Position numbers and translations under genes: made by a program. A DNA stretch of 32,000 bases from Promethearchaeia archaeon (GTDB lineage Archaea > Asgardarchaeota > Lokiarchaeia > Sigyniarchaeales > SOKP01), in contig JAWOFX010000130.1 of the NCBI GenBank assembly GCA_046497275.1, positions 18,281-50,280 on the forward strand. The letters are read 5' to 3'. The notes under the pieces were generated by a model. That model searched no databases. It saw only the letters and a list, made by a program, of their open reading frames with translations, and was not told where the DNA came from. The number at the start of each line of letters is the position of its first letter. Position 1 is the first letter of the stretch. Of this stretch, positions 1 through 32,000 are shown in pieces.

Positions 1-240
1 TTTTTAAAAAAACCTTTCGTAATAGTTCTCTTCTTAAATAAACTCCATCTTTCAAAACTTAATTTTAATATTTAATATCACTCTAAAAAACCAAGAATAT
101 TTTTAAACCCTCTTGATAATAAAAAAAGTATAAAAAAATTGAAAAATTATCTTTATTATATTTTCCGAATTCCTTATTTGTCTGAAGATTAACCAAACTG
201 TCTATCTCCTAAAGTAAATAAAAGATATTCTTGACATTCC

Positions 241-534
241 CTAAAATAAGGAGCCAATTCCTGCCGGTTCTTCCTCTTCCTCTTCCTCTTTTTTAGCCTC
301 TTCTTCTTTTGCTTGAGGAGCACCACCACTTGTAGCAGGCATTGATGCTACAGGAGCAGCTGAAGCAGATTGTAATATTGTATCAATATCTGTCTCATTT
401 AAACCAGCCACAAGCTTTGTAATTTGCTGTTTATCTGGTTCTATATCAGCAGCTTTCAAAATCTTTTCAATACTTGCTTCGGTAATGTCTTTCGATGCTT
501 TATGAAGCAAAAGTGCGGCATAAATACTTTCCAT
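241..534 (-). CDS. rpl12: 50S ribosomal stalk protein P1 (archaeal L12/aP1)
   Basis: N-terminal 'MESIYAALLLHKASKDITEASIEKILKAA', Ala-rich hinge, acidic EEEEEEEE tract and C-terminal GIGSLF; last gene of the L11-L1-L10-L12 cluster; GAGGT SD-like motif upstream. Confidence 0.95.
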   Translation of the reverse strand: MESIYAALLLHKASKDITEASIEKILKAADIEPDKQQITKLVAGLNETDIDTILQSASAAPVASMPATSGGAPQAKEEEAKKEEEEEEEPAGIGSLF

Positions 535-579
535 TTTCTATTACCTCTAATTTTTTAATTTTTAATTTTTAATATATTA

Positions 580-1554
580 TTAGAATAAGCTTCCTATTCC
601 AGAAACTTCATCCTCCTTTTCCTGATCTTTCTTTTCTTCTTTCTTCTCTTCAGTTTTAGGTTTCCCACTTGGAGGTGATGCAATTCCTTCTCCAAAAATC
701 ATCGCATTCATAACATTTGCATGAGATTGTGCTTTTTTAAGATAATCCTCGATGAATGTTTCATCTATAAATGGCATCTCGAAAAGTAAAGCTATTGCTT
801 CGCGATGAGCTTTCTGCATCAAAGGTTCAAAGGTTTCTTTGTCGATTATCCCTAGTTCAAGGGCTATTGTCTGTGCTATTATATATGAAGATGCAACTTC
901 CTCTCTAAATTTCGCCAAATCCATATATATAACATCTTCAAGAATAAGATCCCCATCAGACCAGGCAGTATGAATCTTTAGAATTGATTCAATGGGTTCA
1001 ACTCCAAGCTTTTTCAATACAGATGCTTCTTTAGTTGAAACAATATCTCCTGCTTCATGGGTGACCGTATCTTCTCGGATATGTATTGTGTCATTTTTAA
1101 TCATGGTAGGTAGCTTTAAAGTCATATTCAATTCACTTATTACTTGACCAGTGGGCAATCCAGTATCTCCTGCAGGAACGACAATATCAACGGGAGTCCG
1201 TTGATCAGGTTTTGCGGCAACCATCCATTTATTTTCTAAGAAAATTCTTCTTAATTCAAAAGGATCTATATCAGTAAAAATAAGAGCGGATTGACCAGGT
1301 ATACTTTCTTTTAATTCATCTATATTTTCCTTATTACTCTCTTCTTGATATTTATCAAGCGCTCGCTGTTGCAAAGATTTTTTCGACATTCGAATTACCG
1401 CTTTACCTCTAAGTATTTTTCTCATCTCCTGAACTTGTTTATCGTTAATATTAGAAACATCAATTACAATAATATTATCGTATTTTTCCATTAAATCCTT
1501 AAGATATTTAATCTCATCCTTTTTCCATTGAGGGATTGTTTTTTCTGACATCAT
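580..1554 (-). CDS. rpl10: 50S ribosomal protein uL10 (acidic ribosomal protein P0)
   Basis: 'IPQWKKDEIK', 'QEMRKILRGKAVIRMSKKSL', 'VPAGDTGLPTG' and a charged tail ending GIGSLF; canonical gene order. Start may be the second Met (1551). Confidence 0.95.
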   Translation of the reverse strand: MMSEKTIPQWKKDEIKYLKDLMEKYDNIIVIDVSNINDKQVQEMRKILRGKAVIRMSKKSLQQRALDKYQEESNKENIDELKESIPGQSALIFTDIDPFELRRIFLENKWMVAAKPDQRTPVDIVVPAGDTGLPTGQVISELNMTLKLPTMIKNDTIHIREDTVTHEAGDIVSTKEASVLKKLGVEPIESILKIHTAWSDGDLILEDVIYMDLAKFREEVASSYIIAQTIALELGIIDKETFEPLMQKAHREAIALLFEMPFIDETFIEDYLKKAQSHANVMNAMIFGEGIASPPSGKPKTEEKKEEKKDQEKEDEVSGIGSLF

Positions 1555-1560
1555 TTTTCA

Positions 1561-2289
1561 TTATTCACCCACACTATCCAGGAATTCCTCGTCTACTTTA
1601 ACAGGTTTTCCCATTGTTGTTTTTATATACATATTTCGGATATTATTATATTTATGAGGCATTTGATCGACAATATAATCAACCACAGTTTCAATGTTCT
1701 CAAAAACCTTTTCATTTTCCATAGATTTTTTACCTACCTTAACTTGGATCATTGGTGTTTTTTTTACTTGAATTCTAATAATTCGTTTATATCTATTGAT
1801 AGCATTTTCAAGCTCTTCTACTGTAGAAACGATTCCATACCCTGCTGGAAACGGTTTCGGCATTTTACCTCGTGGGCCAAGAAACCTCGCTAAGTATCGA
1901 GCAACTGTAGGCATTAATTTATCTTCTACAATAAAAAACTTATAGTTCTTTACAAATTTTTTTTTTTCTTTCTTCTCTTGAGCGTTTAATTTTTCTAATC
2001 CATCAGAATCCAGTGTATCTACATCCATCTTTTTCGCTTGTAATAAAAGCTCTCCAGATGCTATTACGCATAGTTTTGATTCCCTTTCCTTTGCTACGGG
2101 ATGTGGCAATATTAATTCTTTATCAATTCGTTGTTTCGGATCATTAAGATCAATATCTTTAATATTAATGATTAAATCGACAGATTCATCAAAATTACGT
2201 TTTTTAGGTTTATGTCCTTCTTTTTCTCTTACAGAAAAATCTATAGCTGTTGTTAACGATCGTTTTAATAATCTATCATCAACTTTCAT
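1561..2289 (-). CDS. rpl1: 50S ribosomal protein uL1
   Basis: 'KRNFDESVDLIINIKDIDL', 'LGPRGKMPKP', 'YIKTTMGKPVKV'; 4-nt ATGA overlap with the rpl11 stop codon. Confidence 0.96.
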   Translation of the reverse strand: MKVDDRLLKRSLTTAIDFSVREKEGHKPKKRNFDESVDLIINIKDIDLNDPKQRIDKELILPHPVAKERESKLCVIASGELLLQAKKMDVDTLDSDGLEKLNAQEKKEKKKFVKNYKFFIVEDKLMPTVARYLARFLGPRGKMPKPFPAGYGIVSTVEELENAINRYKRIIRIQVKKTPMIQVKVGKKSMENEKVFENIETVVDYIVDQMPHKYNNIRNMYIKTTMGKPVKVDEEFLDSVGE

Positions 2290-2789
2290 AATAATTCCTC
2301 CGTAATTTGATCATCATATTCTCCATTATCAATTCTTTTTTGAATAGTTCGAGGATCTTCTCCTTCAATGGTCGCTCCTATTGATAAGGCTGTCCCAAGA
2401 ACTGTTCTCATGGCAGCTTTATACGTTTTTTCTAAAAAAGTATCTTTTTTTGCTTCAACAACAGACTTAATTTGATCTAAGGTTAAATCCCCTATTTTTT
2501 CTTCTGCACAATTAGAACTTCCTTGCACCGCTCCTAATTCTTTTAGAAGCAAAGATGCTGTTGAAGGAGTCTCAATAAATATCTCAAATTTCTTAGTTTC
2601 TGGATCACACACTATTCGTACAGGTACAGATAATCCTTTGAACATTTGCGTTTCTTCATTTATTTTATCTATGACATCTTTTATGTTTATACCAGTTGGT
2701 CCAACTGCAGGACCGATAGGCGGTCCACCAGATGCACTACCTCCTGTAACAAGTGCTTTAACTACTATTTTTTCCGACTGTTCACTCAT
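2286..2789 (-). CDS. rpl11: 50S ribosomal protein uL11
   Basis: 'LVTGGSASGGPPIGPAVGPTGINI', 'TPSTASLLLKELG', 'GTALSIGATIEG'; GAGGA SD-like motif upstream. Confidence 0.96.
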   Translation of the reverse strand: MSEQSEKIVVKALVTGGSASGGPPIGPAVGPTGINIKDVIDKINEETQMFKGLSVPVRIVCDPETKKFEIFIETPSTASLLLKELGAVQGSSNCAEEKIGDLTLDQIKSVVEAKKDTFLEKTYKAAMRTVLGTALSIGATIEGEDPRTIQKRIDNGEYDDQITEELL

Positions 2790-2820
2790 TTGTAATCCTC
2801 TTCAATAATTATTATATTTT

Positions 2821-2928
2821 CAAAACAAATAGTAAAAAGGCTAAATTGTAGGTTCGTTTATTTCAATACATTTTATGATGCTATATTGAAACCGTTAAAC
2901 ACGTACTAAGCCTTTTAGAATTGTTTTG
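2821..2928 (-). promoter_or_regulatory. Long imperfect hairpin upstream of rpl11, candidate structured 5' leader
   Basis: Nested complementary arms: 2821-2828/2921-2928 (8 bp), 2835-2842/2909-2916 (8 bp), 2848-2850/2904-2906, 2856-2860/2896-2900 and 2861-2870/2882-2891 (10 bp including a G-U pair that forms only in the minus-strand transcript). Confidence 0.5.
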
Positions 2929-3172
2929 ACTTAGTAAATTTAAAAATACTTGAAAATTAAAAAGTTTTATTAAAAAAATAGAAAAAAAAGATATTATGTG
3001 AATTGGTATTTTTAGACTCTATTCATTTAATAGCCAATTTACTATATAATCTGGAAAGAAAAATCCTAAGTAATAAGTTATAGAACTTATGATTAAAATC
3101 AAGCGAACAAGTATAATCATAAAAATTGTTGTTTAGGAAGAGATAATTATTTAAATTTTGAAATTTGTAATG

Positions 3173-3361
3173 TTAGTGAGTCCAGCGACAACACAATCTT
3201 CTGCCATAATCTAAATTATTTTTCAAATATTCTTCAGAAAGGATTTCATGTACTGTTTGGTAGTCTAAATTAAGCTTTTTGGCAATATCTTCTATATCCA
3301 TGCCTGGAATGGTTATTAGCTCCAAAATAGTCTTTTTTGTCTCTTCATTTACTTCAATCAT
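3173..3361 (-). CDS. Small hypothetical protein with HTH-like segment
   Basis: 62 aa; 'PGMDIEDIAKKLNLDYQTVHEIL' fits a helix-turn-helix pattern; co-oriented downstream of the FAH-family gene. Confidence 0.7.
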   Translation of the reverse strand: MIEVNEETKKTILELITIPGMDIEDIAKKLNLDYQTVHEILSEEYLKNNLDYGRRLCCRWTH

Positions 3362-3430
3362 TTTGATTCACTAAATTATAGAGAAATACAAATTAAAAAT
3401 ATCTTTTTTATATTTTAAAATTTTTGCCCT

Positions 3431-4108
3431 TCATTCTTCTAATAAAACTTTATTGTGGAGAGTTCCTATATTTTCAATATAAATTTCAATAACATCTCCA
3501 GGTGAAATTGGTCCAATTCCACTCGGAGTACCAGTAGCAATAATATCATCTGGCTTTAAAGTAAAAAATTGAGAAATATAGTTAATTAAAAATGGTATTT
3601 TAAAAATAAGATATTTAGTATTCGAAAATTGTTTCCTTTCACCATTTAATTTTAACTCTAAGTTAAGATTATGAGGATCATCTAATTTTACGATTTTCGG
3701 ACCGATAACACCAAATGTGTCAAATGATTTTGATTTAAACCATGGTTTTTTTGAAGATATATCCTTAATCTGCATTTTTCTTGCTGTAACATCATTAAAA
3801 ACACTATAACCTAATATATATTCATAGGCATTGTCTTCTGAAATATTCTTTCCTTCTTTTTTAATAATGACAGCCAATTCCGCTTCATAGTCTACCCTGT
3901 TATATTTTTTATTATTATATAGTATTTTGGGGTAGATAATGGGATCTTTATGACCGATCAAACAATTTAATGTTTTATTAAAAAGAAGTGGTTCTTCAGG
4001 AATTTCTCTATGTGTTTCTTCAATATGATCTTTATAATTCAACCCTAAACAGATTATTTTTGTGGGATTTAGCGTTTTCTTTCCTATTTTTATCATAATT
4101 GTTATCAT
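3431..4108 (-). CDS. Fumarylacetoacetate hydrolase (FAH) family protein
   Basis: 'KIICLGLNYKDH', 'VDYEAELAVII', 'YSVFNDVTAR', 'KSKSFDTFG', 'DIIATGTPSGIG'. Start may be Met at 4099 or 4093. Confidence 0.93.
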   Translation of the reverse strand: MITIMIKIGKKTLNPTKIICLGLNYKDHIEETHREIPEEPLLFNKTLNCLIGHKDPIIYPKILYNNKKYNRVDYEAELAVIIKKEGKNISEDNAYEYILGYSVFNDVTARKMQIKDISSKKPWFKSKSFDTFGVIGPKIVKLDDPHNLNLELKLNGERKQFSNTKYLIFKIPFLINYISQFFTLKPDDIIATGTPSGIGPISPGDVIEIYIENIGTLHNKVLLEE

Positions 4109-4263
4109 TTAATCCTCTAAGATTTATCAATATTCCTAATTGAAGTATTTGGGGAATCTGAAAAAATTGGACGAATTATTTAAATCATAGAACGTTAATT
4201 ATACTAAGCAAATTAATTGCTTTTCTACTCAAATATTTAAATCTTTAAATATATTTTTAATAG

Positions 4264-4833
4264 GTGTTTGTAATCAGTAATAGCATCAATTCTGAAAATA
4301 AAAGTTCACGAACTAGGACAAGTATTGCTAAACGAGTAGCAACTACTGGATTATTAATTCCTGTAGGCTTGATATTGAGTTACATCAACCCTTTTGCTTA
4401 TATTCCTATTGCTGGAGCGAAAGTTAACCCCTTTGCTCATATTATTAACTCTATTTCTGGAGTTTTAATTGGATTATCCTTTTCAATAACTACCGCATTA
4501 GCAATCGCAGCTTTAAGATTTTCTCTCGCGATTGGATCTATTCATGCATTTCACGGAGGAGTTTCAGGAGCTTTAGTAGTTGGGGTCTTTTCTTTCATAT
4601 TAAGAAGAAAAAATGAAAAATATGTCGAATACGCAGCGCTTTTTGAACCTCTTGGAACTATTTTTATTGGAGGAACTATAGCATATTTAATCTCTCCGAT
4701 TGGGACTATTTTATATGGTCTAAGCTTTTGGTGGGGATTATTTGCAGCTAATTGTATCCCAGGATCTATAATAGGCTTTTTAACTTTAAAAATCTTGAAT
4801 AGAGCAGGGCTCTCATGGAAGGATTTTTTCTAA
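4264..4833 (+). CDS. thiW: ECF transporter S component, ThiW family (thiazole/thiamine precursor uptake)
   Basis: Multi-TM protein; 'IPIAGAKVNPFAHIINSISGVLIG' and 'GSIHAFHGGVSGALVVG' match the ThiW pattern; 'FEPLGTIFIGG'. GTG start. Confidence 0.75.
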   Translation: MFVISNSINSENKSSRTRTSIAKRVATTGLLIPVGLILSYINPFAYIPIAGAKVNPFAHIINSISGVLIGLSFSITTALAIAALRFSLAIGSIHAFHGGVSGALVVGVFSFILRRKNEKYVEYAALFEPLGTIFIGGTIAYLISPIGTILYGLSFWWGLFAANCIPGSIIGFLTLKILNRAGLSWKDFF

Positions 4834-4864
4834 CTAATAGATATTTGGTTTAATATAATATATT

Positions 4865-5464
4865 ATGAATTGCCGAAATAAATTGGATTTTGAAAGAATA
4901 TTGGGAATAAAGGTACTTTTATATGGTGAGACAAATACATATAAGACTTTCTGTTCCGCTAAATATGTACAATTTCTTTTAGAAGATAGAAAAATTAATC
5001 CTAACCAAATTTCAATAATTGATTTCGCACCTAAATTGCAAACTATTGATGATTTGAAAATAGGTGGAAAGGTTAAGGATTATTTTAAAAAGAGTAACTT
5101 ATGTAGATATTTGGACACTAATGAAGAAATCATCCCTCCACGATTACATGCTAAAAATAGGAAGGAATTATATCATAACGTATGTCATAATTATAGACAA
5201 ACAAGAATAATTCTTCAAGAATTTAACGAGAACCCAACCCCATATTTAGTAATAAATGACATTTCTATCTATCTCCATTTAGGGGATAAAAGAGATTTGA
5301 TTGAAGCAATGGAAAATGCTAAAACTGTAATTGGAAATGCATACTATGGTAAAAATATTAGTCAAAAAGCTAAATTTGCAAGATTATTTAGTCTAAAAGA
5401 ACAAATCAAAATAAAAAATCTTAGAAAATATTTCGATAAAACAATTCTAATGGAAAAAACTTAA
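4865..5464 (+). CDS. Uncharacterised P-loop-like protein
   Basis: Hydrophobic strand followed by 'GETNTYKT' (Walker A-like with G-to-Y change), 'IIDFAP' and Walker B-like 'LVINDIS'. Confidence 0.7.
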   Translation: MNCRNKLDFERILGIKVLLYGETNTYKTFCSAKYVQFLLEDRKINPNQISIIDFAPKLQTIDDLKIGGKVKDYFKKSNLCRYLDTNEEIIPPRLHAKNRKELYHNVCHNYRQTRIILQEFNENPTPYLVINDISIYLHLGDKRDLIEAMENAKTVIGNAYYGKNISQKAKFARLFSLKEQIKIKNLRKYFDKTILMEKT

Positions 5465-5808
5465 TTTGGGAGTTCATTTGAAAGGCTGAAAATTTCACAT
5501 TGAAGGATTTTTTTAAATTCTAAATCCCTTTCATCTAAACAACCATTATTATCGTAGATATCAATAGGACACTCATAATCAGTAGAAAGTAAGGCTGAGA
5601 TTATTAAATTAGAGATAGTACTATAACATCCTGTTCTTTCTTTATATTTGAACAAATCATCAACAAGTTTCGATACCAATTCAAATTTCTTCTTCTGTTT
5701 TATTCTCTTATTTTGAGCATATGTTATTTCAATTTGCTTCCCCATCATTTCATAACTGTAATTCTTCTCAACATGCAATCCATTTTTTTGATTGTTCATA
5801 TCAATCAT
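5461..5808 (-). CDS. Hypothetical protein
   Basis: 115-aa ORF with protein-like composition; its stop overlaps the stop of the convergent gene; no recognised motif. Confidence 0.6.
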   Translation of the reverse strand: MIDMNNQKNGLHVEKNYSYEMMGKQIEITYAQNKRIKQKKKFELVSKLVDDLFKYKERTGCYSTISNLIISALLSTDYECPIDIYDNNGCLDERDLEFKKILQCEIFSLSNELPN

Positions 5809-5998
5809 AATCTGATTTAAATTAGTTGGAACTCTAAAACAATTCTAAAATTAATTTGATTAGAATTCATAAAAACTCATATAATATTTAAGTGATATAT
5901 CAAAAAAATGAAGGTTAAATAACAAGTAAAACTAATTTGGACGTTTAAATATATTTGAATGACTAATAACTATAAATAAAATAGGATTATGAGATGAT

Positions 5999-7567
5999 TT
6001 AAGAAAGAGACTCTTTTTTAGATGTTGGATATTGAGGAATATGTGTTTCTATTTTGTATTGTTGCCCTGTTTTTTGTTCTATATGCTTTGCTTTATTAGT
6101 TATCGCCTTTAACTCATCCGATATTTTTGATGTAGATATTCCTTGGCTTCGCAGCATTTCAAATCCGTTCTTTATAACTTCACTAACAAATCTTGGTATG
6201 CTTGAAAGCATCCAATTAAATTTCCCGAACGGATTACAATATCTTTTCCCTACCATTAAAAGCCATTCTTTTCCAAAATAGTAGGACGAATATGCTTCGA
6301 CTACTAATTCATATAGTTCTTTACTTGATAATTCATCAGTATCCATCATTGATTGGAATAGATCATAATTTCTGTAATTTTTTGATGCAATCTTTCCTTG
6401 AGCTTCCATCTCATCATAAAATTCAGTTCCAGGAAAAGCAGTTATTGGGGTAAATTGAACACATGTTAAATTAAGTGATTTGGTAAATTGAATGGTTTGC
6501 CTTACCATTTTTTTAGTTTCTCCAGGAAAACCTATTATAACTCCTCCAAAAATCGAAATACCATAGTCTTGAAGCTTTTCCACCACTTCTCTTGTCATAA
6601 TTGGTGTTGTCCCCCGTTTATTCATCGCATTTAAGCTTTGTTGATGTACTGACTCAATACCAAGAAAAACTTGCCTCATCCCCGCTTTATGCATCAAATC
6701 GATTAACCAAGGATTTCTATGTAGCGTATCAACTCTCGATTGACAACTGAAATACATCTTGTTATTTACTCGGGACTTAATAATCGCATCAAGTATGCGT
6801 TTTGTTCTTTTTATATTTATAGTGAAATTATCTTCGCAGAAAAAAATGAAATCATTTTCTTTCCAATTGACATCATAGATTTCTTTCATTATTCGTTTCA
6901 CGCTTTTTGACCTATAGGATAAATGAGAATATGGATCGCTCCACATCTTATGAATACAACAAAATTTACATGAATGAGGACATCCTCTTGAACTTTCAAG
7001 GGAAGCAACTCTCACTCCCAAATAAACATATTTAGAATCATCAATTAAATCTCGTCTTGGTAAAGGAAAGTTATCTAGATTCTTTTCTAACTTACGATCC
7101 TTGTTATGAATCACTTTTCCCTTCTCATCTTTATAGGAAAGTCCATCAATATCTTTTAGCGTTATTTTGTGTTTATTGTCATTGATAAAATCGATTAGTT
7201 CTCGAAAAGTGTGTTCCCCTTCTCCTCTAATGACATAATCCACAGATGGATGTTTTATTACATGATCAGAAGCTAAGGTTGGGTGATATCCTCCAAGAAT
7301 TGTTGGACAGTCTTGTTTCTTGGCGATGTCCGCAATCTCGAATGCACTGTAAATTTGTGGCGTCATGCTTGTTATCGCAACAACATCATGCCTATTTAAT
7401 TCGCTAGCTAATTTATTTTCATCAAAATCTTGAACCTTATAATCAATAAGTTTTGCATCGTGCTCGGGAACCATTGCGGCTAAGGTCATTAGGTTTAGGG
7501 GTTGCCCTTTAATAATAAAGTCAAGACCTGCTCTAATTCTTGTTGGATTGATATATAAAATTTTCAA
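5999..7567 (-). CDS. Cobalamin-binding domain radical SAM protein (class B-like)
   Basis: N-terminal B12-binding region ('PLNLMTLAA', 'VAITSMT', 'ILGGYHPT', 'VIRGEGE'), CxxxCxxC 'SRGCPHSCKFC', 'VFLGIES', 'IIGFPGET'. TTG start. Confidence 0.92.
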   Translation of the reverse strand: MKILYINPTRIRAGLDFIIKGQPLNLMTLAAMVPEHDAKLIDYKVQDFDENKLASELNRHDVVAITSMTPQIYSAFEIADIAKKQDCPTILGGYHPTLASDHVIKHPSVDYVIRGEGEHTFRELIDFINDNKHKITLKDIDGLSYKDEKGKVIHNKDRKLEKNLDNFPLPRRDLIDDSKYVYLGVRVASLESSRGCPHSCKFCCIHKMWSDPYSHLSYRSKSVKRIMKEIYDVNWKENDFIFFCEDNFTINIKRTKRILDAIIKSRVNNKMYFSCQSRVDTLHRNPWLIDLMHKAGMRQVFLGIESVHQQSLNAMNKRGTTPIMTREVVEKLQDYGISIFGGVIIGFPGETKKMVRQTIQFTKSLNLTCVQFTPITAFPGTEFYDEMEAQGKIASKNYRNYDLFQSMMDTDELSSKELYELVVEAYSSYYFGKEWLLMVGKRYCNPFGKFNWMLSSIPRFVSEVIKNGFEMLRSQGISTSKISDELKAITNKAKHIEQKTGQQYKIETHIPQYPTSKKESLS

Positions 7568-7879
7568 TATTAATTTTCTCTTTTAAAGTAATTTAATTGT
7601 ATTAGTTTATATAAAATTTTATGGCATTCTAATATTAATTATTTTCGTTGAAATTGAAGAAAATATTTCAATTAAAAGAAAGAATATTATTATAATCATA
7701 AGACCTCCTTAACTATTAAAAATTTGGATTCTCAAATATATTAATTAAATATATCTTTTTCAATCATGAGGAATAATAATTTTTAAAGAATCTTGATTTT
7801 TCGTTCTAATTAGAAATGACTTTTATTTTGTAAGAAATTATTTAAATTTAATTTTGAGAAAAAATTAAAAGGAATTATT

Positions 7880-8548
7880 ATGAGTAAAAAACGAAAATTG
7901 GTTCTTTTTGGTCCACCTGGCGCTGGTAAGGGTACTTTTGCCTCGCAAATAAAAAAAGTCTTGCCGAATATTATTCACGTTAGTACAGGCGACATCTTTA
8001 GAGAGAATCTAAATAATGAAACTGAACTGGGATTAAAAGCAAAAGAATATATGGAAAAGGGAGAATTAGTTCCCGATGATGTTGTCATTGATATGGTAGA
8101 TGATCGTTTAAATAAAAAAGACCTTAAAAAGAATGGCTTTATTCTCGATGGATTTCCTAGAACCTCAGAACAAGCTAAAGCGCTATCAGAAATAACAAAT
8201 ATTGATTTATTCCTCTTGTTAGAGGTCCCGAGAGATATATTGAAGAAGAGAATTTTAGGTAGATTTTCTTGCCCTGAATGTGGAGAGATTTATAATAAAT
8301 ATACTCTACAACCAAATAAAAAAATCGGAGAAGATAAATGGATTTGTAATAAATGTGGGACAGAAATAGAATTTGAACAAAGAAGTGATGATACGGAAGA
8401 GACCTTAGAAAAGCGGTTAGATGTATATGAAGAAAATGCAACCCCTATAAAGAATTATTATGATGAAAGAGGAAAATTGAAAAGAGTTGACGCACAGAAT
8501 ACATTAGACTTATCTGAAGGAGAAATTAAACAAATAATTGAAATTTAA
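7880..8548 (+). CDS. adk: Adenylate kinase, bacterial-type with Cys4 LID
   Basis: 'GPPGAGKGT', 'HVSTGDIFR', 'GELVPDD', 'GFILDGFPR', LID 'CPECG...CNKCG', 'QRSDD'. Confidence 0.93.
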   Translation: MSKKRKLVLFGPPGAGKGTFASQIKKVLPNIIHVSTGDIFRENLNNETELGLKAKEYMEKGELVPDDVVIDMVDDRLNKKDLKKNGFILDGFPRTSEQAKALSEITNIDLFLLLEVPRDILKKRILGRFSCPECGEIYNKYTLQPNKKIGEDKWICNKCGTEIEFEQRSDDTEETLEKRLDVYEENATPIKNYYDERGKLKRVDAQNTLDLSEGEIKQIIEI

Positions 8549-8573
8549 CTTATTTTTCTTATTTTTTATATAT

Positions 8574-9317
8574 ATGAACCCTTATAAAATTTGTATTGCT
8601 ATCCCGATTAGATCAAGCAGCGTTGAGGAAAATAGAAAGGTTCTATTCAAGGTTGAGAATCATTCTCCAGATTTTATTGAACTCCGTTTCGACTATATTC
8701 AAGACCCGAACAACTTAACATTTGAGTTTATTCGATCTCTATTAGATTATTCCGATATTCCAATGATTTGTACCTTTAGAAAGTATTCTGAAGGAGGTCA
8801 TTGTAAAATTACAGACTCAGAGCGTATTTCCATAATAAAAACTATTATTAAGGCTACACCTGAATTCCTAGACATAGAAATGGATAATTCTATTGATTTT
8901 ATTGAGGAAGTTGTCTCATTAGCTGCTGAGAAAAATATAAGATTAATATTTTCTCATCATAATTTCACAGACACTCCTAAATTTAAAGATATGCAAAAAA
9001 TCATTTCTTCCTTTAAATTAAAATTACATGGTATTCAGAAGATTTATAAGAATTTTTTAAATAATTTTGTCTGGAAATTAATATTTACAGCAAATAAATT
9101 TGAAGATAATTTAGAAGTGTTGAAACTCTGTAATACTATGGCTCATGAGAATGAAAATATCATCTCTTTTTGTATGGGAGAGATAGGAATCTTTTCTCGA
9201 TTGCTTTCAGTCAAAATGGGGGGGTTTTTAACCTATGCCTCCTTAGATGATAAAACTGCTCCTGGTCAGATTAATATCGATTACATGAGAAAATTTTATA
9301 AGATTTTCCAGAATTAG
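8574..9317 (+). CDS. aroD: Type I 3-dehydroquinate dehydratase
   Basis: 'DFIELRFD', 'ICTFRKYSEGG', 'LDIE', 'SHHNF', Schiff-base Lys in 'VWKLI', 'FCMGEIGIFSRL', 'TAPGQI'. ATG at 8574 preferred over the TTG at 8538 given in the ORF track. Confidence 0.9.
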   Translation: MNPYKICIAIPIRSSSVEENRKVLFKVENHSPDFIELRFDYIQDPNNLTFEFIRSLLDYSDIPMICTFRKYSEGGHCKITDSERISIIKTIIKATPEFLDIEMDNSIDFIEEVVSLAAEKNIRLIFSHHNFTDTPKFKDMQKIISSFKLKLHGIQKIYKNFLNNFVWKLIFTANKFEDNLEVLKLCNTMAHENENIISFCMGEIGIFSRLLSVKMGGFLTYASLDDKTAPGQINIDYMRKFYKIFQN

Positions 9318-9358
9318 GATATACCAAAGAATTAATTATTATTACATTTCAAATATTT

Positions 9359-10861
9359 TTATTCCTTCAAATTGATGATATTTTTTCCGATTTCTTGATC
9401 ATAATTTATGGGATATTGTTCTCCTACAAATTCAATTCTTTCCAATTCCGATAATTCCTCATCCGTTCCTTTAATTATTCCAATCGTGTGTTTATTTTTA
9501 TTTACTCTTCCAATTACGATGCCATATTTCCTAGTTCCATCTCTTTCGTAAATTAATGTATAAGCTAATATTTTAATTATTCCATTTGCCTTTTTTATTG
9601 GTTCAGCTAATTCTTCATTAAGTATTTTTTCCTGAACCTCTTTTGTATTTAACTCATCGAAACCTAATTTTGGGGGTTTTTTGCTATATATGCCAAAAGA
9701 TTGTTTTGTATTATACCCACCGTTCGCAATCACCATAATCGTTAAATTTGGATTTTGTTGTATTTTTTCTATTGCTGTTGCGATTGCGTGTAATGAGTAA
9801 TTACTCCAAGGGCCACCAAAAAACGGTAATCCCCCCGTGAGAGTTAAAGGTCGATTTTCATTCTCTTTCAAACCTATTTCTTTGGAAATAATTTCCACAA
9901 TTGATGGAAAGCAGCTATAAATATCAAAAATATCAATATTATCTAAACTGAGTCCCGCTTGTTTTAATGCTATTTTTGAACCAATGTTCGCTGCAGGTGA
10001 GACAAATAATTTAGCCCTTCTTGTGATATCAAAAATGTTTTGAAAATCTGATGTTCCCATGAGATACACCCATTTTTGTTTAGGTATTTCCAGTTCTTTA
10101 GCAATCTCTTCGCTTATCATTAGAACTGCCGCACTTTGATCTACAAACATATTCGAACACATTCTTTTTGTATATGGATAGCAGATCATACGATTATTAT
10201 GAGAAGGGGTTATAATCTCTCCTTTGGTATAAGACTTTTGTGTCCATGCATAAGGATTTTGAGCAGCAACGTTAGAAAAGTTTTCAAATAAGATGCCCAT
10301 CTGATTCCGATGCTGCTTAATATTAAGTTCCATTGCTGCTCGATATGCAGTTTCAAATAATGCATATGAGTAAGGGGGGATAATCAAATTATACTTATTT
10401 TCAAATTTATTTGTTCCGTGCCAAATTTGGCCTTCCATATAATCTGGGTCGGCTTTTTTCGGCCATGATAACTTTATTCTCCCTTTTTTGGCTTGATATA
10501 CGGAATATGATGCTTCTCCCCCTATAATTAAAATGCATTTTTTCTTTCCATCATAGATTCTTCTAGCAGCTCGATTGACAAGCATTTGCGGAGTATTTCC
10601 TCCGTCTGAAAGGTAAGTCTTTTCATTTGGATTTAAATGTAAAATCTCACTTAATTCACCTGGAGCATCTTGATATGACCACGAATTAATATTAACCATA
10701 TAAAGTGCATCAATAAATTCTTTTAAATTTTCTGAATTATTTATGTTAAATGCTTTTTCTGCCGACTTAACCATTAAAGTAAGCGGATCTAACCTTTCTT
10801 TTATTGATTTTCGATGCGTATATTGTGCTCCACTGATTAATATTGGCCACGTTTTAGTCAT
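9359..10861 (-). CDS. Thiolase-like protein (acetyl-CoA acetyltransferase superfamily, TLP1 type with extra C-terminal domain)
   Basis: 'GGNTPQ', 'YPYTKRMCSNMFVDQSAA', 'DIYSCFPS', 'LTLTGGLPFFGGPWSNYS', 'ANGG'; ~100-aa C-terminal extension. Confidence 0.85.
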   Translation of the reverse strand: MTKTWPILISGAQYTHRKSIKERLDPLTLMVKSAEKAFNINNSENLKEFIDALYMVNINSWSYQDAPGELSEILHLNPNEKTYLSDGGNTPQMLVNRAARRIYDGKKKCILIIGGEASYSVYQAKKGRIKLSWPKKADPDYMEGQIWHGTNKFENKYNLIIPPYSYALFETAYRAAMELNIKQHRNQMGILFENFSNVAAQNPYAWTQKSYTKGEIITPSHNNRMICYPYTKRMCSNMFVDQSAAVLMISEEIAKELEIPKQKWVYLMGTSDFQNIFDITRRAKLFVSPAANIGSKIALKQAGLSLDNIDIFDIYSCFPSIVEIISKEIGLKENENRPLTLTGGLPFFGGPWSNYSLHAIATAIEKIQQNPNLTIMVIANGGYNTKQSFGIYSKKPPKLGFDELNTKEVQEKILNEELAEPIKKANGIIKILAYTLIYERDGTRKYGIVIGRVNKNKHTIGIIKGTDEELSELERIEFVGEQYPINYDQEIGKNIINLKE

Positions 10862-11036
10862 AGTTATTTTAGATCTGTTTTCAAAGGGGTTTGATATTAA
10901 TTGAAATATTGTGCGATTTAATAGATTGACTTATGAAAGCCTAATTTTTAAACTGAATTGCAGAAATCTAAAAGCTAATATGTTCGTATAATTACTATTA
11001 ACTAGAAAAACTATTATAAAGAGGATAGTATTTAAA

Positions 11037-12239
11037 ATGGTCGTGTATTTTTCTTTCTTACTTCATATCTATCAACCTCCCACCCAGATTGCCCCCGTTA
11101 TTAAGCAGATAGCAAAAGAATCATATAAACCAATTTTAGGTGCCGTAAAAACTCATCCTGAGGCAAAGATCACGTTAAACATTAACGGGACTTTAGTAGA
11201 ACAATTATATGACTATGGATTTACGGAGATTATTGAAGGAATTACAACACTCGCTTCCAGAGGACAAATTGAACTTACATCATCTGCGAAATTTCATCCC
11301 CTTCTTCCATTACTTCCTCAACCCGAGATTGAGCGTCAAATCAAATTAAATGATTCCACAAATAGGAACTTTTTTGGGGAGATTTATAGGCCTCGTGGCA
11401 TTTTTCCTCCTGAAATGGCAATTTCAGAGGAGGTTTTACGCACTGTTAGTAATATGGGATTTGAATGGATTATTATGAGTGGAATTGCTAACATTTTGCC
11501 AAAATTTCCTACTACATTTATATCTCAACATCATAATGCTTTAAGATTATTGTTCCGTGATGATTATATTTCTATCGATTGTGCATTTAACAGGATTAAT
11601 AATGTAGAAAATTTTGCTAATAGATTAAAATATCGAAACACTAGTGAAGATTATTATGTGATCTTGGCAATGGATGGCGAAACTTTCGGTCATCATGTAA
11701 AGCATGCTATAGATGATTTTTTAAATCCTTTATTTGATTTTCTTCCTTCGCGAGAGGATATAAAAATATGTACAATATCTGAAATAGTCGATAAGTTTCC
11801 TATAGGTGAGAAACAACAACCAAGAGATTCCAGCTGGTCAACTATGCCTTATGATATTGCAAATAACATACCCTTCCCACTTTGGTTCGATCCACACAAT
11901 AAAATTCATATTGAGCAACACAAATTTTTCATGTATGCTCTTACATTGGTTCATCTTACCAATAAATTTAGAGAAAGCATGAATGATGAGAAGAAGCGAA
12001 TTTTAGACAACGCTCGAAACTTACTTGACAGAGGCGTTCATAGTTGTCAGCAATGGTGGGCCTCAAAACGCCCATGGTATTCCCCTGACATGATTATGAG
12101 GGGATTAAATGAAATATTAATGGCAAGTGTAAATGCTAAAAGAAGTATCCCAGATAACTCCCCAGATATCAAGGAGGCGGCGAAATTAATAATGACTGAT
12201 ATGCTTAAAGCCCATAATAAGATAATATTATCTCTCTAA
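11037..12239 (+). CDS. Glycoside hydrolase family 57 protein
   Basis: 'HIYQP', 'FHPLLPLL', nucleophile motif 'FPPEMA', acid/base motif 'MDGETFGHH', 'SSWS'. Confidence 0.88.
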   Translation: MVVYFSFLLHIYQPPTQIAPVIKQIAKESYKPILGAVKTHPEAKITLNINGTLVEQLYDYGFTEIIEGITTLASRGQIELTSSAKFHPLLPLLPQPEIERQIKLNDSTNRNFFGEIYRPRGIFPPEMAISEEVLRTVSNMGFEWIIMSGIANILPKFPTTFISQHHNALRLLFRDDYISIDCAFNRINNVENFANRLKYRNTSEDYYVILAMDGETFGHHVKHAIDDFLNPLFDFLPSREDIKICTISEIVDKFPIGEKQQPRDSSWSTMPYDIANNIPFPLWFDPHNKIHIEQHKFFMYALTLVHLTNKFRESMNDEKKRILDNARNLLDRGVHSCQQWWASKRPWYSPDMIMRGLNEILMASVNAKRSIPDNSPDIKEAAKLIMTDMLKAHNKIILSL

Positions 12240-12261
12240 TCTGGTTATTTTATTGAAACCA

Positions 12262-12303
12262 TTCTAATTTCATTAGAAAAAAGAAAAAAAGGAAAAAAAT
12301 AAA
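12262..12303 (-). terminator. Probable intrinsic terminator region between convergent genes (T-rich tract plus short hairpin)
   Basis: On the minus strand, long T runs follow the stop at 12304; TTCTAAT-ttc-ATTAGAA inverted repeat at 12262-12278. Confidence 0.4.
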
Positions 12304-12471
12304 TTATTTCTCGAAAGTCGAGCCGCAGTTTCCACATTTGATTATCTTTTTGTATACCGGGGTTCCTTGCATACTGTAATAAAGTACCTTGGATTTATCC
12401 GGTTCCTCGTGTAACATTCTCGGATTTTCATTTCCGCATTTCTCACATTTAACTCGCTTATATTCTGTCAA
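12304..12471 (-). CDS. Small Cys4 zinc-ribbon protein (55 aa, not in ORF track)
   Basis: Manual translation from TTG at 12471: MTEYKRVKCEKCGNENPRMLHEEPDKSKVLYYSMQGTPVYKKIIKCGNCGSTFEK*; two CxxCG knuckles; GC content clearly above the flanking intergenic DNA. Confidence 0.8.
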   Translation of the reverse strand: MTEYKRVKCEKCGNENPRMLHEEPDKSKVLYYSMQGTPVYKKIIKCGNCGSTFEK

Positions 12472-12564
12472 AAATATAACCCTAACCTAATTATTATTAT
12501 ACTATTAAGATAGGGTATTAAAATTTAAATCTAAGTTTTTGAAATATAGTATAAGTTTAAATTC

Positions 12565-13419
12565 TTAAGAATTAATAGTGCTTCTGATTAAATTTTTATA
12601 ACTCTTATAATTCTTGGCGTGAATACAATATTTTCTTGTAGCAGGTCCCCACTTCTTATTTTGTCGAATTAAATGTATGAATAAATCTGAATCTGCAATA
12701 AAAGTACCTCCCAAAACATCAACACCTCTCTGAAATATGGGATCTGGTAAAAAACCACCTGTTGGACCCACCATTGAAATTTTTTCCGCATTCTTGGTAT
12801 ATGAGAGAATTTCATCTAGTGAATCATTTAAAACGGTTGTGCTTGTACATAGAATTTTATTACACGATTTTAATTTTGAAGGATCTAGCGTAATTTCCCA
12901 ATTTTCTTTTGTTTTAATATTGAATTCTTTTTTTTCGATAACAACCAATGGAATATTCATTTTCTCGATTTTTTTAACTAAAGGCGGAAAATATCCCACC
13001 ATTCCAACTTTATCATCATCATTGAGATTAAGTAATCCTAAAGAATCACTTACAAAATCAAATTCATAATTCACTTTCTTAAAAATTGATTGAGAGATTG
13101 CATTTATAGCGCCCAATGCTAAAGTCCTTTCTAATTCCCTTGCTGAATCAAATTTTTTTGCCAAATCTACAGGATTTATTCCTATTAAAGTATTTATATT
13201 AATATTAGAAACTTTTTTCCTGATCTTTTGAGATAAACCAATAAATACGATCCCGATAGATCCATCTTCCAATTTTATAGCGCCAAAATTAGAAAACTTT
13301 CTTCTCATGTCTGTAGGAAGAAATTTAGGGAAAAAAGCATCCGAAATTAAGTCCAAATCAATTTTTTCCTCTATATTCACTACGATTTTAACGAACTCAT
13401 TTTTTATGACCATAATCAT
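12565..13419 (-). CDS. DUF364-like (Rossmann-like) protein
   Basis: 'ALGAINAISQ', 'KVGMVGYFPPLV', 'CTSTTVLNDSLDEIL', 'MVGPTGGFLPDPIFQRGVDVLGG'; 1-nt overlap with the aroK stop. Confidence 0.75.
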   Translation of the reverse strand: MIMVIKNEFVKIVVNIEEKIDLDLISDAFFPKFLPTDMRRKFSNFGAIKLEDGSIGIVFIGLSQKIRKKVSNININTLIGINPVDLAKKFDSARELERTLALGAINAISQSIFKKVNYEFDFVSDSLGLLNLNDDDKVGMVGYFPPLVKKIEKMNIPLVVIEKKEFNIKTKENWEITLDPSKLKSCNKILCTSTTVLNDSLDEILSYTKNAEKISMVGPTGGFLPDPIFQRGVDVLGGTFIADSDLFIHLIRQNKKWGPATRKYCIHAKNYKSYKNLIRSTINS

Positions 13420-13982
13420 TATATCCTAGTTTTTTTTTCTTTTTCTGCCCTCTTCATTTTCACATCAATTTTATGAAGGATTTCCTCTACTATCTCATTT
13501 ATAGTCTTCTCTGATGTATCAATAATGATATCAGCAGCTTCCTCATAAAAAGATTTTCTAAAAGTTAAAACTTTTTCTATCTCTTCTCTAACATTCTTTT
13601 TATCAATTATTGGTCTTTTTTCTTTTCCATTTTTTATTATTCTTTCATAGATAATATCGGGAGAAGCTTCTAATAGAACAATATAGCAGTTACGCTTAAG
13701 ATAATCTATATTAATCTTATTCAATACAACACCTCCTCCACAAGAAATTACCACTTTTTTATACTGAGATACTTGTTTGCAAGCCTCAATTTCATATTCT
13801 CGAAACCTTGATTCTCCATCTTCAGAAAAGATTTTAGGAATTGATTTTTTTGCCATATTTTCAATAATCTCATCAGTTTCAATGAATCTATAATCATCTC
13901 CAAGGCTTTCTGTTAATTTTTCTCCCACAGAACTTTTACCAGTTGCCATAAAACCAATAAGAGCAATAGAATTATGTCTCAT
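13419..13982 (-). CDS. aroK: Shikimate kinase, bacterial AroK type
   Basis: 'IALIGFMATGKSSVG', 'IETDEIIE', 'GESRFREYE', 'VISCGGGVV', 'RPII', 'R..FYEEAAD'. Confidence 0.92.
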   Translation of the reverse strand: MRHNSIALIGFMATGKSSVGEKLTESLGDDYRFIETDEIIENMAKKSIPKIFSEDGESRFREYEIEACKQVSQYKKVVISCGGGVVLNKINIDYLKRNCYIVLLEASPDIIYERIIKNGKEKRPIIDKKNVREEIEKVLTFRKSFYEEAADIIIDTSEKTINEIVEEILHKIDVKMKRAEKEKKTRI

Positions 13983-14052
13983 ATTATTTGAATTGTTTCA
14001 GTACCTAAGAAAGTTAATTTTAATTTTTAATAATTAATAATATAATTTAAAT

Positions 14053-14928
14053 ATGGAAAATTTTAACATAGATTCCCAAACAAACGTGTTAGGTCTTATT
14101 GGTCATCCAGTACAACATAGTATGAGTCCGATAATGCATAATGCAGTAATTCAAAAATTAAACTTAAAATATATTTATTTAGCTTTTGATGTTGACCCAA
14201 AAAATTTGAAAAAGGCGATGTCAGGAATTAGAGCTTTAAATATTAAAGGGATTAATGTTACAATTCCATATAAACAGGAAATTATGAAATTTGTAGATGA
14301 AATAGATCCGTTAGCGAAAAAGATTGGTGCAATAAACACGATTAAAAATGTGGATGGATATTTAATAGCGAGAAATACAGATACTGCTGGAGCTAAGAAA
14401 AGTCTTAAAGATGCGAAGTGCAAATTTCAAGGAAAAAATGTTTTAGTATTAGGCGCTGGTGGTGCATCGAGAGCAATATGTTTTGCATTAGCAGAGGAAG
14501 CTAATAAAATAATTATTTCTAATCGTACAGAAGATAAAGCTATATCTTTGGCTAAAGAAATCAAAAATAAAGTGAATACAGATGCCGAAGGATATTCAAA
14601 CCAAAAAAATATCTTAGAAAAATTTATCGAAAATGTTGATATTTTAATTAACACAACACCTTTGGGAATGTATCCAAAAACAAATCAAATACCCCTCCCA
14701 GAACACCTATTAATAGAAGATCTTTTTGTCTTTGATGTGATCTACAATCCTTTGAAAACAAAATTACTTAAAGTTGCTGAAAAAAAAGGATGTAATATTT
14801 TAGGAGGTTTGGATATGTTAGTAAACCAAGGCGCATTAGCATTCGAATGGTGGACAGGAAAAGAGGCTGATATAAATTTAATGAAAACAAAAATAACTAA
14901 ATATTTGGAGAGTAAAAATGTTAGGTAA
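14053..14928 (+). CDS. aroE: Shikimate dehydrogenase
   Basis: 'GHPVQHSMSP.MHN', 'NVTIPYK', 'GAINTI', 'NTD', 'LGAGGASRA', 'NTTPLGM', 'GLDMLVNQG'. Confidence 0.95.
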   Translation: MENFNIDSQTNVLGLIGHPVQHSMSPIMHNAVIQKLNLKYIYLAFDVDPKNLKKAMSGIRALNIKGINVTIPYKQEIMKFVDEIDPLAKKIGAINTIKNVDGYLIARNTDTAGAKKSLKDAKCKFQGKNVLVLGAGGASRAICFALAEEANKIIISNRTEDKAISLAKEIKNKVNTDAEGYSNQKNILEKFIENVDILINTTPLGMYPKTNQIPLPEHLLIEDLFVFDVIYNPLKTKLLKVAEKKGCNILGGLDMLVNQGALAFEWWTGKEADINLMKTKITKYLESKNVR

Positions 14929-15823
14929 ATCAATAACAATTATAGGTGGATCTGGCGGTATTGGTCAGGTTTTTGCCACTTTTTTCAAAACACACGGTTT
15001 TAACGTAACTATTTTTGCTCGAAATAAAGAAAAACTTGAAGAGGTTGCAAATACTTTAGATGTGAATTTTGATCTAGATTTAGAGCGAAGTATAAAAGGT
15101 GCTGATATCGTTATGGTCTCCATTCCCATCCGTTCTACTCCACAGTTGATTAGGCAAGTTGGCCCTTTATTAAAAAGAGATGCGCTGATTTTTGATGTAA
15201 CTTCTTTAAAAAAGGAGACATATAAAGCTTTAAACGAAACTAGAAAAAACTATGAAGTTAATTCTGTTTCTCTACATCCTATGTTTGGACCAGGTATAAA
15301 AAGTATGGAAAACTATAATATGATCCTTTTAAATGTGGGAGGAACAGACAATTATAACAAGAAAAAAGATGCTTTAAAGAAAATGTTTATTAAGGAAGGT
15401 TTATATTTAACTGAGATTAATGATCCAGAAGAACATGATAAAATGATGGCCATAGTTCTTGGAACACCCCACATGTTTAACATTCTCTTTATGAAATTAT
15501 TAAAAACAATGGATATTCCTCTCTCAAAGCTTATGGACTTCACGGGAACAACCTTTTTGTTACAAAAGGTATTCGCTGAGAGTATAATTCAGAGAGAGGT
15601 AGAAATGTTTGGGGAAATCCAGATGGATAATCCCCAATTCCACACTCTACTTGAAGAATTTAAGAAAGTCCTAAAAGAGTACTCCTCAATCATTGAAAAT
15701 AAAAACCTTAAAAAGTTCAAAAAAATCTTCTCTGATGGAATTGAATATTCAATAAATGATCCCCATTTTGAGCAATCCTATCGCTTCTTTTATGAATTTA
15801 TGAAAATTTTAAAAAAAACCTGA
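14918..15823 (+). CDS. tyrA: Prephenate dehydrogenase (monofunctional TyrA)
   Basis: Rossmann 'IIGGSGGIG', 'VMVSIPI', 'DVTSLK', 'SLHPMFGP', 'EHDKMMA'; overlaps the aroE end by 11 nt. Confidence 0.88.
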   Translation: MLGKSITIIGGSGGIGQVFATFFKTHGFNVTIFARNKEKLEEVANTLDVNFDLDLERSIKGADIVMVSIPIRSTPQLIRQVGPLLKRDALIFDVTSLKKETYKALNETRKNYEVNSVSLHPMFGPGIKSMENYNMILLNVGGTDNYNKKKDALKKMFIKEGLYLTEINDPEEHDKMMAIVLGTPHMFNILFMKLLKTMDIPLSKLMDFTGTTFLLQKVFAESIIQREVEMFGEIQMDNPQFHTLLEEFKKVLKEYSSIIENKNLKKFKKIFSDGIEYSINDPHFEQSYRFFYEFMKILKKT

Positions 15824-15858
15824 TGACTAATTAAAAAGAGAATAAAAAATTAGATAAT

Positions 15859-16236
15859 TTAGGACAAATCAAAACCGCAAAAAGCGCAATAATTAGCTTC
15901 CCCTCTCTCATCCAATTTTGCTCCACAGCTTGGACAGTATTTCCCTATTTGAACAACAACTTCTGAATTATTCTCAAATTCTGTAGATTTATAATAATTA
16001 TTTGGTTTCTCTGGTGAATTATACGCTTCAATTACTGGTTTATAGGGGTTGTATTCTTCAGAGGGTTGGCAAATAGAATTACAGTAAATGCATCGGTTTT
16101 CAGGTTTATTAAAATATATAATTAAATATATGAATACTCCAAATCCGGAAGTGAAAATTGCTAATATGACTAAAAGAAACCAATTGATCTCTTCACGTTT
16201 CGTTGGAACATCCTTACAGCACTTTTTACAATACAT
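15859..16236 (-). CDS. LITAF-like CxxC-hydrophobic-CxxC membrane protein with C-terminal Zn ribbon, paralog 1
   Basis: CKKC-42 aa including 'WFLLVILAIFTSGFGVFIYLIIYF'-CIYC, then 'CPSCG...CAFCG'. ATG at 16236 preferred because the GTG at 16251 lies inside an SD-like AGGTGA. Confidence 0.8.
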   Translation of the reverse strand: MYCKKCCKDVPTKREEINWFLLVILAIFTSGFGVFIYLIIYFNKPENRCIYCNSICQPSEEYNPYKPVIEAYNSPEKPNNYYKSTEFENNSEVVVQIGKYCPSCGAKLDERGEANYCAFCGFDLS

Positions 16237-16304
16237 TTTTATTTTTCTCACCTTATTAAATTATTTTTTTATAATGATATCTAATTTACAATGATGTTTA
16301 GTAT

Positions 16305-16336
16305 TATTAAAAAGATCTTGAGACCAATTCTTAATT
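16305..16336 (-). promoter_or_regulatory. Conserved promoter block (TATA-like plus upstream element) of paralog 1
   Basis: Minus-strand AATTAA-g-AATTGGTCT-N7-TTTTTAATA, repeated with the same spacing at 16865-16896. Confidence 0.6.
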
Positions 16337-16406
16337 TAGAAAATAAATATATATGAAATAATTATTTCTAAGCAAGAATACTAAAATATGAAGGAATAGA
16401 AATATA

Positions 16407-16814
16407 TCATAATTCCATTCCACAATCTGGACAAAAATCTAAGGAATCCTTAATTTCTGAACCACAAAAAGGACAATATATTGCCTTAATGCCTACAATT
16501 TTATCAATATTCTCTTCAAGATTATTATTAGTTATCTTCTCACTTAACCTATAAGGATTTTTTCCTTTTTCTATAGGCTCTTGAAATATGTCTCTATTAT
16601 CATTCCCTGCCTTAGATGATGAGGATTGGAAAGCCTTCACAACTGAACCACAATGTACGCATCGATTCTCTTCTTTAGAATACCAAATAGCCAAATAGAT
16701 AATCAAACCTATACCAGCTGTAAAGATGGTTAAAATAATAGCTAAACAGATATCCAAATCCTCCCGTTTAAGAAGGGTGTTTTGTCCGCATTTTTCACAA
16801 TAACCAATTGTCAT
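16407..16814 (-). CDS. LITAF-like CxxC-hydrophobic-CxxC membrane protein with C-terminal Zn ribbon, paralog 2
   Basis: CEKC-42 aa including 'ICLAIILTIFTAGIGLIIYLAIWY'-CVHC, then 'CPFCG...CPDCG'. Confidence 0.82.
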   Translation of the reverse strand: MTIGYCEKCGQNTLLKREDLDICLAIILTIFTAGIGLIIYLAIWYSKEENRCVHCGSVVKAFQSSSSKAGNDNRDIFQEPIEKGKNPYRLSEKITNNNLEENIDKIVGIKAIYCPFCGSEIKDSLDFCPDCGMEL

Positions 16815-16864
16815 ACTTTTAACCTCATAATATTACTCTCTTATTTAAAAAATTAGAACGATTT

Positions 16865-16896
16865 TATTAAAAATATATTTAGACCAATTTTTAATT
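16865..16896 (-). promoter_or_regulatory. Conserved promoter block (TATA-like plus upstream element) of paralog 2
   Basis: Minus-strand AATTAA-a-AATTGGTCT-N7-TTTTTAATA, 51 nt upstream of the ATG at 16814. Confidence 0.6.
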
Positions 16897-17035
16897 CGAC
16901 TAGATTTTATAAAGAATCTTGAAGATTTCTCATCTATTTAAAGAATTAAATAAATATTGACATAAAATTTAGGTAATATCTTACTTTCTCAGATATGTTA
17001 TAATCTAAATTATTAATTTTTTTCTTTTAACAAAT

Positions 17036-18298
17036 ATGAAAATGAACAATCAGAAAAGCAATTCTTCTGAAAAAATAATAGATCCAACCATTAGTACATT
17101 TAGACATTATTTAGTATTTTGGGGGGGGCAACTCTTTTCACTTCTTGGCTCCTCAATAGTCCAATTCGTAGTTATTTGGTGGATTACTGATATTACAGGC
17201 AGTGCTGTGCTCTTATCGATTACTGCTTTTTTTGCGTTTATACCAATTATTATTATCGGACCAGTTGCTGGAGTATATATTGATAGATGGAATCGAAAGA
17301 TGATAATTGCCGCGACGGATGCAATTCAAGCTTTATTAACGTTTTTTCTTATTATTGTGTTCCTATTTGGTTTTGTAGAAATTTGGATAATAATATTTTT
17401 AAATAGTTTGCGTGGGATCTGTCAAGCAATTCATTTCCCCGCAGTTAATGCAATTATTCCTATTATGGTGCCAAAGAAATATTTAAGTAGATTAAACGGT
17501 ATTAATTATTTATTTCAAGGGTTAATTAATTCTATGGGTCCTGTGTTTGGCGCTTTTTTCTTTGAACTCTGGGGTATAGAGGCAGCGTTATCAATTGATA
17601 TAATTACTTTTGGGATCGCATTATTTTTATTGCTGAGCATAAAAATTCCTAAAATTACAAAAAAAACAGTCAAATCATCATTTAAAATGGATTTTAAAAT
17701 GGGTATTAGAGTTCTTAAAATGGTACCTGGATTGCTTATTTTGCTAATCTTAATCTCCTCTGTTAATTTTTTAAGTGTTCCTTTTAATACATTGATGCCA
17801 TTATTCATAAAAAGGATTCATAATGGCAATTCCTATGATTTGGCTTATATTATGGCTTTAATACAAGTTGGTCTTGTTTTAGGATCAATCAGAGCTTCGA
17901 TAAAAAAAGTGTGGAGAAGGAAAGTTCATACCATTTTTGCGGGTATATTAATTGCAGTGATAGGATACTTCATGGCAACATTAGCACCTATTGGACTATT
18001 CTTTTTAATTGGTATAGGTGGTGCTATCCGAGCTTCTATGATTCCAATAATTAATACTAATTTCTTAACTATTATACAAACCAATGTGACCCAAGAAGCT
18101 CAAGGACGCGTTATGTCGATTGTACTCACTATTGCTTCCGCAATTTCTCCACTTGGAATGATTCTCTCGGGGCCATTATCAGAAATTTTTGGAATCGTAA
18201 CCCTATATTTTATTTGTGCTACACTTATCATAGTAAGTGTTATTATAGTTTACATTTCCACAAATGTCAGAAAAGTCAGATATGATTCAGAATTTTGA
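17036..18298 (+). CDS. MFS transporter, MefA/DHA3-like efflux family
   Basis: About 12 hydrophobic segments; 'FWGGQLFSLLGSSIVQF', MFS motif A 'GVYIDRWNRKMII', 'QGRVMS'. Confidence 0.88.
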   Translation: MKMNNQKSNSSEKIIDPTISTFRHYLVFWGGQLFSLLGSSIVQFVVIWWITDITGSAVLLSITAFFAFIPIIIIGPVAGVYIDRWNRKMIIAATDAIQALLTFFLIIVFLFGFVEIWIIIFLNSLRGICQAIHFPAVNAIIPIMVPKKYLSRLNGINYLFQGLINSMGPVFGAFFFELWGIEAALSIDIITFGIALFLLLSIKIPKITKKTVKSSFKMDFKMGIRVLKMVPGLLILLILISSVNFLSVPFNTLMPLFIKRIHNGNSYDLAYIMALIQVGLVLGSIRASIKKVWRRKVHTIFAGILIAVIGYFMATLAPIGLFFLIGIGGAIRASMIPIINTNFLTIIQTNVTQEAQGRVMSIVLTIASAISPLGMILSGPLSEIFGIVTLYFICATLIIVSVIIVYISTNVRKVRYDSEF

Positions 18299-18328
18299 AT
18301 ATTTGCCATTTAATGATATTTTTATACC

Positions 18329-18730
18329 TTATTTAATTTCGCTGCCACAATTGGGGCAGAATATTATTCCAAGATCAACATTTTCTCCGCAAAATGGACA
18401 ATACTTACTTTCACCACCAGTTATTATATCTGGTTCTTTTTTTGATTTTCTATTATTTGAGGATGTGATTCTATAAGGATTTTTAACCGGAGAAATAATT
18501 TTTTGTTTCTCTTCATGGCGTTTTATTTCCTTGTATTTAGCTTCCATTGGTCGGATAATGGAGCCACAATGAGCGCATCGATTTTCGTCTTTATTATACC
18601 AAATAGCCAAGTAGATAATTAATCCGATTCCACCTGTAAAAATTGCCAAGATTATAGCTAAACAAACATCGAACTCTTCTCGTTTAACATTAACAACTTG
18701 ATCACAATGAGGACAGTAACCAGAAGCCAT
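18329..18730 (-). CDS. LITAF-like CxxC-hydrophobic-CxxC membrane protein with C-terminal Zn ribbon, paralog 3
   Basis: CPHC-42 aa including 'VCLAIILAIFTGGIGLIIYLAIWY'-CAHC, then 'CPFCG...CPNCG'; closest to paralog 2. Confidence 0.82.
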   Translation of the reverse strand: MASGYCPHCDQVVNVKREEFDVCLAIILAIFTGGIGLIIYLAIWYNKDENRCAHCGSIIRPMEAKYKEIKRHEEKQKIISPVKNPYRITSSNNRKSKKEPDIITGGESKYCPFCGENVDLGIIFCPNCGSEIK

Positions 18731-18741
18731 TTTTCTTAATA

Positions 18742-18764
18742 ATTATACTATTTTATAGTATAAT
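18742..18764. promoter_or_regulatory. Perfect 9-bp inverted repeat, candidate operator of paralog 3
   Basis: ATTATACTA-tttta-TAGTATAAT, 12-34 nt upstream of the ATG at 18730. Confidence 0.4.
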
Positions 18765-18834
18765 AAAATTTAATATTTAGAATTAAAAAAGCAAAAAAAT
18801 TTTATAATTTTTTGGATAATATGCTGTGCTTGAT

Positions 18835-19272
18835 TTAAGGATTTTCAAGTTCTTTAGTCCCTTGTTCCCATCCGCAATAGGGGCAGATCTCTGCTTTTTT
18901 ATCGATATCTTGACCACAATTTTCACATTTTTTATATTCTCTCTTATCCATAGAATGTGTTTGCTGATTTTTCTCCTCTTTTTTACTTTTTTCTTCTTCT
19001 AATTTTTCCATGAGATTAATAACTGGAACTTTTTTAGGGTATTCTCCCGGTGAGCGATAAAAGTCCACTTTTGCACTACATCGAGGGCAGTAAATCTTTT
19101 TTTGAATAAAAAAGCGATAAATAAAGAATGCAACAAGAGCAATACCGAAGGTTGCTAAAGCGGCGATTATTAATATTTGATAATGAAAGGAAGTGAGTGA
19201 TTTTCTTTTAGGTTTTTTCACAGGTTTTCCACATTGAGTACAAAATGCATATTTTTTCCCCATATTCTTCAT
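18835..19272 (-). CDS. LITAF-like CxxC-hydrophobic-CxxC membrane protein with C-terminal Zn ribbon, divergent paralog 4
   Basis: CTQC-47 aa including 'ILIIAALATFGIALVAFFIY'-CPRC, then 'CENCG...CPYCG'. Start may be Met at 19263. Confidence 0.78.
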   Translation of the reverse strand: MKNMGKKYAFCTQCGKPVKKPKRKSLTSFHYQILIIAALATFGIALVAFFIYRFFIQKKIYCPRCSAKVDFYRSPGEYPKKVPVINLMEKLEEEKSKKEEKNQQTHSMDKREYKKCENCGQDIDKKAEICPYCGWEQGTKELENP

Positions 19273-19464
19273 CTATATTATAATCATTTTTTTATTTAAT
19301 TTTTTATTTCTTCGTATATTGAGTTACTCTCAATGCTAAGAATAAGAATATTGATCTAAACAAAACTTCTAAGTTTACTCACCATAATAATTATTTTAAT
19401 TACCTTAAATATTTATACAAAATTTTATATTACATTAATCAAATGTAAATTCTAATATTAAAGA

Positions 19465-20190
19465 ATGGGGATAAAAATAGTAAAAATCAAATCAAAAGAG
19501 AATATTTTAAAACATATCGAAATTAAACGAATTAAGCACATAAACTACGCAGAAGGTATTTTTAAAATTTTAAATGAGCGATTGTTAACCTATGAGGAAT
19601 ATAGAAAATTAAATGATAAAGAAAAAGAAAAATTTACTAATGAAGGATTTGTTATTGGGCAACATTCTCTGCAAACCTTACAGGAATGGATTGAAAATGA
19701 CAAAAATTACATAATCACTGCAGAATTAAGATCTGGCGAAGATAAAGAAATTATAGGATTTACTTTAATTTTAGGAACGGAAGATATTCAAGATTTGGTT
19801 AGAAAATATGCTAAGCAAATCATATTTGAGAAAGAAGCTTATAAAAAGATAATCTCTAAAAACGATTTCTTATATTTGATTCAAATATGTGTAGCAAAAA
19901 ATTTTTCTAATTTAAAGATTGGGACCAAAATTATAGATGAAAGTTTCAAATTGATCAATAAAGCGATTGTATCATTCGTCATAAAATCGCCTATTCAAAA
20001 TAAGGCATCTCTTTATTTTCATTTAAAAAATGGATTTAGATATCTAGGAGATTATTTAGGAGATTATGGCGATTTTAAGAATTATAGTTCTACTGGACTT
20101 ATTTATATTCAAAAAAATCCTCCAATAATGAATAGCGATATATTAAACTTGATCGAATATATTAACAAAGAAAAAAGAGAGAGTGAATAA
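19465..20190 (+). CDS. GNAT-family acetyltransferase-like protein
   Basis: 'IIGFTLI', motif A-like 'YLIQICVAKNFSNLKIGTKII', motif B 'NKASLYFHLKNGF'. Confidence 0.7.
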   Translation: MGIKIVKIKSKENILKHIEIKRIKHINYAEGIFKILNERLLTYEEYRKLNDKEKEKFTNEGFVIGQHSLQTLQEWIENDKNYIITAELRSGEDKEIIGFTLILGTEDIQDLVRKYAKQIIFEKEAYKKIISKNDFLYLIQICVAKNFSNLKIGTKIIDESFKLINKAIVSFVIKSPIQNKASLYFHLKNGFRYLGDYLGDYGDFKNYSSTGLIYIQKNPPIMNSDILNLIEYINKEKRESE

Positions 20191-20211
20191 TCTCTCAAAT
20201 TAATTATTAAA

Positions 20212-23200
20212 TTATAAAACTTGCTTTTTCTTCTGTCTTTGATATTTTATCCATGCAAATATACCGAATATTAGAAAGAGTGCTAAAAACCCGTATATTA
20301 GCCCATATATAAGAATCTCTGCCAGAGGGACCACATCATCTAAGATGGTAAATGATGTTCCTAAAAGGTCAATATTAAAAATTTTGGCATATGTTAAAAT
20401 TAAAAGTACAAAACTAGCGATAGTTCCCCCAGTACTGAAAAAGATTATTTTTGGTTCGAGAAATTCTAAAAATTTATCCATAAATGAGAGCCCTCCCCCA
20501 CCAACGTGAATTTTCAATGGACCAAATCTAGGTTTTAGAAACTTCCTCTTAAAATTGATAAAAATATTCATTGCTTCGGGGCTATTTTCTAAATCATGTA
20601 ATGAATACCCCTTTTCTAACGATTCAGCTCCGAAAATTTGATTTTCATCACGCTCTCTGTCTTTTTGGATTCTACTTTGTTTTTGACTAAAATTAGGATT
20701 AATTACATCAATAACTTCTTCTTTTAACATCTTTATTTCTTTACGGAATTTCAATTGTTCTTTCTTGAGAACAGAAATTTGTTCTAATATTTCAGAACCT
20801 TTAAAATCTGGCATTAAATTGGATTCAAATTCTATTCTAATATCAGTAATATCCACGATCGCAATCGGTTCAAGTCTATACCCCCCATCAATTTTAAACA
20901 TAGCGATATCACTCCAATTACCTTCCTCATCGGGTATAAAATTATTGAATTGTACATCAGCAATATCTCCTCTATCAGACTTCATCTGTACTACTATAGA
21001 TTTTATTAGAGGTATAAACAATTTATTTACTCCTTTAAGTATCAATTTAAACACTAATGCAGTTTCTGTTCTATCTTCAATTTGGAGAGTATTTATATTT
21101 GGTCCCAATTCTTTCCACTCAAACCCCTCCAATGGAGAAGGTCCTTGACCAGAAAATTCGAGATCAAAATACCATTCTTCTGAAATTAGATTTGATAGAT
21201 TTTCACCAATAGATCTGAGCACTCCTAACCAGTAAAGACTTTCTGACTCACTTATACCTATGAGAAACTCATTTAAAGCTATTTTTAAATTCTCCTCATT
21301 GTCTTGACCAAACTCTCCATCATTAAATAACTGAAATATTTTTGATAACCACGGAGCATGACCTGAATGCCCAAGCAATCTCCAGCTTTCAAGTTTTTGT
21401 TTAAGATACACCAAAATTACGTCTTTTCTCTTAATAGAATATTCTGTATCTAGAGGCTCTAAACCATAAATTATACGGATTATATCAGGATTACACATAT
21501 CATCCGGAAGAAGATCATAAGTACACCCCGTTTGAATCTGAGAAACCAGAGTATCTTGCTCAATTGTTAGCTTACCGGCTTTATCTATTTCTCCTCTATT
21601 AATAAATTCTGCAATATCCCATATCAAAATATCATTATCATAAGAAGCGGATATTAGCTTATCTTTATAAATTTCTAAATCTTTTACTCCTTCAGAATGT
21701 CCTTCTAGCGTTTTTAAACAAGTTCCCTTTTCTAAATCCCAAATTTTTATTGTTTTATCAAGTGAACCAGAGAATACTATACCATTCTTTATTTGAACCG
21801 TTAAAACTTGATCTTTGTGTCCAGTGAAGATTCTCTTAGTTTTTCCGGACTTAATATTAAATGCCCGAATAGTTTTATCAGCAGAAGCTGAAACAACTAT
21901 TCCATCTTCATAATCAATATGAAATATCTCATCATTATGCCCTTTAAGGACCTTTAAACACTTACCAGACTTTTCCCATACTCTTATTGTTGCATCTGAC
22001 CCCGCTGTTAATATTCTTTCCTTTGAAGCTATAACCGCACTATAAACTGCATAAGTATGACCTTTTAAAATTTTAATTATATCTCCCGTATTAATATCCC
22101 AGATTATAGCAGTATTATCCCATGAAGTTGTTACAGCAGTTCCATTTTTTAAGGCGACGCGATAAGTTGATCCTTCATGTTTTTCTAATTTACGTAAGGT
22201 TTCACCTGTATTTAGGTCTATTACATAATAATCTCCTTTATCAGATGAGGTGATTGCTATATTATCCTCACTTGCTAAACCCCAAATCCATCCTGAATAT
22301 CCAAGATCAATTTCCTTAATAAATTCAAGACTCTCTAGATCCCATATTTTTAAAAGGCTTTCCTTTCCGGTGGAAATTAGTTTATTATTTGCAATAGAGA
22401 CCCCTAAGACTTCGTCTTGGTGACCTTTAAGGGTTTTTATATCATGTATCGAATTATCATCCCAAATACGAATAGTTGTATCAGCTGAGGCAGAAATCAA
22501 AAAATTGTCTTCTTTCCAAATGCTTAATACCGCATCTGAGTGTCCTTCTAACTTCTTGATGCAATTTCCCGTATTAATATCCCATAAACGAATGGATTTA
22601 TCCTTTGAACACGAATACAAAATATTTCCTTCCAAAAAAAGATCTAATACGGTTCTTTTATGTCCATGGAATTCTCTAATCTTTTTCTTTCGTTTGAAAT
22701 CCCAAACGAATATAGTATTTGCTTGATCACCAGATACTATTAAATCTCCCTGACTATCCAAGCAATCAATCGCATCCCCATGTCCTTCATATGTATGGCA
22801 ACATGAGCATGTATTCATTTCCCAAACTTTAACACTGTGATCCCAAGAAGCGGAGATTATTTTATCTTTGTTAATTGCTACTTTAGATATTTTTCGATCA
22901 TGGCATTCAATGGTTTCTATACATATCCCTTGTTTCCAGTTCCAGACTTTAATTGTTTGATCTTCAGAACATGAAACAAGAGTATCCCCATATAATTTTA
23001 TATCTAAAACATTACCTTTGTGTCCCTCAAGAATTTTAAAGCAATTCCCACTTATTTTGTCCCATATTCTTATTGTGTTATCAAAACTTCCAGATGCTAT
23101 AATTTCGTCATCCACATCAACCGATGAGACAGTATTCGTATGGCCTTTCAAAATCTTTTTACATTCACCAGAAATTAGGTCCCAAATTCTTATTGTACAA

Positions 23201-23325
23201 TCTCTAGAGCCAGAAATTATTGTTTTCTTATAGATTTTAACATCTTCTACTGGTTCTAGATGTCCTTCTAATTTATTCTTATACAATATATTGTGTATTT
23301 CATATATTTTTTTACTAACAACCAT
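20212..23325 (-). CDS. WD40-repeat protein (14 repeats) with C-terminal unknown domains, coiled coil and two TM helices
   Basis: 14 ~40-aa GH...SxSxDxTIxxWD repeats in about the first 575 aa; heptad segment 'ILEQISVLKKEQLKFRKEIKMLKEEV'; two hydrophobic helices and a basic tail at the C-terminus. Confidence 0.9.
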   Translation of the reverse strand: MVVSKKIYEIHNILYKNKLEGHLEPVEDVKIYKKTIISGSRDCTIRIWDLISGECKKILKGHTNTVSSVDVDDEIIASGSFDNTIRIWDKISGNCFKILEGHKGNVLDIKLYGDTLVSCSEDQTIKVWNWKQGICIETIECHDRKISKVAINKDKIISASWDHSVKVWEMNTCSCCHTYEGHGDAIDCLDSQGDLIVSGDQANTIFVWDFKRKKKIREFHGHKRTVLDLFLEGNILYSCSKDKSIRLWDINTGNCIKKLEGHSDAVLSIWKEDNFLISASADTTIRIWDDNSIHDIKTLKGHQDEVLGVSIANNKLISTGKESLLKIWDLESLEFIKEIDLGYSGWIWGLASEDNIAITSSDKGDYYVIDLNTGETLRKLEKHEGSTYRVALKNGTAVTTSWDNTAIIWDINTGDIIKILKGHTYAVYSAVIASKERILTAGSDATIRVWEKSGKCLKVLKGHNDEIFHIDYEDGIVVSASADKTIRAFNIKSGKTKRIFTGHKDQVLTVQIKNGIVFSGSLDKTIKIWDLEKGTCLKTLEGHSEGVKDLEIYKDKLISASYDNDILIWDIAEFINRGEIDKAGKLTIEQDTLVSQIQTGCTYDLLPDDMCNPDIIRIIYGLEPLDTEYSIKRKDVILVYLKQKLESWRLLGHSGHAPWLSKIFQLFNDGEFGQDNEENLKIALNEFLIGISESESLYWLGVLRSIGENLSNLISEEWYFDLEFSGQGPSPLEGFEWKELGPNINTLQIEDRTETALVFKLILKGVNKLFIPLIKSIVVQMKSDRGDIADVQFNNFIPDEEGNWSDIAMFKIDGGYRLEPIAIVDITDIRIEFESNLMPDFKGSEILEQISVLKKEQLKFRKEIKMLKEEVIDVINPNFSQKQSRIQKDRERDENQIFGAESLEKGYSLHDLENSPEAMNIFINFKRKFLKPRFGPLKIHVGGGGLSFMDKFLEFLEPKIIFFSTGGTIASFVLLILTYAKIFNIDLLGTSFTILDDVVPLAEILIYGLIYGFLALFLIFGIFAWIKYQRQKKKQVL

Positions 23326-23601
23326 TAAACTTCTCTCTTTAAAAATTTGTAAAATTAATTTAATTTAGAAAAAATATCGAAATAATAACCATATTTATTA
23401 TAACATATCTTATATATTTTTACTTCTCTGTCGATAAATTACCTTAAAAATCAGGAAATGAATTACTGCAACCCATTTACTATATTCTAAATATATCTCT
23501 TTTCTATGGATCTAAGGATTATATTTTTTCCAATAAATAACCTTAAATTAGAGCATTAACAAACTAGTTAAGAGAATACATAATTATGGTGTAAATTTGA
23601 A

Positions 23602-24186
23602 GTGTTCTGTGCATTAGAAGGTATTGATGGATGTGGAACTAGCACTCATACTAGACTGCTAGGCGGATTTCTAAAACATAAAGGATATGATGTATTTTTA
23701 ACTCAAGAGCCTACTAAAAGTGAGATTGGAAATCTGGTTAGATACTTTCTAAAAAAAGAAGACTCACATCCTAGCATAGATGCTCTCTTATTTGCAGCTG
23801 ACAGAGCCTCTCATTACCATGAGGAGATCAAAAAGAAATTAAAGAAAAATTTTATTGTAATCTCAGATCGCTATATTGAATCTTCCATAGTCTATCAATC
23901 TGTACAATCAAAAGAAATCTCTCAAGAATGGGTAGAGTCACTCAACAAATTTGTTGGAAAACCTGATCTTACAATAATTTTAGATATAGATCCAAAAATC
24001 TCATTGTCAAGAAAGACGGGAGAAGAATTGGAGAAATTTGAAAATATTAACTTTTTAAAGAAAGTGAGAGAAGTGTATTTACAAAGAGCAAAGAAACAAA
24101 ATTATTATATTGTTAATTCAAATGATATAATAGAAATTGTTCAAGATCGTATTCAGAAGATAATCATTAAGCATTTAAACAGATAA
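23602..24186 (+). CDS. tmk: Thymidylate kinase (dTMP kinase)
   Basis: 'EGIDGCGTST', 'TQEPT', 'LLFAADR', 'ISDRY..SSIVYQ', 'PDLTIILD', 'EKFE'. GTG start. Confidence 0.9.
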   Translation: MFCALEGIDGCGTSTHTRLLGGFLKHKGYDVFLTQEPTKSEIGNLVRYFLKKEDSHPSIDALLFAADRASHYHEEIKKKLKKNFIVISDRYIESSIVYQSVQSKEISQEWVESLNKFVGKPDLTIILDIDPKISLSRKTGEELEKFENINFLKKVREVYLQRAKKQNYYIVNSNDIIEIVQDRIQKIIIKHLNR

Positions 24187-24311
24187 AAATTTTTTTAGAA
24201 TAAAAACAAATAAATGATTACCACTATTTTTTAAAATGGAATAATAATTCAGAATTCTAATCAATAGAAAAAAATAAATAATTCCAAAAGCTTGATACTT
24301 ACTCATCATAT

Positions 24312-25574
24312 ATGGAAAAAAGAAAATTAGACCAAGAATTTCGGCAAGATAGATTGTATGAATATGTGAAAAAATTTTCATTTCCCCGTCTAGCCGGCAC
24401 AGAAGGTGAAAAAAAGGCAATAGAATTAACAAAAAAAGCATTCAGTGATTTAAGTTTTTCAAAAAATCAGATTGAGACTGAATCATTCAAATTCTCGGAT
24501 TTTTATTCAACGACTCTTATTAAATTAATAGCAATGATTGATTTGCTCTTTCTTTTAATGATCGTCTTTTTTGCATATGTAGCTTTATGGATTTCAATAA
24601 TTATAATAATAGGATTAGTAATAATTGTATCGTTTATATTGCGAGGTTTACGTGATCCGGAAAATCCTGGTTTTTGGGGAAAATATTATGGAAACATATT
24701 TGATGCTGCGAATGTATATGTAAAAGTTCCTTCAAAAAAGATAAATGAAAATAAGGCAGGCAATATTGTAGTTTCTGCTCATCTAGATTCAAAATCTCAA
24801 TCTTTCCGTACTAGGTGGCGTGTTCTCTTGTATAAAATTTGGCTTTTTAGCGGAATATTTTTGGGGGTGTTTTTTGGTTTATATATCGTTTTATTCTTCC
24901 AACCTTATCAAATTCCCAATATTATTATAGAATTAGGTGTTTGGATACCAACTATCTTGATTTCATTTACTAACGTCTTATTAATGAATCTCAATACCCA
25001 TAATAAATCTCCAGGAGCCCTTGATAATGCATCTGGGATGGCTATCGTTTTTGAAGTAAGTTCATATTTTCGAAATCATCCATTAAATAATTTTAATATA
25101 TGGTTTTGCCAATATGATGTTGAAGAGCAAGGAACTATGGGGAGTAGGGTGTTCGTTAATAATCATGAAGATCAATTTGAAAAAGGGAAGATATTTCAGA
25201 TTAATTTTGACATGATTTCATGTCAAGGCAGTAAAAGGAATCGATTAGAATATTTGAAATCATATGGCATATTTCCAAGAAGGAAAGTTGCCCCATTACT
25301 AGGAAAATATTTTGAAGAAGCTGCGAGGGAAGAAGATATAGAGATCTATGGATTTCATCTTACAACAGGAGCTCATACGGATTCCGTTCCATATCATCAG
25401 AGGAACTATGATTCAATAGATTTAGGAACAAGAGCAGCTTCAAAATATAGTCATACCAAAAGAGACACACCTGATAAAGTAGATCCTAAAGTACTAAAGG
25501 AAGCATGCCTTCTGGCGAGGAGAGTTATCAAGAATTTGGACAATGATTTTCACAATTTGGATTTCGAAAATTAG
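24312..25574 (+). CDS. M28-family Zn metallopeptidase with internal TM segments
   Basis: 'FPRLAGTEGE', 'SAHLDS', 'PGALDNASG', 'DVEEQGTMGS', 'NFDMI', 'TDSVPY', 'SHTKRDTPD'; hydrophobic blocks at about aa 70-112 and 172-226. Confidence 0.85.
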   Translation: MEKRKLDQEFRQDRLYEYVKKFSFPRLAGTEGEKKAIELTKKAFSDLSFSKNQIETESFKFSDFYSTTLIKLIAMIDLLFLLMIVFFAYVALWISIIIIIGLVIIVSFILRGLRDPENPGFWGKYYGNIFDAANVYVKVPSKKINENKAGNIVVSAHLDSKSQSFRTRWRVLLYKIWLFSGIFLGVFFGLYIVLFFQPYQIPNIIIELGVWIPTILISFTNVLLMNLNTHNKSPGALDNASGMAIVFEVSSYFRNHPLNNFNIWFCQYDVEEQGTMGSRVFVNNHEDQFEKGKIFQINFDMISCQGSKRNRLEYLKSYGIFPRRKVAPLLGKYFEEAAREEDIEIYGFHLTTGAHTDSVPYHQRNYDSIDLGTRAASKYSHTKRDTPDKVDPKVLKEACLLARRVIKNLDNDFHNLDFEN

Positions 25575-25581
25575 GTAGGAT

Positions 25582-26853
25582 GTGATTGAATTGAGTTATA
25601 CAATATGCGAGAAAATCTTTAAAGAGCATTCAGAAAAAAAAGAAATTGAACCTGATCAGTATATTGAAGCATTTATCGATTTTATTATGGTTCATGAACA
25701 GTTAGGAGGTCGTATTCATGAAGAGTATGAAAAATTAGATCTTGATCACGTATGGGATCCAGAAAAAATATTCTTTATTTTAGATCATTGGGTACCAGCA
25801 CCCACAATTTCTGCTGCTCAAATGCATCAAACCTGTCGAAAATTTGCCCAAAAATATAAGTTTATTCATAATATGGGAATGAATGAAGGGATTTGCCACC
25901 AAGTTTTACCAGAAAAAGGCTTTGCAAGACCAGGAATGTTAATTGTCGGCAGTGATAGTCATACAACCACCTATGGAGCGTTCAATTGCTTATCCACAGG
26001 AATTGGTGCAAGCGATACAGCCGTAGTATTTGCAACTGGAAAATTATGGTTTAAAATCCCACATTCTTATAAAGTGACCTTAACTGGTAATCTCTCAAAA
26101 GGAGTTATGTCTAAAGATTTTATTTTAAAATTTATTGGAGATATATCCACAAAAGGAGCATTATACAAATCTTTAGAATTTCACGGGGAAGGAGCAAAAT
26201 CCCTATCAATTGATGCTCGGATGACCATATCAAATATGGTTGTTGAAGCTGGAGCTAAATTTGGTATTTTTTTACATGATGACAAATTAAAACGATGGCT
26301 TCACAATAGAACAGAACAACCTTATAAAATTACTCACCCAGATACTGATGCTATTTATAAGAAAAGATATGATTATAACCTCTCTGAAATTATTCCTTAT
26401 GTAGCCAAACCACATAGTCCCGGAAATTTAGCAGAAATTGATGAAGTTGAGGGAATATCCATTGATCAAGCATTCTTAGGTAGTTGTACGAATGGAAGAA
26501 TAGAAGATTTGCAAATAGCTGCAGAAATTCTTAAAGGAAAAAAGATTCATCCTGATATTAGACTTATTGTTATTCCAGCCTCTAAAGAAATTTATTTAGA
26601 TGCGATTTCAAAAGGATTCATCGAAATTTTTATAAAAGCTGGAGCTGTTGTTGGTAATTGTACTTGCGGTCCCTGTATCGGTGGTCATCTAGGGGTTTTA
26701 GGTCCAGAAGAGGTATGTATAAGTAGTACTAATAGAAATTTTAAAGGCCGAATGGGAGATCCGAGTTCGAAGGTCTATTTAGCTTCTCCCGCGACGGTTG
26801 CAGCATCTGCTATACAGGGGAAAATTACAGATCCGAGGATGGTGTTAGAATAA
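25582..26853 (+). CDS. 3-isopropylmalate dehydratase/homoaconitase family large subunit
   Basis: 'GICHQVLPE', 'GSDSHTTTYGAF', 'MTISNMVVEAGAK', Fe-S ligands 'GSCTNGR' and 'CGPCIGG', 'STNRNFKGRMG'. GTG start; substrate not assignable (leuC vs hacA vs other). Confidence 0.9.
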   Translation: MIELSYTICEKIFKEHSEKKEIEPDQYIEAFIDFIMVHEQLGGRIHEEYEKLDLDHVWDPEKIFFILDHWVPAPTISAAQMHQTCRKFAQKYKFIHNMGMNEGICHQVLPEKGFARPGMLIVGSDSHTTTYGAFNCLSTGIGASDTAVVFATGKLWFKIPHSYKVTLTGNLSKGVMSKDFILKFIGDISTKGALYKSLEFHGEGAKSLSIDARMTISNMVVEAGAKFGIFLHDDKLKRWLHNRTEQPYKITHPDTDAIYKKRYDYNLSEIIPYVAKPHSPGNLAEIDEVEGISIDQAFLGSCTNGRIEDLQIAAEILKGKKIHPDIRLIVIPASKEIYLDAISKGFIEIFIKAGAVVGNCTCGPCIGGHLGVLGPEEVCISSTNRNFKGRMGDPSSKVYLASPATVAASAIQGKITDPRMVLE

Positions 26854-27345
26854 ATGAAAAAAATAGAGGGTTTTGCATATATTATGGGTAATGATATTAA
26901 TACAGATGATATTGTTCCATCTCACGCACTCACTTTAAGAGATGCATCTGAGATGGCTCAATGTGCATGCGAGACTATTGATCCTAAATTTTCAGAAAAA
27001 ACAGATAAATTAAATATTATTATTGCGGGTGAAAACTTTGGCTGTGGGAGCTCTCGTGAGGAGGCTGTGAATGTACTAAAGATTTTAGGAATAAAAACCA
27101 TCTTAGCTAAGTCATTTGCAAGAATTTATTTTCGAAACTTAATAAATAAAGGAATTCCCGGCATTACTTTAAATTGGAATAAAGATGATTTTTCTGAAGG
27201 AGATCATTTAGAAATAAATTTGGATAAGGGAATTTTAAATAATCTAACTAAAAACGAGACTATGAAATTTGAAAGATTACCGGAATTTCTTCTTGATATT
27301 GTAAAACAAGGAGGAGTTATTAATAAACTTAAAAATAATATATAA
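26854..27345 (+). CDS. 3-isopropylmalate dehydratase/homoaconitase family small subunit
   Basis: 'DINTDDIVP', 'AGENFGCGSSRE', 'AKSFARIYFRNLINKG'; starts directly after the large-subunit stop. Confidence 0.9.
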   Translation: MKKIEGFAYIMGNDINTDDIVPSHALTLRDASEMAQCACETIDPKFSEKTDKLNIIIAGENFGCGSSREEAVNVLKILGIKTILAKSFARIYFRNLINKGIPGITLNWNKDDFSEGDHLEINLDKGILNNLTKNETMKFERLPEFLLDIVKQGGVINKLKNNI

Positions 27346-27352
27346 AATTCTT

Positions 27353-27889
27353 TCACATTAAATTATTTATTTCATTTTCAATTTTTTTTATTCTTTCTCT
27401 CGATTTAATCAATATAGAGGTTTTTCCATACTTTTGAAACCATTTTTGAAAACGTTCATCAATAGAGACTTCTCGATTTCCTGTCATATGCTTATCTGCG
27501 AGACATACAATTTTCTCTTCTAATGTTGTTGGTAAATAATCTTTTGCTGGTAAACCTAGTTTTTTCGCATCCTCTTTATCTAAACCCCCTAAAATATGGG
27601 TTTCACATATTCTAGCGAATTCTTTAGGCAATCCTCGCTCCCTTAAAATTCTACCACCTATTAATGCATGCTCAAACCCATGAGTAACTGATCTTCCAAT
27701 ATCGTGCAGCAATCCTCCTATTTCTACTAGTCGTACATTAACTTTTTCTTTGGTTATTTTATTAGCCATCTCAACTGCTTTGTTTGCAACCCTTATGGAA
27801 TGCTGTCTCACAGGAAATGAGAGTCGTACCTTCCTTAACAAATCTAAAGCAAAGCTACGATCGGGAATGATTGTTTCTTTTTTTCCCAT
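27353..27889 (-). CDS. HD-domain (HDIG) metal-dependent phosphohydrolase
   Basis: 'HSIRV', 'LLHDIGRS', 'EHALIG', 'ETHILGG', 'EEKIVCLADK'. Confidence 0.88.
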   Translation of the reverse strand: MGKKETIIPDRSFALDLLRKVRLSFPVRQHSIRVANKAVEMANKITKEKVNVRLVEIGGLLHDIGRSVTHGFEHALIGGRILRERGLPKEFARICETHILGGLDKEDAKKLGLPAKDYLPTTLEEKIVCLADKHMTGNREVSIDERFQKWFQKYGKTSILIKSRERIKKIENEINNLM

Positions 27890-28060
27890 ATTATATTTCT
27901 AAATTAAAGAATAACTTTAAGATTTAAGATTTAATATTTTTCACCAAAATATCAATAATTTAACTATTCCTAAATTTTTGAAATATTATTTTTTTTTAGA
28001 AAGTAATTAAAAATGGAACAGAATGAAAAATTTTTTAAAAAAGATTCAAATAGCTTAATC

Positions 28061-28549
28061 TTAATAAACTTTTTCCTCGTAAGAGCCCCCAAGAAATCCT
28101 CCTAATACTCCTCCACTAATTCCAGAAAGTAAAGCTCCTAATATTCCCCCTATAGTTTCAACTAGCTGAGGACCAGTGAAAAAACTCATTAAATCTTGAC
28201 CAGAAAATATGGCAAACATAATCCACATAAGCAATGTAATTATAATTACTAATGTACTACTGATGAAGCCTCTTTTTATCCCTTTTACAATTATACCTGT
28301 GAAAAAACCTAAAAATAAGCATGATAAAAATGCAGGTTGAAAAAAACCAGCAAGACTATAAGGTCCAGATATAAAAAACCCGATTATATTAAACTCAAAA
28401 TTGGCCTCTGCTAAAATACTAAATCCTTGAAAAATATTATATTGTCCCAATACAATTGCTGTTTTTAATGTTTCCCATTGATCGAATAAGGAGACGCTTA
28501 TAAAGCTTAATATAAGTCCAATTACAATACCAATCGTTAATCTTGCCAT
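28061..28549 (-). CDS. Hypothetical integral membrane protein
   Basis: Three to four hydrophobic segments; C-terminal glycine-zipper-like 'GGILGALLSGISGGVLGGFLGG'. Confidence 0.75.
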   Translation of the reverse strand: MARLTIGIVIGLILSFISVSLFDQWETLKTAIVLGQYNIFQGFSILAEANFEFNIIGFFISGPYSLAGFFQPAFLSCLFLGFFTGIIVKGIKRGFISSTLVIIITLLMWIMFAIFSGQDLMSFFTGPQLVETIGGILGALLSGISGGVLGGFLGGSYEEKVY

Positions 28550-28718
28550 CGTTAATGATTTACCTTTGTTAAATTTCCAAAAAAAATGATATTGATTTGA
28601 TTTAATTGTTAATACTATTTTAATATTGTATTTTCATCTTTATGATAAAAATTATAATATATAATGTATTATCTATAATTATTATTTATAGAACTTAACA
28701 TGCATACGTGGTTATAAC

Positions 28719-29558
28719 TTGGCTAAAAAGAAAAAGAAAACAGAAGAAACGGAAGAATCTGATGATCTTGATATAGATGAAGATTTACTTGTTGATTTTG
28801 AAGAAGATTTTGAAGAAGACTTCGATGAAGATTTAGACTTAGAAGAAGAACTTGATTTATTGGATACTGAAGATATTGGGATTCTCGAAGAGGAGGAGGA
28901 AACATTTATCGACAAAGATGAGGAAAAGAAAGATCTTTATCTGAGTACGGGTATTCATATCGGTACAAAATTACTTACTGGTGATGCTAGACGCTTTATT
29001 TATAGACAGACTAATTATGGTCTCTATGTTATTGATTTAACTAAGACAGAAGAGAGATTAAAAATTGCAGCAAAATTTCTCAGTAAATATGTAGAAGAGG
29101 GAAGTGATAAAGTAACAGTTTCGTCTGTGAGGCGTTATGGGAAAGAACCTGTGCGAAAGTTTTGTGAAGCCCTTGGATGTCGTTCTATCACTGACAGATT
29201 TATTCCAGGCTCTTTAACAAATCCAAATATAGATACTTACATAAAAGATGCGAGTGTAGTTGTAATTGTTGACCCTCATGCTGATAAAGTAATTTTAAAT
29301 GAAGCAAAATTAGCGAGAATACCTGTTGTATCTTTATTCGATACAGACGACAATCTATCCGGCATAGATTTAGCTGTTCCTGCAAATAATCGCGGTAAAA
29401 AGGCACTAGGATTAGCATTTTGGATTCTTGCGAGGGAGATATCATTAGAATTGGGAAAAATCGCTAGTGAGGATGATTTCCCTTATACATTAGAAGACTT
29501 TACCAGTAATATTATTCCATATTATAAGCAGCAACAACAGCAAGGACAAGAGCAATAA
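28719..29558 (+). CDS. rps2: 30S ribosomal protein uS2 with long acidic N-terminal extension
   Basis: Core 'YLSTGIHIGTK', 'FIYRQTNYGLYVIDL', 'RFIPGSLTNP', 'DPHADK', 'IDLAVPANNRGKKALGL'; TTG is the first in-frame start after the TAG at 28689. Confidence 0.93.
   Translation: MAKKKKKTEETEESDDLDIDEDLLVDFEEDFEEDFDEDLDLEEELDLLDTEDIGILEEEEETFIDKDEEKKDLYLSTGIHIGTKLLTGDARRFIYRQTNYGLYVIDLTKTEERLKIAAKFLSKYVEEGSDKVTVSSVRRYGKEPVRKFCEALGCRSITDRFIPGSLTNPNIDTYIKDASVVVIVDPHADKVILNEAKLARIPVVSLFDTDDNLSGIDLAVPANNRGKKALGLAFWILAREISLELGKIASEDDFPYTLEDFTSNIIPYYKQQQQQGQEQ
28794..28829 (+). repeat. 12-nt in-frame tandem repeat encoding DFEE-DFEE-DFDE
   Basis: GATTTTGAAGAA twice (28794-28817) followed by the variant GACTTCGATGAA. 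Confidence 0.8.
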
Positions 29559-29763
29559 AATTAAATAACAATTTCTTTATGATCCATTACTTCTCAAGTT
29601 AATTTAAGTTAAATTTTTATAATATTTCAATAATTTAGATAATTTTTTGAATAGTTAAGGGACTATTCTCATTTTGAATTTACATTTTTTAAAATATTAC
29701 TAATAAATTTTTATCATTTGATATGCTTCACTTAACTAGGAATATATTAAGGTAAAATTAAAA

Positions 29764-30549
29764 ATGGCAAAGAGTAAAAAAAAAATCGTTGCCTTTTCCG
29801 GAAAGGGAGGTGTTGGAAAGACAACGACCTTAGCCTTGTTTTTAAAATATCTTTTAGAGAAAAACAGTCGTGAAATTCTCGTAATCGATTCTGATCCTGA
29901 TGCTAATATTGGAGATGTCATTGGAAAAGAAATAAAATTTGATCAAACCTTAGCTTCGAAAATGAATCAAATGAAAGAAAAAATAAGAAATAGAGAAATC
30001 CCTCTTGAGATGCCAAAAAACCAAATTATTGAAGGAGAAGTATTTGAAACCCTAATAGAAATGGATAAGTTTGACATAATGGAAATGGGCAGACAAGAAG
30101 GGGAAGGATGTTATTGTTTCATCAATAATGTACTAAAAAATGTAATAGATACCATTTCCGAGAATTATGAGATTACACTAATAGATTCGCCAGCAGGTTT
30201 AGAGCATTTCTCGAGAAAAACAGGACGAGACGTAACTGACTTAATAATAGTTACGGATCCATCAAAAATGGGAATCCATACGATGAAACGTATTGTTGAA
30301 TTAACATATGAGGTTAATTTAAAATTTCAAAATATTTGGGTCATAGGTAATCGTTTTCCAGAAAGTTTGAAAGAAGCATTAAAAAAAGAAGTAGAAAGTT
30401 TATCTGAAGATAATGTTAAATTATTAGGTTTTATCCCAGATGGGAGTGCTATTGGGGAGTATAACTTTTTAGGTAAAAGCTTATTAGAAATGCCTGAGGA
30501 TGATCCCACTTATCAACAAGCAAAACAGATTTTTGAAAGAATATTATAA
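29764..30549 (+). CDS. cooC: CooC/AcsF-type Ni-insertion ATPase (MinD/ParA superfamily)
   Basis: Deviant Walker A 'SGKGGVGKTT', 'IDSDPDAN', CxC motif in 'EGEGCYC', 'DSPAGLEHFSR'. Confidence 0.8.
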   Translation: MAKSKKKIVAFSGKGGVGKTTTLALFLKYLLEKNSREILVIDSDPDANIGDVIGKEIKFDQTLASKMNQMKEKIRNREIPLEMPKNQIIEGEVFETLIEMDKFDIMEMGRQEGEGCYCFINNVLKNVIDTISENYEITLIDSPAGLEHFSRKTGRDVTDLIIVTDPSKMGIHTMKRIVELTYEVNLKFQNIWVIGNRFPESLKEALKKEVESLSEDNVKLLGFIPDGSAIGEYNFLGKSLLEMPEDDPTYQQAKQIFERIL

Positions 30550-30768
30550 TTCTCCTTATTTTATTTTTTAAACTCCTAATTTTACTAATATTCATAATTA
30601 AAATCTATATTAGACTCAATTCTTTCATATTCGTGGATAAATAATTTTTAGAATTAAGGAGATTGATTCTTTGATAGTAATGGAGAATTCAGTACTAGTA
30701 ATCTCTATAAAATTATTTTAGAAAAGAATCACTATATTACATAATTCTTTTAAACATGAGGATTTAAG

Positions 30769-32000
30769 ATGCCAAAATACACTGGTAGCGAAATTATTAC
30801 CAAATATCTTATTAAAGAAAATGTTCCATATGTTGTTGGGATTCCAGGTCATGGTTGTTTAGCTTTAGTGGATGCCTTTTATAAAAACCGCGATAAAATT
30901 AAATTAATCCAACCAAAACAAGAGATGGGTGGAGTTCATCTCGCAGTTGGTTATTATAGGGTGACAAAACAACCATTATGCGTATTTACATCTATAGGAC
31001 CGGGCGCAATAAACACAGCAATTGGACTTGCAGACGCTTATGTCGATTCAATGCCTGTGTTAGTTCTAACTGGAGACACTCATGTGCACATGAGGGGAAA
31101 AGGTGTTCTTCAGGAAATTGAAAGACGTAGAGATTCAGATTTTCCACGAATACTTGAACCTGTTGTAAAACGTTCTTGGCAAGTAGTCGCGGTAGAACAA
31201 TTGCCATCAATAATTCAGAGAGCCTTCAATCAAATGCTTACTGGTAGACCAGGTCCTGTCCATATTGATTTACCTATGGATGTCCAAGCTGCCGCTATCG
31301 AGGCCGATATTCCAGAACCAAAGCAAAGAAGACCATGGGGAAGAGTTCTTGGTGACCCAGACTCAATTGAAGAAGCAGTGGAGTTACTCAAATCTGCAGA
31401 ACGTCCAGTCATGTTTCTGGGAGGAGGAGTCATAACTTCGGAGGCATTTGAAGAAGTGAAAGAATTAGCAGAAAGAACGGGAGCCGCTGTTGTTGCCACT
31501 ATGATGGGAAAAGATGCATTCCCAAATGATCATCCGTTATTCTGTTGGGCAAGCGGTTCTAAAGGTACAAGTGTTGGATTAAAAATGACTTCTGAAGCGG
31601 ATGTCTTATTAGCGGTTGGTTGTCGATTCGCAGATGAGTCAGCAAGCTCCTATAGACATGGGATAAGTTTTACGATTCCCCCTACAAAATTAATCCATGT
31701 GGATATTGATCCAAATGAAATCGGGAAAAATTATCCTACTGAAGTTGGGATTGTAGGAGATGCAAAATCTGTCTTAGACCAAATGATAATGGAATTAAAA
31801 AACCAAAACTTCGATAAGGACTATGAAAATACAGAATATTTTAAAGAAATACAAGAAGAGAAGAAAAAATGGTTTAATTTTCTAGAAGAATATCGAGATG
31901 ATACTATGGTACCTGTGATGATTTCTACTGTGCTTCAAGAAGTAAGAGAATTTTTAGACCGTGATGCTATTGTTGTAAGCAGTTCTGGAAATGTTCAAGC
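30769..32000 (+). CDS. TPP-dependent enzyme, acetolactate synthase-like superfamily (5' part; truncated by window end, absent from ORF track)
   Basis: Manual translation MPKYTGSEIITKYLIKENVPYVVGIPGHG...KQEMGG...TSIGPGAIN...PVLVLTGD...GRPGPVHIDLPMDVQ...; GAGGA SD-like motif upstream; the frame appears open to the window end. Confidence 0.9.
   Translation, partial: MPKYTGSEIITKYLIKENVPYVVGIPGHGCLALVDAFYKNRDKIKLIQPKQEMGGVHLAVGYYRVTKQPLCVFTSIGPGAINTAIGLADAYVDSMPVLVLTGDTHVHMRGKGVLQEIERRRDSDFPRILEPVVKRSWQVVAVEQLPSIIQRAFNQMLTGRPGPVHIDLPMDVQAAAIEADIPEPKQRRPWGRVLGDPDSIEEAVELLKSAERPVMFLGGGVITSEAFEEVKELAERTGAAVVATMMGKDAFPNDHPLFCWASGSKGTSVGLKMTSEADVLLAVGCRFADESASSYRHGISFTIPPTKLIHVDIDPNEIGKNYPTEVGIVGDAKSVLDQMIMELKNQNFDKDYENTEYFKEIQEEKKKWFNFLEEYRDDTMVPVMISTVLQEVREFLDRDAIVVSSSGNVQ

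Follow-up and report, generated by a model that had tools for sequence, protein, structure and literature searches.

The window, by which we mean the whole 32,000-nt stretch of Promethearchaeia archaeon DNA analysed here, carries upstream of its rpl11-rpl1-rpl10-rpl12 operon a leader RNA that acts in cis and belongs to a conserved, uncatalogued family found in one order of the Loki-type Asgard archaea (Promethearchaeota). An earlier note on the window had proposed a structured leader for this ribosomal protein operon, and both its existence and its conservation were borne out by covariance models and by covariation among relatives. The leader is present in more than 130 species genomes and provides Rfam, as well as genome annotation, with a new RNA family. 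The most plausible role of this RNA is an autoregulatory one.

A nested hairpin precedes the ribosomal protein operon

The operon and its genes are located in the window as follows.

241–2789, minus strand: rpl11-rpl1-rpl10-rpl12 operon (Pfam and sequence)
2789–2286, minus strand: rpl11 (Pfam)
2289–1561, minus strand: rpl1 (Pfam)
1554–580, minus strand: rpl10/P0 (Pfam)
534–241, minus strand: rpl12/P1 (Pfam)

The rpl11 stop codon overlaps the rpl1 start codon (ATGA at 2289–2286), and rpl1 and rpl10 are separated by 6 nt. The upstream neighbour is an unrelated gene encoding an FAA-hydrolase, and the operon therefore has a 5′ region of its own. The stretch upstream of the operon (2790–3430) is non-coding, unusually long and very AT-rich; a 62-aa ORF (3361–3173, minus strand) with no Pfam match is the sole ORF between the leader promoter described below and the FAA-hydrolase gene.

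On the rpl11 sense strand, positions 2928–2821 form a nested hairpin of approximately 35 bp with a folding energy of −26.5 kcal/mol, the 3′ end of which lies 31 nt from the rpl11 ATG. Dinucleotide shuffles of the hairpin had a mean energy of −12.6 ± 3.1 kcal/mol (z = −4.57), and the real fold was better than all 200 of them (0/200 as good). The window's own 3.85-Mb genome contains one full-length copy. Fold energy, shuffles and single copy together confirm the nested hairpin of about 108 nt that the earlier note had placed upstream of rpl11. A MITE or other dispersed repeat was considered and ruled out by the one genomic copy and by the one covariance-model match per genome. The antisense (plus) strand folds at −24.7 kcal/mol (z = −3.8), nearly equal to the sense strand, and the strand is therefore not fixed by energy alone. 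Relatives repeatedly have U-G pairs, which on the opposite strand would become C-A; the RNA is therefore the rpl11 sense strand, and the strand call originally made from one G-U pair is upheld.

Five nested helices had been described in this hairpin. Its two outer helices and its apical helix have evolutionary support and are conserved, whereas the pairing of the two middle helices (GUA.G.GUUU with GAAC.C.UAC) is a local form of one that only about 11–13 of 27 relatives have. The third helix (UUAGGACG with GUYCUAA) was dropped as a conserved element on the same count, only some 11–13 of the 27 relatives having it.

The leader was found in one order

The rpl11 loci collected from 38 related genomes share an upstream pattern that opens with a BRE/TATA element. 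An invariant YA-CUAAG lies about 20 nt further on and is succeeded by CUUAG-(G/U)A-CG, a short hairpin, CGG and another hairpin. Two covariance models were used, R1 for the leader core and R2, which is broader, and each had one match at the place of the leader in the window's genome. R1 matched 119 of 131 whole genomes of the window's family, nearly always once per genome and with E values of 1e-8 to 1e-14. R2 matched 117 of 126 genomes of the same family and 11 of 13 genomes of its sister family, where each match was upstream of rpl11 by its coordinates. The structural conservation in relatives that a genuine leader RNA would predict is thus present in both families. Of 30 loci that were checked, 28 carry the match on the rpl11 strand at a distance of 145–300 nt upstream of the gene, and the remaining two end at a contig edge. 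By eye, the motif was also recognized in two further families of the order, a third (L032) and a GC-rich fourth (four genomes), and the leader was always upstream of rpl11 in the families carrying it. Some of the leader-bearing genomes of the sister family are single contigs and may be those of cultured strains. A few related genomes had two R1 matches (G065, G094, G099 and G101), as at G101:C2:2552–2630 and 7538–7615 or, about 1 kb apart, on G094:C196; these may be duplicated leaders or may reflect mixed-strain bins.

Apart from one partial 23-bit match (E = 0.017), R2 had no significant match in the seven genomes from the other orders of the class, and the motif was absent by eye from five rpl11 loci of these orders. 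Among approximately 118 genomes of other families of the phylum, no R2 match was significant, and the single weak one (G246) lay away from rpl11. A cmscan of the window against Rfam 15 returned nothing at gathering thresholds; with E values up to 10, the 2200–3100 region gave weak noise from snoRNA and sRNA families (E = 0.99–9), none of it spanning the leader structure. A full-text literature search did not find a paper on an Asgard leader. The earlier note had known of no described Asgard leader of this kind, and this agrees with its absence from Rfam and from the literature searched. Among the archaeal leader candidates published by Eckert and Weinberg (2020), L11, L1 and L10 are not represented (PMC7247131). 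Those candidates and the ribosomal protein leaders of Rfam have in common with the Asgard leader that they are lineage-restricted structured RNAs located before ribosomal protein operons, but the Asgard leader has no cmscan match to the Rfam leaders.

The hairpin lies in a predicted 146-nt 5′ UTR

The following elements were placed between the promoter and the rpl11 start codon.

2956–2969, minus strand: predicted archaeal promoter, BRE at about 2969–2964 and TATA box at about 2963–2956 (alignment consensus)
2935, minus strand: predicted transcription start, the A of U/A-CUAAG (YA and TATA distance)
2790–2935, minus strand: whole 5′ UTR of the rpl11 operon mRNA, 146 nt (predicted start to the ATG at 2789)
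2796–2800, minus strand: Shine-Dalgarno (SD) sequence GAGGA, 6 nt before the ATG at 2789–2787 (read from the sequence)

In an ungapped alignment of 44 distinct upstream regions, the BRE/TATA consensus AtAAAaTTTTTTAATTTT was found at a fixed distance, centred at approximately −26 from the A of YACUAA, and the spacing to the start is identical in the GC-rich family. The dinucleotide YA occupies the predicted start in 51 of 51 leaders. A TATA box about 26 nt ahead of the start is the canonical geometry of archaeal promoters. From this distance and the conserved YA, transcription is predicted to start at position 2935 of the window; a start at this position gives a 146-nt 5′ UTR that contains the entire hairpin. 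AT-rich, TATA-like words also occur nearer the rpl11 ATG. SD-like words are found at the same position in relatives, and this conserved SD argues for a leadered mRNA despite the nearer TATA-like words. YACUAA gave no sign of enrichment as a general promoter-proximal motif, 34 TATA-plus-motif sites being found among its 2169 occurrences.

The most conserved part of the leader is a junction at its 5′ end

Two largely exclusive folds are open to the leader, and their elements in the window are listed here.

2928–2934, minus strand: 5′ strand of P1, CUAAGUC, the very 5′ end of the RNA (RNAalifold, pair counts)
2906–2912, minus strand: 3′ strand of P1, GGCUUAG, of which GGCU is the top of the second helix of the hairpin (RNAalifold, pair counts)
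2904–2905, minus strand: two-base bulge, UA in the window (leader comparison)
2892–2903, minus strand: P2 mini-hairpin (CGU-loop-ACG), then an invariant G (pair counts)
2861–2891, minus strand: P3 hairpin (UUUCAAUAU / AUAUUGAAA), the apical helix of the nested hairpin, common to both folds (pairing, covariation)
2821–2928, minus strand: rod (fold A), the nested hairpin itself, with Pa (2928–2921/2828–2821), Pb (2916–2909/2842–2835), weak middle pairing and P3 (MFE, z-score)

The RNAalifold consensus computed from 21 leaders of the family consisted of P1, P2 and P3 (fold B) and did not return the outer helices of the hairpin. Fold B starts at 2934, outside the limits originally given to the hairpin, and it competes with the base of the latter. 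Over 51 leaders, pairs 1–3 of P1 are invariant, pair 4 is AU in 47 and CG in 3, pair 5 is GC in 38, UA in 8 and CG in 4, and pairs 6–7 are a mixture of CG, UA and UG. The bulge is GA in 44 of 51 relatives versus UA in the window, its A being invariant. The third pair of P2, counted over 26 distinct sequences, is UA in 17, CG in 7 and AU in 1, with 100% of cells paired. In P3, the sequence of which is unusually conserved within the window's family, 94.7% of cells are paired and double changes occur in 4 of 9 pairs. Taken together, P1, P2 and P3 have 96% of their cells paired, as compared with 29–47% when the partners were slid, and their covariation score exceeded those of all 500 shuffles. Across families, P1 and P2 are 99.2% paired, with double changes, and three unpaired bases at the junction, namely the 5′ A, the A of the bulge and the G that follows P2, do not vary in any of four families. 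The most conserved part of the leader is thus P1, the (G/U)A bulge and P2, which is distinct from the rod.

Invariant unpaired bases at a junction typically mark the site of a ligand or a protein. Among the partners that might be considered are a small molecule or ion sensed in the manner of a riboswitch and a factor encoded outside the operon, such as L7Ae on a kink-turn-like G-A/A-G junction. The two-state architecture would suit such a ligand, and tandem sheared G-A pairs could, we infer, be formed by the GA of the bulge with the 5′ A and the G that follows P2. This explanation is nevertheless very unlikely, because the leader occurs in one copy per genome and before one operon only, the bulge of the window is UA rather than GA, and no likeness to any Rfam riboswitch or k-turn family was found.

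A long-range rod competes with the conserved junction

The A-rich loop of P1 is complementary, genome by genome, to a U-rich arm located 30–60 nt before the ATG, and the sequences of both drift. Since MAFFT misaligns the 3′ arms, co-evolution of the rod was assessed by an alignment-free comparison of cognate and permuted duplexes. Cognate arms paired at −13.5 kcal/mol on average, versus −9.1 kcal/mol for permuted ones (z = −11, 0/20000); the two outer helices of the rod are kept by compensatory change.

An operator acting at the DNA level, recognized by a dimeric transcription factor at the transcription start, or a chance palindrome in AT-rich DNA, would account for the half-sites ACTAAG and CTTAGT that flank the transcript start and for a plus strand that folds nearly as well as the minus strand. 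Either is barely credible in view of the data: the mismatches tolerated in P1 are almost all sense-strand U-G (17 at each of the two outer pairs versus 4–5 others), the spacing of the half-sites varies from 13 to about 40 nt, shuffled sequences never reach the observed fold energy, and the long-range arms co-evolve.

Both the P1 loop and the GGCU of the 3′ strand of P1 take part in the rod, and the rod and P1 therefore exclude each other. In terms of constrained ensemble energies, fold B lies 1.0 kcal/mol above fold A in the window, and over 44 leaders the difference averages +3.0 kcal/mol (range, −6 to +12). The P1 loop of the leaders from the GC-rich family closes on itself, and the MFE structure of their 5′ core is fold B; the P1-bulge-P2 core therefore looks ancestral and the rod looks like a later elaboration. 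SD accessibility falls from 0.55 in fold A to 0.44 in fold B. Masking of the SD by the arm that is released in fold B was not distinguished from the control, accessibility being 0.437 versus 0.469 with shuffled arms (p = 0.06).

This last result, the near-isoenergetic folds and the pairing of the very 5′ end of the RNA in P1, which is a classic stabiliser, would be in keeping with an element that works independently of any protein, the 5′ helix or the rod setting mRNA half-life, co-transcriptional folding or the basal rate of translation. We consider this explanation, including an effect on half-life by shielding of the mRNA from a 5′–3′ exonuclease, unlikely; the invariant unpaired bases of the junction and the restriction of the leader to one ribosomal protein operon, in single copy per genome, argue against it.

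The junction resembles uL1-binding sites

The operators of uL1 have been described as stems that contain one unpaired A in addition to a G-A pair (PMC3616713). The junctions compared with such sites read as follows.

GG-GA-GC...GC-A(A)C: 23S H76-H77 junction of relatives
GGG-GA-GCCUC...GAGGC-G: E. coli rplK operator
G-GA-GCAxx...xxUGC-AC: leaders of the GC-rich family
G-(G/U)A-CG...CG-G: leaders of the window's family

The P1-bulge-P2 junction resembles the docking site of uL1 (23S H76-GA-H77, and likewise the E. coli rplK operator) in a circularly permuted form. The motif they have in common is short, at about 9 nt. The likeness is closest in the GC-rich sister family, where the G-GA-GC...GC-A(A)C of the 23S L1 stalk (H76-H77-H78) of related Promethearchaeota recurs almost exactly, and it is weaker in the window, with its UA bulge and C-G as the first P2 pair. 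The junction of the GC-rich leaders also agrees with the E. coli rplK operator and with the stem described for uL1 operators. Compared with the 23S stalk, the leaders of the window's family have no equivalent of H78 and a different strand connectivity. In this family, the place of the 3′ strand of the canonical loop is taken by the 5′ A together with the G that follows P2, so that the site would be circularly permuted relative to the canonical one. The 23S gene is absent from the window's own MAG, so that the rRNA comparison rests on relatives, and it is also absent from the four genomes of the GC-rich family.

Individual features of uL1 operators are shared to different extents. As to position before rplK/rplA with coupling of the two genes, the leader has a constant place in 28 of 30 loci and rpl11 and rpl1 overlap by ATGA. 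With respect to a bulge providing a G-A pair and an unpaired A, the window has UA, the U of which could pair with the 5′ A. Of the G-C pairs expected on both sides of the bulge, the lower is invariant but the upper is C-G in the window and its family, being G-C only in the GC-rich family and in one genus. The usual single continuous stem-loop is replaced by a lower helix that uses the 5′ end of the RNA.

A different rRNA mimic had been suggested earlier, on the basis of GGCUUAG...CAUCAU and the H43 region of E. coli 23S rRNA. The relatives do not agree with this: GGCU is replaced by GACU, AGCU, AACU or UACU, the CAUCAU apical loop is not conserved, and H43 of related Loki 23S rRNA reads GGAUAUAGAAGCAGUC or GGCUCAGAAACAGCC instead of the E. 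coli letters that had served as reference. A search of three related 23S genes with R2 gave nothing significant, the best match (E = 0.22) falling in an unrelated region. An L10(L12)4-type leader mimicking the GTPase-associated centre was accordingly rejected, as the motif letters vary, H43 of the relatives differs and Rfam RF00557 is not matched. More generally, the P0(P1) stalk complex or uL11, acting on a mimic of that centre, would be an effector with a precedent, since a leader mediates the regulation of the bacterial L10(L12)4 operon by its own product (PMC3616713); the four genes share one transcript in the window, and the well-conserved P3 is left without an assigned partner. Given the variable GGCU and apical loop, the divergent H43, the R2 search of the 23S genes and the lack of an Rfam L10_leader match even at E = 10, we regard these effectors as quite improbable. 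The fold that holds the invariant nucleotides of the leader resembles the uL1 site, not the uL10/uL11 site.

A putative feedback operator for uL1

The protein encoded by rpl1 is an orthodox uL1, which matches M. jannaschii L1 (entries 1cjs, 1i2a and 1u63) with an E value of 1e-37. Across the order that carries the leader, rpl11 and rpl1 either overlap or are at most about 15 nt apart at most loci, the outliers (L037 and L038) reaching about 20–40 nt at most, while the spacer is about 40–140 nt in the sister orders without the leader. This long spacer suggests that rpl1 may form a separate unit in the leaderless orders, as in Methanococcus. At L109–L112, which belong to other orders of the class, the spacer is AT-rich and promoter-like.

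The two-state leader may well be a feedback operator for a ribosomal protein of the operon, most likely uL1, a reading to which we give an even chance. In fold A, the A-rich segment after the 5′ end would pair with the U-rich arm about 30–60 nt before the start codon; in fold B, the first nucleotides of the transcript would pair with CUUAG to form P1, followed by the (G/U)A bulge and P2, and this fold would be the docking site for a ribosomal protein from the operon, most likely uL1. With free uL1 in excess over free 23S rRNA, binding of the protein to the P1-bulge-P2 junction would hold the leader in fold B, expression of rpl11 would be lowered, and the repression would pass to rpl1 and the downstream genes via translational coupling. 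The output could lie in translation, in mRNA stability or in premature termination at the U-rich arm. A more specific version, which we put forward tentatively as somewhat more doubtful than probable, is an Asgard-specific permuted uL1 operator in which the 5′ end of the mRNA is stacked on a mini-hairpin and which is coupled to the competing rod as a two-state switch; with the same reserve, the switch in that version could be kinetic or thermodynamic and could act on the whole L11-L1-P0-P1 unit.

To our knowledge, feedback by ribosomal proteins that recognize rRNA mimics has been mapped well in bacteria but is barely known in archaea, and we know of no case in Asgard archaea. Such a permuted uL1 operator would, if true, define for the first time a ribosomal autoregulatory leader in the archaea most closely related to eukaryotes. 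As a single-copy, covariation-backed element of about 150 nt, the leader is a clean case for testing.

In E. coli, the leader of the L11 operon (rplK-rplA) likewise lies upstream of rplK, with rplA translationally coupled, and likewise has two stacked helices with a GA bulge between them next to G-C pairs; it mimics 23S H76-H77. Its site forms a single uninterrupted hairpin some 25 nt from the SD, whereas the candidate site of the Asgard leader is permuted and about 100 nt from the SD. The Asgard leader differs further in its competing long rod and, in the window, in a UA bulge and an upper helix that starts with C-G, and the two leaders have no sequence homology or Rfam family in common. With a lower helix made from the 5′ end of the RNA, its topology is unlike that of every described uL1 operator. 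An archaeal precedent is provided by Methanococcus vannielii and M. jannaschii (MvaL1 operon), in which uL1 exerts feedback on its own operon via an rRNA mimic (PMC3616713, PMC2175363). The uL1 of M. jannaschii (MjaL1) is similar to the uL1 of the window, but the methanogen site is at rpl1 of a separate L1-L10-L12 unit, whereas in the window rpl11 comes first and is preceded by the long 5′ leader. Considering these likenesses and differences, the leader is best filed as a new, lineage-specific ribosomal leader RNA, a variant and putative member of the uL1-type feedback operators.

Short inserts in rpl11 of related genomes

In many genomes of the window's family, rpl11 contains short inserts that bring in stop codons or a frameshift (L052:1293–1320, minus strand; L053; L055; L028 of G021; L022, L026, L045, L048–L050, L061 and L071). 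They fall into two classes, one of 28–29 nt located between GPTGI and NIKD or between GPAV and GPTG, and one of about 36 nt located between TGGS and ASGGPP. Each insert contains a hairpin of 7–8 bp flanked by short complementary words on the exon side, and from these features the inserts look like BHB-type mini-introns in the mRNA of a ribosomal protein. A text search of the literature found work on Asgard tRNA introns and nothing on introns in protein genes. The rpl11 gene of the window itself is intact.

Follow-up and report, generated by a model that had tools for sequence, protein, structure and literature searches.

An array of putative membrane-anchored zinc proteins with a LITAF-like domain in one family of Lokiarchaeia

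LITAF and related proteins

To our knowledge, the LITAF domain has been studied almost only in eukaryotes, in connection with Charcot-Marie-Tooth 1C, endosomal sorting and cell death. LITAF and CDIP1 carry an N-terminal Pro-rich arm that recruits NEDD4-type ligases and TSG101 through PPxY and/or P(S/T)AP motifs, and the membrane hairpin of LITAF has resisted structural work. BRI3 (PF10164), which is found in animals and has further membrane segments, likewise holds a CxxC-hydrophobic-CxxC unit. In LITAF itself, insertion has been shown experimentally to be monotopic and Zn to be bound by both Cys pairs (PMC5142333).

Here we analyse a 32,000-nucleotide stretch of DNA (the window) from a Lokiarchaeia-type Asgard archaeon, which carries four paralogs on its minus strand: A (130 aa), B (135 aa), C (133 aa) and D (145 aa). 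Each shares with eukaryotic LITAF/SIMPLE and CDIP1 the same order of elements: a first CxxC knuckle is followed by beta strands and by a hydrophobic stretch (about 24 aa) that leads to a second CxxC knuckle. We consider it reasonably probable (roughly 0.6) that these genes represent a lokiarchaeial family of small membrane-anchored zinc proteins, built from a LITAF-like hairpin, a linker and a ribbon, that act as adaptors or scaffolds tethered to the membrane. As a small archaeal version with an architecture of its own, the family could be a simpler test system for a zinc-clamped hairpin in a membrane. The array also offers a concrete case in which to ask whether Asgard archaea inherited a ‘eukaryotic’ membrane domain or received it by transfer.

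A preliminary description of this DNA regarded the family as undescribed. The literature searched indeed yielded no paper on the conserved array, its fixed locus or its narrow taxon range, but in NCBI the name ‘LITAF-like zinc ribbon domain-containing protein’ is already attached to some relatives (P0248 and P0271, which belong to the same lineage, are of the D type or stand alone, and share the architecture). Promethearchaeota clusters in the ESM Atlas are also named LITAF-like and have this architecture; paralog D belongs to that group. Members of the A, B and C orthogroups are mostly labelled ‘zinc-ribbon domain-containing protein’ or hypothetical.

Four co-oriented genes and their surroundings

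The genes and neighbouring features considered here are as follows.

14053–14928: aroE, beyond tyrA on the A side
14918–15823, plus strand: tyrA (prephenate dehydrogenase), the A-side synteny anchor, with counterparts in related loci (PF02153/PF20463)
15859–16251, minus strand: paralog A, from open reading frame and motifs; LITAF-like N-domain, polar linker, C-terminal zinc ribbon
16407–16814, minus strand: paralog B, from open reading frame and motifs
16862–16896, minus strand: putative promoter of B, a TATA-like box TTTTTAATAA with AATTGGTCT ahead of the box
17036–18298, plus strand: MFS transporter gene (PF07690, 103 bits), outside the LITAF-like family
18329–18730, minus strand: paralog C, from open reading frame and motifs
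18835–19272, minus strand: paralog D, from open reading frame and motifs; E/K-rich linker, ribbon
19465–20190: GNAT gene, between D and tmk
20212–23325: WD40 gene (1037 aa), between D and tmk
23602–24186, plus strand: tmk (thymidylate kinase), the D-side synteny anchor, whose counterparts carry PF02223

The array of four genes first reported thus exists as four co-oriented paralogs, but it is not contiguous, as the MFS gene separates B from C. The ATG at 16236 (125 aa) is probably the likelier start of paralog A, because the listed GTG (130 aa) falls inside a GGTGA Shine-Dalgarno-like word.

Contigs from metatranscriptome libraries (four runs of two studies) match the window at 99–100% identity and overlap each of the four genes in part; the array is probably expressed, with the qualification that contigs from RNA libraries are no proof of transcription. 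Over paralog B these contigs span 16430–16837. Two of them stop at 16835 and 16837, about 22 nt upstream of the B ATG and about 30 nt downstream of the TATA-like box, and one continues into Illumina adapter; these ends give a weak hint in favour of the putative B promoter. The words TTTTTAATAA and AATTGGTCT recur upstream of A, at about 16305–16336.

Architecture of the proteins

A recount of the residues between the two CxxC knuckles gave 42, 42, 42 and 47 in A–D, exactly as originally noted, and the hydrophobic stretch with a central kink was found in each protein as one uncharged run (24, 25, 24 and 20 aa). In the same order, the first knuckle reads CKKC, CEKC, CPHC and CTQC, and the second CIYC, CVHC, CAHC and CPRC. 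The kink in mid-run reads T-S-G-F-G (A), T-A-G-I-G (B), T-G-G-I-G (C) and T-F-G-I-A (D). All four paralogs finish in a ribbon, as had also been described; it reads CxxC-x10-12-CxxC. Across 70 homologues, no variation is seen at T32, at G34 or at any Cys of the ribbon and the second knuckle. Conservation reaches at least 90% for the Cys residues of the first knuckle (one entry being incomplete) and for 11 hairpin residues, and 68 of 69 homologues have a knuckle spacing of 42.

In paralog B, the N-domain comprises residues 1–62 (16629–16814), the disordered linker residues 64–109 and the ribbon residues 112–135 (16410–16481). Linkers throughout the family measure 32–70 aa and are polar, being Q/S/N-rich in the A, B and C types and E/K-rich in the D type. 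Of 152 array members, 151 show the proposed combination of a hairpin anchor with a linker and a second ribbon, and the ribbon spacing is 10–12 in 151 of the 152. Zinc-ribbon profiles (PF13248/PF13240/PF12773) match B, C and D above cut-off at 35.4, 36.7 and 34.9 bits by hmmscan, the B and C scores being to Zn_ribbon_3 (PF13248); the ribbon of A scores 24.6 bits, under the curated cut-off. The C-terminal module that gives these scores reads CxxCG-x8-10-CxxCG. Zn_Ribbon_1 (PF13240), Zn_ribbon_3 and DZR (PF12773) are families of short prokaryotic zinc ribbons. They are uninformative on function, and in the array proteins a disordered linker joins the ribbon to a predicted membrane hairpin.

Several features set the array proteins apart from LITAF. 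Their LITAF-like domain is N-terminal rather than C-terminal, they lack an N-terminal extension or a Pro-rich PPxY/PSAP arm of the LITAF type (nematode LITAF proteins carry PPPSY or PPPPY), and they have a second zinc ribbon past the disordered linker. The His of the eukaryotic HxCPxC motif, two residues before the second knuckle, is not conserved; the A, B and C types read R-C-V-H-C. The hairpin turn is made of small residues (T-x-G-x-G) where eukaryotes have a Pro/Phe/Cys-rich segment. Knuckle spacing in the D type (45–47) resembles that of nematode LITAF (46), whereas it is 42 in A, B and C and 40–43 across their orthogroups.

Similarity to LITAF at the profile level

The Pfam profile PF10601 (zf-LITAF-like; 70 positions, gathering cut-off 23.8 bits) gives near full-length hmmscan matches, although none of A–D alone reaches the gathering score. 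The scores are 15.0 bits for A (profile positions 4–64), 23.5 bits for B (E 6.2e-5, positions 7–67), 21.6 bits for C and 20.6 bits for D (positions 6–69), and D reaches 23.9 bits once adjacent in-frame stretches are included. Two further family copies in the same genome exceed the cut-off (28.6 and 26.9 bits), and D-type orthologues score up to 31.9 bits. At E<0.01, PF10601 recognizes 40 of 70 family members, and it matches 44 of 61 distant profile hits (best E 1.4e-9). The C-terminal region of BRI3 gives a weaker match to the N-domain, over profile positions 57–105 of 106 (21.6 bits against a cut-off of 25.9; E 3.3e-4 for the domain alone).

Alignment by hhalign with nine LITAF domains, a eukaryotic set composed of nematodes only, gave a probability of 96% over 59–63 columns across both knuckles. 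The scores of 50.0 and 49.4 compare with 25.5 ± 6.5 and 25.6 ± 5.2 for segment-wise column shuffles, a maximum of 39.3 among 50 architecture-preserving shuffles and 12.8 for the reversed profile. Architecture alone thus yields about half of the score, and shuffles attain probabilities of up to 94%. This would be expected if a zinc-clamped hydrophobic hairpin had evolved independently and come to work as LITAF does without common descent, an origin that is also compatible with A, B and C types falling under the Pfam cut-off, with a spacing of 42 against 46 in the nematode set and with the confinement of the family to one GTDB family and 3 of 10 sister-family genomes. We regard such convergence as unlikely, since the real score lies 3.8–4.6 SD above the shuffles, and in the same genomes relatives of the D type, as well as stand-alone ones, exceed the PF10601 cut-off over the full profile. 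Moreover, chance matches of this architecture to PF10601 appear to be infrequent, because 125 genomes from 26 other Asgard families sampled gave no full-length match and 14 control genomes gave none above cut-off. The similarity by profile and profile–profile comparison spans the whole domain, with position-specific similarity beyond shared architecture, and the LITAF likeness of the N-domain is supported by these sequence comparisons together with the predicted fold.

Predicted fold and membrane topology

An AF2 model of the N-domain contains beta strands at residues 3–6 and 11–16, a helix at 22–31, a break at 32–34, a second helix at 35–46 and short strands past residue 50, with pLDDT values of 86–95 for the N-domain. 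In the model of paralog B, pLDDT is below 50 across residues 64–109. A domain-only model retains the elements of the full-length model, and superimposes on Promethearchaeota LITAF-like clusters of the ESM Atlas with TM scores of 0.71–0.72. Against an arthropod LITAF cluster the TM scores are 0.54/0.48 over 60 residues, in a comparison of two short predicted models; a search for a solved LITAF-domain structure found none. The AlphaFold modelling and structure comparison proposed earlier thus recover beta knuckles flanking a helix-kink-helix hairpin. With a predicted-fold TM of about 0.5 to LITAF, they agree with the two profile-based comparisons in upholding the N-terminal unit as LITAF-like.

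If this model is correct, the two CxxC beta-knuckles would close a single Zn site at the foot of a 24-aa hairpin formed by helices 22–31 and 35–46, which turns at the invariant T-x-G. Since neither arm is long enough to span a membrane, the hairpin would dip into the cytoplasmic leaflet, both of its ends staying cytoplasmic as in the eukaryotic LITAF domain. Zn binding, monotopic topology and an adaptor role are all inferred for the array proteins. The disordered linker would tether the C-terminal zinc ribbon, the likely partner-binding module, and the hairpin might exert a wedge or curvature effect on the membrane.

The same segment could in principle be bitopic, crossing the membrane once and leaving the first CxxC inside and the second CxxC, linker and ribbon outside. 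Its 24–25 uncharged residues suffice for one transmembrane helix, and the net charge of the flanks (−0.1 on the N-terminal side, +1.3 on the C-terminal side) discriminates weakly. This topology seems improbable, as the four N-domain Cys residues are strictly or nearly strictly conserved at a fixed spacing that fits one shared site, the invariant T-x-G lies in mid-segment where AF2 breaks the helix, and AF2 packs both knuckles into one confident domain. Cys4 zinc ribbons are, furthermore, usually cytoplasmic.

Distribution and genomic context

Every one of the 102 genomes from one GTDB family of Lokiarchaeia carries the protein family, as do 3 of 10 genomes from a sister GTDB family. The array is a core, lineage-specific feature of the former, and its three old orthogroups keep a fixed order (D type first, then a middle type and a last type). 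In a survey of copy number and synteny, 57 of 60 species have it flanked by tmk on one side and tyrA/aroE on the other. In related species tmk directly adjoins the array; the MFS gene has no counterpart inside the arrays of the 60 related species (tblastn E<1e-10), and the GNAT and WD40 genes of the window are without counterpart in related arrays. Paralog D falls in the first-position orthogroup, by tmk (31-row clade, support 100/98, all rank 1), and A in the last-position orthogroup, beside tyrA (55-row clade, support 100/99). Paralogs B and C fall in the middle orthogroup and are lineage-specific duplicates of one another; their 5-row clade (support 99/82) also holds the genes at ranks 2 and 3 in L015 and the one at rank 2 in L017.

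The preliminary description went further and suggested that these proteins may be ESCRT- and ubiquitin-linked adaptors of an endosomal type, part of a eukaryotic-signature membrane-remodelling module inherited along the Asgard–eukaryote line. A LITAF-like domain in an Asgard host speaks for this idea, but we judge it very unlikely. Among 152 array proteins PPxY is absent and P[ST]AP occurs once, so that the recruitment motifs are essentially missing. Only housekeeping genes adjoin the proteins: tmk, tyrA and aroE at the array, and SAM synthetase, PAN ATPase and MiaB-like genes at the loci of the two extra copies. NZF fingers bind ubiquitin through T-F residues after the first knuckle, and the ribbon, as read from its sequence, is without T-F at that place. 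The lack of a full-length match in the 125 other Asgard genomes further weighs against common inheritance, and the narrow distribution argues against counting the family among Asgard-wide eukaryotic signature proteins.

The eukaryotic-signature reading is also countered by related CxxC-hairpin-CxxC proteins on metagenomic non-Loki contigs (for example P0191, P0213 and P0217; PHROGs 2546, 3845 and 2242), which were recovered in a library-wide search with the N-domain profile of the Loki proteins (E<1e-7). They have similar length and knuckle spacing, and P0191 passes PF10601 at 25.6 bits, but they differ in hairpin motif (N-H-I-L-H-L...G-x-W) and in context, with nuclease neighbours or a prophage lysogeny module. 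In the latter case P0213, a distant stand-alone relative, is flanked by an ImmA-like peptidase on one side and by an integrase on the other. This setting, the largely Uroviricota composition of look-alike clusters in the ESM Atlas and weak N-domain matches to three PHROG families of unknown function raise the idea of a virus-derived or virus-directed function fixed in the lineage, such as superinfection exclusion or a membrane-acting moron. We think this highly improbable for the array, which is universal in its family and fixed between housekeeping genes rather than located in a variable island. In addition, PADLOC gave no hits of any meaning, and tblastn against 50,697 phage records found no match.

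A further, rather doubtful reading takes the proteins to be true LITAF-domain homologues, core, expanded and position-fixed in one Lokiarchaeia family, whose hairpins would shape or mark the cytoplasmic leaflet while the ribbon recruits partners. The narrow range would then reflect gene transfer, in either direction, with early eukaryotes or their viruses. Thin protrusions are typical of Loki cells, and would be a possible site for leaflet-shaping hairpins of true LITAF homologues.

An array of LITAF-like zinc-hairpin paralogs

For the four paralogs A, B, C and D, the most fitting description is a LITAF-like zinc-hairpin membrane anchor in a Lokiarchaeial form, to which a second zinc ribbon is tethered. 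A script run on the sequence reproduces the architecture that the preliminary description had given for them: the two N-terminal CxxC knuckles are 42, 42, 42 and 47 residues apart in A, B, C and D, each protein has a single uncharged run (24, 25, 24 and 20 aa, respectively) with T-x-G-x-G/A at its centre, and all four end in a CxxC...CxxC ribbon. An NCBIfam search returned a family for none of them. The array and its surroundings comprise the following features.

Features of the array region
15859–16251, minus strand: paralog A, 130 aa from the listed GTG
16407–16814, minus strand: paralog B, 135 aa
17036–18298, plus strand: MFS transporter gene between B and C (PF07690, 103 bits)
18329–18730, minus strand: paralog C, 133 aa
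18835–19272, minus strand: paralog D, 145 aa
19465–20190, plus strand: weak GNAT-like gene flanking the array
20212–23325, minus strand: WD40 membrane protein, 1037 aa, flanking the array

The listed GTG start of A is part of a Shine-Dalgarno-like GGTGA word that precedes the ATG at 16236 (positions 16236–16253, minus strand). Because of this placement, and because the ATG yields an M-Y-C N-terminus like that of the relatives, the ATG is the likelier start. In B, a GAGGT word precedes the ATG by 7 nt.

Relation of the N-terminal domain to LITAF

The Pfam model zf-LITAF-like (PF10601) matches all four paralogs over nearly its whole length, as expected from the preliminary description, but with scores (A, 15.0; B, 23.5; C, 21.6; D, 20.6 bits) that each stay below the cut-off of 23.8 bits. 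Two extra copies encoded by the same genome exceed the cut-off at 28.6 and 26.9 bits, and matches at E < 0.01 were obtained for 40 of the 70 family members. The model matches no protein over its full length in 125 other Asgard genomes, gives nothing above the cut-off in 14 control genomes, and hence seems fairly specific. DUF7501 (PF24333), a family named in an Atlas cluster label, has no above-cut-off match in the window genome.

A profile of the N-domain (the N-terminal ~60 residues, comprising both knuckles and the hydrophobic hairpin) retrieved 629 clusters at E ≤ 0.001 from 1.84 billion representatives, and 44 of the 61 distant matches examined fit PF10601 at E < 0.01 (best 1.4e-9). A search with a profile of D-type and stand-alone relatives had a single nematode LITAF protein among its hits, at 25 bits; through it, a comparison set of nine nematode LITAF proteins was reached. 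Aligned with this set by hhalign, the Loki profiles reach a probability of 96% over 59–63 columns spanning both knuckles. The real score is 50.0, compared with 25.5 ± 6.5 (maximum 39.3 of 50) for shuffles in which the knuckles were held fixed and columns were permuted only inside each segment, and with 12.8 against the reversed LITAF profile. Judged from these control scores, about half of the signal reflects architecture and the remainder position-specific similarity. The agreement among PF10601, the profile search, the controlled hhalign comparison and the predicted structure supports a LITAF-like reading of the N-domain, as originally proposed.

A literature search found no relevant paper joining LITAF with Asgard archaea, Lokiarchaeota, archaea, prokaryotes or phages, in keeping with the earlier suggestion that the module was undescribed; in NCBI, however, some stand-alone and D-type relatives already bear the name ‘LITAF-like zinc ribbon domain-containing protein’, and ESM Atlas labels agree.

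Predicted structure and membrane topology

An AlphaFold2 model built on a 70-sequence alignment predicts the N-domain with pLDDT values of 86–95, as strands at residues 3–6 and 11–16, a helix at 22–31, a break at T32–G34, a second helix at 35–46 and short strands past residue 50. Residues 64–109 fall below 50, and the ribbon is at about 75. A domain-only model has the same secondary-structure elements. This model aligns with ESM Atlas Promethearchaeota clusters automatically given the LITAF-like name at TM scores of 0.71–0.72, and with clusters of small bacterial and phage proteins at roughly 0.5–0.6. The structural resemblance to LITAF anticipated in the preliminary description is seen, between predicted models, as a helix-break-helix set between strands and as a 60-residue match to a LITAF cluster from arthropods (TM 0.54/0.48). 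Foldseek comparison of the full-length model with the PDB returned nothing at E ≤ 0.001. Generic zinc ribbons (NZF, RanBP2-type, ArnA) were rejected as a guide to function, as only the 25-aa ribbon aligned with them, and weakly.

The two helices, each of 10–12 residues, are too short to cross a bilayer, and the predicted model therefore fits a half-membrane hairpin whose base would be clamped by the two knuckles. This topology has been demonstrated experimentally for LITAF (PMC5142333), whereas for the Loki N-domain we infer both zinc binding and topology. Our best guess is that the proteins serve as membrane-tethered adaptors or scaffolds.

Conservation within the family

Searching with B yielded 79 clusters at E ≤ 0.001, with 39–100% identity and almost all full length; the named clusters derive from Lokiarchaeota/Promethearchaeota MAGs. 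Among 70 aligned sequences, T32, G34 and the cysteines of the second knuckle and ribbon are invariant, the first-knuckle cysteines and eleven hairpin residues are at least 90% conserved, and the linker shows no conservation. A knuckle spacing of 42 is shared by 68 of 69 homologues, and the C-terminal ribbon is present in 151 of 152 array proteins. The same genome encodes two further relatives elsewhere: one is a stand-alone domain of 73 aa, and the other, of 155 aa, combines a ribbon with a Lys-rich linker.

The word NPY[K/R/Q] recurs in the otherwise divergent linkers of A, B (residues 86–89, for example) and C, and of the related loci L015 and L017. It occurs in 12 of 152 array proteins, against 0.6 expected from shuffles, although these proteins are mostly close kin of the window genome and are not independent. 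This low count rules it out as a family-wide linker motif.

A conserved locus between tmk and tyrA

The paralog array is ordered and is kept at a fixed housekeeping locus. Copy number and synteny had been flagged earlier as worth surveying: in 57 of 60 species-level genomes, one to four array genes have a divergent tmk on one side and a convergent tyrA and/or aroE on the other. A Baja California Loki MAG has its four genes (145, 132, 135 and 136 aa) contiguous and flanked by tmk and tyrA-aroE, and two other genomes have arrays of three and two genes in the same place.

Groups in a maximum-likelihood tree follow array position. The D-type clade (31 rows, support 100/98) is always first beside tmk and has a spacing of 45–47, the last-position clade (55 rows, support 100/99) includes A, and middle-position groups are also resolved. 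B and C are a recent duplicate pair, as they group together in a small clade whose other members are middle genes from the two closest relatives.

No counterpart of the MFS, GNAT or WD40 genes of the window was found at the array locus in 60 related species, and these genes are therefore likely to be local, lineage-specific insertions into a conserved tmk-array-tyrA block. The same observation rules out a ‘membrane-stress island’ uniting the array with the GNAT and WD40 genes.

Taxonomic range

Matches by GTDB family
N-domain profile, 151 genomes of the phylum: own family, 25/25; sister family, 0/2; others, three short partial matches in 123 genomes
PF10601, same 151 genomes: full-length, above-cut-off matches only in own family; sister family, none; others, weak half-profile matches only
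D-type/stand-alone profile, class level: own family, 102/102; sister family, 3/10; others, 0/8

By these counts, the array family is a core feature of one lineage and is not Asgard-wide. The relatives that papers name are Lokiarchaeota (Baja_Loki3, bin108 and bin132; PMC6737245, PMC10833476). A few MAGs labelled Odin-, Hod- or Hermodarchaeota have the same syntenic array, with proteins that nest among Loki sequences in the tree; by record title, these are the loci L018, L033, L037, L046, L055, L056 and L061. Given this array and nesting, yet no full-length genome match beyond the own family and a few sister-family genomes, we suspect that these are submitter labels possibly at odds with current classification.

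The domain itself appears to be present also outside Asgard archaea, as indicated by two proteins. One is P0213, a 77-aa stand-alone CxxC-hairpin-CxxC protein (L081:5001–5234) on a 54-kb prophage-like metagenomic contig, and the other is a non-Loki relative that exceeds the PF10601 cut-off. P0213 lies between an HTH repressor/ImmA-like M78 peptidase pair and a phage integrase, a site at which temperate phages often carry exclusion or moron genes. PHROGs matches are only to families of unknown function, and none of 50,697 phage records was matched in tblastn searches with the N-domain and one non-Loki relative. A 73-aa protein in genome G000 (contig C135, L006:1340–1561, minus strand) matches PF10601 weakly over its full length (16.9 bits) but lacks the hydrophobic segment; it is a split zinc ribbon of soluble type whose knuckles are arranged as in the array N-domain.

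Search for ESCRT links and for expression

An ESCRT-related, eukaryotic-signature role, as first envisaged, is not supported: PPxY occurs in 0 and P[ST]AP in 1 of 152 array proteins, the array neighbours are housekeeping genes, and the taxon range is narrow. Neighbours at the other two loci are likewise housekeeping genes (SAM synthetase, hexapeptide transferases, a PAN-type AAA ATPase and a MiaB-like radical-SAM enzyme). PADLOC returned nothing meaningful. Taken over motifs in the 152 proteins, neighbours at three loci, PADLOC and PHROGs, no links to ESCRT or other systems were found.

Contigs from salt-lake metatranscriptome libraries (four runs, two studies) cover each of the four genes in part at 99–100% identity, which fits their expression without proving it. 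Common words precede A and B, namely AATTGGTCT, a gap of 6–7 nt and TTTTTAATAA (16305–16336 and 16862–16896, minus strand). Of the RNA-library contigs over B, two stop at 16835 and 16837, some 22 nt before its ATG and some 30 nt past the TTTTTAATAA box, and one of them continues into adapter sequence; these ends give a weak hint of the transcription start of B.
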